Part shown: piece by piece, positions 1-64,000 of the stretch
Layout of the letters: each line of letters opens with the position of its first letter
Position numbering within the stretch: position 1 is the first letter of the stretch
From: Ruminiclostridium sp.
Lineage (GTDB): Bacteria > Bacillota > Clostridia > Oscillospirales > Oscillospiraceae
Length of the DNA: 64,000 bases
Assembly: GCA_017435425.1 (NCBI GenBank)
Contig: JAFSFC010000009.1
Location: 10,050-74,049, forward strand
Direction of reading: 5' to 3'
The notes under the pieces: generated by a model
What the model saw: the letters and a program-made list of their open reading frames with translations, nothing else
The model's database searches: none
Told to the model about the DNA's origin: nothing
Translations under genes and position numbers: made by a program

Positions 1-1390
1 CCAGGTGGGTGAGGATGAGCCGCTGCCAGTTCCGGTCCAGCAGGTCCTCCGAGCAGTTGGCGTCGAAGACCAGGCCCTGGCCCTGTTCCAGGGGTTCCAG
101 GAGCAGGTGGACCTCGGCGTAGTGGCGGAGGGGCTCAAAGTGGCCCACACCCTCCACGGTGTCAGCGATGGTCTCCTTGTACAGGATGCGGCCCTCGTCC
201 ACCTCCACCTCCACGTCGAACCGTTCGGCAATGAGGCTCTTGAGGACTTCGATCTGGACCTGGCCCATGAGCCGGGCGTGGATCTCCCGGGTCCGCTGGT
301 CCCAGAGGATGGAGAGCATGGGGTCCTCCTCCTCCAGGAGCCGGAGCTTGGGGAGCATCACCTGGGGGTCGCAGCCCTCGGGGAGGACCAGCCGGTAGGT
401 GAGGACGGGCTCTAAGAGGGGAGGGGCCGCCGGGGACTCGTACCCCAGTCCCTGGCCGGGGTAGGTCTGGGTGAGGCCGGTGAGGGCGCAGACCTGGCCG
501 GCCTTGGCCACCTCGATGGCGTCGAACTTGGCGCCCGAGTAGAGCCGCACCTGGGTGACCTTCTCTTCTACCGTGTCCTCCCCCCGGAGGGGATAGTATT
601 CCAGAGGAGAACGGACCTTCAGGGAGCCGCCGGTGACCTTCACGTAGGTCAGACGTCCCCCCTGGGGGTCCCGGGCGATCTTAAAGACCCGGGCACCGAA
701 ATCCTCGGGATAAACGGGATTTTCTGTAAACTCGGTGAGGCCCTGTAGGAAATCCTCCACGCCGTCCATCTTCAGGGCCGCCCCGAAGAAGACCGGGAAG
801 AGCTTGCCCAGGCGGATGAGGCCGGAGATGTCCCGGGTGGGGAGACTCCCCTCCTCCAGGTACTTGTCCAGGAGGGCCTCGTCCCGGAGGGCGATGGTCT
901 CTTCCCAGTCAGCCCCCCGGTGGGTGAAGTCCACGCAGCCCTCGTCCAGGTGCTTGCGCAGGTCGGCCATGAGCCGGGTGGTCCCGTTGGTGGGCAGGTC
1001 CATCTTGGTGACGAAGACAAAGGTGGGGATCTGGTTCCGCCGCAGGAGCCGCCACAGGGTCTCGGTGTGGGCCTGGACCCCATCGGTGCCGCTGATGACC
1101 AGGATGGCGTAGTCCAGCACCTGGAGGGTCCGCTCCATCTCGGCGGAGAAGTCCACATGGCCGGGGGTGTCCAGAAGGGTCACCGACAGGTCGGGGGTCT
1201 GGAAGATGGCCTGCTTGGAGAAGATGGTAATGCCCCGGGCTCGTTCCAGGGCGTGGGTATCTAAGTAGGAATCCCGGTGGTCCACCCGGCCCAGCTTCTG
1301 GATGGTGCCGGCGGCATAGAGAAGGGCCTCGGAGAGGGTGGTCTTGCCCGCGTCTACGTGGGCCAGGATCCCGATGACAAGTCGTTTCAT
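1..1390 (-). CDS. TetM/TetO-like translation-factor GTPase (EF-G/ribosomal protection superfamily), 3' end runs off the window
   Basis: Missing from the ORF track because it has no stop in the window. Manual translation from ATG at 1390 gives MKRLVIGILAHVDAGKTTLSE..RGITIFSK..LLDTPGHVDFSAEMERTLQVLD..FVTKMD (G1-G4). Later GHFEPLRHYAEVHLLLEP..CSEDLLDRNWQRLILTHL is typical of the clostridial TetM-like subfamily. Confidence 0.85.
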   Translation of the reverse strand, partial: MKRLVIGILAHVDAGKTTLSEALLYAAGTIQKLGRVDHRDSYLDTHALERARGITIFSKQAIFQTPDLSVTLLDTPGHVDFSAEMERTLQVLDYAILVISGTDGVQAHTETLWRLLRRNQIPTFVFVTKMDLPTNGTTRLMADLRKHLDEGCVDFTHRGADWEETIALRDEALLDKYLEEGSLPTRDISGLIRLGKLFPVFFGAALKMDGVEDFLQGLTEFTENPVYPEDFGARVFKIARDPQGGRLTYVKVTGGSLKVRSPLEYYPLRGEDTVEEKVTQVRLYSGAKFDAIEVAKAGQVCALTGLTQTYPGQGLGYESPAAPPLLEPVLTYRLVLPEGCDPQVMLPKLRLLEEEDPMLSILWDQRTREIHARLMGQVQIEVLKSLIAERFDVEVEVDEGRILYKETIADTVEGVGHFEPLRHYAEVHLLLEPLEQGQGLVFDANCSEDLLDRNWQRLILTHL

Positions 1391-1460
1391 AACAATCACC
1401 TCAGGGTAAGGTAATAAATCATTATACCATAAATCGAGGATTTGGGGAAGACGAGAAGTT

Positions 1461-1666
1461 TACAATCCCTCCGTCTCGCCTTACGGCGAGCCACCTCCCT
1501 TTACACAAGGGAGGCTGAGGCGAGTGCAAACCTCAAGGCTCCCTTGTGTAAAGGGCGCGACGCGTGAAGAAAACATGCCGGGGGCATGTTTTTAGCCAAA
1601 GCGGGAAGCAATCTATGATTGCGACCCGGGCCGAAGGCTGTCAGCGAAGCTGACTGAGGGATTGTA
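1461..1666. repeat. Intergenic palindromic repeat family M (tacaatccc...gggattgta), copy 1, with an internal ~70-bp insert
   Basis: Long imperfect terminal inverted arms; the same arms recur at 28623, 36366 and 52649. Confidence 0.85.
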
Positions 1667-1693
1667 GGCCCAAAGGGTCTGATCTGCTTGCGT

Positions 1694-1730
1694 AAAAAGA
1701 GCTGACTTCCCAAGGAAGTCAGCTCTTTTT
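1694..1730. terminator. Bidirectional intrinsic terminator
   Basis: aaaaagagctgacttcc-caa-ggaagtcagctcttttt, a perfect stem with A/T tails next to the DUF2974 stop. Confidence 0.8.
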
Positions 1731-1731
1731 C

Positions 1732-2835
1732 TTAAACGTCATGTTCTTTTCCGGGGCCGAGGCTCACCATAAGCCTTCCCAGGCAGGACCGGATCAGCCG
1801 CCGGGTGGGCTTGTCCAGGTTCCGATAGGCATGGGCGATGGCCTTGGCATTCTCCGGCACGTGTTCGGCAATGTCCGTGAGGGTGTGGGCATCGTTGGCC
1901 GAGAGCAGGTAGAAGATCAGCTCCACGAAGGCCTCCAGCTCCCAGGGGGCCAGAGACTCCAGCCATCGGTGGAGGGTGGCGGCGGACTTTCGGCCCAGCA
2001 CAGAACGGTGGGCCCGGTAGCGGAAGGCCGTCCCCCGGACCTCCCAGGTGAAGGGGTCGTGCTGGCCCTGGATCCCGGAGCCGTGGCTGTGGATCACCAG
2101 AAACTGGCCGGTGGGGTGCAGGAGGGTCCCCACGATGGAGGACTGGGGCACGTACACGTCGATCTTGTGGAGCTGGTTCCGGTAGGCCTTGCTGCTGGTG
2201 AGGTCCCGGGCAAAGCCGGGGCCGTCGAAGCTGTCCACCAGGTGGATCCGGGCCCGGACCAGGGGAGGGGCCTGGATGGCGGCCCACACGGCCAGGTTAC
2301 CCCCCTTGGAGTGGCCCCCCAGGCGGAGCTTGCCGGGGAGCTTTCCGGCCACCTGGATGATATACTCTGCCGCCAGCTCCTGGCCGCGGACAGGGAAGTG
2401 GTAGGCCATGGAGAAGGACTCCTTCCAGCCCACCAGGGTGTCATCGGTCCCCCGGAAGGCCAGGTAATTGGTGCCGTCGGGGAGCAGGTAAGTGAGGGCG
2501 GCGAACTGGCAGTCCCGGGCCTCGTCCAGGATGCTCACATAGCATCCCAACCGTACCCGGCCGTACCGGGGAGCCCGGGCGGCCTTCAGCAGGAGCTCCG
2601 GGATCCGGGCGGCCATCACCGGGCCGGTGGCGGCCCAGTCTTCCTTCTGGGTGAGCCGCTGGATCCCCTGGTGCAGGGGGAGAGTCTCTTCGCTATCCAT
2701 CCCCGGCAGGATGCCGTCAAAGTCCCCGTAGACACACATGGACAGGATGAGGCTGTCGATCTCATTGAAGGGGACCAGAGAGAGGGGGAGCCGCCCGTAG
2801 GTGTTCAAATAATCCAGGCAGTTTTTGTAGGACAT
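1732..2835 (-). CDS. DUF2974 (Mbeg1-like) alpha/beta-hydrolase, putative lipase
   Basis: FNEIDSLILS, AFRGTDDTLVGWKE, GHSKGGNLA (GxSxG) and DGPGF motifs. Confidence 0.8.
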   Translation of the reverse strand: MSYKNCLDYLNTYGRLPLSLVPFNEIDSLILSMCVYGDFDGILPGMDSEETLPLHQGIQRLTQKEDWAATGPVMAARIPELLLKAARAPRYGRVRLGCYVSILDEARDCQFAALTYLLPDGTNYLAFRGTDDTLVGWKESFSMAYHFPVRGQELAAEYIIQVAGKLPGKLRLGGHSKGGNLAVWAAIQAPPLVRARIHLVDSFDGPGFARDLTSSKAYRNQLHKIDVYVPQSSIVGTLLHPTGQFLVIHSHGSGIQGQHDPFTWEVRGTAFRYRAHRSVLGRKSAATLHRWLESLAPWELEAFVELIFYLLSANDAHTLTDIAEHVPENAKAIAHAYRNLDKPTRRLIRSCLGRLMVSLGPGKEHDV

Positions 2836-2853
2836 AGGCGCACCTCTCAGGTC

Positions 2854-3453
2854 TTAATATCCCAGTTCCTCGCCGATGATGACCACTTCGCACTCCTTCA
2901 CGCCCCCCATCTTGTGCCACAGGACGGTGAGGCCGTTGCAGATGCGCTCGGGGCTCTTGCAGTCGTAGCACTTCATGTCTTCCTTCAGGGCGCATGGGGT
3001 CTGACGGTTCAGGCGGCGGGCGTTCAGAGGGGCGGCGATGTTCCGGGCCCGCCACAGAGCCTGGTCGTAGTCGGGGGCGATCTTGTTGACCCCGGCAATG
3101 AGGATCACCCGCTCCCGGTCGTAAAGGGTGGCGGCGATGCGGTTGCCGGTGCCGTCTATGTTGATGAGCTCGCCGGTCTCAGCGATACCGTTGACGCTGG
3201 AGAGATAGACCTGGGCGGCGGCCGCCTGGGCCAGGGTGTCCGGGCCGGGGACCTCCCAGTGCCAGGCTACCTGATTGTTCTCCTTCAGCCGTTCATAGAG
3301 GCCCATGGACTTGATGGTCATGGACCCGCCGATGCCCACGGTCTTGCCCTGAATGGAGCCCGCCAGATAGTCGGCGGCCTGTTGGGCGGTGTTGAAATAG
3401 CGATAGGTGAAGCCCTTGGCTTCCAGGTTTTTCTGCAGCAGTTCCAGGTTCAT
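2854..3453 (-). CDS. Lactate utilization (LUD domain) protein
   Basis: GIGGSMTI, SSVNGIAETGELINIDGTGNR, RARNIAAPLNARRL, C-x7-C-x2-C-x6-C motif. Start at ATG 3453 after a GGAGG RBS. Confidence 0.8.
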   Translation of the reverse strand: MNLELLQKNLEAKGFTYRYFNTAQQAADYLAGSIQGKTVGIGGSMTIKSMGLYERLKENNQVAWHWEVPGPDTLAQAAAAQVYLSSVNGIAETGELINIDGTGNRIAATLYDRERVILIAGVNKIAPDYDQALWRARNIAAPLNARRLNRQTPCALKEDMKCYDCKSPERICNGLTVLWHKMGGVKECEVVIIGEELGY

Positions 3454-3549
3454 ATCTGGACCTCCTTGTTGAATTTGGTAGGTTGATTTTACCATAAGAA
3501 AAGGGGGTTGTAAAGGCGGGGCCGGCAAGCCTTTTCCGACAGGCTAAGC

Positions 3550-3579
3550 AAAAGACCTCCCGGGATGGGGAGGTCTTTT
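3550..3579 (-). terminator. Intrinsic terminator downstream of citrate synthase
   Basis: aaaagacctcc...ggaggtctttt hairpin. Confidence 0.7.
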
Positions 3580-3617
3580 GCCATGAAGAAGTGAAGGATG
3601 GAGATAAGGACAGAGCG

Positions 3618-4937
3618 TCATTTCTGAACGCTCATGTAAGCAGGGCGAATGATTTTGCCTGCGCCCACCAGCTCTTCCAGCCGGTGGGCGCTCCAGCCCA
3701 CGATGCGGGCGGTGGCAAAGAGAGGGGTATATAGCTCAAGGGGGATCCCCAAAAGCTCGTAGAGGAAGCCGCTGTAGAAGTCCACGTTGGGGCTGACCTC
3801 CTTGCGGCCGGGGCGGCTCTCGGCCAGAAGAGCCGGTGCCAGATCGGCGATGTTCCGGAAGAGGATCAGGTCCTCCTCCCGGCCCTTGGCCCGGGCCAGC
3901 TTGCCGGTAACGGCCCCCAGGAGCTGGGCCCTGGGGTCCGACAGGGAGTAAACCGCATGGCCCATGCCGTAGATGAGACCGGACCTGTCAAAGGCCTGGC
4001 CTGCCAGGAGTTTTCGCAGATAGTTCTCGGTGGCCGACCGGTCGGTCCAGTCGGAGACATTGTCCTTCAGGTCCTGGATCATCTCCATGACCTTCAGGTT
4101 GGCCCCGCCATGTCGGTGGCCCTTCAGGGAGGACAGGGCAGCGGCCATGGCGGCGTAGGTGTCCGACCCGGCGGAGGTCACCAGCCGGGTGGTGAAGGTA
4201 GAGTTGTTGCCCCCGCCGTGCTCCATGTGGAGAATGAGGGCCAGATCCAGGGCCTTGGCCTCCAGGGGGGTATAGGACTGGTCCGGCCGGAGCATCCGCA
4301 GGAAGTTTTCTGCCGTGGACAGGTCGGGGTCGGGCCGGTGGATATACATGCTCTCGCCCTTTTCGTAGTGGTTATAGGCGTGGTACCCATAGACTGCCAG
4401 CATGGGAAACTCGGCAATGAGGCGGATGCACTGGCGCAGGCTGTTGGCCAGACCGGGGGCCTGGGCCTGGGGGTCGTAGTTGGCCAGGGTGAGGACGGAA
4501 CGGGTCATGGAATTCATGATATCCCTGGAGGGGGCCTTCATGATCACGTCCCGGGTGAAGTTGGTGGGAAGGGTCCGGCAGGAGCCCAGGATGGACCGGA
4601 ATTCAGCCTCTTCCTCCTGGGCAGGCATCTGACCAAAGAGGAGGAGGTAGGCCATTGGCTCAAAGCCCAGTTCCTTGGGCCCCAAGCCGTTGATCAGTTC
4701 CCGGATGTTATGGCCTCGGTAGCAGAGCTGACCGTGACAGGGGACCCGTTTTCCGCCCTGGTCCTGAAAGGCCACAATACTGGAGATCCGGGTCAGGCCC
4801 GTGAGGACACCCACCCCGTTGGCATCCCGAAGACCCCGGTTTACCCCGTACTCTGCATAGAGGGCATCGGGGATCACATCGTTTTCCAGACACAGGGGGA
4901 CCTGGGCCTGGGCGTATTCCTCAAGGCGTGCGTCCAT
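3618..4937 (-). CDS. gltA: Citrate synthase family protein
   Basis: EHGGGNNSTF, HGGAN, GMGHAVY and NVDFYSG catalytic motifs intact. Start MDARLEE with a GGAGG RBS. Confidence 0.88.
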   Translation of the reverse strand: MDARLEEYAQAQVPLCLENDVIPDALYAEYGVNRGLRDANGVGVLTGLTRISSIVAFQDQGGKRVPCHGQLCYRGHNIRELINGLGPKELGFEPMAYLLLFGQMPAQEEEAEFRSILGSCRTLPTNFTRDVIMKAPSRDIMNSMTRSVLTLANYDPQAQAPGLANSLRQCIRLIAEFPMLAVYGYHAYNHYEKGESMYIHRPDPDLSTAENFLRMLRPDQSYTPLEAKALDLALILHMEHGGGNNSTFTTRLVTSAGSDTYAAMAAALSSLKGHRHGGANLKVMEMIQDLKDNVSDWTDRSATENYLRKLLAGQAFDRSGLIYGMGHAVYSLSDPRAQLLGAVTGKLARAKGREEDLILFRNIADLAPALLAESRPGRKEVSPNVDFYSGFLYELLGIPLELYTPLFATARIVGWSAHRLEELVGAGKIIRPAYMSVQK

Positions 4938-5382
4938 TTTGTCCGTCCTCCTTCCAGGCCTGCGCCCACATGACCTGTTCCAGAGCGGCGGCCTCACCGG
5001 CCAGCTGGAGGAAGCGGTCCTGGCCAAATTCCCGGACCACCGTCTGGAAAAAGTCGGAGAGGTAGGCTTTCTGTTCCAGAGCCGGGGCGAGGGCGTCCTT
5101 GTTCAGGACCAGATAGGTGCCATCCTGGCCCCTGTCATCATGGGTCCACCGAACGTATCCTTTGGATTGGAGGTTTCGGGCCAGCTGGGATACCTGGGGC
5201 ATTGGGATGCGGAAGTGGGAAGCCAGATCCTTCAGGTAGAGTTTTTCCTGTTCGGTCTCCCGACTGTATTTGACCAAAAGACTCAGGGCAGCATAGTCCA
5301 CGGGGGAGATGTTCTGAAACAGGATCTCCAAAAGATCCCGCCGCAGAAAGGGGGCCAGCCTTTGGGGATCATAAGGGGTCAT
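4921..5382 (-). CDS. MarR-family winged-helix regulator, overlaps the gltA start
   Basis: LKDLASHFRIPMPQVSQLARNLQSKGYVRWTHDDRGQDGTYLVL wHTH pattern. An alternative start at 5394 is possible. Confidence 0.7.
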   Translation of the reverse strand: MTPYDPQRLAPFLRRDLLEILFQNISPVDYAALSLLVKYSRETEQEKLYLKDLASHFRIPMPQVSQLARNLQSKGYVRWTHDDRGQDGTYLVLNKDALAPALEQKAYLSDFFQTVVREFGQDRFLQLAGEAAALEQVMWAQAWKEDGQNGRTP

Positions 5383-5421
5383 TTCGTGGGTCAAAGGAAG
5401 TCACCTCGTAAGATGTGGATT

Positions 5422-5436
5422 GCTAATATCGTTAGC
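5422..5436. promoter_or_regulatory. Candidate MarR operator 1 (GCTAATATCGTTAGC)
   Basis: Imperfect palindrome; its reverse complement matches 5931-5945 at 14 of 15 positions. Confidence 0.55.
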
Positions 5437-5476
5437 TTTCCAGGGAGAAAAAAGGCCGCCGAAGGGCAGCGGTCTT

Positions 5477-5908
5477 TTAATTCTCCCGGGAGGCGTTGGC
5501 CAGGATCTTTCGTTGGAGGCGAAGATATTCTCTGGCATCTTCAGGCCCCAGGGCCTCCAGCATCCGGGATACCGATTCAATGGCACGGAGATGAATCTGT
5601 TGGATGACCTGTTGGCCCTCGGGCAGGAGGGTGACGATGACCTGCCTATTGTCCCGGGGATCAGGAGACCGGGCAATGAGCTGCTTTTCCTCCATGCGGC
5701 CAAGAAGGGCGGCGATGCGGGCGGTACTCACCAGCATGGTTTTGCTCAGCTCCCGGGGATGGGCAGTGGAGTGGTGCGTGAGAAGATAAAAAAGAACGGA
5801 TCGTTCCCCTTGTGTGAGGCGGGAAAGGTGCTGCTTGGCCGGGATCTGAAGAAGGTGGGTGTTCAGGACCAGCAACTCCGCGGCCAGTTCATCGTAAAGG
5901 GTTTCCAT
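5477..5908 (-). CDS. MarR-family regulator
   Basis: HPRELSKTMLVSTARIAALLGRMEEKQLIARSPDPRDNRQVIVTL. Confidence 0.85.
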   Translation of the reverse strand: METLYDELAAELLVLNTHLLQIPAKQHLSRLTQGERSVLFYLLTHHSTAHPRELSKTMLVSTARIAALLGRMEEKQLIARSPDPRDNRQVIVTLLPEGQQVIQQIHLRAIESVSRMLEALGPEDAREYLRLQRKILANASREN

Positions 5909-5930
5909 GGGAGCCCTCCAATTCTTAAAA

Positions 5931-5945
5931 GCTAACGATATTAGT
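5931..5945. promoter_or_regulatory. Candidate MarR operator 2 (GCTAACGATATTAGT)
   Basis: Same palindrome as 5422-5436, upstream of the second marR gene. Confidence 0.55.
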
Positions 5946-6044
5946 AATATAGCAGGCGGAAAGGCCTCTGTCAAGGCCAGGGCAGGAACTTTGAACAGAT
6001 GGAGAAAGGTGTGATAGGAACCCCAAAAGCAAGCCTTTTCCGAG

Positions 6045-6290
6045 GCGCGCCACCGGCTGGCGCGCGGGGCCGTGGGATGAAACCTGCGCTGCCGCGTGCC
6101 CAGCTGGTGGGCACGCCGTCACCCACCTGGGACAAAGGGCCGCAGGCCAGGTAATGCAAAGGGTATGCCTGACAAGGTCTGCACCAACCTCAACCGGGTC
6201 CAGGGCAGAGCCCTGGTGCTCTTTCCCCCGACTTTCTCCAGAGAAAGCCGGGCCCTGCCGGAGGCATTCCAACAACGCAGCAGGGTATGC
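6045..6290 (+). repeat. Intergenic multi-hairpin repeat family C, copy 1
   Basis: gcgcgccaccggctggcgcgc / gcgtgcccagctggtgggcacgc / gggtccagggcagagccctggtgctcttt / ctttctccagagaaag modules shared with 25755 and 32053. Confidence 0.85.
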
Positions 6291-6296
6291 CCACGT

Positions 6297-6330
6297 AAAA
6301 AAGGAACGGTGCTTCGGCACCGTTCCTTTT
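6297..6330. terminator. Intrinsic terminator after the Na/Pi cotransporter
   Basis: aaaaaaggaacggtgc-ttcg-gcaccgttcctttt. Confidence 0.85.
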
Positions 6331-6338
6331 CATAACAC

Positions 6339-8132
6339 TTAATCGCACTTGCAGTCCTGCTCCACCGGCAGAGCATACCGATGGGTGTAGGCCTCGTGGT
6401 AGAGGTCGAAGCTGTGGTGGCGGACCTCCTTGAGGCTGGTGATGTAGGCGTGGGGGTCGAATTCCTCCGACTGGGTCTCGATGAGGCCCAGGCCGATATT
6501 GGAGCAGTGATCGGAGATCCGCTCGTAGTTGGTGATGAGGTCGTTGAACACGAAGCCCTGGTCCAGGGTGCAGATGCCCTGGCGGAGACGGGACACGTGG
6601 TTGAGCTTCAGCTGGTCGCACAGGGTGTCGATGACGTCTTCCAGGGGCTCGATCCGGTAGGCCAGATCCAGGTCGTTGTTGATGAAGGCGGTGAAGGCGT
6701 TGTGGGTGATCTCGTTGACGGCATCAAACATGACCCGCAGCTCCTTCTGGGCGGCCTCGGAGAACTGGATGCCCTTTTCGTGGATCTCCTGGGCGGCCTC
6801 GGCAATGTTCATGGCGTGGTCGGAGATGCGCTCCACGTCGCCGATGGTGTGCAGGTACTTGGTGACCTCCTTGGTCTGGGCCTCGGTGAGCTCGTTGGCG
6901 GTAATCTTCACCAGGTAGCTGCCCAGCTTGTCCTCGTACTTGTCGATGACGTCCTCACGCTGTTCGATGAGGTGGTAGGCCTTGTCGCTGTAATTGCCGA
7001 TGAGGTAGAAGGCGTCTTCCAGGTTGGCCTTGGCCTCGGAGGCCATGTTGTGGATGGCCTCCCGGCTGTGCTCGATGGCCACAGCGGGGTGCTCGATGAA
7101 GCGGGCTTCCAGACGGGCGAAGTCCTGCTCCTCGGGGCCGGCTTCCTTGTCGTCCTTGAACAGGGTGCAGACGATCCACTCGATGACGCCGATGCAGGGG
7201 GTCAGAACCACCACGGTGGCAAAGCGGAAGATGGTGTTCAGGGCGGCGATGGTCACCATGGTCATGGGCATGGACATAAAGGAGAAGTCCATCACCATGT
7301 TCACGGCGTAGAAGAGGATGCTCCAGATGACAGCGCCCAGACCGTCGGTAAAGAGGTAGACAAAGGCGGCCCGCTTGCCGTTGACGTTGGCCCCCAGAGA
7401 GGACAGCAGCACGGGCATGGAGGCGCCGATGGCGATACCCATGACCAGGGGGAAGGCCACGGCGAAGGTGATGGCGCCGGTGGAGGCCAGGGCCTGGAGG
7501 ATACCGATGGCGGCGGAGGCGCTCTGGAGGACACAGGTGAACAGGGTGCCCACCAGGATGCCCAGAATGGGATTGGAGAACTTGGTCAGCAGGTCCAGGA
7601 AGAAGGGGCTGTCCCGCAGGGGGGAGACGGCGCCGCTCATGGCGGACATGCCGAACATCAGGATGGCAAAGCCCATAAGGATGTCGCCCACATGGTTGTG
7701 GAGCTGCTTCTTGGAGAACATCCGCAGGATGACGCCGATGACCGCCACCACACCGGTAAGGGTGGAGGTGGAGAAGAGGGAGACCCAGCCGGAGCCGCCT
7801 TCCAGGGCGGACAGGCAGATGATCCAGCCGGTGACCGAGGTGCCGATGATGGCGCCCATGATGACACCGATGGCCTGGCGGACCTTCATCATGCCGGAGT
7901 TGACAAAGCCCACGCACATGACCGAGGTGGCCGAGGAGGACTGAATGATGGAGGTGACGCCGGTACCCAGGAGGATGCCCTTGATGGCGTTGCCGGAGAG
8001 TTTGTAGAGGACCATCTCCATCTTGCTGCCGGCCACCTTCTTCAGGCCGTCCCCCATGAGGGTCATGCCGAAGAGGAAGAGGGCCACGCCGCTGAGGAGT
8101 TCGATGACGTTGGAAATACCCGTGGTAACCAC
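6339..8132 (-). CDS. Na/Pi cotransporter family protein with C-terminal PhoU domains
   Basis: Two QSSSA/QSASA motifs, GAIIGT/GIAIGAS, C-terminal ERISDHA and ERISDHC PhoU repeats. Start uncertain (GTG 8132 or ACG 8123). Confidence 0.9.
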   Translation of the reverse strand: MVTTGISNVIELLSGVALFLFGMTLMGDGLKKVAGSKMEMVLYKLSGNAIKGILLGTGVTSIIQSSSATSVMCVGFVNSGMMKVRQAIGVIMGAIIGTSVTGWIICLSALEGGSGWVSLFSTSTLTGVVAVIGVILRMFSKKQLHNHVGDILMGFAILMFGMSAMSGAVSPLRDSPFFLDLLTKFSNPILGILVGTLFTCVLQSASAAIGILQALASTGAITFAVAFPLVMGIAIGASMPVLLSSLGANVNGKRAAFVYLFTDGLGAVIWSILFYAVNMVMDFSFMSMPMTMVTIAALNTIFRFATVVVLTPCIGVIEWIVCTLFKDDKEAGPEEQDFARLEARFIEHPAVAIEHSREAIHNMASEAKANLEDAFYLIGNYSDKAYHLIEQREDVIDKYEDKLGSYLVKITANELTEAQTKEVTKYLHTIGDVERISDHAMNIAEAAQEIHEKGIQFSEAAQKELRVMFDAVNEITHNAFTAFINNDLDLAYRIEPLEDVIDTLCDQLKLNHVSRLRQGICTLDQGFVFNDLITNYERISDHCSNIGLGLIETQSEEFDPHAYITSLKEVRHHSFDLYHEAYTHRYALPVEQDCKCD

Positions 8133-8404
8133 GCTCCTTTGGTAGATTTGGAAGGGGTTTCGATATTACACTACCTTATAGTATACACCATCTTCGACAA
8201 AAGTCCATGATTTTGTAAAATGAATGTAAAATTAAATGTTGAGTTGCAAAATTCTGGTAAACCGTGATCCCGGCGCGTTGCGGACGTACCACCGGCAGGA
8301 TTCTCCAACGCCGGCTCCACCGGAGGCGCAAACCCACGCTGGGTTCTACCGCCCTCTTTTCCTGCGTATATCTGTTCTATCAGACCACCAGAAGGAGAAT
8401 ATGT

Positions 8405-9877
8405 ATGGATCACATCTACCAGGACATTGCCACCCGCACGGCGGGGGACATCTACATCGGGGTGGTGGGCCCCGCCCGGACGGGGAAGTCCACCTTTATC
8501 AAGCGCTTCATGGAGACCATGGTCCTGCCCAACATCCCCGACGCCTACCGCCGGGAGCGGGCCCGAGACGAGTTGCCCCAGAGCGGCTCCGGCCGGACGG
8601 TCATGACCGCCGAGCCCAAGTTCGTCCCGGAGGAGGCCGTGGCGGTGGACATGGAGGGGGGAGGGGCCTTCTCGGTCCGGCTCATCGACTGCGTGGGCTA
8701 CCTGGTCCCCGGGGCGGTGGGCCAGCTGGAGGACGACCTGCCCCGGATGGTCCGGACCCCCTGGTTTCCGGAGGAGATCCCCATGGCAGAGGCGGCGGAG
8801 ATCGGCACCCGGAAGGTCATCGCCGAGCACTCCACCATCGGCATCGTGGTGACCACCGACGGCTCCATCACCGACATCCCCCGGCGGGACTATGAGGAGG
8901 CCGAGGAGCGGGTGATCTCCGAGTTGAAGGCCTTGGGAAAACCCTTCCTCATCCTCTTAAACTGTGCCCGGCCCCAGACCGAGGCCGCCCAGGCTCTGCG
9001 GCAGGAGCTGGCGGAGAAGTACGACGTGACCTGCCTGGCGGTGAGCTGCCTGGAGCTGGATCAGAGCCAGGTGACCGGCGTCATCCGGTCGGTCCTCTAC
9101 GAGTTCCCCCTGGGGGAGCTGCGGCTCTTCCTGCCTCCCTGGGTGGATGCCCTCCCGGCCGGCCACCCCATCAAGGCTGACCTCTTCCAGGCCGTCCGGG
9201 ACCGGATGGAGGACCTCCACCGGATCCGGGATGTGTCCCCCGTGGTGTCCGCTCTGGGGGACTGCCCCCGGGTAGTGGAGTCCCGGGTGACGGCCATGGA
9301 CCTGGGCACCGGCACCTGTGAGGCCCGGCTGGACCTGCCCCGAGCCCTCTTCTACGAGACCCTCACGGAGCAGACCGGCATCCCCATCCGGGGGGACGGG
9401 GAGCTCATGACCCTGCTGGCCGATCTGGGCCGCCAGCGGTCGGAGTACCAGCGGGTGGCCGCCGCCCTGGAGGAGGTCCGGGCTACGGGCTACGGCATCG
9501 TGGTCCCCGATTCCGGCGAGCTGGAGCTGGCCGAGCCGGAGATCATCCGCCAGGGGGGACGGTACGGGGTCCGCCTCCGGGCCAAGGCCCCCTCCATCCA
9601 CATGATCCGGGCGGATATCCAGGCGGAGGTCTCTCCCATCGTGGGCAGCGAAAAGCAGTCGGAGGATATGCTCTCCTTCCTTTTGAAGGAGTTCGAGGAT
9701 GCCCCGGAGAAGATCTGGCAGAGCAACATCTTCGGCCGGTCCTTCCATGAACTCATCAACGAGGACCTGGCCTCCAAACTCAAGCACATGCCCGAGGACG
9801 CCCGGGGGAAGCTGCAGCAGACCCTGGAGCGGATCCTCAACGAGGGCTCCGGGGGACTCATCTGTATTATCCTTTAA
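8405..9877 (+). CDS. spoIVA: Stage IV sporulation protein A (spore coat ATPase)
   Basis: IYQDIATRT.GDIYIGVVGPARTGKSTFIKRFM, DELPQSG.GRTVMTAEPKFVP, LIDCVGY, C-terminal NEGSGGLICIIL. Confidence 0.97.
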   Translation: MDHIYQDIATRTAGDIYIGVVGPARTGKSTFIKRFMETMVLPNIPDAYRRERARDELPQSGSGRTVMTAEPKFVPEEAVAVDMEGGGAFSVRLIDCVGYLVPGAVGQLEDDLPRMVRTPWFPEEIPMAEAAEIGTRKVIAEHSTIGIVVTTDGSITDIPRRDYEEAEERVISELKALGKPFLILLNCARPQTEAAQALRQELAEKYDVTCLAVSCLELDQSQVTGVIRSVLYEFPLGELRLFLPPWVDALPAGHPIKADLFQAVRDRMEDLHRIRDVSPVVSALGDCPRVVESRVTAMDLGTGTCEARLDLPRALFYETLTEQTGIPIRGDGELMTLLADLGRQRSEYQRVAAALEEVRATGYGIVVPDSGELELAEPEIIRQGGRYGVRLRAKAPSIHMIRADIQAEVSPIVGSEKQSEDMLSFLLKEFEDAPEKIWQSNIFGRSFHELINEDLASKLKHMPEDARGKLQQTLERILNEGSGGLICIIL

Positions 9878-9954
9878 CCCTAAAAAAGCATTGCTTTTTT
9901 ATCGGCTTTCTCCTATAATAAAACGTAATAACCAAGAAGCAGGAGGCGGCAGGG

Positions 9955-10749
9955 ATGATATTCACCGTAGACATCGGCAACACCACCATCACCATGGGGC
10001 TGTTCTCTCCCGAGGGGGAGCTGACCTTCCGGGGTGAGATCAAGACCGACCGGAACAAGACCCCGGACCAGATCGCCATCGACGTGCTGGATATGTTCCG
10101 CCTGAAGCAGGCAGACATCCAGTCTGTGACTGGTGCGGCGGTGTCCAGTGTGGTCCCTCCCATGACCGCCGCCATGGGGAACGCCATCCAGCTCCTGTGC
10201 GGGGTGAAGCCCATGATCGTGGGTCCCGGCGTGAAGACCGGCATGAACATCAAGGCAGAGGTCCACAACCAGCTGGGGGCCGACATTGTGGCCACCTCCG
10301 TGGCCGCCCTCCAGAAGTATGAGGCCCCCATCATCGTCATCGATATGGGCACCGCCACCAGCCTGTCCTACCTGGGGGTGAGCACCTACCAGGGCTGCAT
10401 CATCATGCCCGGCGTTCGGCTGGCCCTGGAGGCCCTGTCCGGCCGGGCGGCAGAGCTCCCCCACATCTCCATCGAGGCCCCCTCTTCCGTCCTGGGCCGC
10501 TCCACGGTGGATGCCATGCGCTCCGGCGTGGTCTACGGCCATGCGGGGATGATCGACAGCATGATCCAGCGGATGGAGGCCGAGGCCGGTCCCGCTGCCA
10601 CCCTGGTGATGACCGGCGGCAACGGGGATGCCATCCTGCCCCACTGCCAGCGGGACATCATCTATGACGAGAACCTGATCCTGGACGGCCTGTACTACCT
10701 GTACCAGAAGAACCACCAGGACAGAAGACGGAAGAAGAACCAAGAGTAA
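9955..10749 (+). CDS. coaX: Type III pantothenate kinase
   Basis: VDIGNTTI, LGADIV, IDMGTATS, IMPGV and MTGG motifs. Confidence 0.92.
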   Translation: MIFTVDIGNTTITMGLFSPEGELTFRGEIKTDRNKTPDQIAIDVLDMFRLKQADIQSVTGAAVSSVVPPMTAAMGNAIQLLCGVKPMIVGPGVKTGMNIKAEVHNQLGADIVATSVAALQKYEAPIIVIDMGTATSLSYLGVSTYQGCIIMPGVRLALEALSGRAAELPHISIEAPSSVLGRSTVDAMRSGVVYGHAGMIDSMIQRMEAEAGPAATLVMTGGNGDAILPHCQRDIIYDENLILDGLYYLYQKNHQDRRRKKNQE

Positions 10750-10789
10750 TGAAAAAGCCCCTGACACCGTCAGGGGCTTTCTTGCAGGC

Positions 10790-10858
10790 GGGCCGATATA
10801 GAATCGGCCCCTACGAATATGGTATTACGCCTGTAGGGGACGATGCCCACATCGTCCC
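10790..10858. repeat. GTAG-type REP doublet upstream of psuG
   Basis: gggccgatatagaatcggcccctac, spacer, gtaggggacgatgcccacatcgtccc: two inverted GTAG-footed palindromes. Confidence 0.8.
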
Positions 10859-10902
10859 GCTCTTTGAAGGATACCAATCACGTTGCGAAAGAAGGTTTTT
10901 CC

Positions 10903-11814
10903 ATGAACCCCTACCTGGACATACACCCTGAAGTGGCCGCAGCGTTGGCCCAGGGTCGACCTGTGGTGGCCCTGGAGTCCACCATCATCTCCCACGGCAT
11001 GCCCTACCCCCAGAACGTCCAAACCGCCCTGGCAGTGGAGGAGACCGTCCGTGAGAACGGGGCCGTCCCCGCCACCATCGCCATCCTGGGGGGCAGGCTC
11101 AAGGCCGGTCTCACCCGGGAGGAGATCGAATCCCTGGGCCGGCAGGGCCAGAAAGTCACCAAGACCTCCCGCCGGGACCTGGCCGTCCTGGTGGCCAAGG
11201 GGGCCGATGGAGCCACTACCGTGGCCACCACCATGATGATCGCCCACATGGCGGGGATCCGGGTCTTTGCCACGGGGGGCATCGGCGGGGTCCACCGGGG
11301 GGCCCAGACCACCATGGACATCTCTGCCGACCTCCAGGAGCTGGCCCGGACCGACGTGGCCGTGGTGTGTGCCGGGGCCAAGGCCATCCTGGACCTGAAA
11401 CTCACCCTGGAATATCTGGAGACCCACGGGGTCCCCGTCCTGGGCTACGGGACCGACGAGCTCCCCGCCTTCTACACCCGGACCTCCGGCCTGAAGGTGG
11501 ACTATCGGGTGGACAGCCCCCAGGAGCTGGCGGCCATCCTGCAGGTCCGGAGGGACCTGGGTCTGTCCGGGGGCATCCTGGTGACCAACCCCATCCCGGA
11601 GGCGTGGTCCATGGACCCGGCGGTCATCAACGGAGCCATCGACCGGGCGGTGGCTGAGGCGGAAGAACTGGGCATCACCGGCAAGGAAGTGACCCCCTTC
11701 CTTCTGGCCAAGGTCAAGGAACTCACCGGGGGAGACAGCCTGGAGGCCAACATCGCCTTGGTGAAACACAACGCCGCCCTGGCGGCCCAAATCGCCGGGG
11801 CGCTGTGCCGGTGA
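10903..11814 (+). CDS. psuG: Pseudouridine-5'-phosphate glycosidase
   Basis: VALESTIISHGMPYPQN, GATTVATTM, ATGGIGGVHRG, DISADL and GKEVTPFLL motifs. Confidence 0.95.
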   Translation: MNPYLDIHPEVAAALAQGRPVVALESTIISHGMPYPQNVQTALAVEETVRENGAVPATIAILGGRLKAGLTREEIESLGRQGQKVTKTSRRDLAVLVAKGADGATTVATTMMIAHMAGIRVFATGGIGGVHRGAQTTMDISADLQELARTDVAVVCAGAKAILDLKLTLEYLETHGVPVLGYGTDELPAFYTRTSGLKVDYRVDSPQELAAILQVRRDLGLSGGILVTNPIPEAWSMDPAVINGAIDRAVAEAEELGITGKEVTPFLLAKVKELTGGDSLEANIALVKHNAALAAQIAGALCR

Positions 11815-11825
11815 CACACGTGGTT

Positions 11826-11903
11826 GGGCCGATGAAGGCATCGGCCCCTACGAGGATGGTTTCACCCATCTCCTATTGTAGGGGACGATGCCCACATCGT
11901 CCC
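11826..11903. repeat. GTAG-type REP doublet downstream of psuG
   Basis: Same architecture as 10790-10858; gtaggggacgatgcccacatcgtccc is identical. Confidence 0.8.
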
Positions 11904-11971
11904 ACTTTCCAAAGGGCATTGCCCACGCTTTGACGATACGACAAAAGCTCCCTCTTTCGAGGGAGCTTTTG

Positions 11972-12829
11972 TTATTTCTTCTGATAGGGATACTGCTTGC
12001 GTAAAAAGGCCGCGAAGTTGGAGGCCGCCTTGGTGGGGGTCCGGGGCAGGGCCACACCCAGCACCCGGTGGGGGATGGGAGCCAGCTCCAGCACCCGCAG
12101 GTTTTCCGGCAGGTTTCGCAGGCTCAGCCAGGGCATGGCGGTAACGCCAAGGCCCTGGGCCACCATGGCCAGGATGGAAGAGTCGTCATCGCTGGACACC
12201 GTAAGCTGCTGGCGGGAGAGGACGTCCAGGTGGTGGGCCAGGGCGTTCATGGGGGCCATGATGAGGGGATACCGGGCAAAATCCTCCTGGCTGATGACCT
12301 TCTGCTCCGGGGGGAGCAGGTCGGCAGGGACCACGGCGTAGTAGGGGTCATCCATGAGGGGATACCACCGAAGACCCTGGCAGCGGTAGGCGTCACCCAG
12401 GGCCAGGTCGATGCGGTTCTCTGCCAGCCACTCGGGGAGGTTGTCGGTGCCGATGCGCAGGTCGAAGGAGGCCTTGGGATTTTGGGCCTGATAGGCCCGG
12501 ATGGCCTGGGGCAGCCAGGTGCTGGAGATGCTGGCGAAGGAGCCGATGCGGATGATGGCATGACCGCCGTCCGAGAGATTCCTGGCCTCGCTGGCCAGGC
12601 GGCTCAGGGCGGCCTCGGCCTCCACCAGCAGGGGATAGAGTTCCTCCCCGGCGGGGGTCAGCCGGACACCGGTGTGGCTGCGGTTCAAAATCTTACACTC
12701 CAGCTCATTTTCCAGAGAGTTCATCATCTGGGTCACGGCGGATTGGGTACAGTTGAGTTCTACGGCTGCCTTGCTGAAGCTTCCTGTCCGGAGGGTGGTC
12801 AGCAAGGCGTGGATCTTTCTGTCGTCCAT
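11972..12829 (-). CDS. LysR-family transcriptional regulator
   Basis: GSFSKAAVELNCTQSAVTQMMNSLENEL..ILNRSHTGVRLTPAG HTH plus effector domain. Start ATG 12829 after an AGGTGA RBS. Confidence 0.92.
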   Translation of the reverse strand: MDDRKIHALLTTLRTGSFSKAAVELNCTQSAVTQMMNSLENELECKILNRSHTGVRLTPAGEELYPLLVEAEAALSRLASEARNLSDGGHAIIRIGSFASISSTWLPQAIRAYQAQNPKASFDLRIGTDNLPEWLAENRIDLALGDAYRCQGLRWYPLMDDPYYAVVPADLLPPEQKVISQEDFARYPLIMAPMNALAHHLDVLSRQQLTVSSDDDSSILAMVAQGLGVTAMPWLSLRNLPENLRVLELAPIPHRVLGVALPRTPTKAASNFAAFLRKQYPYQKK

Positions 12830-12850
12830 GGGGGTCACCTGCCTGTTGAT

Positions 12851-12865
12851 ATTAGGAAATCTAAT
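12851..12865. promoter_or_regulatory. Candidate LysR T-N11-A box (ATTAG-N5-CTAAT)
   Basis: Inverted repeat immediately upstream of the lysR start. Confidence 0.45.
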
Positions 12866-13289
12866 AGAAGTATCATATAATCTGTCTTTACGGGAGAGGC
12901 GTTGGATGCTAAAATAGGCCCAACCCAATTGGAAGGTGGGTATGCCTGTTTCCTTCATCGGAAGGAGGAAGCGGGTGCTTCATTGGCTCACACCAAGCCG
13001 GCTGTCAGGGCGATTCGCTCCTCGTTCTGACGACGAACCAGTCTGTCTCCTGCCAGGGGTGTGGCACGGAGTAAACCGAGACAGACGCCATTTCCATATT
13101 CTCCTTTTTGTGCTGTTCCGGCTGACCTGCCCTCTCTTCGTCAGTGTAGTCTTTCCCGGGCCGTGAACAGAAAATGGCTGCTCTTGACCGCCCCCGGTCG
13201 AGGGCAGTTGTTTTTTGGAAAAAAGGGAAAAAGAAAAGAGCAGCTGAAACAGCGGCTCTGGAGACACGACCCACGACGAGAAGTCGTGT

Positions 13290-13420
13290 ATCCTCCGTCT
13301 GTTTGCCTGAGAGATTCGGCCCGTGGGCCTTGCACCTTCGGCACTCAATTCAATGAGATTCTCCAGAGATCCCTCCGTTTCCAGTTTCGGTCTGATCCTA
13401 AAAACATCATCGGGCCATAT
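13290..13420 (-). ncRNA. Glycine riboswitch (singlet), copy upstream of a small ORF and lysR
   Basis: Minus strand: atatggcccgatga...ctctggagaatctc..gccgaaggtgcaa..aatctctcaggcaaacagacggag. It is followed by an anti-aptamer (tccagag) and a U-rich terminator. Confidence 0.85.
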
Positions 13421-13788
13421 GCAATTGATTTAACTGAGGGAAGCATACCACATTGCGGGGGGAATTGCAACCGAAATAGTGAAAAAAGTGGATTATCCAT
13501 AAGTTAGTTTTATATCCATATTACAATGACTGTTTTTATACCTGAGATGCCAAGAGGGATACTTTGATCAGCCTGGCGCAGGAGTGAGTTTGGATCCTTT
13601 CGGTCCATTGTGAATTCGTTTGGTCAGCGACCAATTCTATATCTCCGTTCTTTTTTCTGTTGCCATTGGGGACAGGAAAGATGCCGCCACCCGGTCTTTG
13701 CTCTGGACCGGGTGGCGGCTTTTTGCGCCCGGAGAACGGGGGAAAGCCCCGCCTGCCGGAAGGGGAGGCAGACGGGGCAGAGAGTAGA

Positions 13789-15165
13789 TCAGTTTTTGCC
13801 GGGGGCCTTGGCGTTTTTCACCACCAGGCCGGACAGGGCCAGCAGGGCCAGGGCGTTGGGGATGACCATGAGCTGGTTGAACAGGTCGGACAGCTCCCAC
13901 ACCAGGTCGTTGGACAGGCAGGAGCCCAGGAAGATGAAGACCACCGCCAGGATGGAATAGACCTTGGTGGCCTTCTCGCCAAAGAGCCAGGCCACATTCA
14001 GCTTGCCGAAGAAGTTCCAACTGAGGATGGTGGAGAAGGCGAAGAAGAGCAGGCAAATGGCCACGAAGGCGGAGCCGATGCCCTCGCCGAAGACCATGGA
14101 GAAGGCCAGCTGGCACATGTTGGTCTTGTCGATGCCCTCGGCTGCACCTGCGGCCAGGGGGCCGCCGCCGGCATAGAGGGTGGAGATGACCACCAGGGCG
14201 GTCATGGTCAGTACCAGGAAGGTGTCGATGAACACGCCTACCATGGCTACCACACCCTGTTCGTGGGGGTTCTTCACGTTGGCCATGGCGTGGGCGTGGG
14301 GGGTGGAGCCCATGCCGGCTTCGTTGGAGAAGAGGCCCCGCTTGACGCCCTGGCTGATGGCGGTCTTCAGGGCGGCGCCCACACCGCCGCCGATGATGGC
14401 GTGGGGCATAAAGGCGTACCGGAAGATCATGCCGATGGCTTCGGGCAGGTGGGGCAGCCGCATGACCAGGAGTACCAGGCCGCCGGCCAGATACAGAACG
14501 GCCATCAGGGGAACTAACTTCTCAGTGACGGAGGCCACACGCTGGATGCCGCCCAGGAAGACGAATGCAGAGGCGGCGGCCACCAGGATACCAACGATCC
14601 AGGAGGGGATACCGAAGGCGGTGGCACAGGTGGAGCCGATGGAGTTGGACTGAACCATGGAGCCGATGAAGCCCAGGGCCAGGGTGATGGCCACGGCAAA
14701 GAAGCCTGCCAGGAAGGTGCCGAACTTGCCGGTGAAGGCCCGCTTGATGTAGTATACGGGGCCGCCGGCCACAGAGCCGTCTGCCTTTACCACACGGGTC
14801 TCCTGGGCCAGAACGGCTTCGGCGTAGACGGTGGCCATGCCGAAGAAGGCGATGATCCACATCCAGAAGATGGCGCCGGGGCCGCCCACCAGGATGGCGC
14901 CGCAGGCACCGATGATGTTGCCGGTGCCTACCTGGGCGGCAATGGCGGTGGTGAGGGCCTGGAAGGAGCTCAGGCCGCCCTTCTGCTTGCCGCCCCGGAG
15001 GGAGAAGCCCCCGAAGACTTTGCGCATACCCTCGCCGAAGCAGCGGACTTGGACGAACCGGGTCTTAAAGGTAAAGAAGAGGCCGGTGCCCACCAGCAGG
15101 ACCACCAGAATGTAGTCCGAAAGATAGAAGTTGATTTTCTGTACGATGGTTAACAGCGTATCCAT
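13789..15165 (-). CDS. Alanine/glycine:cation symporter (AGCS/AlsT family)
   Basis: AAQVGTGNI, GGPGAIFWMW, GGPVYYI, RGLFSNEAGMGSTP and FAFSTILSW motifs. Start MDTLL after GGGAGG. Confidence 0.93.
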   Translation of the reverse strand: MDTLLTIVQKINFYLSDYILVVLLVGTGLFFTFKTRFVQVRCFGEGMRKVFGGFSLRGGKQKGGLSSFQALTTAIAAQVGTGNIIGACGAILVGGPGAIFWMWIIAFFGMATVYAEAVLAQETRVVKADGSVAGGPVYYIKRAFTGKFGTFLAGFFAVAITLALGFIGSMVQSNSIGSTCATAFGIPSWIVGILVAAASAFVFLGGIQRVASVTEKLVPLMAVLYLAGGLVLLVMRLPHLPEAIGMIFRYAFMPHAIIGGGVGAALKTAISQGVKRGLFSNEAGMGSTPHAHAMANVKNPHEQGVVAMVGVFIDTFLVLTMTALVVISTLYAGGGPLAAGAAEGIDKTNMCQLAFSMVFGEGIGSAFVAICLLFFAFSTILSWNFFGKLNVAWLFGEKATKVYSILAVVFIFLGSCLSNDLVWELSDLFNQLMVIPNALALLALSGLVVKNAKAPGKN

Positions 15166-15259
15166 GATGATATCCTCCCGAAAAATGGAATAAAAAATGA
15201 GCTGCCGAAAGATCAGCAACTCCGAAGAATAACATACAGACACCGTTTGGAACGATGGT

Positions 15260-15396
15260 CTGCTCTGTCCTTTTGCCTGAGAGATTCGGTCAAGACTGAC
15301 CTTACACCTTCGGCACTCAACTCAATGAGATTCTCCAGAGGTCCCTCCGCCTTCAGTCTCCCGTTTGGGGATCCTTAAGGGTTCATCGGGCCATAT
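15260..15396 (-). ncRNA. Glycine riboswitch (singlet) upstream of the AGCS symporter
   Basis: Minus strand: atatggcccgatga...ctctggagaatctc..gccgaaggtgtaa..aatctctcaggcaaaaggacagag. Classic genomic context. Confidence 0.9.
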
Positions 15397-15611
15397 TTGG
15401 TTGTACAGCACTGCGAAAAGAAGGATAACACTTTTTGGAAGGGAATGCAACAAAGTTTCAATACAAAAAGCAGGTAGGATTTTAGGAGAATTTTCGTGCA
15501 AAAGGGAGAATTCTGCCGGGACCTCAGCAGAAAGCCTCAGGCCCGCCGGTGGTGAGCCGGCGGGCCTGAGACTTTGCTGGGGTAAGATAGAAAGAAAGGA
15601 GGGAGAATGTC

Positions 15612-18041
15612 TTAGTAATTGCCCAGGCCGTGGTTCCACTGCCACTCCCGGATCTCGGGCAGGTCCTGGCCGTATTCGGCGATATACTGCTTGTGCTCCA
15701 CCAGTTTGTCCTGGAGCTGCTGGATCAGGAAGGCACCCCGGTTGCCCAGCTTTTCGGGAAGGAGGTTGATGACGTCCATGGTCAGGTGCCAGCGGTCCAG
15801 GTTGTTCAGCACGCGCATGTCGAAGGGGGTGGTGATGGTGCCCTCTTCGATGTAGCCGCGCACGTGCAGATTCTTGTTCTTCCGCTTGTAGGTCAGCTCG
15901 TGGATGAGGGAGGGATAGCCGTGGAAGGTGAAGAGGATGGGCTTATCCTTGGTAAAGAGCATATCGTACTTCTCGTCGGACAGGCCGTGGGGGTGCTGGG
16001 AGTCGGACTGGAGGCGCATCAGGTCCACCACGTTCACCACACGCATCTTCACGTCGGGGAAGTTGTGGCGGACGATGGTGACGGTGGCCAGGGTCTCCAG
16101 GGTGGGGGTGTCGCCGCAGCAGGCCAGCACGATGTCGGGCTCCTCCCACTGGTCGTTGGAGGCCCACTGCCAGATGCCGATGCCCTGGGTGCAGTGCTTG
16201 ACGGCCTGCTCCATGGTGAGCCACTGGGGTCTGGGGTGCTTGGAGGTGACCATCACGTTCACGTAGTTCCGGCTCTTGATACAGTGGTCAAAGACGGACA
16301 GGGTGCAGTTGGCATCCGGGGGCAGATACATCCGCACCACGTCGGCCTTCTTGTTGGCCACGTGGTCCAGGAAGCCGGGGTCCTGATGGGTGAAGCCGTT
16401 GTGGTCCTGCTGCCAGACGTTGGAGGAGAGGATATAGTTCAGGGAGGCGATATCCTGCCGCCAAGGCAGCTCGTTGCAGGTCTTGAGCCACTTGGCGTGC
16501 TGGGCGAACATGGAGTCCACGATGCGGATGAAGGCCTCGTAGCTGTTGAAGAAGCCGTGGCGGCCGGTGAGGAGGTAGCCCTCCAGCCAGCCCTGGCACA
16601 TATGCTCGGAGAGCATGGAGTCCATGACCCGGCCGGAGCGGCCCAGGAACTCGTCGTATTCCCCTTCGGGCATGTTCCAGACACGGTCGGTCTGCTCGAA
16701 CATGGGGGTCAGGCGGTTGGACTTGGACTCGTCGGGGCCGAAAACACGGAAGTTCTTGGCGGGCTCGTTCTCCTTGATGACGTCCCGGACGAAGGAACCC
16801 AGGACCAGCATGTCCTGTGCCTCCACAGCGCCGGGGGCGGGAATGTCAATGCCGTAGTCCCGGAAGTCGGGCATCTTCAGGTCACGCAGGAGCTTGCCGC
16901 CGTTGGCGTGGGGGTTGGCGCCCATGCGGCGGTCGCCGGTGGGGGCCAGGGCTTTCAGCTCGGGGATGAGCTTGCCGTCGTCGGTGAAGAGCTCCTCGGG
17001 CTTGTAGCTCTTGAGCCACTCCTCCAGCAGACCCACGTGCTCGGGCTTGGACATTTCGATGGGGACCTGGTGGGCCCGGAAACAGTCCTCGATCTGGTTG
17101 CCGTCCACTACCTTGGGGCCGGTCCAGCCCTTGGGGGCCCGGAGGATGATCATGGGCCACTCGGGGCGGCTGTCGTCGCCGGTGGTCCGGGCGTGGCCCT
17201 GGATGCGCTGGATCTCACGGACGGCCCAGTCCAGGGCGGCAGCCATCTTCTGGTGCATCTCCATGGGGTCAGAGCCCTCCACGAAGCGGGGCTCCCAGCC
17301 GTAGCCCCGGAAGAGGTTCTCCAGCTCGGTGCGGCTCATGCGGGCCAGGATGGTGGGGTTGTGGATCTTATAGCCGTTCAGGTGGACGATGGGCAGGACG
17401 GCACCGTCCCCGATGGGGTTAAGGAACTTGTTGGAGTGCCAGGCGGTGGCCAGGGGGCCGGTCTCGGCCTCGCCGTCGCCCACCACGCAGGCAGCGATGA
17501 GGGAGGGGTTGTCGAAGACCGCACCGAAGGCGTGGGCCAGGGAGTAGCCCAACTCGCCGCCCTCATGGATGGAGCCGGGGGTCTCGGGAGCCACATGGCT
17601 GGGGATGCCACCGGGGAAGGAGAACTGCTTGAAGAGCCGCTGCAGACCCTCCAGGTCCTCGCTGACGTTGGGGTAGACCTCGGAGTAGGTGCCCTCCATG
17701 TAGGTGTGGGCCACCATGGCGTTGCCGCCGTGACCGGGACCGGACAGGTAGATCATGTTCAGATCATACTTGACGATGGCTCTGTTCAGGTGGGTATAGA
17801 TGAAGTTCTGGCCCGGGCAGGTGCCCCAGTGGCCGACGATCTTTTTCTTGATGTGTTCGGGCTTCAGGGGTTCCTTAAGAAGGGGGTTGTCCAGAAGGTA
17901 CAGCTGGCAGGCGGTCAGGTAGTTGGACGCGCGCCAGTAAGCGTCGATCTTCTCCAGCTGGGCGCTGGTGAGAGCCGCTTTCCGGGACATCCGGGCGGAC
18001 GTCTTGGCGATGGGTTTGGTACCCTTGGGTTTTCTCGGCAT
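15612..18041 (-). CDS. xfp: Xylulose-5-phosphate/fructose-6-phosphate phosphoketolase
   Basis: [51 protein letters not shown] and [12 protein letters not shown]. Confidence 0.97.
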
Positions 18042-18219
18042 GGAAAAACCTCCTTTTCAATGACATGCTTTTATTATATACAATTCTGCCAAAGAATCAA
18101 CTGTTATATGAAATAAATTGTAAATAATAATATAACATTTTGAAAATTAAGGGGAAATGGCGGGGTGGAAGAAAAACAGGCGGAGGGTTAAGGGGGTAAC
18201 GGGTCGGGATAACCCAAGT

Positions 18220-18297
18220 GGGCGGCCGATATGGGCATCGCCCCTACGGCATTGATACCACGCACCCCCGTTGTAAGGGCGGATTCCGTATCCGCCC
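18220..18297. repeat. GTAG-type REP doublet (degenerate)
   Basis: ggcggccgatatgggcatcgcccctac ... gtaagggcggattccgtatccgccc. Confidence 0.7.
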
Positions 18298-18349
18298 ACA
18301 CCCCACGAAAAAGGAGGCTTCCTCATCTGAGGAAGCCTCCTTTGCTGTT

Positions 18350-19639
18350 TCAATGTACACTTGCCGCTTTCTTCTTCTCCTCTGCGGCCATTCTCTTTGC
18401 GTTGGCCAGCATGAGCTTGATGCGGTTTTCCTGGTTGATCTTGGTGGCGCCGGGGTCGTAGTCCACGGAGACGATGTTGGACTCCGGGAAGTCGTCCTTC
18501 AGCACCCGGATCATGCCCTTGCCCACGATGTGGTTGGGCAGGCATCCGAAGGGCTGGGCGCAGACGATGTTGGGGGTGCCGGAGTGGATGAGCTCCAGCA
18601 TCTCGGCGGTGAGGAGCCAGCCCTCGCCCATCTTGCAGCCGTCGTTCAGGTAACCGCCCACCAGCTTGTGGAGCTCCTGGAAGGTGCCGGGGGCCCGGAA
18701 ACCGTTCTGTTCCAGGGCCTCGATCATGTCCAGCTGGCACTTTTCGATGTAGCCCATAAAGAACTTGCACACCGCCTGCTTGAACCAGCTGCCGCCGAAC
18801 ATATCCACGTCGGAGACCCGGTTGTAGATCTTGAAGATCATGAAGTCGGTGAGGCCGGGGACCACAGGCTCCACCCCCTCATCCAGCAGGAACTGTTCCA
18901 GCTGGTTGTTGCCCAGGGAGGAGAACTTGATGTAAATTTCGCCTACCACGCCCACACGGACCTTGGGCTCGCCCGCCACGGGGATGGTCTTGAAGTCGGC
19001 GGCGATCTCCTTCAGGATACCCTTCATCTTCTTCCGGGACATGCCGTCGCCCCGGTCGAACCGGGCCAGCAGCTCGTTCAGCCAGTACTCCACCTTGGCG
19101 GAGGTGTCCCCGGGGTTGACCTCATAGGGACGGGTCTGGTTGGCCACGTTCATGATGAGGTCGCCGTACATCATGCCGTAGATCATCTTCCGCAGCAGGG
19201 GGATGGTCAGTTGGAAGCCGGGGTTCTTTTCCAGGCCGAAGGACACGGAGATGACGGGGATGTATTCCATCCCGGCCTTTTCCAGGGCCTTGCGGAGCAT
19301 GTGGATGTAGTTGGAGGCACGGCAGCCGCCGCCGGTCTGGGTGATGAGCAGGGCCACCTTGTGGGGGTCATAGCCGGAGTTCTGCACCGCGTCGATGAGC
19401 TGGCCGATGACCAGCAGGGCGGGGTAGCAGGCGTCGTTGTGGACGTATTTCAGGCCGTTGTCGATGACGTTCCGGCTCTCGTTGGTGAGCATATCCACCT
19501 GGTAGCCAGACTCCCGCAGGAGCTTGGCGAAGAGGCCGAAGTGGATGGGGAGCATCTGGGGCATGAGAAGGGTGTATTCCTTCCGCATCTCCTCGGTGAA
19601 GAGGAGGCGTCCAGTGCTGTCATATTCCAGTTTTGCCAT
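18350..19639 (-). CDS. plsR: 2-hydroxyacyl-CoA dehydratase/reductase-like subunit, plasmalogen synthase PlsR-type
   Basis: VHNDACYPA, QTGGGCRASNY, KMGEGWLL, QPFGCLPNHIVGKG, DYDPGA and NQENRIKLM. 429 aa, directly behind a double-activase gene. Confidence 0.75.
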   Translation of the reverse strand: MAKLEYDSTGRLLFTEEMRKEYTLLMPQMLPIHFGLFAKLLRESGYQVDMLTNESRNVIDNGLKYVHNDACYPALLVIGQLIDAVQNSGYDPHKVALLITQTGGGCRASNYIHMLRKALEKAGMEYIPVISVSFGLEKNPGFQLTIPLLRKMIYGMMYGDLIMNVANQTRPYEVNPGDTSAKVEYWLNELLARFDRGDGMSRKKMKGILKEIAADFKTIPVAGEPKVRVGVVGEIYIKFSSLGNNQLEQFLLDEGVEPVVPGLTDFMIFKIYNRVSDVDMFGGSWFKQAVCKFFMGYIEKCQLDMIEALEQNGFRAPGTFQELHKLVGGYLNDGCKMGEGWLLTAEMLELIHSGTPNIVCAQPFGCLPNHIVGKGMIRVLKDDFPESNIVSVDYDPGATKINQENRIKLMLANAKRMAAEEKKKAASVH

Positions 19640-19640
19640 G

Positions 19641-22586
19641 TCAGCGTGCCTCCTCTCTCTGTCTGTCCCGGGCTTCCAGGGCGGCCATCAGGCTGCGGAT
19701 GCGGATCTTCACCGCGCCCAGGTTGGAAATGTCGTCGATCTTCAGCTGGGTGTACAGGTCGCCCCCCTCTTCCAGAATGGAGCGGAGCTCGTCGGTGGTG
19801 ATGGCGTCTACGCCGCAGCCGAAGGAGACCAGCTGGATGAAGGCCATGTCCTCCTGGGTGCAGACGTACCGGGCGGCGTTGTACATGCGGGCGTGATAGG
19901 TCCACTGGTTCAGCACCCGGCGGGGCTGTTTGTCCATGTGGTGGAAGACGGCGTCCTCGGTCACCAGCACGAAGCCGTAGGAGGTGATGAGGTCGTTGAT
20001 GCCGTGGTTGATCTCGGGGTCCATGTGGTAGGGCCGGCCGGCCACCACCAGGATCTTTTTCCCGTTGTCCCGGGCCCACTGGATGTACTCGGCCCCCTTA
20101 TCCTTCACCAGCTGGCGGAAGCCGTCGTAGGCGGCGTAGGCCTTGCGGATGGCGGAGACGGCCTCCCGCTTGGGGATGCCGAACTCACGGGCCAGGAGCT
20201 CTGCCCCCTTCTTTTCAAAGTCCTTAGGGCGGTGGACACCGATGTTGTCGTGGATGTACTTCACCCCGGACAGGGCAGGGATGTTGACGTTGAGCAGGTC
20301 GGGATAGTAGGCCACCACGGGGCAGTTGTAGTGGTTGTCTGCCAGACCTTCGTCGAAGTTGTAGGACATGCAGGGGTAGAAGATGGCGTCCACCCCTTCC
20401 TCCAGCAGGGCCATCACGTGGCCGTGGAGGAGCTTGGCGGGGTAGCAGACGGTGTCCGAGGGGATGGTCTGCTGACCCTTGATGTACAGAGCCCGGTTGG
20501 ACTCGGGGGAGAGGACCACCTCGAAGTTCAGGCTGGTGAAGAGCTCGAACCAGAAGGGGAGGTTTTCGTACATATTCAGGCCGAAGGGGATGCCGATGCG
20601 GCCCCGGGCGCCGGTGCCCTTGCCCTTGCCGTTCAGGGACCGCAGATGGTCGTACTTGAACTTCAGCAGGTCGGGGATGTCCGCCTTGGGCTGGCCCAGA
20701 GGGACGGAGCAGCGGTTGCCGGAGATGAACCGGCGGCCCCCGTCGAACTTGTTGATGGTCAGGGAGCAGCGGTTGGTGCAGCCCTTGCAGGTGGAGGGAC
20801 GGGCCTCGTGGGTGAAGCTGGCCAGGGCCTCGGCAGGCAGCAGGCTGGACTTGTCCAGACCGGCCTCCTTGGCGGCCAGGGCTGCGCCGTAGGCGCCCAT
20901 CATGCCGGAGATGGTGGGGCGGGTGACCTCCCGGCCGATCTCCTGCTCGAAGGAGCGGAGGACGGCGTCGTTGAGGAAGGTGCCGCCCTGGACCACGATG
21001 TGCTTGCCCAGGTCGTCGGCGCTGGCGGCACGGATGACCTTGTAGATGGCGTTCTTCACCACGGAGATGGACAGACCGGCGGAGATGTCCTCCACAGAGG
21101 CGCCGTCCTTCTGGGCCTGCTTCACGGAGGAGTTCATAAAGACCGTGCAGCGGGAGCCCAGGTTCACGGGGTGCTGGGCAAAAAGGCCCATCTTGGAGAA
21201 ATCTGCGATGTTCTGGCCCAGGGCCTTGGCGAAGGTCTCGATGAAAGAGCCGCAGCCGGAGGAGCAGGCTTCGTTCAGGAGGATGGAGTCCACGGCGCCG
21301 TTTCGGATCTTGAAGCACTTCATGTCCTGGCCGCCGATGTCGATGATGAAGTCCACGTCGGGGGAGAAGTGGCGGGCGGCGTTCAGGTGGGCTACAGTCT
21401 CCACCAGGCCCAGATCGCAGGAAAAGGCGTTCTTGATGAGGTCCTCGCCGTAGCCGGTGACGGCGGCCCCCTTGATGGTCACCCGGTCGCCGCACTGCTT
21501 GTAGATCTCCTGGAGCTGGGGCAGGACGATGCCCACGGGGTTGCCCAGGTTGGAGTGGTAGAAGGAGTAAAGGATGTTGCAGTCCGGGTCGATGAGCACC
21601 ATCTTGGTGGTGGTGGAGCCTGCGTCGATGCCTAAGTAAGCATCCCCGGAATAGGTGGACAGATCCACCGTGGGGACGGTCATGGAGGCGTGACGGGCGG
21701 AGAAGGCCTCGTAATCAGCCGGGTCGGTGAAGAGGGGGGGCATGGTGTCCACAGGGGTGCCGCTCTCAGCGGCGTGCTCCAGCTTCTCCAGCAGAGCCTC
21801 GAAGGGCTGGGCGGCGTTGTCCTCGGTGCACAGGGCTGCACCGATGGCGGCGAAGCAGTCGCCGTCCTGGGGGAAGATGGCGTGGTCGCTGTCCAGCTTC
21901 AGGGTCTCCACGAAGCGCTCCCGCAGGCCCATGAGGAAGGTGAGGGGACCGCCCAGGAAGACGATCTTCCCCTTGAGCTCACGGCCCTGGGTGAGGCCTG
22001 CCACGGTCTGGTCGACGACCGCCTGGAAGATGGAGGCCGCCACGTCCTCCTTCCGGCCGCCCTGGTTCAGGATGGGCTGGATGTCGCTCTTGGCGAAGAC
22101 GCCGCAGCGGGAGGCAATGGGGTAGATCTTCTCGTGCTGCAGGGAGAGGGCGTCCAGCTCGTTCACGGTCACGTTCAGCAGGGTGGCCATCTGGTCGATG
22201 AAGGCACCGGTGCCGCCGGCGCAGGAGCCGTTCATGCGCTCCTCGATGGAGCCGCCGAAGAAGATGATCTTGGCGTCCTCGCCCCCCAGCTCGATGACCG
22301 CATCGGTGCCGGGGACAAAGGCCCGGACGGCGGCAGCGGTGGCGTAGACCTCCTGGACGAAGTCCAGGCCGGAGGCCTTGGCCACGCCCAGACCGGCAGA
22401 GCCGGTGATGAGGAGCTGGACCTCCTGGCCGGAGAGCATGTCGGTCAGCTGGCGGAGGGTCTCGCAGGTCCGCTCTCTGGCCTTGGAGTAATGGCGTTCA
22501 TAGGAGCGGAAGAGTAGTTTATTGGTTTCATCCAGCACCACCACCTTGACGGTGGTGGAGCCGATGTCGATACCGATTCTAAGCAT
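19641..22586 (-). CDS. plsA: Double ATP-dependent activase plus DUF2229 protein, plasmalogen synthase PlsA-type
   Basis: Two ASKHA activase modules (GIDIGSTT..ELGGEDAK..NGSCAGGTG; GIDAGSTT..DIGGQDMK..NEACSSGCG), then SDTVCYPAK, YNCPVV and SFGCGVD. About 981 aa. Confidence 0.78.
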   Translation of the reverse strand: MLRIGIDIGSTTVKVVVLDETNKLLFRSYERHYSKARERTCETLRQLTDMLSGQEVQLLITGSAGLGVAKASGLDFVQEVYATAAAVRAFVPGTDAVIELGGEDAKIIFFGGSIEERMNGSCAGGTGAFIDQMATLLNVTVNELDALSLQHEKIYPIASRCGVFAKSDIQPILNQGGRKEDVAASIFQAVVDQTVAGLTQGRELKGKIVFLGGPLTFLMGLRERFVETLKLDSDHAIFPQDGDCFAAIGAALCTEDNAAQPFEALLEKLEHAAESGTPVDTMPPLFTDPADYEAFSARHASMTVPTVDLSTYSGDAYLGIDAGSTTTKMVLIDPDCNILYSFYHSNLGNPVGIVLPQLQEIYKQCGDRVTIKGAAVTGYGEDLIKNAFSCDLGLVETVAHLNAARHFSPDVDFIIDIGGQDMKCFKIRNGAVDSILLNEACSSGCGSFIETFAKALGQNIADFSKMGLFAQHPVNLGSRCTVFMNSSVKQAQKDGASVEDISAGLSISVVKNAIYKVIRAASADDLGKHIVVQGGTFLNDAVLRSFEQEIGREVTRPTISGMMGAYGAALAAKEAGLDKSSLLPAEALASFTHEARPSTCKGCTNRCSLTINKFDGGRRFISGNRCSVPLGQPKADIPDLLKFKYDHLRSLNGKGKGTGARGRIGIPFGLNMYENLPFWFELFTSLNFEVVLSPESNRALYIKGQQTIPSDTVCYPAKLLHGHVMALLEEGVDAIFYPCMSYNFDEGLADNHYNCPVVAYYPDLLNVNIPALSGVKYIHDNIGVHRPKDFEKKGAELLAREFGIPKREAVSAIRKAYAAYDGFRQLVKDKGAEYIQWARDNGKKILVVAGRPYHMDPEINHGINDLITSYGFVLVTEDAVFHHMDKQPRRVLNQWTYHARMYNAARYVCTQEDMAFIQLVSFGCGVDAITTDELRSILEEGGDLYTQLKIDDISNLGAVKIRIRSLMAALEARDRQREEAR

Positions 22587-22748
22587 ATCTATCACCTCGA
22601 TAGGGTAGGGTTCCTATTAAAATATAAATAAAACTTATCATCATATTATAACTGAGATTTTTGGGAAAAACAATAGTAAACTTTGGGAGTCCCTGGAAGA
22701 ATAGTGTACAATATCCAGAGATTTGTCTAAAAACCGTATCTGTGGACC

Positions 22749-25040
22749 TCACAGTTTTGCACAGCTGGGGTCTCTGGCTGCCACTGCCAGCCTTCCCTTG
22801 CCTTCTGCTACGGTCAGCACACGCCCGGGGGAGAGATCTCCCTGCAGGAGGAGTTCGGCGGCAGGGTTTTCCACCTGGTTCCGGATGAGCCGCCGCAGGG
22901 GCCGTGCCCCGTACCGGGGGTCCCGTCCCTCCCGGGCCAGCCAGGTAAGGGCGCCCTGGGAGACCTGCAGGTCCACCCCCTTCTCTGTCAGCCGTTCCCC
23001 CAGCCGGTCCAGGAGCTTTTTGGCGATGACGGTCATCTCCTCCTCCCCCAGGGGGTGGAAGAGGATGGTCTCGTCCAGCCGATTCAGGAATTCCGGGCGG
23101 AATACCTGGCGGAGCTCCCGCTGCAAGGCGGCCTCGGTGGCCTGCTGTCCTTCTCCGCCGGTGAAGCCCAGAGGGGTCCCGGCAGAGAGCCTTTCGCCCC
23201 CTACGTTGGAGGTCATAATGAGGACGGTGTTTCGAAAATCTGTCCGTTTTCCTTGGGAATCTGTCAGAATGCCGTCCTCCATGATCTGGAGGAGGAGCCC
23301 CCACACCTCGGGGTGGGCCTTCTCCAGTTCATCAAACAGGAGGACTGCGTAAGGCCGCTGGCGGACGGCTTCGGTGAGCTGCCCGCCCTCCTCGTGGCCC
23401 ACATAGCCGGGCGGGGACCCGGTAAGCCGGGAGGCGGTATGCTTTTCGTTGAACTCGGTCATATCGAACCGGAGGAGGGCCTCCTCTGTTCCGAAGAGGA
23501 ACCGGGCCAGAGCCTTGGCCAGCTCGGTCTTGCCCACCCCGGTGGGGCCCAGGAAGAGGAAGGACCCCACCGGCCGCCCCGGTTCCTTCAAGCCGGCCCG
23601 GCTTCGGCGGATGGCCTGGGCCACTGCCTTCACCGCCTGGGTCTGCCCGGCTACCTCCCGGGAAAGGGCCTCTTCCAGGGTCAGGAGCCGCCGGCTCTCC
23701 GCCCGGGTCAGGTCGGCAAGGGGAATGCCCGTCCACTGGCTGACCACGGCGGCTACCTCCTGCCGGTCCACTGCCGGAGGGGCTTCCTGCCAGGTCCTGT
23801 CCCCGGTCTCCCAGGTCATCCTGGCCTGAGAGGCCGCCTCATCCAGCAGGTCGATGGCCTTGTCCGGCAGACGCCGGTCGGCCAGATACCGCACCGACAG
23901 AGCCACCGCCGCCTCCATGGCCCGGTGGGTGAAGGCTACCCCGTGGTGGTGGCTGTATCGGGGCGCCAGACTTTCCAGAATGGTCAGGGCCTGTTCTGCC
24001 GAGGGTTCGGCCACCTGGACGGGCTGGAACCGCCGCTCCAGGGCGGCGTCCTTGCGGATGACCCGGCGGTACTCCTCCTGGGTGGTGGCCCCGATGAGAT
24101 GGAGCTGCCCCCGGGCCAGGGCGGGCTTGAGCAGGTTGGCGGCATCGATGGCCCCCTCGGCGCTCCCTGCCCCGATGACCGTATGGAGCTCGTCCAGAAA
24201 GAGAATGACGTTCCCCGCCCGGTGGACCTCATTGAGTATGTTTTTCATCCGCTCCTCAAACTCCCCCCGGTACTTGGTTCCGGCCACCACCGAGGGCAGG
24301 TCCAGGGCCAGGAGCCGCTTGGACCGGAGCTGGTCGGGGACCTGTCCGGCGGCCATTTTCTGGGCCAGCCCCTCGACCACGGCGGTCTTGCCCACCCCCG
24401 GCTCTCCCAGGAGAAGGGGGTTGTTCTTGGACCGGCGGATGAGGATCTGGATGACCCGGCGGATCTCTTCCTCCCGGCCGGTGACCGGGTCATACTCCCC
24501 CCGGTTGGCCAGGCCCACCATGTCCCGGGTGTGCTGGTCCAGCAGCCGGGTGGCCGGGGTAGAGGGGGGCGGCGTGTAGGTCTCGTTTTTGCGGGAGAAT
24601 CCGCTGCGCTCCCCGCCGAAGGAGGCCAGGACCTCCCGGCGGAGGTCCCGGGGCTCGCGGCCTGCCTGGGTGAGCAGCCGGGCGGCCCCGCCCTCTTGGT
24701 TCAGGAGGGCCAGCAGCAGGTGCCGGGACCCTACCTGGCGGTGGCCCAAGGCCCGGCTCTGGGCCACGGCATCCTTTAGTACCCGGTCCAGCTGGGGGGT
24801 GAGGGACCGGGCCAGGGGCAGGGGAGCCCCCTGGCCTGTCTGCCGGGTGAGGGCCTCCCGCAGGGCCCGGAGGGTGAGCCCCTGGGCCTTGAGCAGAGGA
24901 CAGGCATGACAGCGGGGGTGATGCAGGAGCCCCAGAAGAAGATGTTCGCTCCCCACGGCGGTGTGGCCCAGGCTCTGAGAGAAGGCCCCGGCAGAGGCCA
25001 GGACGGCCCTGGCCTGGGGGGTGAAGGTCACGGTCTGGAT
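22749..25040 (-). CDS. ATP-dependent Clp protease ATPase (ClpC/ClpA-like, two AAA+ modules, no evident middle domain)
   Basis: Clp N-repeats ([22 protein letters not shown]), [32 protein letters not shown] and an LGF ClpP loop. Start uncertain (ATC 25040 or GTG 25031). Confidence 0.9.
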
Positions 25041-25454
25041 GGGGATCCCTCCTCTCTGGGTGCCTGCCGGGGCTGGGAAAGGGGGATGACGGATTTCATG
25101 CGGTTTTCGTGGGTAATTGTGGAGGGCGCGCCCTCCAGGCCGGGGGTAACGCTGCCCGGGACAGGCCGGGGCTGGTTGGAGTTTTCCATGGCTGCTGACC
25201 ACCTTTCTGGGGTAAATGACCACAATATCTGGGGAATTTTGACTTGTCTTGTCTGCTATTTGGTTGTCGTTCGCTAACTGGCGGCTTTCGCCGGTGAACC
25301 CGTCCGATTGGATCATTGCTACAAGATTCTGTGAAAGTATTCCCAAAAACTGTGAAGATATCCGAAAAAAATTGTGATTTAGGAATTGCATTTTTGAAAA
25401 GATGTGGTACAATCATATGTGCCAAGAAAAATTTATTATTGGAGGTACCTACCC

Positions 25455-25646
25455 ATGGCATATGCAATTAACGCTGAACTGTGCACCTTCTGCAAGAAGT
25501 GCATCGACGAGTGCCCCACCGGCGCTATCGTCGAAGGCACCGTCGACGGCAAGGAAGTCTGCATCGTCACTTCCGAGTGCATCGACTGCGGCGGCTGCGA
25601 AGACGCTTGCGAGACCGATCCCAAGGCTCTGGGCTTCGTCGACTAA
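25455..25646 (+). CDS. 2[4Fe-4S] ferredoxin
   Basis: CTFCKKCIDECP and CIDCGGCEDAC motifs, GGAGGT RBS, terminator at ~25679-25717. Confidence 0.92.
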   Translation: MAYAINAELCTFCKKCIDECPTGAIVEGTVDGKEVCIVTSECIDCGGCEDACETDPKALGFVD

Positions 25647-25754
25647 TTATTTAGTTCAGCGACCCTAACAGGGAAACAAGAAAGAGTGTGCTGTGATATC
25701 CAGCACACTCTTTTTTTGTTTTCTGGGGGTGTGTGACCTTCGCCACGCTGACAG

Positions 25755-25990
25755 GGCGCCTCCGGCTGGCGCGCGGGTACGTCCGTCAAGACCCTGCGCC
25801 GATGCGTGCCCAGCTGGTGGGCACGCTGTCACCAACCTGGGACAAAAGGCCGCAGGCCAGGGTGTTCCAACGTTGGGACTAACAAGTATGTACCAACCTC
25901 AACCGGGTCCAGGGCAGAGCCCTGGTGCTCTTTCTCCCGGCTTTCTCCAGAGAAAGCCGGGCCCCGCCGGAGGCGTTTTCCAACGTGGCA
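25755..25990 (+). repeat. Intergenic multi-hairpin repeat family C, copy 2
   Basis: Same modules and order as 6045-6290. Confidence 0.85.
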
Positions 25991-26135
25991 GGGTTTCTCC
26001 AACCTTCCAAGCAAAAAAGTCTCTTTTGGTTGAGTTTTTATATTAGATGTGGTATAATCCTTAAAATGCGTTTGTATGCTCTTTTGGGGGCCAGCCCCCA
26101 AATCGACTCACCCCTTGAAAGGAGGTCCTTTCGAT

Positions 26136-27188
26136 ATGAAAATCGTTGTCCTGGCCGGCGGCCTCAGCCCGGAGCGGAACGTCTCCCTCTCCTCGGGCAC
26201 CATGATCACGGAAGCCCTGCGCTCCCTGGGCCACCGGGCAGCTCTCGTAGATATGTATTTTGGTCTGGAGGACTACACCGGTCCTCTGGAGGACTTTTTC
26301 GACCAGCCCGTGTCCGAGGCCGGAAAGAAGGTGGACCGGGCCGAGCCCGACCTGGAAGCCATCCGGAAGGCCCGGAAGTGGCAGTCCCCCAGCCTCTTCG
26401 GCAAGAATGTCATTGAACTCTGCCAGATGGCGGATATCGTCTTTCTGGGGCTCCACGGGGCCTGCGGTGAGGACGGCCGGGTCCAGGCCGCTTTCGACGT
26501 GCTGGGCATCCCCTACACCGGGGCCGGGTCCCTGGCCTCGGGTATCGCCATGGACAAGGACCTGACCAAGCGCCTCATTGCCGGTCTGGGTGTGGAGACC
26601 CCCAAGTGGGTCCGCACCGACTACACCGAAAAGGATGTGGACCGGCTCACCAGCACCACCCCCGTCCCCTGTGTAATCAAGCCTGTGGACAGCGGCTCCT
26701 CCATCGGCGTGGCCATCGCCCACACCAAGAAGGAGCTCCACGCTGCCCTGCTGGAGGGCCTGAAGTTCGGCGGACGGTGCGTCCTGGAGCAGTACGTCTC
26801 CGGCCGGGAGATCCAGGTGGGCATCCTGGGTGACACTGCCCTGCCCTCCATCGAGATCATCCCCAAAGAGGGCTTTTACGACTACGCCAACAAGTACCAG
26901 CCCGGCGCCGCTGAAGAAATTTGCCCCTCTCCCATCCCCGAAGCCTGGGAGAAGAGACTGGAGCAGGATGCCCTCACGGTCTACCATGCCCTGGGTCTGG
27001 AGGTCTATTCCCGGGCTGACTTCATCGTGGACGAGGCCGGGACCCCCTGGTTCCTGGAGATCAACACCCTCCCCGGCATGACCCCCACCAGTCTGGTTCC
27101 CCAGGAGGCCGCCGCCGTGGGCATCGGCTACGGGGAACTCTGTCAGAAGATCATCGACCTGTCTCTGCAGGCCAGAAATAAAAACTAA
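26136..27188 (+). CDS. ddl: D-alanine--D-alanine ligase
   Basis: GG.SPERNVSLSSG, LHGACGEDG, KPVDSGSSIG, YDYANKY and EINTLPGMT. Confidence 0.95.
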   Translation: MKIVVLAGGLSPERNVSLSSGTMITEALRSLGHRAALVDMYFGLEDYTGPLEDFFDQPVSEAGKKVDRAEPDLEAIRKARKWQSPSLFGKNVIELCQMADIVFLGLHGACGEDGRVQAAFDVLGIPYTGAGSLASGIAMDKDLTKRLIAGLGVETPKWVRTDYTEKDVDRLTSTTPVPCVIKPVDSGSSIGVAIAHTKKELHAALLEGLKFGGRCVLEQYVSGREIQVGILGDTALPSIEIIPKEGFYDYANKYQPGAAEEICPSPIPEAWEKRLEQDALTVYHALGLEVYSRADFIVDEAGTPWFLEINTLPGMTPTSLVPQEAAAVGIGYGELCQKIIDLSLQARNKN

Positions 27189-27204
27189 CAAACGGAGAAA
27201 CGTT

Positions 27205-28602
27205 ATGGAACCTATGCGAGTACGGGAGCTTCTCGCCGCCACCGGCGGGACCCTCTTGGGAAACCCTGACAATCAGGACCTGGAGGCGGTCATCACCGCC
27301 GTGGAGACCGACAGCCGTGCCGCCCATGATGGGGCCCTCTTTGTGGCCCTCCGGGGTGAGCAGACCGACGGCCACCGGTACATCTCCTCTGCCATGGCCA
27401 ACGGCGCAGCCGGCTGCCTGGTGGAGGATGTCCCCGAGGAATTCCTCCCCGGCAAGTTCTACATCCAGGTCCCCAGCACCCTGGAGGCCGTGGGCCATGT
27501 GGCCAAGGCCTACAAGGAGAAGTTCAAGATCCCTGTGATCGGCGTCACCGGCAGCGTGGGCAAGACCACCACCAAGGACATGATCGCCGCTGTTCTGGGC
27601 CGGAAGTTCCGGGTCCTGAAGACCGAGGGCAACTTCAACAACGAGCTGGGCCTGCCTCTGACCCTCTTCCGCCTGACCCCCAAGGACGAGATCTGCGTGC
27701 TGGAAATGGGCATGAGCGCCCTGGGGGAGATCGACTACCTCACCAGGATCGTGGTCCCCGATGTGGCGGTCATCACCAACATCGGCGATGCCCACATCGA
27801 GAACCTGGGCAGCCGGGAGAACATCCTCAAGGCCAAGTGTGAGATCTTCAACTATATGTCCTCTGCCGGCCTGGCTGTCCTCAGCGGGGACGATGCCATG
27901 CTCCGGGGCCTGGACGGCCAGGTCACCCCCAAGACCGTCCTCTGCGGCGCCGTGGGCCAGCCCCCCTACCAGGCCAGCAACATCAGCCAGCTGGGGGCCA
28001 GGGGCATGGAGTGCACCGTGAAGACCCCCAAGACGGAGTTCACCGTCACCGTGCCCGCCCTGGGCAACCACATGATCTATCCCGTCCTCATGGCCTGCGC
28101 CATCGGCGAGTGGTTCGGCCTCACCGGGGAAGAACTGGCCGAGGGCATCCGGGCTTTTGTCCCCACCAAGATGCGGATGAACGTGGTCCGCAAGGGGGAG
28201 GTCACCATCCTGGACGACGCCTACAACGCCAATCCCCAGTCCATGCGGGCTGCGCTGGAGGTCCTGTCCCAGAGCGGCGGCGACCGGCGGGTGGCCATCC
28301 TGGGCGACATGTTCGAGCTGGGCGTGCTGGGCCCTGAGCTCCACCGTGGGGTGGGCGAGTTCGCCGGTACCGTGGGCAACATCGATGCCCTTCTGGCCGT
28401 GGGCGACCTGGCCTGGAACCTGTACGATGCCGCCTGCCAGTCCAGCATTCCCGACGTGATCTACGCCGAGGACAAGGAGGAGGCCAAGAAGTACCTGCCC
28501 GACCTGGTCAAGCCCGGCACGGTCATCCTGGCCAAGGCCTCCCGAGGCATGCACTTTGAGGAGCTGGTCCTTGAGGTCAAGCGGTTAGCACCTAACGAAT
28601 AA
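27205..28602 (+). CDS. murF: UDP-N-acetylmuramoyl-tripeptide--D-alanyl-D-alanine ligase
   Basis: TDSR, GSVGKTTTK, GNFNNELG, EMGM, DDAYNANP, LGDMFELG and KASRG. Confidence 0.96.
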   Translation: MEPMRVRELLAATGGTLLGNPDNQDLEAVITAVETDSRAAHDGALFVALRGEQTDGHRYISSAMANGAAGCLVEDVPEEFLPGKFYIQVPSTLEAVGHVAKAYKEKFKIPVIGVTGSVGKTTTKDMIAAVLGRKFRVLKTEGNFNNELGLPLTLFRLTPKDEICVLEMGMSALGEIDYLTRIVVPDVAVITNIGDAHIENLGSRENILKAKCEIFNYMSSAGLAVLSGDDAMLRGLDGQVTPKTVLCGAVGQPPYQASNISQLGARGMECTVKTPKTEFTVTVPALGNHMIYPVLMACAIGEWFGLTGEELAEGIRAFVPTKMRMNVVRKGEVTILDDAYNANPQSMRAALEVLSQSGGDRRVAILGDMFELGVLGPELHRGVGEFAGTVGNIDALLAVGDLAWNLYDAACQSSIPDVIYAEDKEEAKKYLPDLVKPGTVILAKASRGMHFEELVLEVKRLAPNE

Positions 28603-28622
28603 ATAGTGCTGTACTGCGAGGT

Positions 28623-28752
28623 TACAACCCCTCCGACTCGCCTGACGGCGAGCCACCTCCCCTTACACAGGGGAGGCAGAGGCGAGTGCGAAACCTCAGG
28701 CTCCCTTGTGTAAAGGGAGCTGGCACGGCGAAGCCGTGACTGAGGGATTGTA
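28623..28752. repeat. Intergenic palindromic repeat family M, copy 2
   Basis: tacaacccctccgac...ttacacagggg...ccttgtgtaaaggg...gagggattgta. Confidence 0.85.
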
Positions 28753-28818
28753 GCCTGCCGATTCCAACCAACGTACAAAAAAGCGCCCGCCAAGGGCGGG
28801 CGCTTTTCAGCGAAAGAA

Positions 28819-29877
28819 TTATCCCAGATTGCTGAAGTCCACGATCATCTTCTTGGGGGTGTGCTTGATGAGCTCCTCCAGGGTCTCCTCATAGGGAGCG
28901 CAGGCGATGGCACGGTCGGTGATGTAACCGGTCACCAGGAAGGCGGGGACCACGTCGTAGGCGGGGGTCCAGCCCTTGGCATCGCCGCAGTCCAGGCCGT
29001 CGGTGACGGAAGCGGGATCCCCCTCTGCGGTGCCGAAGGCGGTGCCGTCGGGGATCTCCAGGTCGATGTCGTCAGAGTTCATGACGGCATAGAAGGGGAT
29101 GGAGTGGAAGTAGCAGGCGATGGCCAGCTCATAGGTGCCCACGGGGGCCTTCAGGTCGCCGGACTTGGCGGCCAGGATGCCATCGGCCAGGACCACATGT
29201 GCCCCCTGGCGTGCCAGGTAAGTAGCGGCGGCGTGGTCGGGGATCAGGGTGAAGGGGACCTTCTCCTTGGTCAGCTCCTGGGCAGTGACGGTAGCGGCTG
29301 CCAGAGAGGGACGGCCTTCCAGAATGCCCAGCTGCTCGATCTGACCCCGCTTGACGCCCCGGCGGGCAATGCCCAGTGCGCCCCAGGGAGAGGCAGAGTG
29401 GAACACGCCGCCGTCTGCACGGACCAGCACACGGGTGCCCTCGCTCATCATATCGGTGCCGTTGCGGCAGATGTTGCGGGATGCCACCACCTGCTGGCGC
29501 TCGTAGGTCACGGCGGTGGCCAGGATGGCAGTGAGGCGGTCTGCGTTCTTCAGATAGGCCTCGGGGGGATTCTTCATAAAGTTCATGGCATGTGCCATGT
29601 CACGGTGGCCCTTGCGGCTTTCCATAAGCAGGTCGGCGGCGGCGTTCAGTGCCTCGTCATAGGCCTCGGTGAGCTGCTTGTCCTGGTGTTCTACGGCGGC
29701 CAGGGCGAAGCCGTAGGCACCGGCGATGGCGGCGATCTTCTCGTCCAGGATGACGCCGGAGGAGAGGGTGTTGGCCACGGCCTTCACGTTGTCGCAGTCG
29801 ATCCAGGATTCCTCCTGGGGATACTTGGTCTGGTCCAGGAGAGACAGGACCTGACCCTGCCACTGAAGTGCGATCAT
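28819..29877 (-). CDS. MtnA/eIF-2B-like protein with a degenerate active site
   Basis: LLDQTKYP, EGRP, VGTY..A...IPFY and PAYDVVP..LVTGYITDR match the MtnA fold. The catalytic motifs are replaced (see findings). Confidence 0.75.
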   Translation of the reverse strand: MIALQWQGQVLSLLDQTKYPQEESWIDCDNVKAVANTLSSGVILDEKIAAIAGAYGFALAAVEHQDKQLTEAYDEALNAAADLLMESRKGHRDMAHAMNFMKNPPEAYLKNADRLTAILATAVTYERQQVVASRNICRNGTDMMSEGTRVLVRADGGVFHSASPWGALGIARRGVKRGQIEQLGILEGRPSLAAATVTAQELTKEKVPFTLIPDHAAATYLARQGAHVVLADGILAAKSGDLKAPVGTYELAIACYFHSIPFYAVMNSDDIDLEIPDGTAFGTAEGDPASVTDGLDCGDAKGWTPAYDVVPAFLVTGYITDRAIACAPYEETLEELIKHTPKKMIVDFSNLG

Positions 29878-30010
29878 AGGGGGTTACCTCCTGTGTTTAT
29901 AGAGTTAAAATCAGCGATAGCTGTCCTAGTGGAGCTATCATATCATAATTTCAGGGCCAACGCCACTCCTGATTGGGAAAAATGTTGACCCTGACAGAGG
30001 AAGTCAATGC

Positions 30011-31894
30011 ATGATCGATATTGCAGTAAGAGATATCATAAAAGAATACGAGGTGGGTGAACCCGTTCTCAACGGCCTCACCTTCCAGGTGGACACCGGC
30101 GAGCGGGTGGGTATCCTGGGCCGCAACGGCTCGGGCAAGACCACCCTCTTCCGGATCCTCACCGGCCAGGAGCATGCCGACAGCGGCGATGTGATCATCG
30201 CCCCCGGTAAGCGCTTAGGCCTCATCTCCCAGATCCCCGTCTACCCCGTGGGCTTCACGGTGGAGGACGTCCTTCGTACGTCCTTCGACCACTTAAAGGC
30301 CATGGAGGAGGAGATGGCCGCCCTGTCCGAGCAGCTCTCCGGGGGAGACAAGGACCTGCTGGCCCGGTACGACCGGCTCCAGGTGGCCTTCGAGACCGGG
30401 GGCGGCTACGAGACCGAGACCCGGCTGGAGAAGGTCTGCTCCGGTCTGGGCATTGAGAAGGCCTTTCGGGAGAAGTTCTTTGCCGACCTGTCCGGCGGCG
30501 AGAAGACCCGGATCAACCTGGCCCGCCTCATTCTGGTGGACACCGAGATCCTTCTCCTGGACGAGCCCACCAACCACCTGGACTTAAACGCCACCGTCTG
30601 GCTGGAGGAGTACATCAAGACCTACAAGGGCACCGTCCTCATCATCTCCCACGACCGGTACTTCCTGGACCGGACCATCGACCGGGTCATCGAGGTGCGG
30701 GACGGCAAGGCCGAGTTCTATTCCGGCAATTACTCCTTCTACGCCGTGGAAAAGGAGAAGCGGTACTTAGAGCAGCTCCGTCAGTACCAGAAGGAGCAGG
30801 CCGAGCTCAAGCGTCTGTCGGACACCGTCCGCTCCATGCACGAGCACAACACCGAGCTCCTCCACAAGCGGGCCTTCTCCATTGAAAAGCGCATGGCCAA
30901 GATGGCCGGCACCGCCCGGCCCACCAAGGTCAAGAAGATGAACGCCAAGTTCGGCACCGCCGAGTTCCACGCCGACGACCTTTTGGAGATCAAAAACCTG
31001 GAAAAGGCCTTCGGTCCCCAGAAGCTCTTTGACGATGTGACCCTTCGGGTGGAGGACGGGGATCGAATCGCCCTCTTAGGCGACAACGGCACCGGCAAAT
31101 CCACCCTCTTAAAAATCATCCTGGGGGAGGAACTCCAGGACGGGGGCACCGTCAAGCAGGGCGGCACCGTGAAGACCGGCTACCTGCCCCAGCAGGTGAA
31201 GTTCCAGGACCCCAGCCTGACCCTCTTTGACACCATGCTGGCCGAGGCCAACTGCACCGCTCAGCAGGCCCGGGATCGCCTGGGTACCTTCCAGTTCCAG
31301 GGGGAGGACGTCTTCAAGACGGTCTCCGTCCTGTCCGGCGGCGAGCAGAGCCGCCTGCGGCTGTGCATTCTCATGGATGAGAAGGTGAACTTCCTCATCC
31401 TGGACGAGCCCACCAACCACCTGGATCTGGAGTCCAGAGAGTGGATCGAAAATGCCGTGGAAGACTATGAGGGGACCCTCCTCTTCGTCTCCCACGACCG
31501 ATACTTCATTGACCGCTTCGCCACCCGGATCTGGACCCTGGAAGGGGGGAAGGTCTCCGACTTCAAGGGGGACTACACCGCCTACCAGGCCATGCGGGAG
31601 CGGATGAAGACCCTGGCCCCTCCCCCCAAGAAGGAGGAGAAGGTCAAAAAGGAAAAGCCCAAGCGCACCGGCGGCACCAAGCAGCTGAAAAAGGAGCTGG
31701 CAGCAGCCGAGAAGCGCATGGAAAAGCTGGATCAGCTCATGGAAGAGCTGAACGCCCGGAAGGAGGAAGCGGCTTCCGATTACCAGAAGCTCCAGGAACT
31801 TATGGACCAGGAGACCGCCTACACCGAGGAGTACGATTCCCTCATGGAAAAGTGGGAGGAGCTCTCCACCGCCATCGAGGCGGAGGAAGGATAA
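30011..31894 (+). CDS. ABC-F family ATP-binding protein
   Basis: Two NBDs (GRNGSGKTT/LSGGE/LDEPTNHLD; GDNGTGKST/LSGGE/LDEPTNHLD), no TM segments, C-terminal coiled coil. Confidence 0.93.
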   Translation: MIDIAVRDIIKEYEVGEPVLNGLTFQVDTGERVGILGRNGSGKTTLFRILTGQEHADSGDVIIAPGKRLGLISQIPVYPVGFTVEDVLRTSFDHLKAMEEEMAALSEQLSGGDKDLLARYDRLQVAFETGGGYETETRLEKVCSGLGIEKAFREKFFADLSGGEKTRINLARLILVDTEILLLDEPTNHLDLNATVWLEEYIKTYKGTVLIISHDRYFLDRTIDRVIEVRDGKAEFYSGNYSFYAVEKEKRYLEQLRQYQKEQAELKRLSDTVRSMHEHNTELLHKRAFSIEKRMAKMAGTARPTKVKKMNAKFGTAEFHADDLLEIKNLEKAFGPQKLFDDVTLRVEDGDRIALLGDNGTGKSTLLKIILGEELQDGGTVKQGGTVKTGYLPQQVKFQDPSLTLFDTMLAEANCTAQQARDRLGTFQFQGEDVFKTVSVLSGGEQSRLRLCILMDEKVNFLILDEPTNHLDLESREWIENAVEDYEGTLLFVSHDRYFIDRFATRIWTLEGGKVSDFKGDYTAYQAMRERMKTLAPPPKKEEKVKKEKPKRTGGTKQLKKELAAAEKRMEKLDQLMEELNARKEEAASDYQKLQELMDQETAYTEEYDSLMEKWEELSTAIEAEEG

Positions 31895-31914
31895 AGGAAT
31901 CCTGCCACGTCTAT

Positions 31915-32285
31915 GGACTGCCTGCCCGGCAGGGGCTCCCTTTCTTCCAAGAAAGGGAGGAAAGAAGGCCAAAGGGAGAGAGGTTCTCTCCCTTTGGAAA
32001 CCCTCTCTCTGGTGGGTGGAACCCTGTTTTATGCATCGGCAGGCTTGGCCAGTGCGCGCCACCGGCTGGCGCGCGGGTGCGTGTAGCCAGAACCTGCGCT
32101 GTCGCGTGCCCAGCTGGTGGGCACGCCGATACCCACGCTGTTCTGCAGGCCGCAGGCAAGGGAAAATGAATCAGCCAATCCGGCAGGGAGAATGTGCCTT
32201 ATATACGGGTCCAGGGCAAAGCCCTGGTGCTCTTTTCCTCCCTTTTCTCCAGAGAAAAGGGAGTCCCGCCCGGAAGGGCAAACCG
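31915..32285 (+). repeat. Intergenic multi-hairpin repeat family C, copy 3, with imperfect terminal inverted arms
   Basis: Core modules at 32053-32280. 31920-31965 is an inverted counterpart of 32230-32280. Confidence 0.8.
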
Positions 32286-32326
32286 TGGTTAACAAATAAA
32301 CTTATGATAGAAAAGGAGAAACTACC

Positions 32327-32641
32327 ATGTCTGAGAACAAGAACAACAACGTCATGACCACCGAGGAAAAGATGAAGGAACTCTTCGACCTGATGGACGC
32401 CAAGGCAGCTGCCGGTGAACTGAACGAAGTGGAGAACGACGGGAAGTTCGACGAGGAGTTCAAGAAGGAAATGGAAGAGGCCATGAGCCCCATGTCCGCC
32501 TCTGAGGTGGCCGGCTATGAGTACTCCATGATGATGAACCAGTTCGAGGCCATGCTGGAGGACTGGAACCGCCGTGAGGCCGAGGAGCAGGCTGCTGCAG
32601 CAGCCGCCAAGAAGGCAGCCGAGGAAGCCAAGGGCGAGTAA
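32327..32641 (+). CDS. Hypothetical acidic, Met-rich protein coupled to prfA
   Basis: AAGGAG RBS, strongly host-biased codons, TAATG overlap with the prfA start. Confidence 0.75.
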
Positions 32642-33702
32642 TGCTGTCCCGGCTTCGAAACCTGGTCCTCCGGCTGGAGGAGCTGGAGACCCAGCTGGCC
32701 CAGCCGGAGACCTACGCCGACCCGGCCAGGCTCTCCAAGCTCACCAAGGAGCAGAAGGACCTGACCCCGGTGGTGGACACCTACCGTCGGTGGCAGACCG
32801 CCCTGTCTGACCTGGCGGGCCTGGAGGAGCTGCTCTCCGACCCGGAGTGCCGGGACCTGGCCCAGGCGGAGTACGGCCCCCTGAAGGCCGAGACCTGCCG
32901 CCTGGAGGAGGAATTAAAACTCCTGCTCATCCCCAAGGACCCCATGGACGACAAGTCGGTCATCATGGAGATCCGTGCCGGGGTGGGCGGGGAGGAGGCC
33001 GCCCTCTTCGCCCACAGCCTCTACCGGATGTACGCCATGTTCGGGGAACATCAGGGCTGGCGGCTGGAGCTGGCCGGTCTCAGCGAGACCGAGCTGGGGG
33101 GTATTAAGGAGATCTCCTTCCTGGTGGAAGGGGAGGGGGCCTTTGCCCGGCTCAAGCATGAGAGCGGGGTCCACCGGGTCCAGCGTGTCCCGGAGACCGA
33201 GTCCGGGGGGCGCATCCACACCTCCACCTGCACGGTGGCGGTGCTGCCCCAGGTGGACGAGGTGGAGTTCGCCCTGAACCCTGCCGACCTGCGTATCGAC
33301 ACCTTCCGTGCTTCCGGCGCCGGCGGCCAGCACATCAACAAGACTGAGTCTGCCATCCGCATCACCCACCTGCCCACGGGCACGGTGGTGGAGTGTCAGG
33401 ATCAGCGCAGCCAGCATAAGAACAAGGACCGGGCCATGTCCATCCTCCGCTCCCGCCTGTATGAGCAGGCCGTCCAGGAGCAGGAGGCGGCCATTGCAGG
33501 CCAGCGCCGCAGTCAGGTGGGTTCCGGCATGCGCAACGAGCGCATCCGCACCTACAACTTCCCCCAGGGGCGGGTCACCGACCACCGGATTGGTCTGACC
33601 CTCTACAAGATCGACGCCGTCATGAACGGCGACCTGGAGGAGATCATCGACGGCCTGGTCCTCCACGCCCGGATGGAGCAGCAGAGGAACCAAGAACCAT
33701 GA
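32641..33702 (+). CDS. prfA: Peptide chain release factor 1
   Basis: [14 protein letters not shown] (PxT), [13 protein letters not shown] and [18 protein letters not shown]. Confidence 0.96.
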
Positions 33703-34334
33703 AGGAAATGAACACCATCCGGTACACCATGGACACCGTCCCCCAGGCCGCCCGTGCCATGGAGGCGGGGGAACTGGTGGCCGTCCCCACCGAGACGGTC
33801 TACGGCCTGGCCGCCCACGCCGGTCTGGACCGGTCCGTCCAGGATATCTACACCGTCAAGACCCGTAACCCCGGAAAGCCCCTGTCCATCCTGGTCTCCG
33901 GCATGGATATGGTGGAGGGGTATACGAAGAACATCCCCGCCGCAGCCTATCGACTGGCGGAGAAATACTGGCCCGGTCCCCTGACCATGGTGCTGGAGGA
34001 CAAGGGCTGTGCCGCCCCCACGGTCACCGCCGGGGGGACCACCCTGGGGGTCCGCTGCCCGGACCACCCCATGACCCTGGCCCTGATCCGTGCCCTGGGT
34101 GCCCCTCTGGCGGCCCCCTCGGCCAACCCGGAAGGGGCCCCCTCTCCCAAGTCCGCCCAGGAGGTCTTTGCCTACTTTGACGGGAAGATCCACGGTATCC
34201 TGGATGGCGGCCCCTGCACCGTGGGGGTGGAGTCCACCATCGTGGACCTGACCGGCGAAGAGCCCAGGATCCTCCGGGAGGGAGGCATCCCGGGAGAGGA
34301 ACTGCTGACCTTTATCAAGGAGGCACACACATGA
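33699..34334 (+). CDS. tsaC: L-threonylcarbamoyladenylate synthase (YrdC/Sua5 N-domain)
   Basis: [13 protein letters not shown]...KPL, WPGPLT, APSAN and VESTIVDL. Confidence 0.92.
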
Positions 34335-34927
34335 AGATCATCGGCATCACCGGCCCCACCGGCGCCGGCAAGACCACCGCATTAAACGCCCTCACCAGTC
34401 TGGGGGGCTGTATCATCGACGCAGACGCTGTTTACCACGAGCTCACCGTCACCAGCGCCCCCATGCGGGAGGAGATCTCCGCCCGTTTCCCCGGGGTCTA
34501 TGAGGGAACCACCCTCCACCGGAAGAAGCTGGGAGCCATCGTTTTCCAGGACGAAACCGCCCTGGCCGACCTGGATGTGATCATCCAGAAGTACGTCACC
34601 CAGGCCACCCGGGAGAAGCTGGCCCAGGCAGAGGCTGAGGGCAAGCCCGCCGCTGCCATCGACGCCATCAAGCTCCTGGAGAGCGGCCTTTCCGACCTGT
34701 GCCACTGCACCCTGGCGGTCACCGCTCCGGAGGAACTCCGTGTCAAGCGCATCATGGCCCGGGAGGGCATCTCCGAGGAGTACGCCTGGATGCGGGTGAA
34801 CGCCCAGCACAAGAGCGCCTGGTTCCAGGAGCGCTGCGACCATACCTTAGAAAGCACCGAGGCGGACACGGTGGAGACCTTCGCTGAAAGGGCCCGCACC
34901 CTGTTCCGCACGATCATGGAGGAATAA
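34331..34927 (+). CDS. coaE: Dephospho-CoA kinase
   Basis: IGITGPTGAGKTT, IDADAVYH and R.KRIMAREG. Confidence 0.88.
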   Translation: MKIIGITGPTGAGKTTALNALTSLGGCIIDADAVYHELTVTSAPMREEISARFPGVYEGTTLHRKKLGAIVFQDETALADLDVIIQKYVTQATREKLAQAEAEGKPAAAIDAIKLLESGLSDLCHCTLAVTAPEELRVKRIMAREGISEEYAWMRVNAQHKSAWFQERCDHTLESTEADTVETFAERARTLFRTIMEE

Positions 34928-34932
34928 AGCCT

Positions 34933-36339
34933 ATGGAAAACAAAGAACTGACCCTGGCGCAGCAGAAGAAAAAGGACCTGTTCATCCAGAAGACCAACGG
35001 CTACGACAAGCTGGCTGACGGGGAACTGGCCCTCATCACCGAATACTGCGAGGGTTACAAGACCTTCCTGGACCAGGGCAAGACCGAGCGGGAGTGCGTG
35101 GACTACGCCATCGCTCTGGCCGAGGCCGCAGGTTTCCGTCCCCTGGTCCGGGGCATGGAGCTCAAGCCCGGCGACAAGGTCTATGCCAACAACCGGGGCA
35201 AGGCCCTGAACCTGGCCGTCATCGGCAAGAAGTCCCTGGCAGAGGGGGCGGTCATCGGCGCCGCCCACATCGACTCCCCCCGCCTGGACCTGAAGCAGAA
35301 CCCCCTCTACGAGGACAAGGAGATGGCCTACCTGAAGACCCACTACTACGGCGGCATCAAGAAGTACCAGTGGGCCACCATCCCCCTGGCTCTCCACGGC
35401 GTGGTCATCCTCCAGGACGGCACCTCTGTCGCCGTCCGTATCGGTGAGGACCCCGGCGATCCCCAGTTCACCGTGGGGGATCTGCTGCCCCACCTGGCCG
35501 CCGACCAGGCCAAGCGGACCATGGGCGACATCATCACCGCCGAGCAGCTGAATATCTTCGTGGGCAGCCAACCCTTCGATAAGGAAGAGGGCTCCGACCG
35601 GGTGAAGCTGGGCATCCTCTCCATCCTCCACGAAAAGTACGGCATGGTGGAGGAGGACTTCCTCTCTGCCGAGCTCATGGCAGTTCCCGCCGCCAAGGCG
35701 GTGGACATTGGCCTGGACCGTTCGGTCATCGGCGCCTACGGTCAGGATGACCGGGTCTGCTCCTATGCCTGCCTGAAGGCCCTGCTGGAGCTGGATGTCC
35801 CCGAGACCACCGCCGTCTGCGTCCTGGCAGACAAGGAGGAGATCGGCTCCGAGGGCGTCTCCGGCATGCAGTCCGCCTTCTTTGACACCTTCATGGAGGA
35901 CCTGTGCGACAGCCAGAAGGTCCCCCTGCGGGCCTGCTACGAGAAGGCATTCTGCCTGTCTGCCGACGTCTCCGCCGCCTACGACCCCAACTTCCCCGAG
36001 GCCTATGAGGTCCGCAACTCCGCCTTCCTGAACTACGGTGTGTGCATCAGCAAGTACACCGGCGCCCGGGGCAAGTCCGGCGCCTCCGACGCCTCTGCCG
36101 AGCTGGTGGGCAAGGTCCGCCGCCTGTTTGCAGAGAACGGCGTGGTGTGGCAGCTGGCCGAGCTGGGCAAGACCGACCAGGGCGGCGGCGGCACCGTGGC
36201 CTGCTACATGGCCAACCGGAACATCGACACCATCGATGCCGGTGTTCCCGTCCTGTCCATGCACGCACCCTTCGAGACCACCTCCAAGCTGGACTGCTAC
36301 ATGACCTATAAGGCCATGAAGGCGCTGTACAATTCCTGA
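34933..36339 (+). CDS. M18-family aminopeptidase
   Basis: AHIDSPRLDLK, HYYGGIKKYQW, GQDDRVC, DKEEIGS, D.G..GGGT and LSMHAPFE. Confidence 0.92.
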   Translation: MENKELTLAQQKKKDLFIQKTNGYDKLADGELALITEYCEGYKTFLDQGKTERECVDYAIALAEAAGFRPLVRGMELKPGDKVYANNRGKALNLAVIGKKSLAEGAVIGAAHIDSPRLDLKQNPLYEDKEMAYLKTHYYGGIKKYQWATIPLALHGVVILQDGTSVAVRIGEDPGDPQFTVGDLLPHLAADQAKRTMGDIITAEQLNIFVGSQPFDKEEGSDRVKLGILSILHEKYGMVEEDFLSAELMAVPAAKAVDIGLDRSVIGAYGQDDRVCSYACLKALLELDVPETTAVCVLADKEEIGSEGVSGMQSAFFDTFMEDLCDSQKVPLRACYEKAFCLSADVSAAYDPNFPEAYEVRNSAFLNYGVCISKYTGARGKSGASDASAELVGKVRRLFAENGVVWQLAELGKTDQGGGGTVACYMANRNIDTIDAGVPVLSMHAPFETTSKLDCYMTYKAMKALYNS

Positions 36340-36365
36340 GTCGCCGATATACCGTATCGACAGAT

Positions 36366-36491
36366 TACAATCCCCCAGTCAGCTTCGCTGACAGCCCCCT
36401 TTACACAAGGGGGCCTTGAGGGGAGCACAGCCTAAAAGCCTCCCTTGTGTAAAGGGAGGTGGCACGGCGAAGCCGTGACGGAGGGATTGTA
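36366..36491. repeat. Intergenic palindromic repeat family M, copy 3
   Basis: tacaatcccccagtcagcttcgctgac...ccttgtgtaaagggaggtggc...gagggattgta. Confidence 0.85.
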
Positions 36492-36542
36492 AACCCGAAG
36501 GGTACGCACTCCCCATGAAATGAAACAAGGAGGCGCATTGCC

Positions 36543-37382
36543 TTGAATTTCCTCTCTTCCATCTTCCTGGGTCTGGTCCAGGGCGTCACTGAGTTCCTGC
36601 CCATTTCCAGCTCCGGCCACCTGTCTCTCTTCCAGCACTTCTTCGGCATGGCCCAGGAGGGCATCTTCTTCGACGTCCTCCTCCACCTGGGCACCCTCAT
36701 CGCCATCTTCGTCTACTACTGGAAGGATATCCTGGGCCTCATCAAGGAGTTCATCCGGATCGTCACCTGCCTGGTGAACAAGGAGAAGCGGGCCGCCATG
36801 GGCCGCCTGAGCCCCAGGGGCCGGATGATCCTCATGATCATCGTGGGCACCCTGCCCCTGTTTGTCATCCTCCCCATCAAGGACAGGGTGGAGACCCTGT
36901 ACGACAACACCATCTTCGTGGGCTTTGCCCTCATCGTCACCGGCTGTGTCCTGTTCTTCTCTGACCGGATGGCTCGGGGCAAGAAGACCGCCAAGAACGC
37001 CACCATGCTGGATGCCCTCCTGGTGGGCGTGGGCCAGGCCTTTGCCGTGGTCCCCGGTCTGTCCCGGTCCGGCACCACCATCTCCTGCGGCATGATGCGG
37101 GGCTTCAGCCGGAAGTTTGCCGTGCGTTTCTCCTTCCTCATGTCCATCCCCGCTGTCCTGGGTGCCAACATCATCAGCATCGGTGATGTAGTGGCCGCCG
37201 GCGGCGTGGAGCCCGGGCTCCTGCCCGGTTACATCGTGGGCACCATCGTGGCAGCCGTGGCGGGCTATTTCGCCATCCGCCTGGTGAACGTGGTGGCCGA
37301 CAAGAACAAGTTCGGCAGCTTTGCCTACTACTGCTGGGGCATCGGCGCGGCCGCCGTGGTGGCCAGCCTGATCTTCGGCTGA
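36543..37382 (+). CDS. uppP: Undecaprenyl-diphosphate phosphatase
   Basis: QGVTEFLPISSSGH, LHLGT and PGLSRSGTTI. TTG start after AGGAGG. Confidence 0.95.
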   Translation: MNFLSSIFLGLVQGVTEFLPISSSGHLSLFQHFFGMAQEGIFFDVLLHLGTLIAIFVYYWKDILGLIKEFIRIVTCLVNKEKRAAMGRLSPRGRMILMIIVGTLPLFVILPIKDRVETLYDNTIFVGFALIVTGCVLFFSDRMARGKKTAKNATMLDALLVGVGQAFAVVPGLSRSGTTISCGMMRGFSRKFAVRFSFLMSIPAVLGANIISIGDVVAAGGVEPGLLPGYIVGTIVAAVAGYFAIRLVNVVADKNKFGSFAYYCWGIGAAAVVASLIFG

Positions 37383-37415
37383 TTCCCATCGCAACTGAAA
37401 CAAGGAGCAAGATAC

Positions 37416-39980
37416 ATGGCTTCCACACAAAAGAAATCTGCAAGCACCAAGAAAACCACTGACAAGAAAACCGACACCAAGGCAAAGACCAAGGGCAAGA
37501 CCAAGAAGGAAAAGCCTGCCGTCTACGCCCCCAACATGGTGGCCCGGGGTGTGGGCGCAGCCGTCTGCGTCTTCCTGACCGTCCTGCTGGTCCTGAGCGC
37601 CTGCCATGTGTCCGCCGTGGTGGTGGACTTTTTGGCAGACGGGGTGAAGGGCCTGGTGGGCTACGGCATCTATGCCGTCATCTTCTCCCTGGTCATGGCC
37701 GCCTGGGTCCTCCTCTTCCGCCGGCAGAAACCGGTGGTCCTGCGGCTCTGGTGTCTGGGCCTGCTCCCCCTCTTCGTGGGGGCTCTGGGCCATATGTTCC
37801 TCTCGCCCTACCCCTACACCATGGAGTTTTCCACCTTCTCCAAGCTGTGGACCGACGGCACCCATCTGTTCTCCGGCGGTGTCCTGGGGGGCTTTTTGAG
37901 TATCTCCTTCTGCACCTGGTTCAGCGCCATCGGCGCCGGGATCATTTTCGTCCTGGCCCTCCTGCTGCTGCTGGCGGGGTCCTTCCACCTGACCCCGGCG
38001 GCTATCCTGGCCTGGAACCGCAGACGGCGTGAACGGGACGACGAGTACTACGACGGCTACGACTATGACGACGAGTACTACGACGACGATCCCCTGGCCG
38101 ACCTGCCCCCTGTCCGGGAAGAGGAGCCCATCTTCTACCGGAACAGCCCCCCGCCTGGGGAGATCAAGCCCGTGCCGGACATGCCTCTGGATAAAAAGCC
38201 CGAACCCGAGAAGCCCAAGAAGTCGGAAAAGTCCGGCGGCCTGGGCGGTCTCTTCGGCAAGAAGTCCAAGGGGGCAGAGCCCCAGCCCGAGCCTGCCGAC
38301 ACCATCTCCTTTGATGACCCTGTGGAGGAACTCCCCCCTGTGAAGGAGCCCACCAAGGCCCAGCAGAAGGAGGCCATCCGTCAGGAGGCCCAGAAGGTGG
38401 CCGAGACCATCGAGAAGAACAAGGAGACTGAGCAGAAGTCCTATATTTACCCGCCCCTGGACCTGCTGAAGGCCCCAGGAAAGGAAAAGGCCAAGGCCGC
38501 CCACGAGGAGCTGGAGGGGACTCTGTCCCGCCTGGCCAGCGTTCTGGCCTCCTTCGGGGTGGACGGCCACGTGACCGGCGCCGTCCAGGGTCCTTCCGTT
38601 ACCCGGTATGACGTGGCCCTGGAGCAGGGCGTTCGTCTGAACAAACTCACCAACCTGGCCGACGACGTGGCCCTGGCCCTGGGTGTGTCCAGTGTCCGCA
38701 TTGCCCCCGTCCCCGACCAGATCTCCGTGGTGGGCATCGAGGTCCCCAACCGGACCGTCATCCCCGTCCCCATCCGGGAGGTGCTGGACACCCCCGACTT
38801 CCGCCGCCACAAGTCCTCTGCCGCCTTCTCGGTGGGCAAGGACATCAGCGGCAGCTACATCATCGGCGACTGCGCTACCCTGCCCCACCTGCTCATTGCC
38901 GGTACCACCGGTTCCGGTAAGTCGGTGTGCATCAACTCCCTCATCGTGAGTATGCTCTACAAGTCCACCCCCGAGGAGCTCAAGCTCATCATGGTGGACC
39001 CCAAGATGGTGGAGCTGGGGGGATACAACGGCATCCCCCATCTGCTCATCCCCGTGGTCACCGACCCCAAGAAGGCGGCGGGCGCCCTCCAGTGGGCGGT
39101 CACCGAGATGATGAAGCGCTACCGGCTCTTTGCCGAGGCGGGGGTCCGGGACCTGGCCGGCTACAACCAGTGGGCCAAAAAGAACGATCGGGAGACTCTG
39201 GCCAAGGTGGTCATCGTCATCGACGAGCTGGCCGATCTGATGCTGGTGGCCGCCAAGGAGGTGGAGGAATCCATCTGCCGGGTGGCCCAGATGGGCCGTG
39301 CCTCCGGCATGCACCTGGTCATCGCCACCCAGCGTCCCTCTGCCGATGTGATCACCGGCCTCATGAAGGCCAACATCCCCTCCCGCATCGCCTTCGCCGT
39401 GGCCTCCTCCCTGGAGTCCCGGATCATCCTGGACCAGACCGGCGCCGAGAAGCTGGTGGGCAAGGGCGACATGCTCTGGTACCCTCTGGGTTCCGGCAAG
39501 CCCCGCCGTGTCCAGGGCTGCTTCATTTCCGACGAGGAAGTGGCCTCTGTGGTGGAGAAGGTCAAGGAGAATGCCACCGCCCAGTACGACGACGACATTC
39601 TCGAGCAGATCGAGCAGCACGTGTCCGAGTCCGAGAAGAAGGGCAAGGGCTCCGGTTCCGGCGGCTTCCCCGGCGGAGACGGCCCCGAGGGCCGGGACGA
39701 GCTCTTCAACGAGGCCGTGGAGGTCACCCTGGACCTGGGCCAGGCCTCGGTCTCCATGCTCCAGCGGCGGCTGAAGCTGGGCTATGCCCGGGCTGCCCGT
39801 CTGGTGGACCAGATGGAGCAGGAGGGCATCGTAGGACCCTTTGAGGGGTCCAAGCCCCGGCAGCTCCTGATTACCAAGGAGCAGTGGTCCGCCCTTCAGG
39901 GCGGGGGAGAGAACCCACCTGTGGAGGAGGAGCTTTTCGACTTCGACGACGCTGTCCCTCAAGCCTATCTGGATGAATAA
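37416..39980 (+). CDS. ftsK: FtsK/SpoIIIE DNA translocase
   Basis: N-terminal TM region, PHLLIAGTTGSGKS, IDELADLM, ATQRPS, EKLVGKGDML and gamma domain LQRRLKLGYARAARL. Confidence 0.96.
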   Translation: MASTQKKSASTKKTTDKKTDTKAKTKGKTKKEKPAVYAPNMVARGVGAAVCVFLTVLLVLSACHVSAVVVDFLADGVKGLVGYGIYAVIFSLVMAAWVLLFRRQKPVVLRLWCLGLLPLFVGALGHMFLSPYPYTMEFSTFSKLWTDGTHLFSGGVLGGFLSISFCTWFSAIGAGIIFVLALLLLLAGSFHLTPAAILAWNRRRRERDDEYYDGYDYDDEYYDDDPLADLPPVREEEPIFYRNSPPPGEIKPVPDMPLDKKPEPEKPKKSEKSGGLGGLFGKKSKGAEPQPEPADTISFDDPVEELPPVKEPTKAQQKEAIRQEAQKVAETIEKNKETEQKSYIYPPLDLLKAPGKEKAKAAHEELEGTLSRLASVLASFGVDGHVTGAVQGPSVTRYDVALEQGVRLNKLTNLADDVALALGVSSVRIAPVPDQISVVGIEVPNRTVIPVPIREVLDTPDFRRHKSSAAFSVGKDISGSYIIGDCATLPHLLIAGTTGSGKSVCINSLIVSMLYKSTPEELKLIMVDPKMVELGGYNGIPHLLIPVVTDPKKAAGALQWAVTEMMKRYRLFAEAGVRDLAGYNQWAKKNDRETLAKVVIVIDELADLMLVAAKEVEESICRVAQMGRASGMHLVIATQRPSADVITGLMKANIPSRIAFAVASSLESRIILDQTGAEKLVGKGDMLWYPLGSGKPRRVQGCFISDEEVASVVEKVKENATAQYDDDILEQIEQHVSESEKKGKGSGSGGFPGGDGPEGRDELFNEAVEVTLDLGQASVSMLQRRLKLGYARAARLVDQMEQEGIVGPFEGSKPRQLLITKEQWSALQGGGENPPVEEELFDFDDAVPQAYLDE

Positions 39981-40111
39981 CACAAAAAGCAGAGCTGATC
40001 TCAGCTCTGCTTTTTTAATTTAGGTAAGCCCCCGCCCTACAGGCAAAGTTGCTCGCCTGTAGGGCCTTGCTCACGTTGGACAGAAGAGAGACCCAAAGGT
40101 CCAGGCAATAA

Positions 40112-40277
40112 CCTCTCCCTCCGGGAGAGGTGGCGCCGCCGCAGGCGGTGACGGAGAGGGCTTGAACGTGTCGTTATCCCGCATCGGCAGATATCCGCCC
40201 TCTCAGTCAGCTTCGCTGCCGGCTCTCCCGAAGGGAGAGCGTTCTCTCTGTCATAGGGGCGGATTCCATATCCGCCC
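40112..40277. repeat. Composite repeat: family-M arms in swapped order plus a GTAG-like REP
   Basis: gagaggtggc..gacggagaggg...ccctctcagtcagcttcgctg.. followed by cataggggcggattccatatccgccc. Confidence 0.7.
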
Positions 40278-40313
40278 GCTCCCTGGAGGGCTGGATCCAC
40301 GTTGGACAGGGAC

Positions 40314-40889
40314 TCAGGCGTTCCCTGGTTCAGGCGTTTCTGCATATGTACCTGTCAGACCGGAAAAAAGAAGGGTAATGATCCGCCCCAGGGTTTTCGG
40401 GCTCTCCCGAAAATCGTTTTCTACCCAGCGGGAGAGAACGGAAAGGCAGGTGTCTATGACGAAATCAGAGAAATAGTCCCGGGAAGGTCCCTCCAGAGCC
40501 TGGGCAAAGGGAATGTATTGCCGCACGACTTCCATATAATCCAGTAAAACCTCCCGCAGGAGAAAAAACAGATGATTCCGCCACAAAAGGGTCAGAAGGC
40601 GGTGGGAGAAGGGGAGATGCTCGAACAGGGATTGGGCATACAGGGATCGGCTGTCCCGGGTGTGGAGATTTCGCAGATAGGTATCCAGCAGACAGTGAAG
40701 ATGGTAGATGAGAATGTCCTCTTTGCTGTCGAAGTTGCGGTAGAAGGTCTGGCGGGAGACCTCCGCTTCCTGGCAGATCTGAGTGACGGTGATCTCCGGA
40801 TAAAGCTCAACTTCCATGAGTGTCAGGAGCCCCCGGATCATCCTGTCCTTGGACCGGATGGCCTGGGGATTGGAGCTGGGGTGGTACAT
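40314..40889 (-). CDS. TetR/AcrR-family regulator
   Basis: ITVTQICQEAEVSRQTFYRNFDSKEDIL HTH, divergent from the SDR. Confidence 0.9.
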   Translation of the reverse strand: MYHPSSNPQAIRSKDRMIRGLLTLMEVELYPEITVTQICQEAEVSRQTFYRNFDSKEDILIYHLHCLLDTYLRNLHTRDSRSLYAQSLFEHLPFSHRLLTLLWRNHLFFLLREVLLDYMEVVRQYIPFAQALEGPSRDYFSDFVIDTCLSVLSRWVENDFRESPKTLGRIITLLFSGLTGTYAETPEPGNA

Positions 40890-40976
40890 GTGACAAAACC
40901 TCCAATATGTTGCACTTGTTACAGTTTGATTGAAGTATGCTTTGGTTCATATTATAATAAAAAAGAAAGATGTTTC

Positions 40977-40989
40977 AAGTGTAACACTT
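40977..40989. promoter_or_regulatory. Candidate TetR operator (AAGTGT-A-ACACTT)
   Basis: Perfect palindrome just upstream of the SDR RBS, in the divergent intergenic region. Confidence 0.5.
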
Positions 40990-41009
40990 AGTTGGAAAGG
41001 AGCATGCAT

Positions 41010-41777
41010 ATGGGAATCCTCAGCGGAAAAGTCGCCATTGTAACAGGAGCCAGCAGCGGTGTGGGCTACGGCATTGCTTTGCGCTTCGCCATGGAAGGGG
41101 CCAAGGTGGTTGCCTGCGCCCGTCGCCTGGAGAATCTGGAAGCCCTTCGGACTGTGGCCGAGGACCGGGGCTATGAGGGCGTTATCCTTCCCTGTAAATG
41201 TGACATTGGGCAGGAGTCGGACATGGATCGGGCTGTCAAGACGGCCATCGACAACTTTGGTACCGTTCATATCCTGGCCAACATTGCCCAGGGTGGTCTG
41301 CACAAGCTGAAAAAGATCCCGGAGACCACCGTGGAAGAGGCCATGGAACTCTATCTTCAGGGACCTGTGGCAAGTATGCTGATGATGCAGAAATGCTTCC
41401 CCTACATGAAGGAGCAGGGGTATGGACGCATTATCAACTGCTCTACCCCCTCTGTGATCGAGGGTACCCCCGGGCAGACTGCCTATGTGATGAGCAAGGG
41501 GGCCATTGACGCCCTGACCAGAGCGGCCTCCCAGGAGTGGGGCCCCTATGGGATCACCACAAACAACTTCCTGCCCACCATCAAAACGGAGAATTTTGAC
41601 AAGTCCGACCGGGGACGGGAATATGCCCGGAAGATGGCCGAGGAGAATCCCATGCGGTATTTCGGCACACCGTTTGAAGACTGCGCCCCTATGATCGCGT
41701 TCCTGTGCAGTGACCAGGCCGGCTACATCAATGGCCAGGCCATTGGCATTGACGGAGGTCGGGTACTCAACTACTGA
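41010..41777 (+). CDS. Classical SDR oxidoreductase
   Basis: TGASSGVG, ARR, NIAQ and YVMSK (YxxxK). Confidence 0.92.
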   Translation: MGILSGKVAIVTGASSGVGYGIALRFAMEGAKVVACARRLENLEALRTVAEDRGYEGVILPCKCDIGQESDMDRAVKTAIDNFGTVHILANIAQGGLHKLKKIPETTVEEAMELYLQGPVASMLMMQKCFPYMKEQGYGRIINCSTPSVIEGTPGQTAYVMSKGAIDALTRAASQEWGPYGITTNNFLPTIKTENFDKSDRGREYARKMAEENPMRYFGTPFEDCAPMIAFLCSDQAGYINGQAIGIDGGRVLNY

Positions 41778-41842
41778 TGCAGAACAAAAAAGGCAGAGCT
41801 GGAAACAGCTCTGCTTTTTTGCTGTTGGCAGGATCCCTGTGC

Positions 41843-41944
41843 AAACTCCCTCCGTCTTCGCTCTTCGGGCGAAATAACCTCCCTCCCCGAGGGAGGTTAT
41901 TTCGCGTTCTCTCTGTCGTAGGGGCGAACGAAGTTCGCCCCTAC
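41843..41944. repeat. Composite repeat: family-M arm plus a GTAG REP palindrome
   Basis: ctccctccgtc..ctccctccccgagggag..gcgttctctctgtcgtaggggcgaacgaagttcgcccctac. Confidence 0.7.
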
Positions 41945-42122
41945 ATCCCGAAACCTGCGATATCTCTCTTGTTGGGGTATCTCCCTCTCTCCCAATTTCC
42001 CAATTTTCCCCGGATCTCCCCCACTTTTTTGTGTAAATCCTCTTTTTCTCATTGAAGTACTGTCCCAATACTGGTATAATGAAGGGTACCAAAGAAGCTG
42101 AGACCCCAAGTGAGGACTGTGT

Positions 42123-43406
42123 ATGTGTTTTGACGACCCCATCTATCTGGACCAGAGCGCCTTTGACGACCTGGTGTCGGATACGGAACAAAACAGAATA
42201 TGCTGGATGCACCACGACATACTGTCTGACACCAAGATCGCCCGGATGTTTGACCAGTATGCCGGTGCCGGTGATGCCCGTCTGGAGGACTGGACCTCCA
42301 TGGCCTGGGTGGCCGCCGGACGGCAGGAGGGCAGCTTCTACCTTTTATTTAAATGGTATGCCGATTTCTACGGTCCGCCGGAACGGGGGGACCTGTACTA
42401 TATTGAGACCGGCAGACGGGGGGATCGGGAGGCCCGGGTCCGGAAGCTGGAGCCCGCCTTTCTTCAGGAGCTGGGCCGCCAGGGCCAGGTGGTTTGCCAG
42501 TCCTTCCTGAGCAAGGTCAGCGAGAACGCCATCGACTATTTTGGGGAGAACGAATTCGAGTTCAGCCAGATCAGCCGCATCCTGCGCCTGCTGGACGAGA
42601 ATCCCGATCAGGAGCTGGAGGCCTTTGACTGGTTCTTCCACCGGGAGACTGACAGCCAGAAGGCTGCCCACTGCGCCACGGTGGCCGCCTTCTTCCGGTC
42701 CGTCCAGACGGTGGAGGAGATCGTCTACCGGGTGGTGGAGACCGACGGCCGGGAATACGCCGTCCACCACATGCACACCGGGGATTTTCTGGCCATCCTG
42801 AACTTCATCTCGGCCTCCATTGACACCCGCCGCCTCCCCGAACTCATCAATATCTTCCAGGAGCTGGCTGACAGCTTCTGCTATGAGCCCATCCGGGCCC
42901 CCCACCTGGGGATGAATGTGGGCCGCTCCCTGAAGAATCTTACCGAGCTGGGCCGCATCCGCTGGCTGCGCATCGAGGGCCAGGGCCGCCAGAAGCTCCT
43001 GCGGGAGCTCTACTGCCGCCGGGCCCCCAGGACAGCCTGGGAGGTCTTCCACCGGTGGCAGGGGGACCTGTACTTCACCGTCCTGCACCGTTCCCCCATC
43101 CGGGGGCTGGACCGGGGTGTCTATCTGCTCAGCCGATTTGAGGACCAGCATGGTATGGACGTCACCGACCTCTTCTGGCTGGAGAACATCGCCGGTGGTG
43201 CCGTCCACCGGTGTGACGGCGAGTTTTTTGAGGAGCTCATGGACCTGCTCATCCGGGAGCCCTGCCGGGGCATCGCCCTCCATGGGGGACGCCGCCGGTC
43301 GGAGGATCTGCTGGCCACCTATCACGACCTGCTGAAGGAGGCCTTCGATAAGGTCCACCGGGGCTTCATCCAGCGCAGGCCATCAGAAAAGGAAAAGATC
43401 TATTGA
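42123..43406 (+). CDS. Hypothetical protein (427 aa) with apparent internal duplication
   Basis: Long ORF with host codon bias and a GAGGA RBS; no family recognised. Confidence 0.8.
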   Translation: MCFDDPIYLDQSAFDDLVSDTEQNRICWMHHDILSDTKIARMFDQYAGAGDARLEDWTSMAWVAAGRQEGSFYLLFKWYADFYGPPERGDLYYIETGRRGDREARVRKLEPAFLQELGRQGQVVCQSFLSKVSENAIDYFGENEFEFSQISRILRLLDENPDQELEAFDWFFHRETDSQKAAHCATVAAFFRSVQTVEEIVYRVVETDGREYAVHHMHTGDFLAILNFISASIDTRRLPELINIFQELADSFCYEPIRAPHLGMNVGRSLKNLTELGRIRWLRIEGQGRQKLLRELYCRRAPRTAWEVFHRWQGDLYFTVLHRSPIRGLDRGVYLLSRFEDQHGMDVTDLFWLENIAGGAVHRCDGEFFEELMDLLIREPCRGIALHGGRRRSEDLLATYHDLLKEAFDKVHRGFIQRRPSEKEKIY

Positions 43407-43451
43407 CCGGTCAGGGGAGACCCTGACGGGAGTGAGAATGGAGGTTATCAT

Positions 43452-44228
43452 ATGGAGTTTGTGAAACTGCGCATCGAAGAGGATGTGGCCATCGTCACCA
43501 TCGACCGGCCCAAGAGCATGAACGCCCTGAACAACCAGGTCTACGAGGAGATCATCGCCAACCTGGAGGCTGTGGAGAAGATGGACGACGTGAAGGTGGT
43601 CATTCTCACCGGCGCCGGACAGAAGGCCTTTGCCGCCGGTGCGGACATCGCCCAGATGGTCAACCAGGACGCCATGGAGGGCCGCTACCTGGGTGGTCTG
43701 TGCCACCGCAGCGCCTACCTGCTGGAGAACATGCGCCAGGTCACCATCGCCGCTGTGAACGGCTTTGCCCTGGGCGGCGGCTGTGAGCTCACCCTGGCCT
43801 GCGATATCCGTGTGGCTGCGGAGAACGCCCGGTTCGCCCTGCCTGAAGTGGGTCTGGGCATCATCCCCGGCGGCGGCGGCACCCAGCGCCTGAGCCGCAT
43901 CATCGGCGTGGGCCGTGCCAAGGAGCTTATCTTCACCTGCGACCAGGTGGATGCCCAGGAGGCCTATCGCCTGGGTCTGGCCAACCATGTGGTCCCCCTG
44001 GAGGAACTCATGGACTATTGCATGGCCATGGCCAAGAAGATCGCTTCCAAGGCCAGCTACGCCGTGTCTGTGGCCAAGGCGGCCATCAACACCAGCGAGA
44101 ACGTGGACCTGCCCAGCGGCTGTGCCCGGGAGCAGGATCTGCTGGGGCTGCTCTTTGCCACCCACGACAAGAAGGAGGGTATGACGGCCTTCCTGGAGCG
44201 CCGGAAGCCCAATTTCAAGGACTTCTAA
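43452..44228 (+). CDS. crt: Enoyl-CoA hydratase/crotonase
   Basis: AFAAGADI, AVNGFALGGGCEL, PEVGLGIIPGGGGTQRLSR and EGMTAFLERRKPNF. Confidence 0.85.
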   Translation: MEFVKLRIEEDVAIVTIDRPKSMNALNNQVYEEIIANLEAVEKMDDVKVVILTGAGQKAFAAGADIAQMVNQDAMEGRYLGGLCHRSAYLLENMRQVTIAAVNGFALGGGCELTLACDIRVAAENARFALPEVGLGIIPGGGGTQRLSRIIGVGRAKELIFTCDQVDAQEAYRLGLANHVVPLEELMDYCMAMAKKIASKASYAVSVAKAAINTSENVDLPSGCAREQDLLGLLFATHDKKEGMTAFLERRKPNFKDF

Positions 44229-44514
44229 GGGAAAAGTTACAAATTCGTTAAAATGACTATGGGCACACTGACTAAGGGATAAAACCCTTGTTGTCCAACG
44301 GTTTTATCAGAAATCATCAGGCTGGACTGGAGAAGTTCAGCCTGATTTTTTGTGCAAAATCACGGCGACGATTTGAAATCTTTACGAAATGGTAACAAAA
44401 TTGAACGATTTGATAACAACACAAACAAAAATTAGTTACAAATAGAAACGAAAATTTGTTGCCTTGTCACAAACTTTTTTGAAAAAGTTCCGTTTTCCCC
44501 CGGTTTTCGGGGAT

Positions 44515-44544
44515 TTGAAATCCATTTGGCCTTTGTGTTATAAT
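44515..44544 (+). promoter_or_regulatory. SigA-type promoter (TTGAAA-18-TATAAT, extended -10) for the cell wall hydrolase
   Basis: ttgaaa...tgtTATAAT; implies a ~145-nt leader. Confidence 0.6.
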
Positions 44545-44694
44545 CCCCAAAGCAAGCGCAAGACGTACTTTCTGCGAAGAGACAGACGCAGACCCGCCCC
44601 AAACCCAGGACCGGGAGACATCCCCCAGCCCCTTTACTGCGCTTGGAAGCTGCGGCAGGGAGGACCCGCTCCGTGAGAACAGGAGTAACAAGCT

Positions 44695-45354
44695 ATGAGA
44701 AAATATCTGATCGCAGCCCTGCTTTGCATGGCGATGCTGGTAGGCATGGTGCCCTCTGCATTTGCGGCATCCAACTACGAAGAGTGCATGGCAGGCATTG
44801 CCCAGCAGAAGGCAATCCAGGCGGAGGCCAACGCCAAGGCCAATGCGCTCCGCAAGCAGGGCTACTCTGAAAGCAGCGCCAACATCCAGGCAGCCAAGGC
44901 CACCTGGAACCAGGCCCAGGCCAAGATCGTGGACTACCAGAACCTGTCCAAGTACACCTGGGACGACATCCGCATCCTGACCACCACCGTCTATTACGAG
45001 GCCGGTCAGACCACCGAACAGCTCCGCCAGTATGTGGCCCGTGTGGCCCTGAACCGTGTGGAGGATAAGCGCTTCCCCAGCAGCGTCTACGGCGTCATCA
45101 CCCAGCCCGGCCAGTACAACACCAAGTACGCCACCGTGGATGCTGCCAACGCCATCAAGGCCAAGGACGCCGCCAACGGCACCAAGCACTGGAACCACTG
45201 CAAGTGGTCCGTTATGGAGGCCATGCGCGGCAACACCGATATGCCCAAGAACGTGCTGTACCAGGCAAACTTCACCCAGGGCAACGGTCTGTGGCAGTCC
45301 GTGTACTTCAACAGCGGCTGGTTCGCCAGCACCAGCTACTTCTGCTACGGCTAA
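44695..45354 (+). CDS. Secreted cell wall hydrolase (SleB/Hydrolase_2-like lytic transglycosylase)
   Basis: Signal peptide, helical N-region, VYYEAG (catalytic Glu), VA.VALNRVED.RFPSSVYGVITQPGQY and C-terminal YFCY. Confidence 0.85.
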   Translation: MRKYLIAALLCMAMLVGMVPSAFAASNYEECMAGIAQQKAIQAEANAKANALRKQGYSESSANIQAAKATWNQAQAKIVDYQNLSKYTWDDIRILTTTVYYEAGQTTEQLRQYVARVALNRVEDKRFPSSVYGVITQPGQYNTKYATVDAANAIKAKDAANGTKHWNHCKWSVMEAMRGNTDMPKNVLYQANFTQGNGLWQSVYFNSGWFASTSYFCYG

Positions 45355-45422
45355 GGGCAGAAGCCCCCAAAACGACAAAAAGCGCCCCCGGCATGGTGTG
45401 TACCATGCCGGGGGCGTGTTGT

Positions 45423-45884
45423 TTATTGGCAGAGATCACCGTTCAGCAGCCAGTAGAGCTCCGGTAGATCCTCGTCCAGGATCTCCCCCCGGGCCACCAG
45501 GTTGGTGGGGCCCTGGGTCCAGGGACCGTCCGGGCCCAGGCTCACCTGATACCGGCGGCGGTCGACCTGCAGGCCCCGGATGGTCCCCTCCGGGGTCTCT
45601 ACCCGCTGGGGCTGACTGCACAGGCCCAGCTCCCGGCCGAACCGGCAGATGCACCGGGCGGCGCTTTCATCCATGGGCCGGAGAGCGCCGTCGCTGCCGT
45701 AGAGGGCGGCGTGGAACCGGCCCTGGTACTTGTCGGCCACCAGCAGGCCGTCGGCCCCCAGGGAGCGGAGGGGGTCGCACAGGGTCCGGGCCAGCAGGGG
45801 AAAGGCGGTGTCGGGCAGATTTTCCCGGCAGTTATTCAGGATAATGAAGTCACTGGGGCTTCCGTTCATTTTCCAGAAATACAT
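45423..45884 (-). CDS. Single-domain DapF-like protein, catalytic Cys lost
   Basis: FWKMNG..SDFIILNN, GADGLL, ARCICRFG, VET and C-terminal GPTNLVARGEILDEDL; only 153 aa. Confidence 0.7.
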   Translation of the reverse strand: MYFWKMNGSPSDFIILNNCRENLPDTAFPLLARTLCDPLRSLGADGLLVADKYQGRFHAALYGSDGALRPMDESAARCICRFGRELGLCSQPQRVETPEGTIRGLQVDRRRYQVSLGPDGPWTQGPTNLVARGEILDEDLPELYWLLNGDLCQ

Positions 45885-46113
45885 GGTGGTTCTCCTTATT
45901 CATACCAATAGGTGGGGTTAAATGCCTTGCTATTACATCATATTCCTATAGGGAATGCAAGGGTAAAAAGGACGAAAATCACAGGAAAGGAATGGGATAA
46001 ATTGACAAAAAGAGTCCCAGATCGGTTTTAGTTTCCCGTCTCTTGACAAAAAGAATTCCGAGGTCTAGTATTTCCTTTGGAAACAAACCTTTTGGGAAAG
46101 GAAGGGACCGGTC

Positions 46114-47634
46114 ATGCACCTGAGTCTGTTTCATATCATCGGCCTTTTGGCCACCATTCTTCTCATCATCTCCATCGGCGTCTACTCCGGCCGAAAGGTC
46201 AAGTCGGCGGCCGATTTTGCCAGCGGCGGCAGCAAGGCCGGGCCCTGGATCGTCTGCGGGGCCATCATGGGCACCCTGGTCAGCGGTCAGGCCACCATCG
46301 GCACTGCCCAGCTGGCTTTCTCCTATGGCCTGTCTGCCTGGTGGTTCACCCTGGGCTCGGGCATCGGCTGTCTGATCCTGGCCCTGGGCTTTGCCACTTC
46401 CTACCGGGAGAGCGGCTGCTCCACCCTCCTGCAGATCGTCTCCAAGGAATACGGAGGGCGGGCCGAGCGTCTGGGCAGCATCTTCTGTTCCGTCGGCATC
46501 TTCATCAGCGTGGTGGCCCAGGTCCTGTCTGCCACCGCCCTGCTCATCACCATCACCCCCATGGGGCACCTCACCGCTGCCATCTTCTCCATTGCCCTGA
46601 TGGCGGTGTACGTCATCTTCGGCGGTATGTGGGGGGCTGGCCTGGGTGGCGTGGCTAAGCTCGTTCTGCTTTATGGAGCCTCCATCCTGGGCGGCGTCCT
46701 GGTCTTCGGCCTCTCCGGCGGCCTGGGGGGACTCATGGACAGCATCCGCACCCTCCTGGAGGGGACCGCTCTGGGGGCCTTCAACGGCCTGACCGACGAG
46801 GTGGGCATCGGGGAGCGGTACACCTCCCTGGTGGCCCGGGGCGTGGGCAAGGACATTGGCTCCTGCGTCTCCCTGCTGCTGGGCGTTTTGTCCACCCAGA
46901 CCTACGCCCAGGCCATCTGGTCTGGCAAGACCCACAGGGCGGCCAAGAAGGGGGCCCTGCTCAGTGCCTTCCTGATCCCGCCCATCGGCATCGCCTGCAT
47001 CCTCATTGGCCTGTACATGAGAGGCCAGTGCATCACGGCTGATGAGATCGCAGCCCTCACGGCGGCGGGTCAGGCCATCCCGGAGGGTCTCATCCGCCTG
47101 GAGTCCACCTCCCAGGTCTTCCCCATGTTCGTGGTCCACTATATGCCCGACCTGGTGGGCGGTATCGTCCTGGGCACCCTCTTTATCACGGTGGTGGGAG
47201 GGGGTTCCGGCCTGGCTCTGGGCATGGCCTCCATCCTGGTCACCGATATCTTCCAGCCCCGGTGGCCTGGCATCAAGGCCTCCGGCAAGACCCTTCTGGT
47301 CTCCCGGTCCACCATCATGGTCATCCTGGTGGTTGCCGCCGGTGTGGCCGTCCTGGTACCCGGTGCCATGATCAACGACTTTGGCTTCCTTTCCATGGGC
47401 CTGCGGGGCGCCGTGGTCTTCCTGCCCATGTGCGGCGGCCTGTGGCTCAAGGGGAAGATCCCCGGCCGGTACGCCCTGGCCTCCATCATTGCCGGCCCCA
47501 TTGCCGTCCTGGCGGGCAAGTTCCTGGCCCTGTCCTTTGACCCCCTCTTTGTGGGTATGGCGGTCTGCCTGGTGATCATGGCCGCCGGGTATGTGGCCGG
47601 AAGGGCTGGAAAACCCAACAAAACTGTGGTATAA
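46114..47634 (+). CDS. Sodium:solute symporter family protein
   Basis: About 13 TM segments, DF..GG, GQATIGTAQLAF.YGLSAWWF and YVIFGGMWG. Confidence 0.9.
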   Translation: MHLSLFHIIGLLATILLIISIGVYSGRKVKSAADFASGGSKAGPWIVCGAIMGTLVSGQATIGTAQLAFSYGLSAWWFTLGSGIGCLILALGFATSYRESGCSTLLQIVSKEYGGRAERLGSIFCSVGIFISVVAQVLSATALLITITPMGHLTAAIFSIALMAVYVIFGGMWGAGLGGVAKLVLLYGASILGGVLVFGLSGGLGGLMDSIRTLLEGTALGAFNGLTDEVGIGERYTSLVARGVGKDIGSCVSLLLGVLSTQTYAQAIWSGKTHRAAKKGALLSAFLIPPIGIACILIGLYMRGQCITADEIAALTAAGQAIPEGLIRLESTSQVFPMFVVHYMPDLVGGIVLGTLFITVVGGGSGLALGMASILVTDIFQPRWPGIKASGKTLLVSRSTIMVILVVAAGVAVLVPGAMINDFGFLSMGLRGAVVFLPMCGGLWLKGKIPGRYALASIIAGPIAVLAGKFLALSFDPLFVGMAVCLVIMAAGYVAGRAGKPNKTVV

Positions 47635-47667
47635 TCAATCACTCAGATAAAAAAGGGAGTGCTGTGT

Positions 47668-48450
47668 ATGTTAGGTGCTATGATTGGCGACATCGTGGGT
47701 TCCGTCTACGAGTGGAACAACTGGAAAGACAAGCGGTTCAAGCTCTTTCACCCCCAGTGCCGCATGACCGACGACAGCGTCATGACGGCGGCGGTGGCCT
47801 CCGCCCTGCTGAGCAGTGACCTGACCGATTTGGAGATGTTCAAGGAGAACCTGGTGGCCGAGATGCACCGCTTCGGCAAGGCCTATCCCGGCCTGGGCTA
47901 CGGCCCCCGGTTCGAGAAGTGGCTGGTCCAGGGGAGCACCAAGCCCTACGGCAGTCTGGCCAACGGCAGCGCCATGCGGGTCTCTCCCGTGGCCTGGGTG
48001 GCCGAGACCATGGAGGAGTGCCTGGCCCTGGCCAAGGCCTCTGCGGAAGTGACCCACGACCACCCCGATGGCATTGCCGGTGCCCAGGCTCTGGCAGGTG
48101 CAGTCTTCCTGGCCAAGATGGGGGAGCGGAAAGAGGTCATCCGTGACTTTGTGGAGAACTATTACTCCCTGGACTTCACCCTGGACGGCATCCGGGAGGA
48201 GTACCAGTTTGATGTGTCCTGCGCCGGCAGTGTGCCCCAGGCCATCGTGGCCTTCCTGGAGGCCACCGGCTTCGAGGATGCCATCCGCAACGCTGTGTCC
48301 ATCGGCGGCGACAGCGACACCATCGCCTGTATGGCCGGCGCTGTGGCGGCTGCCTTCTACGGCATCCCCAAGGACATCCGGGAGGAGGCCGGTCCCTTCA
48401 TCGACGGCGAGGTCCGGAACGTCCTGGATCGCTTCACCCGTCTGTACTGA
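47668..48450 (+). CDS. ADP-ribosylglycohydrolase (DraG/ARH family)
   Basis: GAMIGDIVGS, TDDS, NGSAMRVSP, SAEVTH.HP and IGGDSDTIA. Confidence 0.92.
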   Translation: MLGAMIGDIVGSVYEWNNWKDKRFKLFHPQCRMTDDSVMTAAVASALLSSDLTDLEMFKENLVAEMHRFGKAYPGLGYGPRFEKWLVQGSTKPYGSLANGSAMRVSPVAWVAETMEECLALAKASAEVTHDHPDGIAGAQALAGAVFLAKMGERKEVIRDFVENYYSLDFTLDGIREEYQFDVSCAGSVPQAIVAFLEATGFEDAIRNAVSIGGDSDTIACMAGAVAAAFYGIPKDIREEAGPFIDGEVRNVLDRFTRLY

Positions 48451-48459
48451 GGTGGCCGG

Positions 48460-48936
48460 ATGAAGAACACCACCCTGTGCTATATCCAGCGGGAGGGGCA
48501 GTATCTCATGCTCCACCGGGTGAAAAAGAAGAATGATGTGAACCAGGACAAGTGGGTGGGCATCGGCGGCAAGTTTGAGGACAAGGAGAGCCCCGAAGAC
48601 TGCCTCCTGCGGGAAGTGCAGGAGGAGACCGGCCTGACCCTCACAAGCTACGCCTACCGGGGCCTGGTGACCTTTGTCTCCGACCAGTGGGAGACCGAAT
48701 ATATGCACCTGTTCACCGCCGATGCCTTCGAGGGGGAGATCGGTCCCTGCGACGAGGGAAACCTGGAGTGGGTGGACAAGGATAAGGTGAAGGCCTTGCC
48801 CATCTGGGTGGGGGACAAGATCTTCCTGGATCTGCTGACCCAGGAGGTCCCCTTCTTCTCCCTGAAACTGGCCTATGAAGGGGAGACCCTGGTGGAAGCT
48901 GTGCTGAATGGGCAGGAGCTTTCCACCCAGGTGTAA
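48460..48936 (+). CDS. NUDIX hydrolase, 8-oxo-dGTP diphosphatase-like
   Basis: GGKFEDKESPEDCLLREVQEETGL Nudix box and C.EG.LEW. Confidence 0.88.
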   Translation: MKNTTLCYIQREGQYLMLHRVKKKNDVNQDKWVGIGGKFEDKESPEDCLLREVQEETGLTLTSYAYRGLVTFVSDQWETEYMHLFTADAFEGEIGPCDEGNLEWVDKDKVKALPIWVGDKIFLDLLTQEVPFFSLKLAYEGETLVEAVLNGQELSTQV

Positions 48937-48946
48937 AGCTCTGCCA

Positions 48947-49225
48947 ATGATATATTCCCTGCTGGGAATATGATGTCCTTCCTTCGGAAGGATGATGTAT
49001 CGCTGGCGCGATATGATGTGTGCCTGGGGCACATTGTGGTATCACTGCGTGATGATTAAAATGAGAAAGGACGATGTCCGCCAAAGGCGGATATCGTCCT
49101 TTTCCGTCATATTTTCGAAGAAAATACATCATAGGCAAAGCCTGCATCATACGCCGTCAGGCGTACATCATCCATTTGCCATGCAAATGGACATCATTGC
49201 TGTGAGCCGAAGGCTCACAGCAGTG
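48947..49225. repeat. Mirror-symmetric TGATG/CATCA-punctuated hairpin array
   Basis: About 5 hairpins separated by TGAT(G), a central long hairpin with A/T tails, then about 5 hairpins separated by CATCA. Confidence 0.85.
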
Positions 49226-49643
49226 CTTCTATCTGAGACTCCCCATACACCGTCAGGCCCAGCTCCTTTAGGGCCCGGGCGGTGAGACCGTCCCCGGCCA
49301 CCAATGTTTTGGTGAAGGTGCCGTCGTAGACCTGACCACAGCCGCAGGAGGGGCTGCGCTCCTTCAGCAGGGCGGCGGTGCAGCCGGTGACCTGGGCCAG
49401 GCGGGCCACTTCCCGGGCACCCCGGGTGAATTCCTGGGTGACCTCCCGGCCCTCCCTGTTCACCACCCGGTCTCCCACGATCTCTGCCGGGACTCTGGGG
49501 GTGGAGAGACCCCCGAAGACCTCGGCGCAGGCGGGGATGCACTCATGGCGGGCCAGAAGCTCCTTCAGCTGGGGCAGCTGGTTGCTCTTGCCGTCGTACC
49601 GGCAGCCCACCCCCATGAGGCAGGCGCTCACCAACAGACGCAT
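49215..49643 (-). CDS. DUF523 family protein (TudS-like thio-nucleobase desulfurase family)
   Basis: VSACLMGVGCRYDG, CAEV.GGL.TPR and LKERSPSCG. Confidence 0.88.
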   Translation of the reverse strand: MRLLVSACLMGVGCRYDGKSNQLPQLKELLARHECIPACAEVFGGLSTPRVPAEIVGDRVVNREGREVTQEFTRGAREVARLAQVTGCTAALLKERSPSCGCGQVYDGTFTKTLVAGDGLTARALKELGLTVYGESQIEALL

Positions 49644-49647
49644 GGCC

Positions 49648-49998
49648 TTACTTCAGGGCGGCTTCCCAGTCGGCTTCCTTGAAGCCCACCAGGACTTTGC
49701 CCTCGGCCACCACCAGGGGACGCTTCACCAGCATACCGTCGGAGGCCAGCAGGGCGAACTGCTCCTCCTCAGACATGTCCTTGAGCTTCTTGGACAGCTC
49801 CATGGACCGGTACAGCTGGCCGCTGGTGTTGAAGAACTTCTTCAGGGGCAGGCCGCTCCGGGCGTGCCAGTCCTTCAGCTCGGCCAGGGTGGGGTTGTCC
49901 TCTTTGATGTCACGGAAGGTGTAGCCCACCTGGTTCTCGTCCAGCCACTTCTGGGCCTTCTTGCAGGTGGTGCAGCGGGGATAGCAGACAAACAGCAT
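49648..49998 (-). CDS. ArsC/Spx/YffB-family thioredoxin-fold protein
   Basis: CYPRCTTCKKA, FFNTSG..YR and LVKRP. Confidence 0.9.
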   Translation of the reverse strand: MLFVCYPRCTTCKKAQKWLDENQVGYTFRDIKEDNPTLAELKDWHARSGLPLKKFFNTSGQLYRSMELSKKLKDMSEEEQFALLASDGMLVKRPLVVAEGKVLVGFKEADWEAALK

Positions 49999-50113
49999 GG
50001 TGTATACCTCCTTGGTTTCTTCCTTGAAACTATCATAAAGGAGGACGGGGAGAATTGCAATCTTTTTCCCTTCGTGGTAAAATATAACCATCTGTAGAAA
50101 GGGGGGAAGCCCC

Positions 50114-51217
50114 GTGAAGAAAAAATTCCTGGCTCTGGTCTGCACCCTGGCTCTGGTGCTCACCCTGCTGCCGGGCTCCGCCTCGGCCTCGGGTCTGTTC
50201 TTCCTGGGCCTCAACGACACCCTCATGCCCCAGTCCGGCCAGCTCACTCCCATTCAGTCGGGCGGCTGGGTGTATGTCCCTGCCTCTGTGTTCAACAACC
50301 GGGTCACGGGGATCAATTTTGGTGTGTACTACGGTTTTACCGACAACAATGAGAGCATCATTTTCTATAATCTCTCTGGCAAGAAGATGACCTTCAACCT
50401 GACCGACGGCACAGCCGCCGCCGATGGTTCCGCCCCGCCGGTCCCCTCCAAGGTCATCATCCGAGGGGGGGCCTACTATGTGCCGGCCTATGCCATCTGC
50501 CGGTACTTCGGCCTGACCTACTCCTTCGAGACCACCGCATACGGCCCCTTCCTGCGGATCAAGGACGGCCGGGCGGTCCTCCACGACTCCCTGTTCATCA
50601 ACTCCTGCGAGCCCACCATGCAGAGCCGCTACAATGCCTATCAGCAGAGCATTGCCCCGCCGCCGGAGGAAGTGGTAAAGCCTGCGCAGCCGGATAAGCC
50701 CGCCCCCAAGTTCTCCCTGTACCTGGGGATCCGGGGGGCATCCGGGACCGATCTCACCGCCCTCTTCAACGGCCTGGCCAACGTACGGGCTACCGCCCTG
50801 GTCTTTTTCCCGGCGGATGCCGTGGCTGACTGCGCCGACCAGATCCGTCAGGCCGCCGGCCGGGGCCACCGGGTGGGCCTGATCCCTGTGGGGGACAGCG
50901 CCGAAGCCCGCCTGCAAAGCGTTCAGAAGGGGGCCGGCCTGGTGGAGAAGATCATCCGCCAGGAGGTCTGGTTCGTTCTGGGCAGTGACCAGGCCCTCAC
51001 CGATGCCGGTTATCTGTGCTGGACGGCGGGCCACAACGTGGCGGCCTCCGGCACGGCCACCCAGCTCTACGACAGCATCGTGAAATACGGGGAAAACCGC
51101 AAGAGCGTCCGCATCCTCCTGGACGGCCGGGCCAGCGGGGCCAACCTGTCCGGCGCCCTGCGGCAGCTCTCCCAGGATGGGGACACCTTCCTGGCCCCCC
51201 GGGAGACGAGATATTAA
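50114..51217 (+). CDS. Secreted protein with a C-terminal degenerate polysaccharide deacetylase (NodB)-like domain
   Basis: GTG start and signal peptide. The N-domain has YVP...F and YYVPAY..C.YFGL motifs (copper amine oxidase N-domain-like). The C-domain has NodB spacing without the D-H-H residues. Confidence 0.6.
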   Translation: MKKKFLALVCTLALVLTLLPGSASASGLFFLGLNDTLMPQSGQLTPIQSGGWVYVPASVFNNRVTGINFGVYYGFTDNNESIIFYNLSGKKMTFNLTDGTAAADGSAPPVPSKVIIRGGAYYVPAYAICRYFGLTYSFETTAYGPFLRIKDGRAVLHDSLFINSCEPTMQSRYNAYQQSIAPPPEEVVKPAQPDKPAPKFSLYLGIRGASGTDLTALFNGLANVRATALVFFPADAVADCADQIRQAAGRGHRVGLIPVGDSAEARLQSVQKGAGLVEKIIRQEVWFVLGSDQALTDAGYLCWTAGHNVAASGTATQLYDSIVKYGENRKSVRILLDGRASGANLSGALRQLSQDGDTFLAPRETRY

Positions 51218-51360
51218 AAATTTACAAAAATGATTGCAAAAGTTATTTAACTGTGATATAATCGGAATAAGAAAGCAGAAGGCACCGTGCACCCTTGGAC
51301 CACCGGCCCAGAGGATGGGCGGTGCCTTTTCGGTTATGGAGTGACAAAAGGAGGACCGCC

Positions 51361-52623
51361 ATGAAAAAGAGATTGATATCCTTGAGCCTGTCCCTGGTTC
51401 TGGCCCTTGGTCTTGCCGTCCCCGCCGGGGCTGTGATGGGGGAAGCGGGGACCATCGCTGTCAGCGGAAGCCTGTCCGCCGCCGTGGACGAAAACGGAAC
51501 CTTGTACACCTGGGGCCTGAACAACTACGGCCAGCTGGGCAGTGACAACCAGGCCAACTCGGAGGACGAGTACGGCACCCCGGAGCAGACCGTTCCCCTG
51601 GCTGTCCTGGAGGACGTGAAGGCTGTGGCCCTGGGGGACTTCCACGGGGCAGCCATTAAGGAAGACGGCACATTATGGACCTGGGGCTGCAACGACAACG
51701 GCCAGGTAGGGAAGAAGAAGGTCAACGACAAGGACGTCATGTGGTACAGGGCCAGGATCCTTCCTCGTCGCCTGGTGACCCCTTACCAGTCTGTTCCCGT
51801 TCAGATCATGGAGGACGTGGCCAAGGTTTCCGCCGGGGACTACTTCACCGCCGCAGTGAAAACGGATGGCACCCTGTGGACCTGGGGTTCCAACTGGCAC
51901 GGGGAGCTGGGCAACAACCACGAGAAGGACCATAGGGCCAAGGTTGGAGCCTGCCGAAAGGAGCCCACCTTTATTATGGAAGGCGTGGCCGACGTGGCTT
52001 GTGGCTCTTGGCACACTCTGATCCTGAAAACCGACGGCACCCTGTGGGCCTGCGGCAGCAACGAGAGTGGTCAGCTGGGCATTAAAGAGGTGGCCGACCA
52101 GGTGGTACCGGTTCAGGTGATGACCGATGTGGCGGCCATCGCCGCCGGGGGAGTCTACTCTGCCGCCATTAAGACCGATGGGACTTTATGGACCTGGGGA
52201 GATAACGAATATGCCCAGCTGGGTACCGGAGACACCAGACCCCGCAGTATGCCCGTTCAGGTCATGGAGGACGTGGCTCAGGTGAGTCTGGGAACCTATC
52301 ACACCTTTGTGATTAAGACCGACGGCACCCTCTGGGGCTGGGGTTGGGACCGATTCAACCAGCTTGGCACCGGTCAGCCCCTGGCAGGGGAGGTCCAGCG
52401 GTACACGAAGGAACCTGCCCAGGTGATGACGGATGCGGCTCTGGTGGATGCCGGGACCTGGTCTACCCTGGCGGTGAAGACCGACGGGACCCTGTGGACC
52501 TGGGGCAGTGATACGTCCGGCCAGTTGGGCACCGGCGGCAAAGGTGACCTGACTGACGAAGAAGGCGATTCCGTCCAATCCGTGCCAGTGATGCTGGAGG
52601 AACTGAAGGTGAAACTGCCTTGA
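51361..52623 (+). CDS. Secreted RCC1-repeat (beta-propeller) protein
   Basis: Signal peptide and about 7 repeats of type IKTDGTLWTWG.N..GQLG. Confidence 0.9.
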   Translation: MKKRLISLSLSLVLALGLAVPAGAVMGEAGTIAVSGSLSAAVDENGTLYTWGLNNYGQLGSDNQANSEDEYGTPEQTVPLAVLEDVKAVALGDFHGAAIKEDGTLWTWGCNDNGQVGKKKVNDKDVMWYRARILPRRLVTPYQSVPVQIMEDVAKVSAGDYFTAAVKTDGTLWTWGSNWHGELGNNHEKDHRAKVGACRKEPTFIMEGVADVACGSWHTLILKTDGTLWACGSNESGQLGIKEVADQVVPVQVMTDVAAIAAGGVYSAAIKTDGTLWTWGDNEYAQLGTGDTRPRSMPVQVMEDVAQVSLGTYHTFVIKTDGTLWGWGWDRFNQLGTGQPLAGEVQRYTKEPAQVMTDAALVDAGTWSTLAVKTDGTLWTWGSDTSGQLGTGGKGDLTDEEGDSVQSVPVMLEELKVKLP

Positions 52624-52648
52624 CCAACGTGGTTCCGATCTGCGACGC

Positions 52649-52778
52649 TACAATCCCCCAGTCATGGCTGCGCCATGCCAGCCCCCTTTGCACAAGTGGG
52701 CCTTGAGGTTGGTACTTGCCTCTGCCTCCCTTGTGTAAAGGGAGGTGGCTCGCCGTCAGGCGAGACGGAGGGATTGTA
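52649..52778. repeat. Intergenic palindromic repeat family M, copy 4
   Basis: tacaatcccccagtc...ccttgtgtaaagggaggtggctcgccgtcaggcgagacggagggattgta. Confidence 0.85.
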
Positions 52779-53001
52779 AACCCGAAGGGCAGTTCTCACG
52801 TTTGAATTATGTCCGAACAATATGCACACAAACACCCGCCGGAAGTCGGGTGTTTGTTGTTGTTTTGACGAAAATCTGTTTTTGACGAAAAAATTGCAAA
52901 AAGGGGTTGCAATCTCTCCGTGATATGTTATTATGTTAGTGCTTTAGTACGATAGAGTATTGAACCAACTCTACCAGATTTCTTTTAGGAGTGTTAAAAT
53001 T

Positions 53002-53817
53002 ATGAAGAAGTATCTTGCTCTGATTCTGGCTCTGGCAATGAGCTGCTCCCTGCTGACCGCTTGCGGCGGCGGCGAGGAACCCGCACCCGCAGAAGACACC
53101 GCTGAAGAGACCGCTCTGGTCTACGCTGTTGAGGCTGGCTCCGCCGGCGAAGCAGTGGCAGCTGAGAACGGCTTTGACTACAACTCCGTGGCTTCCCAGG
53201 CTGACGCTCTGATGGAAGTTGCCTCCGGCACCTCTGATGCCGCTATCATCGACCTGCTGATGGCAGGCGCCATGATCGGCGAAGGCACCAGCTATCCCGA
53301 CCTGATCACCGGCGAAGAGCTGACCACCGAAGAGTACGGCGCAGGCTGCCGCCTGGAGTCCGACCTGACCGCTTACATCAACTGGGTCATGGCTGAGGCT
53401 TATGCAGACGGCACCATGCAGACCATCGCTGAGACCTACGGCGTCCAGGCTGCTCTGGTGGAGCAGGCTGCTATGGAAGAACCCGAGATCGCTGCTGACG
53501 GCGACATCGCTTACATCCAGGACAAGGGCGTTCTGGTGGTTGGCATCACCGACTTCGCTCCCATGGACTACAAGGACGAGGCTGGCGAGTGGATCGGCTT
53601 CGACGCTGACATGGCTCGACTGGTTGCCGAAAAGCTGGGCGTTGAGATCCAGTTCGTGGAGATCGACTGGGACACCAAGATCATGGAGCTGGATTCCAAG
53701 AGCATCGACGTGGTTTGGAACGGCATGACCCTGACCGCAGAAGTCACCGCAGCTATGAACTGCACCAACGCTTACTGCAACAACGCACAGGTCGTTGTTC
53801 TGCCCGCAGCTGAATAA
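53002..53817 (+). CDS. Polar amino acid ABC transporter substrate-binding lipoprotein, circularly permuted
   Basis: Lipobox LTAC; the SBP_bac_3 C-half precedes the N-half. Confidence 0.9.
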   Translation: MKKYLALILALAMSCSLLTACGGGEEPAPAEDTAEETALVYAVEAGSAGEAVAAENGFDYNSVASQADALMEVASGTSDAAIIDLLMAGAMIGEGTSYPDLITGEELTTEEYGAGCRLESDLTAYINWVMAEAYADGTMQTIAETYGVQAALVEQAAMEEPEIAADGDIAYIQDKGVLVVGITDFAPMDYKDEAGEWIGFDADMARLVAEKLGVEIQFVEIDWDTKIMELDSKSIDVVWNGMTLTAEVTAAMNCTNAYCNNAQVVVLPAAE

Positions 53818-53935
53818 GAAATACACGACAAACGTCTTCCTTCCTGAACAGAACAAGCCAAAGGCAGAGAGGTCTCCTCTCTGCCTTTGACTGGCGTATA
53901 GAGAGATTGCAAGAAACACACGAGGAGTGTCCACC

Positions 53936-54589
53936 ATGCTTTGGAACGTTACAACCACCCTGCTCGGCGGTCTTGCCACCACCGTTGAGATCTTCTTTCT
54001 GACCCTGCTGTTTGCCCTGCCTCTGGGTCTGATCATCGCCTTTGGCACCATGACCAAATTCACCCCCATCCGCTGGCTGTGCAACGCCCTGGTCTGGGTG
54101 GTGAGAGGCACCCCCCTGATGCTGCAGCTCATCGGCTTCTTCTACATCCCCGGTATCCTGGGCCTGCACATCTGGCCCGGCGGTGACCCCGGCCGTATGA
54201 TGGCCACCGTCGTTGCCTTTTCCCTCAACTACGCCTGCTACTTCTCGGTCATCTACCGGGGCGGTATCCAGGGCGTGCCTATTGGTCAGCGGGAGGCCGG
54301 CGAGGTCCTGGGCATGACCAAGAGCCAGATCTTCTTCAAGATCACCCTCATGCAGATGATCAAGCGCATCGTGCCCCCCATGTCCAACGAGATCATCACC
54401 CTGGTCAAGGACACCTCCCTGGCCCGTATCATCGCCGTCTACGAGCTGACCTTCACCGGCTTCTCCTTCATGAAGTCCGCCGGTCTGGTCTGGCCCCTGT
54501 TCTACACCGGCGTGTTCTACCTGCTCTTCGTGGGCATCCTGACCATCTTCTTCAACTACTTAGAGCGCAAGCTCGACTACTTCAGATAA
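53936..54589 (+). CDS. Polar amino acid ABC transporter permease
   Basis: RGTPLMLQL, GQREAG..LGM and LVKDTSL. Confidence 0.93.
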   Translation: MLWNVTTTLLGGLATTVEIFFLTLLFALPLGLIIAFGTMTKFTPIRWLCNALVWVVRGTPLMLQLIGFFYIPGILGLHIWPGGDPGRMMATVVAFSLNYACYFSVIYRGGIQGVPIGQREAGEVLGMTKSQIFFKITLMQMIKRIVPPMSNEIITLVKDTSLARIIAVYELTFTGFSFMKSAGLVWPLFYTGVFYLLFVGILTIFFNYLERKLDYFR

Positions 54590-54601
54590 GGAGGGGCATC
54601 C

Positions 54602-55369
54602 ATGACCGTCTTAGAAGCAAAACACATTGAAAAGCATTTTGGTTCCGTCCGGGTCCTGGAGGACATCAGCTTCTCCCTGGAAGAGGGCCAGGTCCTGGCC
54701 ATCATCGGCTCCTCCGGCAGCGGCAAGACCACCCTGCTGCGCTGCCTGAACTTCCTGGAGACCCCTGACAAGGGTACCATCACCGTAAAGGATGAGCTCC
54801 TGTTCGACGCTGCCGACCCCGCCACCCAGCGGGAGAGTGAGATCCGCCGCAAGCGCCTCCACTTCGGCCTGGTCTTCCAGGACTTCAACCTCTTCCCCCA
54901 GTACACCGCCCTGCAGAATGTCACCCTGGCCCGGGAACTCATGGCCAAGACGGAAAAGACCGGCGAGAGCCTGGAGGACATCCGGGCTGAGGGCATCGAG
55001 CTTTTGACCATGATGGGACTGAAGGACCGCATGAGCAACTACCCCCACCAGCTCTCCGGCGGCCAGAAGCAGCGTGTGGCCATTGCCCGCGCCCTGGCCA
55101 TGAAGCCCTCCATCCTCTGCTTTGACGAGCCCACCTCCGCCCTGGACCCCGAGCTCACCGGCGAGGTGCTGAAGGTCATCCGCAGCCTGGCCGACCAGGA
55201 CCGTACCATGATCATCGTCACCCACGAGATGGAGTTCGCCCGGGACGTGGCCGACAAGGTCATGTTCATGGACGGGGGCGTGGTGGTGGAGGAGGGCCCT
55301 CCCTCTGAAGTCTTCGGCAACCCCAAGCACCCCAGAACCCGCCAGTTCCTGGACAAGTTCAGTGGATAA
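54602..55369 (+). CDS. Polar amino acid ABC transporter ATP-binding protein
   Basis: GSSGSGKTT, LSGGQKQR, FDEPTSALDPE and VTHEM. Confidence 0.95.
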   Translation: MTVLEAKHIEKHFGSVRVLEDISFSLEEGQVLAIIGSSGSGKTTLLRCLNFLETPDKGTITVKDELLFDAADPATQRESEIRRKRLHFGLVFQDFNLFPQYTALQNVTLARELMAKTEKTGESLEDIRAEGIELLTMMGLKDRMSNYPHQLSGGQKQRVAIARALAMKPSILCFDEPTSALDPELTGEVLKVIRSLADQDRTMIIVTHEMEFARDVADKVMFMDGGVVVEEGPPSEVFGNPKHPRTRQFLDKFSG

Positions 55370-55408
55370 ACAACGAAAGCCCTCCGGCTCAACGGAGGGC
55401 TTTTTTAC

Positions 55409-55930
55409 ACTCAAGGGAAACGAGTGCTGGCGCACTGTTTCCCTTTGGGCCCTGATTTTACGGCGGCCTACGCCGCCTCAAGAGGCCTTGAGTTCGATCA
55501 ACAATGTGCATAAACAAAAAGAGTACTATCTTTCGATAGTACTCTTTGGTCCGAGTGTTGAGATGTCTCCGCGCTAAGAGCCGCCTTCGGCAGTTGCGCT
55601 CCGACACGCCCACTGCGGTGGGTGTCGAACGCAAGGGAAACGAGTGCTGGCGCACTGTTTCCCTTTGGGCCCTGATTTTACGGCGGCCTGCGCCGCCTGC
55701 AAGAGACCTTGAGTTCGCCAACGATATTTGAACAACGAAAAAGAGGAGTACCACCTAAGTAGTACTCCTCTGGTCCGAGTGTTGAGATTCGAACTCAAGG
55801 GAAACGAGTGCTGACGCACTGTTTCCCTTTGGGCCTGATTTTACGGCGGCCTACGCCGCCTGAAAGAGGCCTTGAGTTCGTCCAACGATGTGCGAAAACA
55901 AAAAGAGTACCATCTTTCGATAGTACTCTT
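55409..55930 (-). repeat. tRNA-linked tandem repeat array, three ~160-bp units
   Basis: Each unit has a terminator hairpin, an antisense tRNA fragment and two hairpins. Units 1 and 2 end in the tRNA 3' end (55771-55800, 30 nt identical; 55547-55564, 18 nt identical then interrupted); unit 3 is truncated. Confidence 0.9.
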
Positions 55931-56007
55931 TGGTCCGAGTGTTGAGATTCGAACTCAAGGCCTCTTGAACCCCATTCAAGCGCGATACCAAACTTCGCCA
56001 CACCCGG
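55931..56007 (-). tRNA. tRNA-Pro (anticodon GGG), CCA encoded
   Basis: CCGGGTG acceptor / GCGA-TCGC D stem / CTTGA-ATGGGGT-TCAAG anticodon arm / TTGAG-TTCGAAT-CTCAA T arm / CACTCGG-ACCA; 77 nt. Confidence 0.95.
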
Positions 56008-56117
56008 ATATTCACTTCGCTGTCAGACAGCTTAGTTATAATAGCACGGGTATTTGGTTTTTGCAAGTCTTTTGTTGGAAAATACTGCACAAAAAGATGG
56101 GGTGCTATTTGGTGGAT

Positions 56118-56705
56118 TTAGACCACTCCGGCCAGGATGACCTTCTCTACCACGATTTGAGACCAGGTCTCCAGGTAGGGGAACTCCCGCTGCAGCTCTT
56201 CCACAGAGGCCCAGCTGCCGGACATCTTCTCGGTTTCCCGGACGGTCACCTGGCCTTCCGCCTCCAGCAGGCAGACCAGGGCGGCATGGTAGTCACTGAC
56301 ACCACCGTTGTTCTCATTGAGGAAGCCCACAGCCCGCAGGGAAGTCACGGTCTCCACTGCCACCTCCTCGTCCAGCTCCCGCAGAAGACCGGCCTCCAGG
56401 GGATCCTCGGCGGTCTCCTCGGTGGGGTTGATGTGCCCCCCCACCCCCAGGGAGAGCTTGTCGTGAAGGCGGGCCTCGGTCTGCTTCTTCAGCCGCCGCA
56501 GGAGAAAGTATTTACCTCCCTGCCGGATGACCACATAGGGGATAATCTGCTTGACGGTGTCGTCATACTCTGCCTTTTCCCGCTCCAGGAAGAAGTGGTG
56601 TTCCAGGATGAACCGGCGGATGGTCTCCATGTTTTCTGTGGTGAAAGGCTCGGGGGGGAGGAGGGCCTCCAGTTCCTTTCGGTCTACCACCAGTACGTGT
56701 TCCAT
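56118..56705 (-). CDS. Predicted NUDIX-family phosphoesterase
   Basis: KQIIPYVVI, E.RLH.KLSLGVGGHINP and GLLRELDEEV. Confidence 0.85.
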   Translation of the reverse strand: MEHVLVVDRKELEALLPPEPFTTENMETIRRFILEHHFFLEREKAEYDDTVKQIIPYVVIRQGGKYFLLRRLKKQTEARLHDKLSLGVGGHINPTEETAEDPLEAGLLRELDEEVAVETVTSLRAVGFLNENNGGVSDYHAALVCLLEAEGQVTVRETEKMSGSWASVEELQREFPYLETWSQIVVEKVILAGVV

Positions 56706-56807
56706 AGTCGTCCCTCTTTCTTATCTGTTTCTTGGTTCCATTGTACCAGATTTCGGCCCGGACGCAAGAAAAACCCGAAGCCCATGGGACTTCGGGTTTT
56801 TGGAAGT

Positions 56808-58121
56808 TTACTTGTCCACCTTGCGCTCGGGGAACACGAAGATAAACAGCAGGGAGCTGATGAGCAGCAGGAAGGGGTAGTACAGGTTGGGGATCACGTC
56901 GAAGGCGTTGATCTCATAGCCCAGCTCAGCCGCAGCAGACAGGGCCACCAGCATCTGTGCACCGTAGGGGATGATGCCCTGGAAGACGCAGGAGAAGGTA
57001 TCCAGGATGGAAGCGGTCTTTCTGGGGGAGATGCCGTAGGTCTCGGACATTTCCTTGGCGATGGGGTTTGCCATAACGATGGCCACGGTGTTGTTTGCAG
57101 TGGCGATGTCCATGGCGCCGACCAGCAGACCCATGCCCAGCTGACCGCCCTTCTTGCCCTTAAAGATCTTCTTGATGAAGTACAGCAGAGCGTCGAAGCC
57201 GCCGTACTCACGGATCAGGGCACAGATGGCAGCCACCAGGATGGCCACCATGGTGGTCTCAAACATGCCGGCGGCGCCGGAGCCCATGCTGGCCAGCAGG
57301 TCGGTGGGAGCGGTGGCGCCGGTGGCCAGCATGATGATGGCACCGGAAATGATGCCCACCAGCAGAACACGGAAGACGCTGACACCGGCGATGCCGCCGG
57401 CCAGGACCAGGATGTAGGGGATGATCTGGATCAGGTTGTACTCCTGGATGACGGGGGTGCCGGCCTGACCCATGGAAACCATCAGGATCAGAACCAGAGA
57501 GACGATGGCGGCAGGCAGTGCGATGCCGAAGTTCACCCGGAACTTCTCCTGCATCTTAACACCCTGGCCGTTGCAGGCGGCGATGGTGGTGTCGGAGATG
57601 AAGGACAGGTTGTCGCCGAACATGGCGCCGCCCATGACGGATGCCACGCACAGGGGGATGGAGAAGCCGGAAGCATCGGCCACAGCCAGGGCGATGGGGG
57701 TGATGAGGGTGATGGTGCCCACGGAGGTGCCCATGGCCAGGGAGACGAAGCAGGCCACCACGAAGAGGACGGCCACAGCGTACTGGGCGGGGATGATGGA
57801 CAGGAGCCAGTAAGCCACGCTTTCAGCGCTGCTGCGGCCCACGACGCCCACGAAGATGCCGGCGGTCATGAAGATAAGGATCATGATCATGATGTTCTTG
57901 TCGCCCACGCCTTTACCCATGAGCTCCAGCTTCTTGTCCATGTTGACCCGGCCGTTCTGCAGGCAGGCCACCATGAGGGCCACCAGGAAGACCACCACGA
58001 TGGGGATGCTGTAGAAACCCATGGGGATCTTGAGGACGTACTCAAAGAGGATGCCCAGTCCCAGGTAGAACACCAGGAACACGCCGATGGGCAGCAGGGC
58101 AATGGGATTGCCTTTATTCAT
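56808..58121 (-). CDS. Na+/H+ antiporter NhaC-family transporter (often amino acid transporters)
   Basis: MGTS.GTI, GGAMFGDNLSFISDTTIAA, ANNTVAI and IIPYGAQML. Confidence 0.88.
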   Translation of the reverse strand: MNKGNPIALLPIGVFLVFYLGLGILFEYVLKIPMGFYSIPIVVVFLVALMVACLQNGRVNMDKKLELMGKGVGDKNIMIMILIFMTAGIFVGVVGRSSAESVAYWLLSIIPAQYAVAVLFVVACFVSLAMGTSVGTITLITPIALAVADASGFSIPLCVASVMGGAMFGDNLSFISDTTIAACNGQGVKMQEKFRVNFGIALPAAIVSLVLILMVSMGQAGTPVIQEYNLIQIIPYILVLAGGIAGVSVFRVLLVGIISGAIIMLATGATAPTDLLASMGSGAAGMFETTMVAILVAAICALIREYGGFDALLYFIKKIFKGKKGGQLGMGLLVGAMDIATANNTVAIVMANPIAKEMSETYGISPRKTASILDTFSCVFQGIIPYGAQMLVALSAAAELGYEINAFDVIPNLYYPFLLLISSLLFIFVFPERKVDK

Positions 58122-58373
58122 TTGTTTCTAACCTCCAATTCCGGGTCAGGCGGGTGTGTGTGAACACATTATATAAATAGAATGAAAACCGTCTGGCCTC
58201 CTATTAAACTCGCAACGTAGAACGTACACGATATTTGGGGAAAAGTCAAGGCTTTTTACATATTATAAAAAATGTTTCAAAAACAGCAGGGGAGAGGGGG
58301 AGAAAAAAGTGAAAATTGTGCTTGCATTTTGGGGCGTGCTCTGCTAAAATACCCTATGGTCTATGAATAAGGG

Positions 58374-58432
58374 TGGTCCTCTGAGGGGCGGTCAAGGATG
58401 GCCGTCAAACAAAACCTTTATGAACACCTGTA
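58374..58432 (+). ncRNA. Possible L19 ribosomal-protein leader
   Basis: ggtggtcctctg...atgaacacc bracketing an internal hairpin directly upstream of rplS. It resembles Firmicutes L19 leaders from memory; not model-tested. Confidence 0.4.
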
Positions 58433-58453
58433 TAATTAGGAGGAAAAAAGACT

Positions 58454-58798
58454 ATGGATCTCATGAAGAGCTTTATCGAGAAGAACATGCCCGCTAAGGA
58501 AGCCCCCTCTGTTACCGTCGGTGACACCGTCCGTGTCCACCTGAAGGTCAAGGAAGGCAACCGTGAGCGTATCCAGGTGTTCGAGGGTACCGTCATTGCT
58601 AAGAAGCACGGCGGCATCAACGAGACCTTCACTGTCCGCCGCCTGTCCTATGGCGTCGGTGTTGAGAAGGTCTTCCCCCTGTACAGCCCTGTGATCGAGA
58701 AGGTCGAGACCATCCGCAAGGGTAAGGTCCGCCGTGCTAAGCTGTACTATCTGCGCGGCCGCGTGGGTAAGGCTGCTAAGGTCAAGCAGAAGCTGTAA
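58454..58798 (+). CDS. rplS: 50S ribosomal protein L19
   Basis: [23 protein letters not shown] and [12 protein letters not shown]. Confidence 0.98.
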
Positions 58799-59033
58799 TC
58801 CGGCACCAACATACCATGTATCCATAGAAAGGGAGTGCATCTGCACTCCCTTTCTTACTTTTCCCGTAGGCCCATGTCCCGCCGGAAAACGGATTAGATT
58901 TTCTTTCACCGCCATGGCGGAGAAACTCTGCGAGGCTTTTTAACACGAACCCCTTTTCATCCCCGATAAAATCGTGTATACTATTTTGTCAAGCACATTT
59001 ATTTCAACCACAACGGAAGGAGATGGGAAACAC

Positions 59034-59915
59034 ATGAATATCCAGTGGTATCCCGGTCATATGACCAAGACCCGCCGCATGATGGCGGAAAATCTCAAAT
59101 ACGTGGACGTGGTGGTGGAAGTCATCGACGCCCGCATCCCCATCGCCAGCCGAAATCCCGATATCGACGACCTGGTGGGCACCAAGCCCCGGGTGGTGGT
59201 CCTGAACCGGGCCGACCAGGCAGACCCTGCCGCCAGCAAGGTCTGGGGGGCCTATTTCCGCAGCCAGGGCATTTCCGTGCTGGAGTGCGACGCCCGCACC
59301 GGCGCCGGGGTCAAGCAGTTCTCGCCCATCATGCGGGAGGCCCTGAAGGAGCAGATCGCCAAGTGGCGGGAAAAGGGCCAGGTGGGCCGTCCTGTCCGTG
59401 CCATGGTGGTGGGCATCCCCAACGTGGGCAAGTCCACCTTTATCAACAAGGTGGCCAAGAAGAAGTCCGCCAAGGCAGGCGACCGTCCCGGCGTCACCCG
59501 GGGCAAGCAGTGGGTCACCGTGGACCAGGGTCTGGAGCTCCTGGACACCCCCGGCATCCTCTGGCCCAAGTTTGAGGACGAGACCATCGCCCTCCACCTG
59601 GCCTTCACCGGGGCCGTCCGGGACGCCATCATGGACACCGAGACCCTGGCCTTCCACCTGATCCAGCTCCTGGCCAAGCGGAAGCCCGAGGCCGTGGAGG
59701 CCCGGTTCAAGTTCAAGCCCGAAGAGGACATGACCGGCTGGGACATGCTGGAGACCGGCGCCCGGAAGCGGGGCTTCCTGATCTCCGGCGGCGAGATCGA
59801 CCTGGAGCGTATGGCCAGCATCCTCCTGGACGAGTTCCGGGGCGGCAAGATGGGCCGCATCACCCTGGAAATGCCTGAGGACCTGGACAAGGGAGCGGCC
59901 GATGGAACGACCTGA
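59034..59915 (+). CDS. rbgA: Ribosome biogenesis GTPase RbgA/YlqF
   Basis: IQWYPGHM.K, DARIP..SRNP, GIPNVGKST, PGVTRGKQW and LDTPGILWPKF. Confidence 0.97.
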   Translation: MNIQWYPGHMTKTRRMMAENLKYVDVVVEVIDARIPIASRNPDIDDLVGTKPRVVVLNRADQADPAASKVWGAYFRSQGISVLECDARTGAGVKQFSPIMREALKEQIAKWREKGQVGRPVRAMVVGIPNVGKSTFINKVAKKKSAKAGDRPGVTRGKQWVTVDQGLELLDTPGILWPKFEDETIALHLAFTGAVRDAIMDTETLAFHLIQLLAKRKPEAVEARFKFKPEEDMTGWDMLETGARKRGFLISGGEIDLERMASILLDEFRGGKMGRITLEMPEDLDKGAADGTT

Positions 59916-60507
59916 GGATTTCTGGGCCATTGAAAAGGCCCGCTTTGCACAGGGCATTACCACCATCTGCGGGGTGGACGAGGCCGGCGCCGGTCCCCTG
60001 GCGGGCCGGGTCTACGCCGCCGCCGTCATCCTGCCGGTGGGCTGGGAGGCCCCCTACTTAAACGACTCCAAAAAGGTCACGGAAAAGCGCCGGGAGGTCC
60101 TCTATGAGAAGATCACGGCCGAGGCTGTGGCCTGGTCCATCGCCTGGGCGGATGAGAGGGAGATCGATGCGATTAACATCCTCAACGCCCGGATGCTGGC
60201 CATGGAGCGGGCCATCAACAGCCTGGCTGTGAAGCCCGACCTGGCCCTCATCGACGGCAACCGGTCCAAGGGGATCACCTGCCCCAATGAGACCGTGGTA
60301 AAGGGGGATGCCAAGAGCGCCTCCATCGCCGCTGCCTCCATCCTGGCCAAGGTGGCCCGTGACCGGCACATGCTGGAGATGGCGGAAGTCTACCCCCAGT
60401 ACGCCTTTGAAAAGCACAAGGGCTACCCCACCAAGCTCCACTACGAGCGCCTCCGGGAGCACGGCCCCAGTCCCATCCACCGGCTGACTTTTTTAAAGAA
60501 GCTGTGA
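59902..60507 (+). CDS. rnhB: Ribonuclease HII
   Basis: GVDEAGAGPLAG, LNDSKK, LIDGN, KGDAKS.SIAAASILAKV and KGYPT..H. Confidence 0.96.
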   Translation: MERPEDFWAIEKARFAQGITTICGVDEAGAGPLAGRVYAAAVILPVGWEAPYLNDSKKVTEKRREVLYEKITAEAVAWSIAWADEREIDAINILNARMLAMERAINSLAVKPDLALIDGNRSKGITCPNETVVKGDAKSASIAAASILAKVARDRHMLEMAEVYPQYAFEKHKGYPTKLHYERLREHGPSPIHRLTFLKKL

Positions 60508-60872
60508 GGGGCGGGGATTGGACCGCCCTGGGACTCTGGGGCGAGGAGCAAGCCGCCCGCTGGTTAAAGTGGCGGGGGTACCGCATTCTGGAGACCCGCT
60601 ACCGCTGCCGGGAGGGCGAGATCGACCTGGTGGCCCAGCGGGGGAATTTTCTCTGCTTTGTGGAGGTCAAGCTCCGCAAGGACAACGCCATGGCCGAGGC
60701 CAGGGAGTTCGTCACCCCGGCCAAGCAGCGGAAGGTGCGCACCGCCGCCATGTATTATTTAATGGAACACCCCACCCAGAAGCAGCCCCGCTTCGATGTG
60801 GTGGAGGTCTATGCGCCCCAAGGACAAGAAACCCGCAGACCGGTGATCCGTCACTGGCCCGATGCGTTTTGA
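60504..60872 (+). CDS. YraN family (UPF0102) protein
   Basis: G..GE..A, GEIDLV, FVEVK and RFDVVEV. Confidence 0.9.
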   Translation: MRGGDWTALGLWGEEQAARWLKWRGYRILETRYRCREGEIDLVAQRGNFLCFVEVKLRKDNAMAEAREFVTPAKQRKVRTAAMYYLMEHPTQKQPRFDVVEVYAPQGQETRRPVIRHWPDAF

Positions 60873-60903
60873 ACATTACTCTACAGAAAGGTCTGTATTA
60901 CCC

Positions 60904-62391
60904 ATGAGATACGTCAGCACCAGAAACAAGACCGTCAGCCTCACGGCCAGCCAGGCCATTGCCCAGGGTCTGGCCCGAGACGGCGGACTTCTGACCCCCG
61001 AGGTCTTCCCCAAGATCACCCCCGAGATGCTGGAGGACTGGAGAGGCAAGACCTACGGCCAGCGGGCCGTGGCCCTCATGAAGCTCTTCCTGGAGGACTT
61101 CTCCGAAGAGGAGCTTACCGCCTTCACCCAGGCCGGCTACTCCCAGCAGAAGTTTGACGACAGCCGGGTGGCCCCTCTCCACCAGTTGGATGACAACACC
61201 CACTGCCTGGAGCTGTGGCACGGCCCCACCTCCGCCTTCAAGGACATGGCCCTGCAGATCCTGCCCCACCTGCTCTCTGCCTCTCTGGTAAAGACCAACG
61301 AGGACAAGACCGTCTGCATCCTGGTGGCCACCTCCGGCGACACCGGCAAGGCCGCTCTGGAGGGTTTCAAGGACGTGGACCGCACCAAGATCCTGGTGTT
61401 CTATCCCACCGGCGGCGTCTCCCAGGTCCAGGAGCTCCAGATGAAGACTCAGGAGGGCAATAATGTGGGCGTCTGCTCTGTTTACGGCAACTTCGACGAT
61501 GCCCAGACCGGCGTGAAGATCCTCTTCTCCGACGAGAAGCTCCGTGCCGACCTGGCCGAGCGGGGCTACTTCCTGTCCTCTGCCAACTCCATCAACTGGG
61601 GCCGCATCCTGCCCCAGCTGGTCTACTACATCTCCGCCTACTGCGACCTGCTCAACGAGGGCAAGATCCGGATGGGTGACAAGGTGAACTACTGCGTGCC
61701 CACCGGCAACTTCGGCAACATCCTGGCCTGCTGGTACGCCGGTCAGATGGGTCTGCCCGTGGGCAAGCTCATCTGCGCCTCCAACAGCAACAACGTCCTC
61801 ACCGAGTTCCTGTCCACCGGCGTGTACAACAAGAACCGCACCTTCTACACCACCATGTCCCCCTCCATGGACATCCTGGTGTCCAGCAACCTGGAGCGTC
61901 TGCTCTTTGCCCTGACCGGGCAGGATGACCAGGCGGTGGCAGGTTACATGAAGGAGCTGAACACCACCGGCCGCTACGAGGTCACCGAGGACCTGAAGGC
62001 CAAGCTGAAGGACCACTTCTACGGCGGCTTCTGCGACGAGACAAAGACCGGCCAGATCATTGAGAAGGTCTGGAAGGAGCACAACTACCTCATCGACCCC
62101 CACACCGCTGTGGCCTACCAGGTCATGGAGGACTACCGGACCGAGACCGGGGACGAGACCACCACCGTCTTCGTTTCCACCGCATCCCCCTTCAAGTTCT
62201 GCGACAACGTCCTCAAGAGCCTGGGCGTGGCCGAGGTGAAGGAAGGCCTGGACGCCCTGGACCAGCTCAACCAGGTTTCCGGCCGTCCCGCCCCCGTGCC
62301 TCTGGCCTCCCTGCGAAACAAGCCCGTCCGCTTTGAGGGCTCCGTGGAGAAGGAGAAGATGATGGACGTGGTTCTTGACTTTCTGAAGTAA
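60904..62391 (+). CDS. thrC: Threonine synthase
   Basis: YVSTRN, LELWHGPTSAFKDMALQ, ATSGDTG, SSANSINWGR, VPTGNFGN and SPSMDILVSSNLER. Confidence 0.96.
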   Translation: MRYVSTRNKTVSLTASQAIAQGLARDGGLLTPEVFPKITPEMLEDWRGKTYGQRAVALMKLFLEDFSEEELTAFTQAGYSQQKFDDSRVAPLHQLDDNTHCLELWHGPTSAFKDMALQILPHLLSASLVKTNEDKTVCILVATSGDTGKAALEGFKDVDRTKILVFYPTGGVSQVQELQMKTQEGNNVGVCSVYGNFDDAQTGVKILFSDEKLRADLAERGYFLSSANSINWGRILPQLVYYISAYCDLLNEGKIRMGDKVNYCVPTGNFGNILACWYAGQMGLPVGKLICASNSNNVLTEFLSTGVYNKNRTFYTTMSPSMDILVSSNLERLLFALTGQDDQAVAGYMKELNTTGRYEVTEDLKAKLKDHFYGGFCDETKTGQIIEKVWKEHNYLIDPHTAVAYQVMEDYRTETGDETTTVFVSTASPFKFCDNVLKSLGVAEVKEGLDALDQLNQVSGRPAPVPLASLRNKPVRFEGSVEKEKMMDVVLDFLK

Positions 62392-62469
62392 GTCTTTTGG
62401 AAACCGCTTCGCTGCTGGGTTGGCGAAACGCTGCGAGGCATTTAGAACACAAAGAAACGAGGTGATGGA

Positions 62470-63156
62470 ATGGCACTGTATGTGATCGGCGACACCCACC
62501 TGTCCCTGGGCAGCAGCAAGCCCATGGACGTGTTTGGCGGCGCCTGGGAGGGCTATGTGGAAAAGCTCACCGAGGGCCTTTCCGTCCTGACTGACGAGGA
62601 TACCCTGGTCATCGCCGGGGATGTGTCCTGGGGCATGAGCCTGGAGGAGTCCGAGAAGGACTTCGCCTGGCTCAACAGCTGGCCGGGGAAGAAGATCATC
62701 CTCAAGGGCAACCACGACTACTGGTGGAACACAGCCAGCAAGATGAACCGCTTCTTCCAGGAGAAGGGCTTCGACACCCTCCATATCCTCCACAACAACT
62801 GCCACTACTATGGGGACATTGCCCTCTGCGGCACCCGGGGGTGGTTCTACGAGGAGGAGAAGGAGGGCCAGAGCGCCAAGGTCTTCAACCGGGAGCTCCA
62901 GCGTCTGGAGACTTCCCTCAAGGCCGCCGGGGAGGCAGAGAAGCTCTGCTTCCTCCACTACCCCCCCTACTACACCGGCTATATCTGCCAGCCCATCCTG
63001 GATATTCTGGAAAAATACCGGGTGAAGACCTGCTATTACGGCCATCTCCACGGGGGCAGCCACCGGCTGGCCGTCCAGGGAGAACGGGGCGGTGTGGCCT
63101 ATCGGCTCATTTCTGCCGACTTTTTGAAATTTCGTCCGGAAAAAATCATGGAATGA
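62470..63156 (+). CDS. Calcineurin-like metallophosphoesterase
   Basis: D.HLS, AGDVSW, GNHDYWW, HYPP and YGHLH. Confidence 0.9.
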   Translation: MALYVIGDTHLSLGSSKPMDVFGGAWEGYVEKLTEGLSVLTDEDTLVIAGDVSWGMSLEESEKDFAWLNSWPGKKIILKGNHDYWWNTASKMNRFFQEKGFDTLHILHNNCHYYGDIALCGTRGWFYEEEKEGQSAKVFNRELQRLETSLKAAGEAEKLCFLHYPPYYTGYICQPILDILEKYRVKTCYYGHLHGGSHRLAVQGERGGVAYRLISADFLKFRPEKIME

Positions 63157-63276
63157 TGAAAAAAAGTCTGGTAATTCCGGAGAAAATCTGGTATCATATC
63201 GTGAGTATATTGCAATACCATGCCCTCACCGTGCTTTTTGCATGATCGGGAGGGTGTTTACAGGAGGAAAATCGAC

Positions 63277-64000
63277 ATGATTGTCAAGAGCGTTGTTGAA
63301 AACAAGGAAAAGTACGAAGTCGAACTCATCGTGGAAGTTTCCGCTGAGGAGTTTGAGGCTGGCCTGAACAAGGTTTACCTGAAGAACCGCGGCAGCATCA
63401 ACGTCCCCGGCTTCCGTAAGGGCAAGGCTCCCCGTAAGGTCATCGAGGGCATGTACGGCGCAGGCGTCTTCTACGAAGAGGCTCTGGAGCTGGTCTACCC
63501 CGAGGCCTGCAACGCAGCCATCGCTGAGAAGGGCCTGGACCACGTGGCTCCCCCCCAGGTCGAGATCCTGACCCTGGGCAAGGAAGGCTTCTCCTTCAAG
63601 GCTCTGGTCACCGTTCGCCCTGAAGTCACCCTGAAGCAGTACAAGGGCCTGGAGGCAGACAAGGTCCTGCCCACCGTCACCGAGGCTGCTGTTGACAAGG
63701 AGCTGCAGGTCTTCGTCGACCGTGCTACCCAGCTGGTCACCGTGGACCGCGCAGCTGAGCTGGGCGACACCACTGTCATCGACTATGTCGGCCTGAAGGA
63801 CAATGTTCCCTTCGCAGGCGGCACCGCACAGGACTACAGCCTGGAGCTGGGCTCCGGCACCTTCATCCCCGGCTTCGAGGATGGCGTTGTCGGCATGAAG
63901 GCCGGCGACATCAAGGACATCGAGCTGACCTTCCCCGCTGAGTACCACGCAGAAGAGCTGGCAGGCGCAGCTGTTGTCTTCCAGGTCAAGTGCAAGGAAG
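63277..64000 (+). CDS. tig: Trigger factor, 3' end runs off the window
   Basis: Manual translation MIVKSVVENKEKY..VPGFRKGKAP..FIPGFEDGVVGMKAG..FPAEYHAEELAG; AGGAGG RBS. Confidence 0.95.
   Translation, partial: MIVKSVVENKEKYEVELIVEVSAEEFEAGLNKVYLKNRGSINVPGFRKGKAPRKVIEGMYGAGVFYEEALELVYPEACNAAIAEKGLDHVAPPQVEILTLGKEGFSFKALVTVRPEVTLKQYKGLEADKVLPTVTEAAVDKELQVFVDRATQLVTVDRAAELGDTTVIDYVGLKDNVPFAGGTAQDYSLELGSGTFIPGFEDGVVGMKAGDIKDIELTFPAEYHAEELAGAAVVFQVKCKE

Follow-up and report, generated by a model that had tools for sequence, protein, structure and literature searches.

Background

The isomerase MtnA has been described as a homodimer, and its two-domain fold is shared by eIF2B's alpha, beta and delta subunits; bacteria, to our knowledge, lack eIF2 as well as the epsilon and gamma subunits of eIF2B. 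The roles of the active site residues have been mapped in ribose-1,5-bisphosphate isomerase (R15Pi), a member of the same superfamily, in which replacement of the catalytic Cys by Ser or of the catalytic Asp by Asn stops isomerisation, and replacement of the Cys by Ala abolishes substrate binding (PMC5789824). In eIF2B-alpha, the position of the catalytic Cys is occupied by Ala or Gly and the 1-phosphate binders are missing (PMC5789824); this subunit has retained the binding of sugar phosphates, which serve it as regulatory ligand (PMC8187479). A literature search yielded no published account of a catalytically dead MtnA in bacteria. Here we describe a gene for a degenerate MtnA-fold protein, denoted X, that is located within a window of 64,000 nucleotides (the whole stretch of DNA analysed) from a member of the Oscillospiraceae.

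Gene X and the fold of its product

Gene X (28819..29877, minus strand) is a real open reading frame that starts with ATG and encodes 352 amino acids followed by a stop codon; the assignment of the product draws on Pfam PF01008, AF2, Foldseek and dN/dS. The sequence upstream of the gene contains a ribosome-binding site, AGGAGG, 9 nt 5' of the ATG (29887..29892, minus strand), and 11 nt 3' of the stop codon there is an intrinsic terminator, a GC-rich hairpin with a T run (28775..28808, minus strand) that is recognisable in the sequence and also folds as a hairpin, so that X is a single-gene unit. The codon usage is host-like (GC3 0.84; r 0.92 against the neighbours). No methionine-salvage gene adjoins X, and no kinase, phosphorylase or aldolase gene is linked to it. 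The initial annotation of this DNA, made from the sequence alone, had listed the full length, the ribosome-binding site, the host codon bias and the missing methionine-salvage neighbourhood, and all these observations hold. An open reading frame on the opposite strand (28861-29988, plus strand, 375 aa) was considered and rejected: its translation is Gly/Val/Leu-rich antisense noise, and all homology as well as the pattern of synonymous and non-synonymous changes favour the minus-strand frame. A search for riboswitches or leaders upstream of X and of the corresponding genes of its relatives gave no Rfam match with E <= 0.1 at nine loci.

Residues 49-322 of the X protein match the Pfam family IF-2B (PF01008) with 111.2 bits against a gathering threshold of 22.4 bits. 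On the two curated MtnA models, X scores 160.3 bits (TIGR00512, cut-off 279) and 179.4 bits (NF004326, cut-off 271), far below both cut-offs, whereas the controls, namely the canonical MtnA L007 from the same chromosomal slot and the second MtnA copy of the same genome (C30), reach 447 and 464 bits, and 401 and 439 bits, respectively; on TIGR00511, X scores 50 bits. The AF2 model of X is of high confidence (pLDDT 90.4, pTM 0.87), and the top Foldseek matches of the model are the MtnA structures 6a34, 1t9k and 2yvk (TM 0.80-0.86, E 1e-25 to 1e-27). PDB chains of eIF2B gave only weak matches to X (E 1e-4 to 0.7). Profile comparison and structure prediction, the two checks on fold and family that the initial annotation had suggested, indicate a protein that has the two-domain IF-2B/MtnA fold and falls outside the curated MtnA family. 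The retained scaffold residues include Q16, P20, G140, E187, P190, E201, D214, the NGD motif and G247.

Replacement of the active site motifs

The motifs of X were aligned with those of solved and canonical MtnAs using HMMER and MAFFT, and the catalytic and phosphate-contacting roles of residues were taken from the study of R15Pi (PMC5789824). In residues 43-50, ILDEKIAA (29728..29751, minus strand), which replace VRGAPAIG, the 1-phosphate Arg and the backbone amides are lost and acidic residues are gained. The motif RPTAVNL is replaced by RKGHRDM (residues 88-94; 29596..29616, minus strand), with Arg88 kept and Thr, Ala and Asn lost. The sequence VRADGG (residues 152-157; 29407..29424, minus strand) stands in place of THCNAG, such that the catalytic Cys has become Ala154, and is followed by the clade-specific F159-H160. 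Residues 187-194, EGRPSLAA (29296..29319, minus strand), replace ETRPxLQG with loss of the phosphate-binding Gln (now Ala193); this is the only internal stretch of lowered model confidence, with pLDDT of 81 and 67 in the blocks over residues 181-200. Finally, residues 232-249, DGILAAKSGDLKAPVGTY (29131..29184, minus strand), replace GADRxxxNGDxANKIGTY; according to the alignment, with the strand register taken from the AF2 model, Ile234 occupies the position of the catalytic Asp, Ala-Pro that of Asn-Lys, and a new invariant D/E232-G233 is present. Among the four 1-phosphate binders (the Arg of VRGAP, the Arg of RPTAVN, the Gln of LQG and the Lys of ANKIG), only Arg88 is kept, the others being now Leu44, Ala193 and Pro245.

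The degenerate relatives of X include two subgroups, A and B, that differ in some of these positions. The residue aligned with the catalytic Cys is Thr in 80% of subgroup A; in subgroup B, Cys is kept in the sampled consensus, with Ala in one member of the genus (L022). The residue aligned with the catalytic Asp in the ungapped register is Leu in subgroup B. The initial annotation had listed the motif replacements in X and had named a wrong motif alignment as a way in which its reading could fail; every listed change is present in our HMMER and MAFFT alignments, although one HMMER alignment, to 6a34, pairs LAD (230-232) with GAD by means of two inserted residues and could thereby keep the Asp. 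Because the ungapped register agrees with the predicted strands (E228-232 and E235-237), placing D232 on the invariant Gly of GAD, we regard the catalytic Asp as lost; a conserved D/E is located two residues upstream of its position. A set of 127 canonical MtnAs has 63 positions with an invariance of 90% or more, and the consensus of the degenerate clade has another residue at 35 of these; the motif changes are therefore not due to chance. Hence X is a homologue of an active enzyme without key catalytic residues, as the operational definition of a pseudoenzyme requires.

Origin in place from an ancestral MtnA

Gene X occupies a chromosomal slot that, as judged by annotation and synteny, is bordered on the left by murF (27205..28602, plus strand), which is convergent with X, and on the right by an ABC-F ATPase gene (30011..31894, plus strand), which is divergent from X over a 133-bp spacer. 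L004 and L006-L016 show the same arrangement. The slot gene of ten further genera of the family (Oscillospiraceae, judged by the names of homologues) is a fully canonical MtnA with every motif (447 and 429 bits on TIGR00512 for the two of the ten that were tested), and in nine of the ten genomes with a canonical slot gene, it is the only gene of the IF-2B family. Given a canonical MtnA in the same slot of ten genera and no other copy in nine, X is the positional orthologue and in-place descendant of the ancestral canonical MtnA of the family. The degenerate form is carried by the window's own GTDB genus (Evtepia-like) and by related metagenome lineages. A homologue with 68% identity is present in Evtepia gabavorous, a species that can be grown in culture.

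Phylogenetic analysis is consistent with this origin. In two trees, all degenerate forms from Oscillospiraceae form one clade that is nested among the slot-canonical MtnAs in one tree (100/95*) and is sister to them in the other (97* and 99* SH-aLRT). The clade that contains X (starred, 99* SH-aLRT) consists solely of this family's slot MtnAs and degenerate forms; no grouping of X with eIF2B/aIF2B subunits was seen, in trees that comprised no eIF2B sequences. Long-branch effects might overstate how well the degenerate forms hold together as one clade; for some of them (P0128 and P0116), synteny backs the grouping. The scores on TIGR00512 form a graded series, from 447 and 429 bits for canonical proteins through 262 (P0128), 252 (P0113) and 176 (P0116) to 160 for X and 151 for L006, and these less eroded relatives show that the erosion of the slot gene was gradual. 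In the earliest branch, P0113, the Cys, Asp, Lys, Asn, Gln and both Arg are already lost and the scaffold motifs are kept. P0128 adjoins the ABC-F gene and P0116 the 3' end of murF, and P0158 is located elsewhere; the contigs of P0113 and P0116 are only 1.1-1.4 kb long, that of P0113 being too short for synteny. An apparent loss of the gene in G158 was dismissed, given that the contig stops 214 bases past murF. The neighbourhood (ddl-murF, ABC-F, prfA, sua5, coaE) was also rejected as a functional clue: the same synteny flanks the canonical enzyme elsewhere, so that the arrangement is older than the degeneration and says nothing about the new function of X.

The genome that carries X encodes a second MtnA (C30:28342-29418; 439 bits on NF004326) whose gene abuts a class II aldolase gene; the same pair is found in G040, G165 and G157. 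The second MtnA belongs to a separate clade (97/88*), shows ~24% identity to X, and its gene is unlinked to X. In nearly every genome that has the degenerate form, it is accompanied by such a phylogenetically distinct second mtnA beside an aldolase gene, and a single canonical gene together with a single degenerate one is present in 20 of the 25 species of the genus. In G167, which belongs to the same genus and is 99% complete, neither a canonical MtnA nor the aldolase was found, and the degenerate slot gene is intact; synteny around the mtnA-aldolase pair is not preserved between members of the genus, and this absence rests on the completeness estimate and not on an empty site. The pair is of the DHAP-shunt type and presumably performs the isomerase job in the genomes of the genus, and we infer that the slot enzyme was displaced by the second mtnA copy. 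The positional orthology, the second mtnA-aldolase pair and the pre-existing neighbourhood are points that the initial annotation did not contain.

Selection and newly acquired features

In three close pairs, gene X evolves with omega of 0.18 (the closest homologue), 0.12 and 0.195, compared with 0.07-0.19 for murF, abcF, prfA, ddl, sua5 and coaE in the same pairs. Purifying selection on X is as strong as on the housekeeping neighbours, and therefore X has a function. None of the 22 degenerate copies from the 25 genomes (species) of the genus contains an internal stop, and the degenerate reading frame has also stayed intact throughout a clade in which the identity between flanking genes is down to 55-62%. 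In deeper comparisons, X evolves 1.5-2 times faster than murF. The 35 replaced positions now vary much as ordinary positions do (0.97 versus 0.81 bits), and the 28 near-invariant positions that are kept stay fixed (0.32 bits); taken together, the former active-site positions are no longer under special constraint.

Several features are characteristic of the degenerate proteins. A C-terminal tail (residues 339-352; 28822..28863, minus strand) with the motif K-x-hydrophobic-hydrophobic-x-F/L, delineated by alignment and modelled with pLDDT of 58 to 39, has been conserved in both subgroups, A and B, whereas neither the canonical MtnAs nor the degenerate forms that branch off early possess it. Likewise, F159-H160 and D/E232-G233 do not occur in canonical MtnAs but are invariant throughout A and B. 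The median net charge is -16 in subgroup A and -12 in subgroup B versus -7 and -4 in canonical sets. Many of the replaced positions are fixed within a subgroup (K47, D155, G188, A244 and P245 in A; C154, G45 and P246 in B), and the two subgroups are unlike at positions 45, 47, 93, 154, 155, 188, 193 and 245.

Possible functions of X

The explanation that we favour, with reasonable confidence, is that X is a maintained non-isomerase pseudoenzyme, probably a non-catalytic binding protein, that descends in place from the slot MtnA. The ancestral MtnA of the Oscillospiraceae sat between murF and the ABC-F gene, and a second mtnA-aldolase pair presumably took over the isomerase job; the slot copy lost the residues for 1-phosphate binding and isomerisation (Arg to Leu, Gln to Ala, Asn-Lys to Ala-Pro, Cys to Ala, Asp to Ile), its pocket shifted from basic to acidic, and the protein acquired the invariant F159-H160 and D/E232-G233 together with the conserved tail. 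The resulting function would differ from MTR-1-P isomerisation and would be independent of the presence of a canonical MtnA, with the two-domain scaffold and the new tail binding a partner or a non-anionic ligand. The missing residues suggest that X lacks catalysis, and a binding role is what we infer from the whole. Nevertheless, the invariant His160 and Asp/Glu232, in or near the old pocket, could constitute a new acid/base pair, and the replaced positions that are fixed per subgroup could mark a new, subgroup-specific site. X might then be an enzyme re-tooled for a non-phosphorylated or cationic substrate, such as a free 5-deoxy or 5-methylthio pentose or an amino sugar, a less likely alternative that deserves serious consideration. 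The two new invariant pairs found in both subgroups and in no canonical MtnA, the strong purifying selection, and a pocket that is altered in charge and not merely collapsed are all compatible with such an enzyme, and His plus a carboxylate is the classic pair of aldose-ketose isomerases (PGI, TIM). However, His160, six residues past the old Cys, probably lies at the pocket's far (5') end, judging from the contacts in R15Pi (PMC5789824). Furthermore, the old active-site positions as a set are under no extra constraint, the A/B differences at eight of these positions are unexpected for one conserved new chemistry, the polar sugar-contacting residues have given way to Ile/Leu, Ala and Pro/Gly, and in the earliest branch the catalytic residues were lost before the scaffold residues.

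The initial annotation also raised the possibility that the protein is a regulatory partner of a true MtnA; derived from a homodimeric enzyme, X might join the canonical MtnA in a heterodimer that it regulates or stabilises, and exactly one canonical and one degenerate gene are indeed present in 20 of the 25 species. There are precedents for dead paralogues that act as activators of the live enzyme, such as the trypanosome AdoMetDC prozyme (PMC5201418). This proposal is nonetheless disfavoured, and we consider it quite improbable: G167 keeps the degenerate gene with neither canonical MtnA nor aldolase, and the two genes are unlinked and belong to different MtnA clades with ~24% identity, which makes a conserved heterodimer interface less likely. 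Continued isomerisation of MTR-1-P or 5-deoxyribose-1-P via alternative residues would be compatible with the intact fold, with the retention of Arg88, Glu187, Asp214 and the NGD motif, and with the single HMMER alignment that pairs LAD with GAD. It is hardly credible, however, for a protein in which the Cys is Ala or Thr, three of the four 1-phosphate binders and both sugar contacts (Asn and Lys) are lost, the pocket is now acidic and the scores lie far under the curated cut-offs; in R15Pi, the Cys and Asp mutants are inactive and the Cys to Ala mutant does not bind substrate (PMC5789824). An equally slim chance is given to a slowly decaying, functionless relic, made redundant by the second mtnA, as the loss of catalytic residues and the faster evolution relative to murF in deeper comparisons might suggest. 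Relaxed selection, which the initial annotation had named as the sign of decay to be sought by dN/dS, is not what we find, with omega of 0.12-0.20 equal to that of essential neighbours; the frame is intact in all 22 degenerate copies, the ribosome-binding site, terminator and host codon usage are retained, and new conserved features have been gained. Such purifying selection is the behaviour of a maintained pseudoenzyme, the explanation that we prefer.

Implications and comparison with known systems

The identification of X provides a clean natural case of an enzyme turning into something else, which rests on a live ancestor in the same slot of sister genera, less eroded relatives, a second copy that plausibly freed the slot copy, and a genome with the dead-site form only. 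A shift from enzyme to regulator within the eIF2B/MtnA fold, previously inferred just for deep eukaryotic history, becomes testable in bacteria. It is tempting, if rather speculative and in our estimate improbable, to view X as a bacterial replay of the eIF2B-type step, in which an MtnA-fold enzyme became a metabolite- or protein-binding regulator with an acidic pocket, a C-terminal docking tail and a partner outside methionine salvage, and to suppose that pseudo-MtnAs are perhaps a recurrent, unrecognised prokaryotic class. Strongly supported branches force at least three origins of degenerate forms among the best 150 representatives, including this clade. A RelA/SpoT gene is the neighbour in one of the other degenerate lineages, and a nucleoside phosphorylase gene in another. 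Some degenerate forms are entered in public records as true isomerases. Members at an early stage of erosion still exceed a subfamily cut-off and are annotated as 'S-methyl-5-thioribose-1-phosphate isomerase', and metabolic reconstructions of gut Oscillospiraceae may wrongly assign methionine or 5'-deoxyadenosine salvage to such members.

Compared with canonical MtnA (B. subtilis 2YVK/2YRF, T. maritima 1T9K, P. horikoshii 6A34; TIGR00512), X is alike in fold, length and positional descent but differs in the replacement of Cys and Asp, in the loss of three of the four phosphate binders and of Asn-Lys, and in its acidity, C-terminal tail and new F-H and D/E-G pairs. Ribose-1,5-bisphosphate isomerase (T. 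kodakarensis 3A11, P. horikoshii PH0208), the source of the residue map, belongs to the same superfamily, but X is much less similar to it (50 bits on TIGR00511, TM 0.65-0.70) and lacks the mapped contacts bar one Arg. The DHAP shunt, or 5-deoxyribose salvage, employs MtnA/DrdI with a class II aldolase (PMC6079011, PMC10986504), and the same genome has such a pair at C30, the likely functional replacement for the slot enzyme; the MtnA of this pair is fully canonical and comes from a different clade than X. Pseudoenzymes kept after duplication, such as the AdoMetDC prozyme (PMC5201418; overview in PMC5106787), resemble X in that the catalytic residues are gone and the gene is under selection, but one genome keeps an X-type gene without the live enzyme. 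A parallel is seen with eIF2B's alpha, beta and delta subunits (PF01008), which like X are non-isomerase descendants of the MtnA fold; the analogy drawn in the initial annotation is apt, as eIF2B-alpha, too, lacks the Cys and the 1-phosphate binders (PMC5789824). X differs from these subunits by its separate, recent origin inside the bacterial MtnAs and by a pocket that looks acidic and not phosphate-binding, so the likeness is one of evolutionary route and not of family membership.

A predicted MtnA fold with altered active-site motifs

The gene for the degenerate MtnA-fold protein (hereafter X; 28819-29877, reverse strand) is a 352-codon open reading frame that starts with ATG and, as read from the sequence, is preceded on the same strand by AGGAGG 9 nt upstream and followed, 11 nt past the stop codon, by a GC-rich hairpin with a T run. 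Its GC3 is 0.84 and its codon usage correlates with that of the surrounding genes at r = 0.92, so that the full-length frame, ribosome-binding site and host codon bias described in the initial annotation all hold up. The protein belongs to the IF-2B family (Pfam PF01008, 111 bits) and is matched end to end by two NCBIfam models of S-methyl-5-thioribose-1-phosphate isomerase (MtnA), below their cut-offs (TIGR00512, 160 bits vs 279; NF004326, 179 bits vs 271); its closest solved relatives are MtnAs, 1t9k (E 1e-32) followed by 6a34 and 2yrf. The AlphaFold2 model, built from a 38-sequence alignment, has a mean pLDDT of 90.4 and a pTM of 0.87, with confidence weak only at residues 181-200, the former LQGARLT phosphate loop, and in the final residues of the tail. 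The top Foldseek matches in the PDB are MtnAs (6a34, TM 0.86; 2yvk, 0.82; 1t9k, 0.80), followed by ribose-1,5-bisphosphate (R15P) isomerases (about 0.65-0.70) and eIF2B subunits (about 0.6-0.67). Profile matches and predicted structure together show that the MtnA fold proposed earlier is kept in the model of X.

The entire 216-nt spacer between murF and X (28603-28818), terminator included, folds at -119.5 kcal/mol. Beyond the terminator, it contains a strongly structured, roughly 140-bp repeat (core about 28620-28760) with 47 blastn hits in the genome, self-match counted, at 85-100% identity on at least 13 contigs; this looks like a REP- or MITE-like element.

All the motif replacements reported in the initial annotation are present in the alignments. 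VRGAPAIG is replaced by ILDEKIAA (residues 43-50), with loss of the phosphate-binding Arg; RPTAVNL by RKGHRDM (88-94), with Arg88 retained; THCNAG by VRADGG (152-157), with the catalytic Cys changed to Ala154; ETRPxLQG by EGRPSLAA (187-194), with Gln changed to Ala; and GADR..ANKIGTY by DGIL..KAPVGTY (232-249), with Asp changed to Ile234 and Asn-Lys to Ala-Pro. Residue roles were assigned by homology with the structures of R15P isomerase, in which Arg22, Arg65, Gln166 and Lys215 bind the 1-phosphate, Asp204, Asn214 and Lys215 contact the sugar, and Cys135 and Asp204 are catalytic; in this enzyme, the Cys to Ser and Asp to Asn replacements stop isomerization, and Cys to Ala abolishes substrate binding (PMC5789824). 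The second Arg (Arg88) is the sole survivor among the mapped equivalents in X. A single HMMER alignment, with 6a34, pairs LAD230-232 with GAD via a two-residue insertion; the ungapped register, in which the invariant Gly of GAD corresponds to Asp232 and the catalytic Asp to Ile234, fits the predicted strands of X (228-232 and 235-237). Judging by the alignments, the predicted catalytic residues are gone from X, and only one of the predicted 1-phosphate binders remains.

Genomic context and origin

X is flanked by housekeeping genes, with ddl and murF (convergent with X) on one side and, on the other, a divergent ABC-F ATPase gene, beyond which lie prfA, sua5/yciO, coaE, an M18 peptidase gene and ftsK. 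A 104-aa open reading frame without a Pfam match (32327-32641, forward strand) separates the ABC-F gene from prfA, and three other loci (L004, L018, L019) have unannotated genes of 100-103 aa at the same position. When 151 genomes from the GTDB family to which the window belongs were searched and the flanks then traced by tblastn, the arrangement murF -> <- X -> ABC-F (hereafter, the slot) proved to be conserved; flank proteins are mostly 53-63% identical to those of the window (47% for murF at one locus), and the slot protein itself is 28-40% identical to X. The slot of ten other genera (L007-L016) is occupied by the gene for a fully canonical MtnA with the motifs VRGAPAIG, SRPTAVNLFWAL, THCNAG, ETRPLLQGARLT and GCDR..NGDFANKIGTY, and in nine of these ten genomes this gene is the sole one of the IF-2B family; a further, unlinked copy of canonical type is present in the tenth (G094).

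In the maximum likelihood tree of 51 sequences, the degenerate forms all group together in a single clade placed among the slot-canonical MtnAs; its support is 96/76 when the basal P0113 is included and 100/95 when it is left out. Within this clade, P0113 branches off first, then P0116, followed by subgroups B and A, the latter including X; the other MtnA of the same genome (contig C30) falls elsewhere, with P0105 (97/88). In a 73-sequence tree, two proteins from Oscillospiraceae MAGs, both missing the catalytic Cys, Asp and Lys, namely P0128 (L028 5001-6026, MBQ9979996.1) and the P0158 cluster, join the same clade (SH-aLRT 97), which is sister to the slot-canonical group (99 for both together). 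For some members, this grouping is also backed by synteny, the P0128 gene being divergent from an ABC-F gene and the P0116 gene adjoining murF; the P0158 gene has other neighbors, and no context can be read from the short P0113 contig. The analysis shows that X is an in-place descendant of a canonical MtnA.

The TIGR00512 scores drop in steps from the slot-canonical MtnAs (447 and 429 bits for the two tested, L007 and L011) to P0128 (262), P0113 (252), P0116 (176), X (160) and L006 of subgroup B (151). Even P0113, the member with the least erosion, lacks the Cys, Asp, Asn-Lys, Gln and both Arg but retains ETRP, GARL, NGDF and ALATGG; catalytic and ligand-binding residues were thus lost first, and scaffold motifs eroded later. 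At the catalytic Cys position, subgroup A has Thr or Ala; the sampled subgroup B consensus keeps Cys (L/V-S-C-R/T-G-G), with Ala in the genus member L022.

Selection and sequence change

Nei-Gojobori estimates of dN/dS for X in close pairs are 0.18 (window vs L017), 0.12 (L018 vs L019) and 0.195 (L023 vs L024), compared with 0.07-0.19 for murF, abcF, prfA, ddl, sua5 and coaE in the latter two pairs, for which flanks were available. X and murF have the same dN when close pairs are compared, and the dN of X is higher by a factor of 1.5-2 in deeper comparisons; in genera with a canonical slot gene, the rates of MtnA and murF are equal. None of the 22 degenerate copies in the 25 species genomes of the genus contains an internal stop. 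X is maintained by selection, and the possibility raised in the initial annotation, that it is a decaying gene, is hardly tenable.

In 127 canonical MtnAs, 63 positions show at least 90% invariance; 35 of them are altered in the subgroup A consensus and vary like ordinary positions (mean entropy 0.97 vs 0.81 bits), which implies that, taken overall, the former active site is under no special constraint any more; the 28 retained positions are almost fixed (0.32 bits). Gains common to both subgroups are F159-H160 (canonical L-A), D/E232-G233 (canonical G-A), P213, L242 and a C-terminal tail with the motif K-x-hydrophobic-hydrophobic-x-F/L, which is modeled with low confidence and is absent from canonical MtnAs, P0113 and P0116. 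Around the pocket, subgroup A has lost five basic residues and gained up to five acidic ones (positions 45, 46, 93, 155, 232), and the whole protein is more acidic in the degenerate groups (median pI 4.8 and net charge -16 in A; 5.1 and -12 in B) than in the slot-canonical (5.65 and -7) and other canonical (6.0 and -4) sets.

A second, canonical mtnA gene

The genome encodes two IF-2B-family proteins, X and the canonical C30 MtnA (439 bits on NF004326), whose gene is directly followed by a class II aldolase gene (C30:27689-29418; L003 8687-10419). Such pairing is typical of the DHAP shunt and 5-deoxyribose salvage (PMC6079011, PMC10986504), and canonical mtnA likewise adjoins an aldolase gene in G040, G165 and G157. 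Synteny around the pair is not conserved within the genus, suggesting that the pair is mobile or horizontally acquired. Exactly one canonical and one degenerate gene (PF01008 scores 236-259 and 83-139 bits, respectively) are present in 20 of the 25 species genomes, and those departing from this pattern are incomplete assemblies; the apparent loss of the slot gene in G158 was dismissed, as the contig ends 214 bases past murF. In G167 (99% complete, 40 contigs), the slot contains an intact subgroup B gene, and no canonical MtnA, nor any aldolase homolog at E <= 1e-20, was found. G167 is therefore evidence that X can do without a canonical MtnA, whose absence from this genome rests on a completeness estimate, not on an empty site.

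The window's genome has only two PNP_UDP_1 genes (C38:18448-19188 and C75:6299-6955), a PNP-I type purine nucleoside phosphorylase and a uridine phosphorylase, and no MtnN/Pfs or MtnP equivalog was found in it.

Other dead-site MtnA-like genes

Among the best 150 representatives out of 15 billion proteins, dead-site lineages outside the X clade are P0126, P0159 with P0165, and P0140 with P0188. At least three dead-site origins, the X clade included, are required by branches with good support, a count made rough by long branches. P0140 (L030 5001-6047) and P0165 (L031 625-1686) are independent genes on unrelated metagenome contigs, one immediately following a PNP_UDP_1 nucleoside phosphorylase gene and the other immediately preceding a RelA/SpoT gene, which it overlaps. 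P0096, a 209-aa fragment from a 1.2-kb ENA contig, matches PF13490 (zf-HC2 anti-sigma) as well as PF01008 and probably reflects a gene fusion or chimeric gene calling. Public records name P0128, which is barely above the NF004326 cut-off (279 vs 271 bits), and P0261 (MBR6811912.1), a partial member of the P0158 cluster, 'S-methyl-5-thioribose-1-phosphate isomerase', probably over-annotations in both cases; the Evtepia homologs of X are 'hypothetical protein'. Our literature search found no paper describing a bacterial catalytically dead MtnA.

Possible function of X

X is a pseudoenzyme or a neofunctionalized paralog of the IF-2B/MtnA fold with an unusually clear evolutionary history. It is very probably no longer an MTR-1-P isomerase, and residual MtnA activity seems extremely unlikely. 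In the scenario that we favor and consider fairly likely, the second mtnA-aldolase pair would have taken over the isomerase role, freeing the slot copy, which would have stopped isomerizing sugar 1-phosphates and would now work by binding, not catalysis. That X is truly non-catalytic, judging from its residues, is slightly favored; the main rival, which we regard as rather unlikely, is a re-tooled enzyme in which His160 and Asp/Glu232, both common to subgroups A and B, would act on a non-anionic substrate. The initial annotation also suggested a regulatory partner of a true MtnA, a role weakened by G167, which keeps the homolog of X in the slot, and now quite improbable.

The binding role that we prefer for X has a counterpart in the eIF2B regulatory subunits, which followed the same evolutionary route: in eIF2B-alpha, Ala or Gly takes the place of the Cys and the residues that bind the 1-phosphate are missing (PMC5789824), but sugar phosphates are nonetheless bound as regulatory ligands (PMC8187479). 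The comparison drawn in the initial annotation stands insofar as X mirrors the motif losses of eIF2B-alpha; X itself, however, lies outside the eIF2B group, in a well-supported clade that includes only the slot MtnAs of the family and the degenerate forms.

What the first reader, a model, noticed from the sequence alone, without database searches (positions are those of the whole stretch)
48947..49225. Mirror-image hairpin array punctuated by TGATG and CATCA between convergent genes
Seen, left arm: atattccc/gggaatat, tccttcc/ggaagga, tatcgc/gcgata, tgtgcc/ggcaca and tcac/gtga hairpins joined mostly by TGAT(G). Centre: aaaggacgatgtccgcc-aaa-ggcggatatcgtcctttt. Right arm: tattttc/gaaaata, aggc/gcct, tacgcc/ggcgta, tccatttgc/gcaaatgga and ctgtgagcc/ggctcacag joined by CATCA, the reverse complement of TGATG. 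Stem sequences are all different while the linker is constant, which inverts CRISPR logic. Each convergent transcript would read hairpin-UGAUG units before the shared terminator. Inference: a selected array, for example multivalent RNA-binding-protein or nuclease sites, or products of an HUH/RAYT-like enzyme. I cannot place it in a described family.
Basis: partly seen in the sequence, partly recalled or inferred. Interest (0 to 1): 0.75.

Follow-up and report, generated by a model that had tools for sequence, protein, structure and literature searches.

The report
Mirror-image Gut-1-like hairpin array cassette
The 280-base spacer between two convergent housekeeping genes is a real, non-random row of short hairpins joined by a constant linker. 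It is a variant of the orphan 'Gut-1' RNA motif of gut bacteria, sits there as a strain-specific cassette with its own two-way terminator, and its function is still unknown.

Summary
It is two convergent arms of short perfect hairpins joined by (A)UGAUG(U), meeting at a 17-bp bidirectional terminator, between a NUDIX gene and a 2-thiouracil-desulfurase gene.

It is not unplaceable. Rfam's Gut-1 model (RF01706, an orphan motif from 2010) hits the + arm at 45.4 bits (cut-off 50) and the - arm at 25. True Gut-1 loci are also mirror arrays, and their partner arms score 41.6-47.5 bits. Some arrays mix AUGAU-type and GUGAUAU linkers, so this is a linker variant of that family.

New points:
- The unpaired linker is only GAW, closed by a wobble pair on the sense strand.
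- Loops are semi-constant (U-N-C).
- All 12 arms tested fold better in sense than in antisense.
- The outermost hairpins cover both stop codons.

The array is missing from the same site in equally close strains, which keep an older terminator. Where present it is 100% identical despite 2.2-2.4% divergence in the flanks. A 40-nt inner core recurs in about 25 other contigs of one metagenome.

Best reading: a mobile or exchangeable intergenic cassette that acts as single-stranded RNA at the 3' ends of both genes, most likely as a multivalent binding or 3'-end module. No RNA data exist for it. Rival: a selfish MITE/BIME-like DNA repeat.

The parts
48460..48936 (+). NUDIX (8-oxo-dGTP diphosphatase-like) gene whose 3' end runs into the left arm
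   Evidence: Pfam PF00293, E 8e-18. Gene call in the identical contigs L001-L004.
48916..48941 (+). Outermost left hairpin, GAGCTTTCCACC ca GGTGTAAAGCTC. It contains the NUDIX stop codon (TAA, 48934-36).
   Evidence: Inverted repeat I9, 12 nt, 92% complementary. It forms in the RNA minimum-free-energy fold. Array-free relatives have different last codons and no such hairpin.
48945..49053 (+). Left arm. It starts with linker CAATGAT, followed by five hairpins: 48952-71, 48976-92, 48998-49013, 49019-33 and 49041-53. They are joined by ATGATGT at 48970, 48992 and 49013, and by a degenerate TTGTGGT at 49034.
   Evidence: Sequence. Rfam Gut-1 hit at 48945-49024 (+), 45.4 bits, E 2.6e-7. Local hairpins in the fold, z -8.2.
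49066..49103 (.). Central 17-bp palindrome with an A-tract on one side and a T-tract on the other: a bidirectional intrinsic-terminator-like hairpin
   Evidence: Inverted repeat I4, 94% complementary. It is the strongest helix in both RNA folds, and T-rich tails were flagged on both strands. It differs from the ancestral terminator AAAAACCCGCCCAwTGGGCGGGTTTT kept by array-free relatives.
49104..49199 (-). Right arm, read on the - strand. It starts with CAATGATG at 49199-92, followed by four hairpins: 49191-71, 49165-50, 49143-33 and 49126-10. They are joined by ATGATG, and the arm ends in a degenerate TGACGG at 49109-04.
   Evidence: Sequence. Rfam Gut-1 hit at 49121-49199 (-), 25.0 bits, E 0.037. 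RNA fold z -8.6.
49199..49221 (-). Outermost right hairpin, GCTGTGAGCC ttc GGCTCACAGC on the - strand. It contains the stop codon (TGA, 49217-15) of the 2-thiouracil desulfurase gene.
   Evidence: Inverted repeat I7, fold, gene end.
49215..49616 (-). 2-thiouracil desulfurase (PF04463) gene, convergent with the NUDIX gene
   Evidence: Pfam hit, E 1.6e-42. Gene call of 133 aa.
49103..49144 (-). Multi-copy conserved core: the two innermost right-arm hairpins plus their linker (TTCCGTCATATTTTCGAAGAAAATACATCATAGGCrAAGCCTG)
   Evidence: Contig depth of about 345x against 4.5x locally in metagenome run X16, with 26 contigs laid on the 191-base stretch around it and most of the extra depth over 49103-49144. 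Their flanks are unrelated and include ATTTCAC/ATATCAC (Gut-1-type) arrays.

Best explanation
The segment from about 48916 to 49221 is a Gut-1-class tandem-hairpin cassette in its usual mirror form.

Anatomy:
- Each arm is a row of short helices (4-9 bp) with unrelated stems and U-N-C loops.
- The helices are joined by the 7-mer AUGAUGU. Its outer bases close the neighbouring helices (G.U and U-A) and leave only GAU single-stranded.
- The two arms point toward each other and meet at a strong bidirectional intrinsic terminator that belongs to the cassette.

Shown:
- The structure is real.
- It is related to Rfam Gut-1.
- It has a strand polarity.
- It is absent from the orthologous site in very close strains and is invariant where present.
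- Its inner core occurs in many unrelated contigs.

Inferred:
- It arrived as a unit, by insertion or recombination, replacing the older terminator.
- It acts as single-stranded RNA. Each convergent mRNA ends in its own sense-oriented arm plus the shared terminator.
- The different stems keep the helices from mispairing. The RNA would then display a regular row of identical GAU triplets and U-N-C loops.
- I take this to be a multivalent docking site for an oligomeric RNA-binding protein or nuclease, which would set the 3'-end fate of the transcripts: stability, processing or termination efficiency.
- The first helix also covers the stop codon.
For: Family:
- Gut-1 model hits on both arms.
- Bona fide Gut-1 loci score 59-77.7 bits, but their mirror partner arms score only 41.6-47.5, the same range as here.
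- Published seed loci are mirror arrays with GUGAUAU/GUGAAAU linkers.
- Arrays mixing ATGATAT with GTGATAT (L177), or CATCAT with ATATCAC, tie the linker types together.

Single-strand polarity:
- In 12 of 12 arms (about 7 independent) the sense RNA fold is 3-11 kcal/mol more stable than the antisense fold.
- G.U pairs number 49 in sense against 12 in antisense.
- 27 of 31 loops start with U when read in sense.
- Linker spacing is 18-26 bp, so the linkers are not helically phased on duplex DNA.

Constraint:
- There are 0 differences in the 279-nt spacer in L326 and L332, although the flanks differ by 2.4% and 2.2%.
- The longest mismatch-free runs of the two alignments (48877-49222 and 48888-49250) coincide with the array.
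- Compensatory stem changes separate homologous arms of L139 and L194.
- The Rfam seed alignment lists 18 covarying pairs.

Cassette behaviour:
- The array is absent, with the ancestral terminator kept, in L331 (97.7% nt), L327, L328, L329/L009 and L333.
- The core is multi-copy.

Position: arrays start 0-15 nt after stop codons here and twice in L177.
Against: - There is no expression evidence. The metatranscriptome contigs barely cover this organism, and no RNA run holds the array.
- The mirror form also occurs where the second arm faces a co-directional gene start (L177), or next to tRNA terminators. The second arm is therefore not always in a 3' UTR.
- In some Gut-1 loci the arrays lie beyond the genes' terminators.
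- Inside the stems of this locus there are no G.U pairs at all, about 67 Watson-Crick pairs. Young or DNA-level palindromes would look like this.
- 100% identity among strains could equally reflect recent spread.
- No binding protein is known, and none was identified here.
Confidence: 0.45

Rival explanations
1. Selfish mobile DNA. The mirror array is a non-autonomous element, MITE- or BIME-like, moved by a transposase that acts on single-stranded hairpin DNA or on multi-site inverted ends. Any RNA effects are incidental.
For: - Presence/absence polymorphism among strains about 98% identical.
- A 40-60-nt core at 80-97% identity in about 25 contigs with unrelated flanks.
- Occurrence in viral and prophage contigs and beside tRNA genes or tRNA fragments.
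- The inverted-repeat architecture holds whatever the orientation of neighbouring genes (L177).
- Linker numbers are equal in the two arms: 4/4, or 5/5 here.
- A 7-bp terminal inverted repeat, CAATGAT/ATCATTG.
- All stems are perfectly Watson-Crick.
- The same genome carries another hairpin-cluster repeat family with clear inverted ends. A different hairpin element sits at this very site in L005 and L012.
Against: - There is no target-site duplication and no clean empty-site junction. The whole spacer, including the terminator, is replaced.
- No transposase lies within about 6 kb on either side of the array.
- Arrays are rare: one in this 64-kb window and none in about 170 kb from relatives.
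- Stems differ between units, which a sequence-specific transposase would not tolerate.
- Sense-strand wobble pairs and the U-N-C loop polarity point to selection on one strand of each arm.
Confidence: 0.28
2. An ordinary 'cluster of hairpins' terminator or 3'-end stabiliser that grew in place. The hairpins only block exonucleases or help termination, and the constant linker has no meaning of its own.
For: - Hairpin clusters within 80 nt of stop codons are reported as common intrinsic termination units (PMC8355165).
- The arms lie between stop codon and terminator, and they fold very stably.
Against: - This does not explain the conserved 7-mer linker, the U-N-C loops or the CAAUGA start.
- It does not explain the match to an RNA family found in unrelated loci.
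- It does not explain the all-or-none difference between close strains.
- It does not explain the shared core in other genomes.
Confidence: 0.1
3. Fold-back or cruciform ladder. On one strand, the linkers of the left arm (ATGATG) pair with those of the right arm (CATCAT). This would give a rod of stacked four-way junctions recognised as DNA or as a long RNA, for example as a recombination or junction-binding site.
For: - The linkers are complementary in register, 6-8 bp each (inverted repeats I1, I2, I17, I18).
- The DNA fold of the whole segment uses such long-range pairs, z -12.7.
- The arms have equal numbers of units.
Against: - Complementarity follows automatically from having the same motif in opposite orientation.
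- Linker variants do not covary in register. In L177 the left arm reads A,A,G,G and the right arm reads G,G,A,A in its own sense. BAAZ01000095 has variant left linkers opposite canonical right ones.
- Here a terminator separates the arms in RNA.
- The wobble closures favour local hairpins on opposite strands.
Confidence: 0.04
4. Array of duplex-DNA binding sites (iteron- or partition-like) for a protein that reads the 7-bp motif.
For: The motif is repeated directly and then inverted, at roughly 21-bp intervals. ATATCAC-type linkers resemble heptad operator repeats; this resemblance is my recollection only and was not tested.
Against: - Spacing varies from 18 to 26 bp, so the sites do not stay on one face of the helix.
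- It does not explain why every spacer is a perfect palindrome with a polar loop.
Confidence: 0.03

Closest known systems
Gut-1 RNA motif (Rfam RF01706; Weinberg et al. 2010, PMC2864571)
   Same: - Tandem short hairpins with unrelated stems.
- A conserved purine-UGA-W-R-U linker whose ends close the helices.
- A CAAUGA start, and gut-metagenome origin.
- The mirror-image partner arm is visible in the published alignment flanks and in new loci.
   Different: - The linker is AUGAUGU (unpaired GAU, wobble as G.U), not GUGAAAU or GUGAUAU (U.G).
- Scores are 45.4 and 25 bits, below the 50-bit cut-off.
- There are 4-5 hairpins per arm rather than 3.
- The arms abut two stop codons and flank a terminator.
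- The host is a ruminant/animal-gut Clostridia MAG lineage, not 'human gut only'.
- The family's function is itself unknown.
REP / BIME elements of enterobacteria (with RAYT transposases)
   Same: - Palindromic units clustered after stop codons, often between convergent genes.
- Inverted orientations within a cluster.
- Patchy distribution.
- Known to act on mRNA 3' ends (from my general knowledge).
   Different: - REP palindromes are the conserved part, and they carry a 5' GTAG.
- Here the stems are all different and the linker is constant.
- Units are direct within an arm rather than alternating.
- Copy number is low.
- No RAYT gene was seen.
Small non-autonomous repeats with hairpin modules (BOX, Correia, ERIC, other MITEs)
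   Same: - Intergenic.
- Modular.
- Presence/absence between strains.
- Fold as RNA when co-transcribed.
   Different: - Those have long conserved inverted ends and conserved internal sequence.
- Here only 7 bp of terminal inverted repeat and a 40-nt core are conserved.
- No target duplication was found.
Multivalent protein-binding RNAs (CsrB/RsmZ GGA arrays; TRAP and HutP triplet repeats)
   Same: A short identical motif is displayed many times on a structured scaffold. In TRAP and HutP targets the motifs are triplets (GAG/UAG).
   Different: - The motif here lies between helices rather than in loops or in plain single strand.
- No cognate protein is known.
- This is a functional analogy only.
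CRISPR arrays
   Same: Regular alternation of constant and variable segments.
   Different: - The roles are reversed: the variable part is the palindrome.
- Units are only about 21 nt.
- The arrays are mirrored.
- No cas genes lie nearby.
- No strain-to-strain gain or loss of units was seen.

Membership tests
Gut-1 RNA (RF01706) | Score at or above the curated gathering threshold of the Rfam covariance model (50 bits) | tested here: not met
   45.4 bits for the + arm and 25.0 bits for the - arm. The mirror partner arms of loci that do pass (59-77.7 bits) score 41.6-47.5.
Gut-1 RNA (RF01706) | Three or more tandem hairpins with unrelated stems, and full-length alignment to the model | tested here: met
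   Model positions 1-77 of 77 are aligned on both arms, and the hairpins are in register.
Gut-1 RNA (RF01706) | Conserved linker GUGAAAU/GUGAUAU and 5' start CAAUGA | tested here: inconclusive
   The CAAUGA start is present on both arms. The linker is AUGAUGU, which shares UGA and the final U. Arrays with mixed linkers exist (L177, ATGATAT plus GTGATAT; a contig with CATCAT plus ATATCAC).
Gut-1 RNA (RF01706) | Expressed as a non-coding RNA | not testable with these tools
   No RNA run holds the array. Metatranscriptome contigs give almost no coverage of this organism.
REP/BIME | The same imperfect palindrome repeated many times per genome, with a conserved 5' GTAG | tested here: not met
   All ten stems differ and there is no GTAG. 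There is only one array in 64 kb.
REP/BIME | Cognate RAYT (Y1 HUH) transposase gene in the genome | not tested
   Only a 64-kb window is available. The genes within about 6 kb either side are metabolic or transport genes.
MITE-type non-autonomous transposon | Terminal inverted repeats plus target-site duplication, and a clean empty site in relatives | tested here: inconclusive
   There is a 7-bp inverted repeat, CAATGAT/ATCATTG, but no duplication. Relatives lack the array, but their whole spacer and terminator differ.
MITE-type non-autonomous transposon | Multiple near-identical copies at unrelated sites | tested here: inconclusive
   Only a 40-60-nt core recurs, in about 25 contigs of one metagenome. 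No second copy is present in the window.
Bidirectional intrinsic terminator (central hairpin only) | G+C-rich stem flanked by an A-tract and a T-tract, so that both strands end in a U-run | tested here: met
   17-bp stem, AAAGG...CCTTTT. Termination itself was not measured.
CRISPR array | Constant repeats of 23-50 nt separated by unique spacers, usually with cas genes | tested here: not met
   The constant part is only 5-7 nt, and the variable part is palindromic. There are no cas-like genes in the neighbourhood.

The most novel reading that the evidence does not exclude
The arrays are written, not merely inherited. A dedicated process would add 'constant linker plus new palindrome' units, and some palindromes would be made from neighbouring host sequence. 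Four observations fit this:
- The two outermost hairpins use the genes' own last codons as one arm.
- Two inner stems match coding sequence 96 nt and about 800 nt away at 14 of 15 bases.
- All stems are perfectly Watson-Crick.
- The inner core is conserved while the outer units differ.

That would make Gut-1-type arrays a new class of structure-specific mobile or recording element, an 'inverse CRISPR' in mechanism as well as in looks.
Probability: 0.06. Interest if true: 0.9.

Novelty: new variant of a known kind. Interest (0 to 1): 0.5.

Why it matters
Gut-1 has been an orphan motif since 2010, described in one sentence as 'human gut only'. This locus and the related loci gathered here add a concrete anatomy:
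- mirror-image arms;
- a three-base unpaired linker closed by a wobble pair;
- polar U-N-C loops;
- frequent placement right at stop codons or beside tRNA terminators;
- occurrence in viral contigs;
- strain-level presence or absence with complete invariance where present.

That turns a vague motif into something testable. Is it a multivalent RNA docking site for an unknown protein that is common in gut Clostridia and their phages, or a new kind of hairpin-based mobile DNA? Either answer would bear on how 3' ends of genes are shaped in a large and poorly studied part of the gut microbiota.

Tried and rejected
- **Coding repeat (Met-Met).** Rejected. ATGATG spacings are 22 and 21 nt on the left arm and 18, 22 and 25 nt on the right arm, so no reading frame is kept.
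- **Other Rfam families.** Nothing but Gut-1 appears at E up to 10.
- **Viral-contig scans.** The core gave 0 hits. ATGATGT x3 gave 120 loci, none with hairpins between the motifs. GTGAAAT x3 gave 119 loci, of which six hold true arrays.
- **BLAST against the plasmid and cultured-phage collections.** No match.
- **RNA evidence.** No usable run.
- **Unit gain or loss between strains.** None seen. Only two single-base variants fall inside the array.
- **Fold-back pairing of linkers.** No covariation in register.
- **Duplex-DNA phasing.** Spacing is too variable.
- **Local origin of stems.**
  - There are two 15-mer matches to nearby coding sequence (P about 0.003).
  - This was not reproduced in six other arrays.
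  - One of the two stems also matches a different repeat family.
  - It is kept only as an unexplained lead.
- **Prophage attachment-site idea.** It was prompted by arrays next to tRNA genes or fragments in viral contigs. No integrase lies beside them in the loci inspected, and the window locus has no tRNA or phage genes nearby.

Full report
**1. What is in the sequence**

On the + strand, the NUDIX gene (48460-48936; Pfam PF00293) is followed by:
- a start motif, CAATGAT;
- five perfect hairpins (stems of 8, 7, 6, 6 and 5 bp; loops TGCT, TTC, TGGC, TGG, TGC);
- ATGATG(T) linkers at 48970, 48992 and 49013, and a degenerate TTGTGG.

Next comes a 17-bp palindrome, AAAGGACGATGTCCGCC/GGCGGATATCGTCCTTT (49066-49102). 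After it the same design appears in reverse complement: four hairpins joined by CATCA(T), ending in CATCATTG.

The 2-thiouracil-desulfurase gene (PF04463) runs in from the right on the - strand and stops at 49217-49215.

**2. More than chance**
- TGATG directly followed by a perfect stem of at least 5 bp occurs three times per strand inside the locus. It occurs three times in the remaining 64 kb on both strands together.
- A scan for chains of perfect hairpins over the window plus 84 other loci (1.2 Mb) found no other chain of five.
- As RNA, the + arm with its terminator folds to -95.6 kcal/mol (z = -8.2). The - arm folds to -78.5 kcal/mol (z = -8.6). In both cases the fold is a row of local hairpins.
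- The ATGATG spacings (22 and 21 nt; 18, 22 and 25 nt) keep no reading frame, so this is not a coding repeat.

**3. It belongs next to a described family**

A permissive Rfam scan gives one meaningful family, Gut-1 (RF01706). The hit at 48945-49024 (+) scores 45.4 bits (E 2.6e-7). The hit at 49121-49199 (-) scores 25 bits (E 0.037). Both align to the full model, and both are below the 50-bit cut-off.

Gut-1 was reported by Weinberg et al. (PMC2864571) from human gut metagenomes. The only comment there is that it is not found in any sequenced organism.

The published alignment includes flanking sequence, and that sequence shows something the text does not mention. Most seed loci are mirror arrays: four GUGAUAU or GUGAAAU linkers with hairpins, a short centre, then hairpins with AUAUCAC or AUUUCAC. 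A few are single arms with their own terminator. Some follow a tRNA gene and its terminator. The alignment records 18 covarying pairs.

A pattern scan of viral contigs, filtered for hairpins between the linkers, gave six new loci with the same layout. In these loci one arm passes the Rfam cut-off (59-77.7 bits), while the mirror partner scores 41.6-47.5 bits. That is where the window's + arm falls.

The linker types are not separate families. L177 mixes ATGATAT and GTGATAT within its arms. A metagenome contig joins the window's two inner hairpins with CATCAT and then continues with ATATCAC.

I therefore file the locus as a linker variant of the Gut-1 class, not as a threshold-passing member.

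**4. Finer anatomy shared by the family**

The model alignment and the folds show that the 7-mer is not wholly single-stranded. Its last two bases and the first two bases of the next 7-mer close the intervening helix. In Gut-1 these closing pairs are A-U and U.G. In the window they are G.U and U-A. Only GAA or GAU is left unpaired.

Three observations show that each arm has a sense strand:
- In all 12 arms examined (about seven independent), the sense RNA fold is 3-11 kcal/mol more stable than the antisense fold.
- G.U pairs number 49 in sense against 12 in antisense.
- The loops are polar. Read in sense, 27 of 31 distinct hairpins start the loop with U and 18 end with C. UGC (7 times) and UUC (4 times) are the commonest loops.

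This argues for a structure formed by one strand, most simply RNA. It argues against a symmetric duplex or cruciform feature.

Linker spacing of 18-26 bp is also too irregular for sites on one face of duplex DNA. Once the hairpins form, however, the GAW triplets are evenly spaced.

Against a purely RNA origin, the roughly 67 stem pairs of this locus include no internal G.U pair.

**5. Evolutionary behaviour**

The organism is an uncultured gut Clostridia lineage. The nearest record is a sheep-colon MAG labelled Ruminiclostridium sp., and related MAGs are labelled Evtepia.

At the orthologous NUDIX/desulfurase junction I found the following:
- L009/L329/L330, L327, L328 and L333 (93-95% NUDIX amino-acid identity) have only a 37-55-nt spacer, made up largely of the terminator AAAAACCCGCCCAwTGGGCGGGTTTT.
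- L005 and L012 keep that terminator but carry a different hairpin cluster, bounded by CCCCCTCATC...GATGAGGG.
- L331 is 97.7% identical upstream. It also lacks the array and keeps the old terminator. Its similarity to the window ends at 48912.
- L326 (97.6% nt identity) and L332 (97.8% nt identity) carry the array. In both, the array is 100% identical to the window. The longest mismatch-free runs of the two alignments are 48877-49222 and 48888-49250, which is essentially the array itself. At the divergence seen in the flanks, six to seven differences would be expected in each.
- Other metagenome strains show only single-base variants inside the array, at 48955 and 49194. No units are gained or lost.

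So the array is all-or-none between very close strains, it replaced the older terminator, and it is frozen where present. Two explanations fit: purifying selection on every base, or recent spread of one allele.

**6. A shared core**

I laid metagenome contigs on the locus at 80% likeness. This shows a sharp depth spike, about 345x against 4.5x locally in run X16. The spike covers 49103-49144, the two innermost right-arm hairpins.

In all, 26 contigs of that run were laid on the 191-base stretch around it. Their flanks are unrelated and include Gut-1-type linkers. Some share a homologous central terminator.

The centre of the cassette is therefore shared among several genomes or loci, while the outer hairpins differ.

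My attempt to fetch these contigs from the JGI metagenome collection with a 20-mer failed, returning chance hits only.

**7. Context in other loci**

Arrays start at or just after stop codons in L177, twice. In L112, L139, L194, L202 and L206 they lie after a conserved terminator beside tRNA genes or tRNA fragments. They sit within or beside phage gene blocks in L177, L194 and L202.

In L177 the second arm faces the ribosome-binding site of a co-directional gene. The mirror form is therefore a property of the element and not a by-product of convergent genes.

Arms have equal linker numbers (4/4, or 5/5 here) in every independent locus I could read.

Linker variants do not covary between arms in register. 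This speaks against a fold-back ladder of four-way junctions, although such pairing is thermodynamically possible.

**8. Explanation**

The best-supported reading is a Gut-1-class cassette consisting of two sense-oriented hairpin arms plus its own bidirectional terminator. It was acquired as a unit in one sub-lineage and acts at the level of single-stranded RNA at the 3' ends of both convergent genes.

The mechanism I commit to is inferred, not shown:
- The unrelated stems prevent mispairing.
- The RNA therefore presents a regular series of identical GAU triplets and U-N-C loops.
- This series would act as a multivalent site for an oligomeric RNA-binding protein or nuclease controlling 3'-end stability, processing or termination.
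- The first helix covers the stop codon.

I give this reading 0.45.

The main rival, at 0.28, is that this is primarily selfish mobile DNA of MITE/BIME type, with RNA effects incidental. That rival fits the patchy distribution, the inverted architecture, the perfect palindromes, the shared core, and the abundance of other hairpin-cluster repeats in this genome. It fits less well with the absence of junction signatures, the low copy number and the strand polarity.

The two readings are not exclusive. REP and BIME elements are both mobile DNA and active at mRNA 3' ends; this is my general knowledge and was not tested here.

The other rivals are less likely:
- A generic hairpin-cluster terminator (PMC8355165) does not explain the constant linker or the family relationship.
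- The fold-back ladder and the duplex-DNA binding array are unlikely for the reasons given above.

**9. An unexplained lead**

Two inner stems match nearby coding sequence at 14 of 15 bases:
- 49148-62 matches 49244-58.
- 49022-36 matches the reverse complement of 48228-42.

The null expectation is 0.013 such matches, giving P of about 0.003. Both outermost hairpins also use the genes' last codons as one arm.

This hints that palindromes may be built from local sequence. However, the signal was not reproduced in six other arrays. One of the two stems also shares its 12-nt core with another repeat family at 28639 and 52751. I keep it as the basis of the low-probability novel case.

**10. Verdict**

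The object is a new variant of a known but functionally orphan kind. Interest is moderate (0.5). It would rise sharply if a partner protein or a unit-adding mechanism were found.

Noticed in passing
window ~1460-1670, 28622-28755, ~36365-36480+, 52648-52790: A second family of hairpin-cluster repeats. It has clear inverted ends (TACAATCCC... / ...GGGATTGTA), a conserved middle hairpin (CTCCCTTGTGTAAAGGGAG) and variable flanking hairpins such as CTCGCC-TGAC-GGCGAG. At least four copies lie in the 64 kb, and it looks MITE-like. The weak Rfam whalefall-1 hit at 28656-28700 lies inside one copy.
   Followed up: partly
L005:11270-11400 and L012:2700-2815 (orthologous to window 48937-49214): In two related MAGs the same NUDIX/desulfurase spacer holds a different hairpin cluster, bounded by CCCCCTCATC...GATGAGGG(G). 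It is inserted between the stop codon and the ancestral terminator. This spacer seems to be a hot spot for hairpin elements.
   Followed up: partly
window 49148-49162 vs 49244-49258; 49022-49036 vs 48228-48242 (reverse complement): Two array stems (arm plus loop plus 3 nt) match neighbouring coding sequence at 14 of 15 bases. The local excess is significant against shuffles (P about 0.003) but was not reproduced in other arrays.
   Followed up: partly
window 26427-26444: A 17-18-nt stretch nearly identical to the right half of the central terminator (GGCGGATATCGTC). Its context was not examined.
   Followed up: no
window 13285-13376 (-) and 15255-15348 (-): Two glycine riboswitch aptamers (58.7 and 57.7 bits), about 2 kb apart on the same strand.
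   Followed up: no
window 55934-56007 (-): A tRNA gene (58.5 bits). It is 6.7 kb from the array, so unlike several Gut-1 loci this array is not tRNA-adjacent.
   Followed up: no
L177:165-236, 1514-1588, 2618-2695, 2903-2979: Four Gut-1-like arms within 4.5 kb of one viral contig. Two of them begin at the stop codons of consecutive genes, so arrays can be dense in phage-like DNA.
   Followed up: partly
L194 (minus strand, around the left arm): A 17-nt direct repeat (TCCTCACCGCCGCAGCG) flanks one arm of the mirror array. L112 has the other arm alone, followed by a related sequence. This could be an insertion signature, or simply a repeated array unit.
   Followed up: partly
Gut-1 seed alignment, contig BAAZ01000130.1: Four Gut-1 hits spaced exactly 240 nt apart on one contig. 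This suggests that whole arrays can be tandemly amplified.
   Followed up: no
window 48880-48906 vs 49218-49244: The last codons of the two convergent genes are 74% complementary to each other over 27 nt, just outside the array. Both stretches are conserved coding sequence in relatives, so this is probably chance.
   Followed up: no

Follow-up and report, generated by a model that had tools for sequence, protein, structure and literature searches.

Circular permutation has usually been inferred from distant structural likeness. Periplasmic binding proteins are known as engineered circular permutants, which were made for biosensors and folding studies (cf. PMC9815098). A natural permuted substrate-binding protein (SBP) was described in Treponema pallidum, namely TpMglB-2 (Tp0684) of 'Cluster Bc', which was tethered to a lipid, was encoded in an ABC operon, displayed ligand binding and closure, and had homologues in Gram-positive gut bacteria (PMC4990184). 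In Cluster Bc the first three strands of the N-lobe were moved to the C-terminus and there was a fourth hinge crossover; TpMglB-2 itself was a glucose binder of type I (cluster B), and its permuted part was about 13% identical to the canonical counterpart (PMC4990184). Another circular-permutation relationship, between the glycine-betaine binders OpuAC and ProX, was detected by CPSARST from structure alone at an identity below 24% (PMC2395249). Moreover, GlnPQ of Gram-positive bacteria carried tandem family-3 substrate-binding domains (SBDs) that were fused head to tail (PMC8025302; PDB 6h30).

A first-pass annotation of the locus considered here had taken circular permutants of binding proteins to be normally engineered. 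This background was incomplete, since natural permuted SBPs had been described in other classes (PMC4990184, PMC2395249). For a permuted PF00497 protein, no report was found in the literature searched. Here we confirmed that the gene at 53002..53817 encoded a family-3 SBP with a natural circular permutation. All coordinates refer to the window, that is, the whole stretch of 64,000 nucleotides that was analysed, and all features were on the plus strand unless stated otherwise.

The gene and its operon

The gene (53002..53817) encoded 271 amino acids followed by a stop codon, and we named its arrangement permutation type A. Its sequence started with a lipoprotein signal peptide (53002..53064) with the lipobox LLTAC, where Cys21 was nearly invariant in 126 homologues. 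The signal peptide was followed by an acidic Pro/Ala-rich tether (residues 22-37, 53065..53112) that was disordered in the structural model. Together they read MKKYLALILALAMSCSLLTAC-GGGEEPAPAEDTAEE, with …SCSLLTAC in the signal region. Next came the canonical C-half (residues 38-146, 53113..53439), a linker from the old C-terminus to the old N-terminus (residues 147-170, 53440..53511), and the canonical N-half (residues 171-268, 53512..53805), which ended in hinge strand 1 (NNAQVVVL).

A terminator-like hairpin (52828..52857) closed the upstream gene, so that the SBP operon started afresh. Between this hairpin and the gene there were a promoter-like site TTGCAA-16-TATTAT with an extended TG (52907..52934, a consensus match only) and an AGGAG ribosome-binding site (52987..52991, recognized by eye) located 10 nt 5' of the ATG. 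The SBP and permease genes were separated by a stable 14-bp stem-loop without a U-tail (53856..53892, z = -2.9), which may have a role in the SBP:permease expression ratio. Both adjacent genes were intact and encoded PAAT-type partners: a single polar-amino-acid-type ABC permease (53927..54589), which scored above the cut-offs of PF00528 (63.2 bits) and TIGR01726 (57.3 bits, cut-off 42.2), and an ABC ATPase of the GlnQ/TcyN type (54602..55369; PF00005, 125 bits). The nearest NCBIfam models of the ATPase were TcyN, EhuA, and GlnQ, each match being below the model's own equivalog cut-off. A two-way terminator-like hairpin (55376..55403, assigned to neither strand) closed the three-gene operon. 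The start of the permease reading frame was GTG at 53927; an ATG at 53936 was better spaced from the GAGGAG site.

Swapped order of the two halves

In a phmmer search against all PDB chains, residues 171-267 of the product aligned to residues 5-102 of the Thermotoga ArgBP (6svf; 62.8 bits, i-E 3.6e-16), and residues 40-144 aligned to residues 120-224 of the same chain (27.8 bits, i-E 1.7e-5). No full-length collinear match was found among these chains. The PF00497 profile matched with 91.2 bits (E 6e-26, cut-off 26.4) in two stretches. When the canonical unit was doubled, a collinear local alignment was obtained over 221 residues with a score of 502, compared to 281 for the single unit, and this was the signature of a circular permutant.

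The three results bore out the central claim of the first-pass annotation, which had read the gene as a C-half followed by an N-half. The split alignment to PF00497 that it proposed produced the two stretches mentioned above, and instead of being collinear over its full length with a canonical SBP_bac_3 protein, the product matched PDB chains with its halves swapped. The motifs and the linker of ~20 residues listed there also held, and the new termini were indeed at the first hinge strand, with the cut in the loop directly after hinge strand 1.

We compared the junctions with a canonical-order orthologue from the same bacterial family (L018). The C-terminus of the permutant (…NAYCNNAQVVVLPAAE) halted where the canonical protein went on (…VPAAVADQYQTVEACKDLVFAAEEGSAGE), and its mature N-terminus consisted of the tether and then LVYAVEAGSAGE. 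The linker read ETYGVQAALVEQ-AAMEEPEIAADGD-IAYIQDKG; in the canonical chain its counterparts were the C-terminal tail ETYGVQAAVIAQ-stop and the N-terminal helix DLDYVLGKG. Namely, it was composed of the canonical tail YGVQAALVEQ, the acidic tether-like AAMEEPEIAADGD, and the first part of the canonical N-terminal helix. Written as a pattern, the canonical tail was ETYGVQAAxxxQ and the canonical N-terminal helix D.D.AYIQ.KG, with the acidic tether-like segment in between.

Predicted structure and path of the chain

AlphaFold2 was run on the monomer with the alignment of 126 sequences and gave a mean pLDDT of 87.9 and a pTM of 0.79. The pLDDT was above 90 for residues 35-268 and about 96 in the linker, and residues 1-34 stayed below 50. 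Of the five models, two were of lower quality (pLDDT ~68). The predicted elements were, in order, three lobe-2 beta-alpha units (E40-H91), hinge strand 2 (E101-106), a lobe-1 strand with two helices (up to residue 146, the last helix being H138-146), the linker, the canonical N-terminal helix, four lobe-1 beta-alpha units, and hinge strand 1 (E263-268), where the chain stopped. Every canonical secondary-structure element was present in the model, and their order was rotated.

Foldseek superposed only the N-half on canonical SBPs (~83 columns, rmsd 1.4 Å), which was expected of a permutant because the method requires the same sequence order. With this order-dependent search, no full-length structural match to the model was found in the PDB, and the best full-length TM-score, for OpuAC, was poor (0.45). 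A comparison of the predicted structure with canonical SBPs had been suggested as a check, and both the complete set of rotated elements and the fit of the N-half at 1.4 Å agreed with the permutation.

The full fold was predicted to be of the two-lobe type II with two hinge strands. We considered it highly probable that the product is the lipid-anchored extracellular receptor of a three-gene PAAT ABC importer, with a 'Venus flytrap' fold made from a permuted chain. According to the model, the lipobox and the tether would be followed by all of lobe 2, and hinge strand 2 would then connect to the strand and helices that form the C-terminal portion of lobe 1. The linker of ~24 residues would join the old C- and N-termini, the remaining part of lobe 1 would come next, and the chain would end just past hinge strand 1. 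With such a path, each lobe would be encoded contiguously and the lobes would be connected by one covalent crossover (hinge 2). Hinge strand 1 would be a free C-terminal end that docks only non-covalently, and the membrane tether would be attached to lobe 2 instead of lobe 1.

Assembly, conservation, and selection

Independent sequencing data covered the gene and both of its junctions. A single contig of 1662 nt from run X49 covered positions 52750-54300 with two differences, so that it contained sequence 5' of the gene, the whole gene, and part of the permease. In two runs from other studies (X53 and X56, one of them from sheep gut), the gene was tiled evenly at a depth of ~8-12, and the pieces spanned the signal peptide with the C-half, the C-half with the N-half, and the N-half with the stop codon and the permease. 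The linker was also crossed by metatranscriptome contigs, where DNA carry-over was possible, from runs X73 (774 nt, 97.7% identity), X77 (184 nt), and X78 (265 nt). The permuted SBP was single-copy in its own genome, and the other SBPs there were at most 36% identical to it.

A protein search revealed ~125 clusters (~270 aa) that were collinear with the query at 69-96% identity, and at least 80 species-representative genomes had an orthologue that was collinear over residues 1-269 with 63-80% identity. The type A carriers belonged to Oscillospiraceae and Lachnospiraceae (Acetatifactor, Schaedlerella, Marvinbryantia, Butyrivibrio, and others) and included the cultured mouse-gut isolates 1xD42-87 and 0.1xD8-71. 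In the 126 full-length collinear homologues, the mean column identity was 69% and 81 residues were invariant, with pocket-region motifs among them. The gene order SBP-permease-ATPase was observed in 74 of the 76 listed loci with flanking sequence, and the remaining two broke off at the permease. The dN/dS ratio (pairwise Nei-Gojobori over 286 pairs) was 0.22 overall, 0.24 in the C-half, 0.17 in the N-half, and 0.375 in the linker. The permuted SBP was genuine, widespread, and selectively maintained.

We infer that the permuted SBP binds a ligand and hands it to the adjacent permease and ATPase. Such a function had been proposed for the locus from the beginning and was supported indirectly by the operon order, the overall dN/dS, the transcripts, and the confidently predicted fold.

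Ligand pocket

In the structures of HisJ, LAO, and GlnBP, an alpha-amino acid is clamped by the Arg of GMTxTxER, which binds the carboxylate, and by the Asp of DAxxxD, which binds the amine. The amine-binding position was represented by Asp84, which was invariant in the 126 homologues. The position of the clamp Arg was occupied by Val248, which was nearly invariant in the same set and was also found in the canonical sister L018. Since the Arg-to-Val replacement in GMTxTxER was common to the canonical sisters, it was older than the permutation. With Val in place of the carboxylate-binding Arg, the substrate may belong to a class other than amino acids.

As a hint of the ligand, we looked for recurrent neighbours at type A loci and found none beyond the three transporter genes. 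A lysine-fermentation neighbourhood was also considered as a clue to the ligand and was rejected, because it occurred once, next to P0083, and was not general.

Alternative readings of the gene

Three other readings of the gene were weighed against the evidence above. The probability that the swapped order was an artefact of a chimeric or mis-joined contig was negligible. It is true that public assemblies contained chimeras in which permuted and canonical members of this SBP family were joined at conserved motifs, and that the window displayed depth spikes at the same motifs. However, crossing two canonical genes cannot yield an order of C-half and then N-half (CN), the X49 contig and the even tiling in X53 and X56 spanned the gene and its junctions, and the swapped order was shared by at least 80 species genomes, cultured isolates included. 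It was very improbable that the gene was a decaying or non-transport relic that had lost ligand binding or delivery. The loss of the canonical carboxylate-clamping Arg (GMTLTAEV) and the lack of conserved metabolic neighbours at type A loci could be read that way, but the replacement by Val also occurred in the canonical-order sister clade and so preceded the permutation. Moreover, both halves were under constraint, the 81 invariant residues included pocket-region motifs, the gene was transcribed according to the metatranscriptome contigs, and it encoded the sole SBP of an otherwise intact and conserved operon.

Instead of a monomeric permutant, the chain could also form a domain-swapped dimer or oligomer, in which each C-half is complemented by the N-half of a different chain. 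Thermotoga ArgBP forms domain-swapped dimers, so family-3 SBPs are capable of swapping; an AlphaFold2 run on a monomer cannot exclude it, and two of the five models were of lower quality. Nevertheless, we considered swapping quite improbable, since the linker was long enough, had a conserved length, and was confidently predicted, while the lipid anchor and the operon stoichiometry were the same as in ordinary monomeric SBPs. In addition, the four cut registers described in the next section all kept one complete unit per chain, which fits intramolecular folding.

Canonical-order relatives and other cut registers

We searched 151 genomes from the same family (mostly one per genus), and about six of them had a collinear permutant with 66-72% identity. 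Canonical orthologues with the N-then-C order were commoner, as many dozens of them were present in the same 151 genomes within the same type of operon. Their N-halves were 60-74% and their C-halves 50-63% identical to type A. Canonical-order orthologues of this kind (e.g., L018, L103, and P0176), whose C-halves reached 67% identity, were lipoproteins and had the common motifs VWNGMTLTxEV, CxNAYCNNAQ, and EAGSAGE. One genome (G015) carried two canonical SBP genes in tandem 5' of the permease.

In a tree of the shared core, a single branch separated type A from the other sequences in 96% of bootstrap trees (SH-aLRT 95), which was consistent with one origin of the type A clade, and the canonical-order orthologues were its sister clade. 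Sequences from Oscillospiraceae and Lachnospiraceae were intermixed in the tree, suggesting horizontal spread.

A second permutant, type B, was found in three genomes of the same family and was represented by 16 clusters. It began with 'YTAV…', past the first beta-alpha unit of lobe 2, and this unit was located behind the N-half at the C-terminus (…VAEAGSAGE…). Its predicted fold had a pLDDT of 86.7. Type B grouped with a canonical subclade (SH-aLRT 99), and its N-part was up to 73% identical to the canonical P0248. A single origin of all permuted forms was rejected, as the AU test excluded a common clade of A and B (p = 0.008).

An exhaustive search of representatives yielded further forms. 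Including types B, C, and D, the wider clade contained three or more registers besides type A. On a canonical unit of 240 residues, the type A cut was at 102-118, after hinge strand 1, and the type B cut was at about 134-142, past the first beta-alpha unit of lobe 2. The type C cut was at about 171-179, where lobe 2 ends at hinge 2, and the type D cut was at about 19-27, inside lobe 1. The type C gene (P0441) was followed by permease and ATPase genes. The type D gene (P0489) was complete and centrally placed on a 92-kb contig. A second assembly encoded an identical protein, and in both a permease and an ATPase followed. A tree with 80 representatives required seven changes of chain order, at least three of which were forced by well-supported branches. 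The exhaustive search also identified putative fused arrays, in which the number of canonical units ranged from 2 to 8 or more; these arrays reached 2001 aa and were ~35% identical (P0351 is an example with eight units).

Apparent intermediates in public assemblies

A survey for forms with one and a half domains had been suggested by the first-pass annotation. With N and C denoting the canonical halves, the modules of 195 database relatives were arranged as CN in 126 cases, CNC in 37, NCN in 16, NC in 15, and CNCN in one; NCNC proteins were likewise present in databases. However, the database forms did not hold as a duplication-deletion series (CNC, NCN, CNCN, NCNC), and this series was rejected because both CNC loci that could be tested were chimeric in independent runs. 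For the first of them (L194), contigs from runs X2 and X6 ran from the N module directly into the permease, as in an ordinary CN gene. A separate contig with another depth carried the second C module, and there the N module of a canonical gene lay upstream of it. For the second (L119), contigs of four runs (one from an isolate-sized run) left the locus at position 3828, within VVWNGMT, and continued as a plain CN gene.

Most of the other intermediate-like proteins were singletons on low-coverage contigs of 1-4 kb, and two cases on long contigs were within ~0.6 kb of the contig end. In a tree of N modules, identical modules recurred across different architectures, and the NCBI entry P0139 contained exact internal duplications of 47 aa. 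An NCN query against 401 Clostridia genomes returned the canonical part only, in a search that assessed only a small number of candidates in each genome and did not recover the permuted gene of the window itself. Given the two chimeric loci and the position of the long-contig cases at contig ends, we treated the 1.5- and 2-copy forms as assembly chimeras. Dozens of such 'proteins' in public metagenome protein sets fell under this treatment, and they would mislead surveys for intermediates.

Origin of the permutation

It was probable that type A arose by a head-to-tail fusion of two canonical units and subsequent trimming of both ends. The first-pass annotation had already proposed that the gene was derived from a tandem SBP through duplication and deletion. 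Such an origin was plausible in view of the composite linker, the tandem genes in G015, the putative arrays, and the existence of several registers; the chimeric nature of the tested 1.5-copy forms counted against a direct demonstration. The other conceivable route was fission into separate N and C genes and their re-fusion in the reverse order; in its favour, no verified fused 1.5- or 2-copy intermediate was found close to the type A clade. We considered the fission route unlikely, since no relic half-genes were found in the flanks of the permuted SBP and no split or relic halves were seen at any locus, and since tandem canonical genes and putative fused arrays did exist. The linker looked as if translation had continued past a C-terminal tail into a tether and an N-terminal helix, and the several registers had the same C-to-N joint, as is predicted if windows are cut from fused repeats.

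Fusion and trimming were thus the favoured route to type A. Beyond this single clade, the SBPs of this group of Clostridia may well permute repeatedly, in the sense that single-unit receptors are cut in different registers from head-to-tail fused repeats, and we judged the chance of this to be about even. If so, the clade would provide a range of natural and functional circular permutants that share one fold and have canonical sisters at 50-74% identity. In types A and C, two contiguous lobes with a single covalent hinge would then replace the discontinuous domains of the classical SBP. Both types would also have the lipid tether moved to another part of the protein, and selection may act on this move.

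Comparison with known systems

The permuted SBP and the canonical family-3 SBPs (ArgBP of Thermotoga maritima, 6svf and 4prs; GlnH and HisJ of E. coli; PF00497, cluster F) were homologous in both halves and had the same predicted elements. Moreover, they shared the PAAT operon partners and the Asp of DAxxxD. The permuted SBP differed by the reversed halves, the linker that joined the old termini, the tether predicted on lobe 2, and the Val in place of the GMTxTxER Arg. The canonical-order orthologues (L018, L103, P0176) were encoded in the same three-gene operon as type A but had the normal N-then-C order. Permuted and canonical forms of one receptor, both common in gut bacteria, were available at 60-74% identity, in the same operon, and with the same pocket motifs, and one clade contained several cut positions, making the route and the functional cost of a permutation measurable. 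In current annotation, type A was filed only as a 'transporter substrate-binding domain-containing protein', and profiles saw two partial matches.

TpMglB-2 was unrelated in sequence to the permuted SBP, for which no MglB-type match was found by phmmer against the PDB or by Foldseek, all matches being of cluster F, type II. In addition, the permuted and canonical N-halves were 60-74% identical here, and there were several registers. OpuAC and ProX were natural type II SBPs related by circular permutation but belonged to another Pfam family and ligand class. The SBDs of GlnPQ had the canonical order and were fused to the permease, whereas the permuted SBP was a single free unit; their tandem arrangement nevertheless corresponded to the fused precursor assumed in the duplication model.

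The four cut sites would be natural permissive positions, which is relevant to the mechanics of SBPs and to the design of biosensors. At least two of the sites would leave one covalent hinge crossover, and the apparent move of the tether between lobes would be relevant to SBP mechanics as well. The engineered permutants follow the same principle, with termini placed in a surface loop and a linker between the old ends. However, they are man-made, whereas the type A proteins were natural, conserved, and under selection.

Other permutation registers among family-3 binding proteins

The cut after hinge strand 1 that defined the window protein (type A) was one of several registers in which family-3 substrate-binding proteins (SBPs) were permuted. 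A second permuted family, type B, was cut behind lobe 2's first beta-alpha unit and comprised loci L014-L016 (in genomes G012, G071, and G062) and the database proteins P0231-P0247. Most of its members retained the GMTxTxER motif, the Arg of which was Val in the window protein, and its origin was independent of that of type A (AU test, p = 0.008). In two further registers the cut was located where lobe 2 ends, at hinge 2 (type C: P0441, P0386, P0427, P0444, P0462, P0491; locus L200), or within lobe 1, past the first strand and loop (type D: P0489; loci L201 and L202). Types C and D each occurred within an SBP-permease-ATPase operon, and the same P0489 sequence was present in two independent assemblies.

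Surroundings of the transporter operon

Immediately upstream in the window, the gene at 51295-52623 was predicted to encode a secreted protein of RCC1-like repeats, in which a recurring …GTLWTWG.N..GQLG… could be recognized by eye. Between this gene and the operon, the word depth at positions 52700-52807 ran from hundreds into the thousands in all gut metagenomes compared, and the stretch had numerous different continuations there. Such depth together with so many continuations marked it as a hairpin-type element that is short and highly repeated (…CCTCCCTTGTGTAAAGGGAGG…CGTCAGGCGAGACGGAGGGATTG).

Within the operon, the SBP and permease genes were separated by a stable 14-bp stem-loop that lacked a U-tail (53856-53892; z = -2.9 relative to shuffled sequences), which may adjust the ratio of the SBP to the membrane part. 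The permease reading frame opened with a GTG at 53927 that immediately abutted the GAGGAG site; the ATG at 53936 had a normal spacing of 9 nt and was the likelier start.

Apparent multi-copy relatives and fused SBP units

Public metagenome protein sets contained dozens of 1.5- and 2-copy "SBPs" related to the window protein, for example at loci L194 and L119 and in P0004-P0085 (with both CNC and NCN module orders), P0122, P0215, P0249, and P0083. In both cases that were testable, L194 and L119, these forms were chimeras in which assembly had fused a permuted gene of one organism to a canonical gene of another, with the joins at conserved motifs (VVWNGMT and the end of the N module). P0139, a canonical-order SBP from a 16-kb contig of an NCBI metagenome-assembled genome, carried two exact internal 47-aa tandem duplications that looked like an assembly error that had entered a genome record. 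On the P0083 contig (locus L105), the transporter was followed by lysine-fermentation genes encoding lysine 5,6-aminomutase subunits and CoA transferases; since this arrangement was seen only once, it was no general hint to the ligand.

In contig C8 of genome G015 (locus L102), a tandem pair of canonical-order SBP genes stood immediately 5' of the permease and ATPase genes, the second copy being strongly divergent and on a long branch. Giant predicted proteins (P0351, of 2001 aa, P0352, P0353, P0354, P0358, and P0369) consisted of 2 to 8 or more family-3 SBP units arranged head-to-tail with linkers of about 10 residues, and P0351 and P0358 ended in hydrophobic tails. Judged from their sequences, they looked as if they came from low-G+C organisms, and they shared about 35% identity with the window protein.
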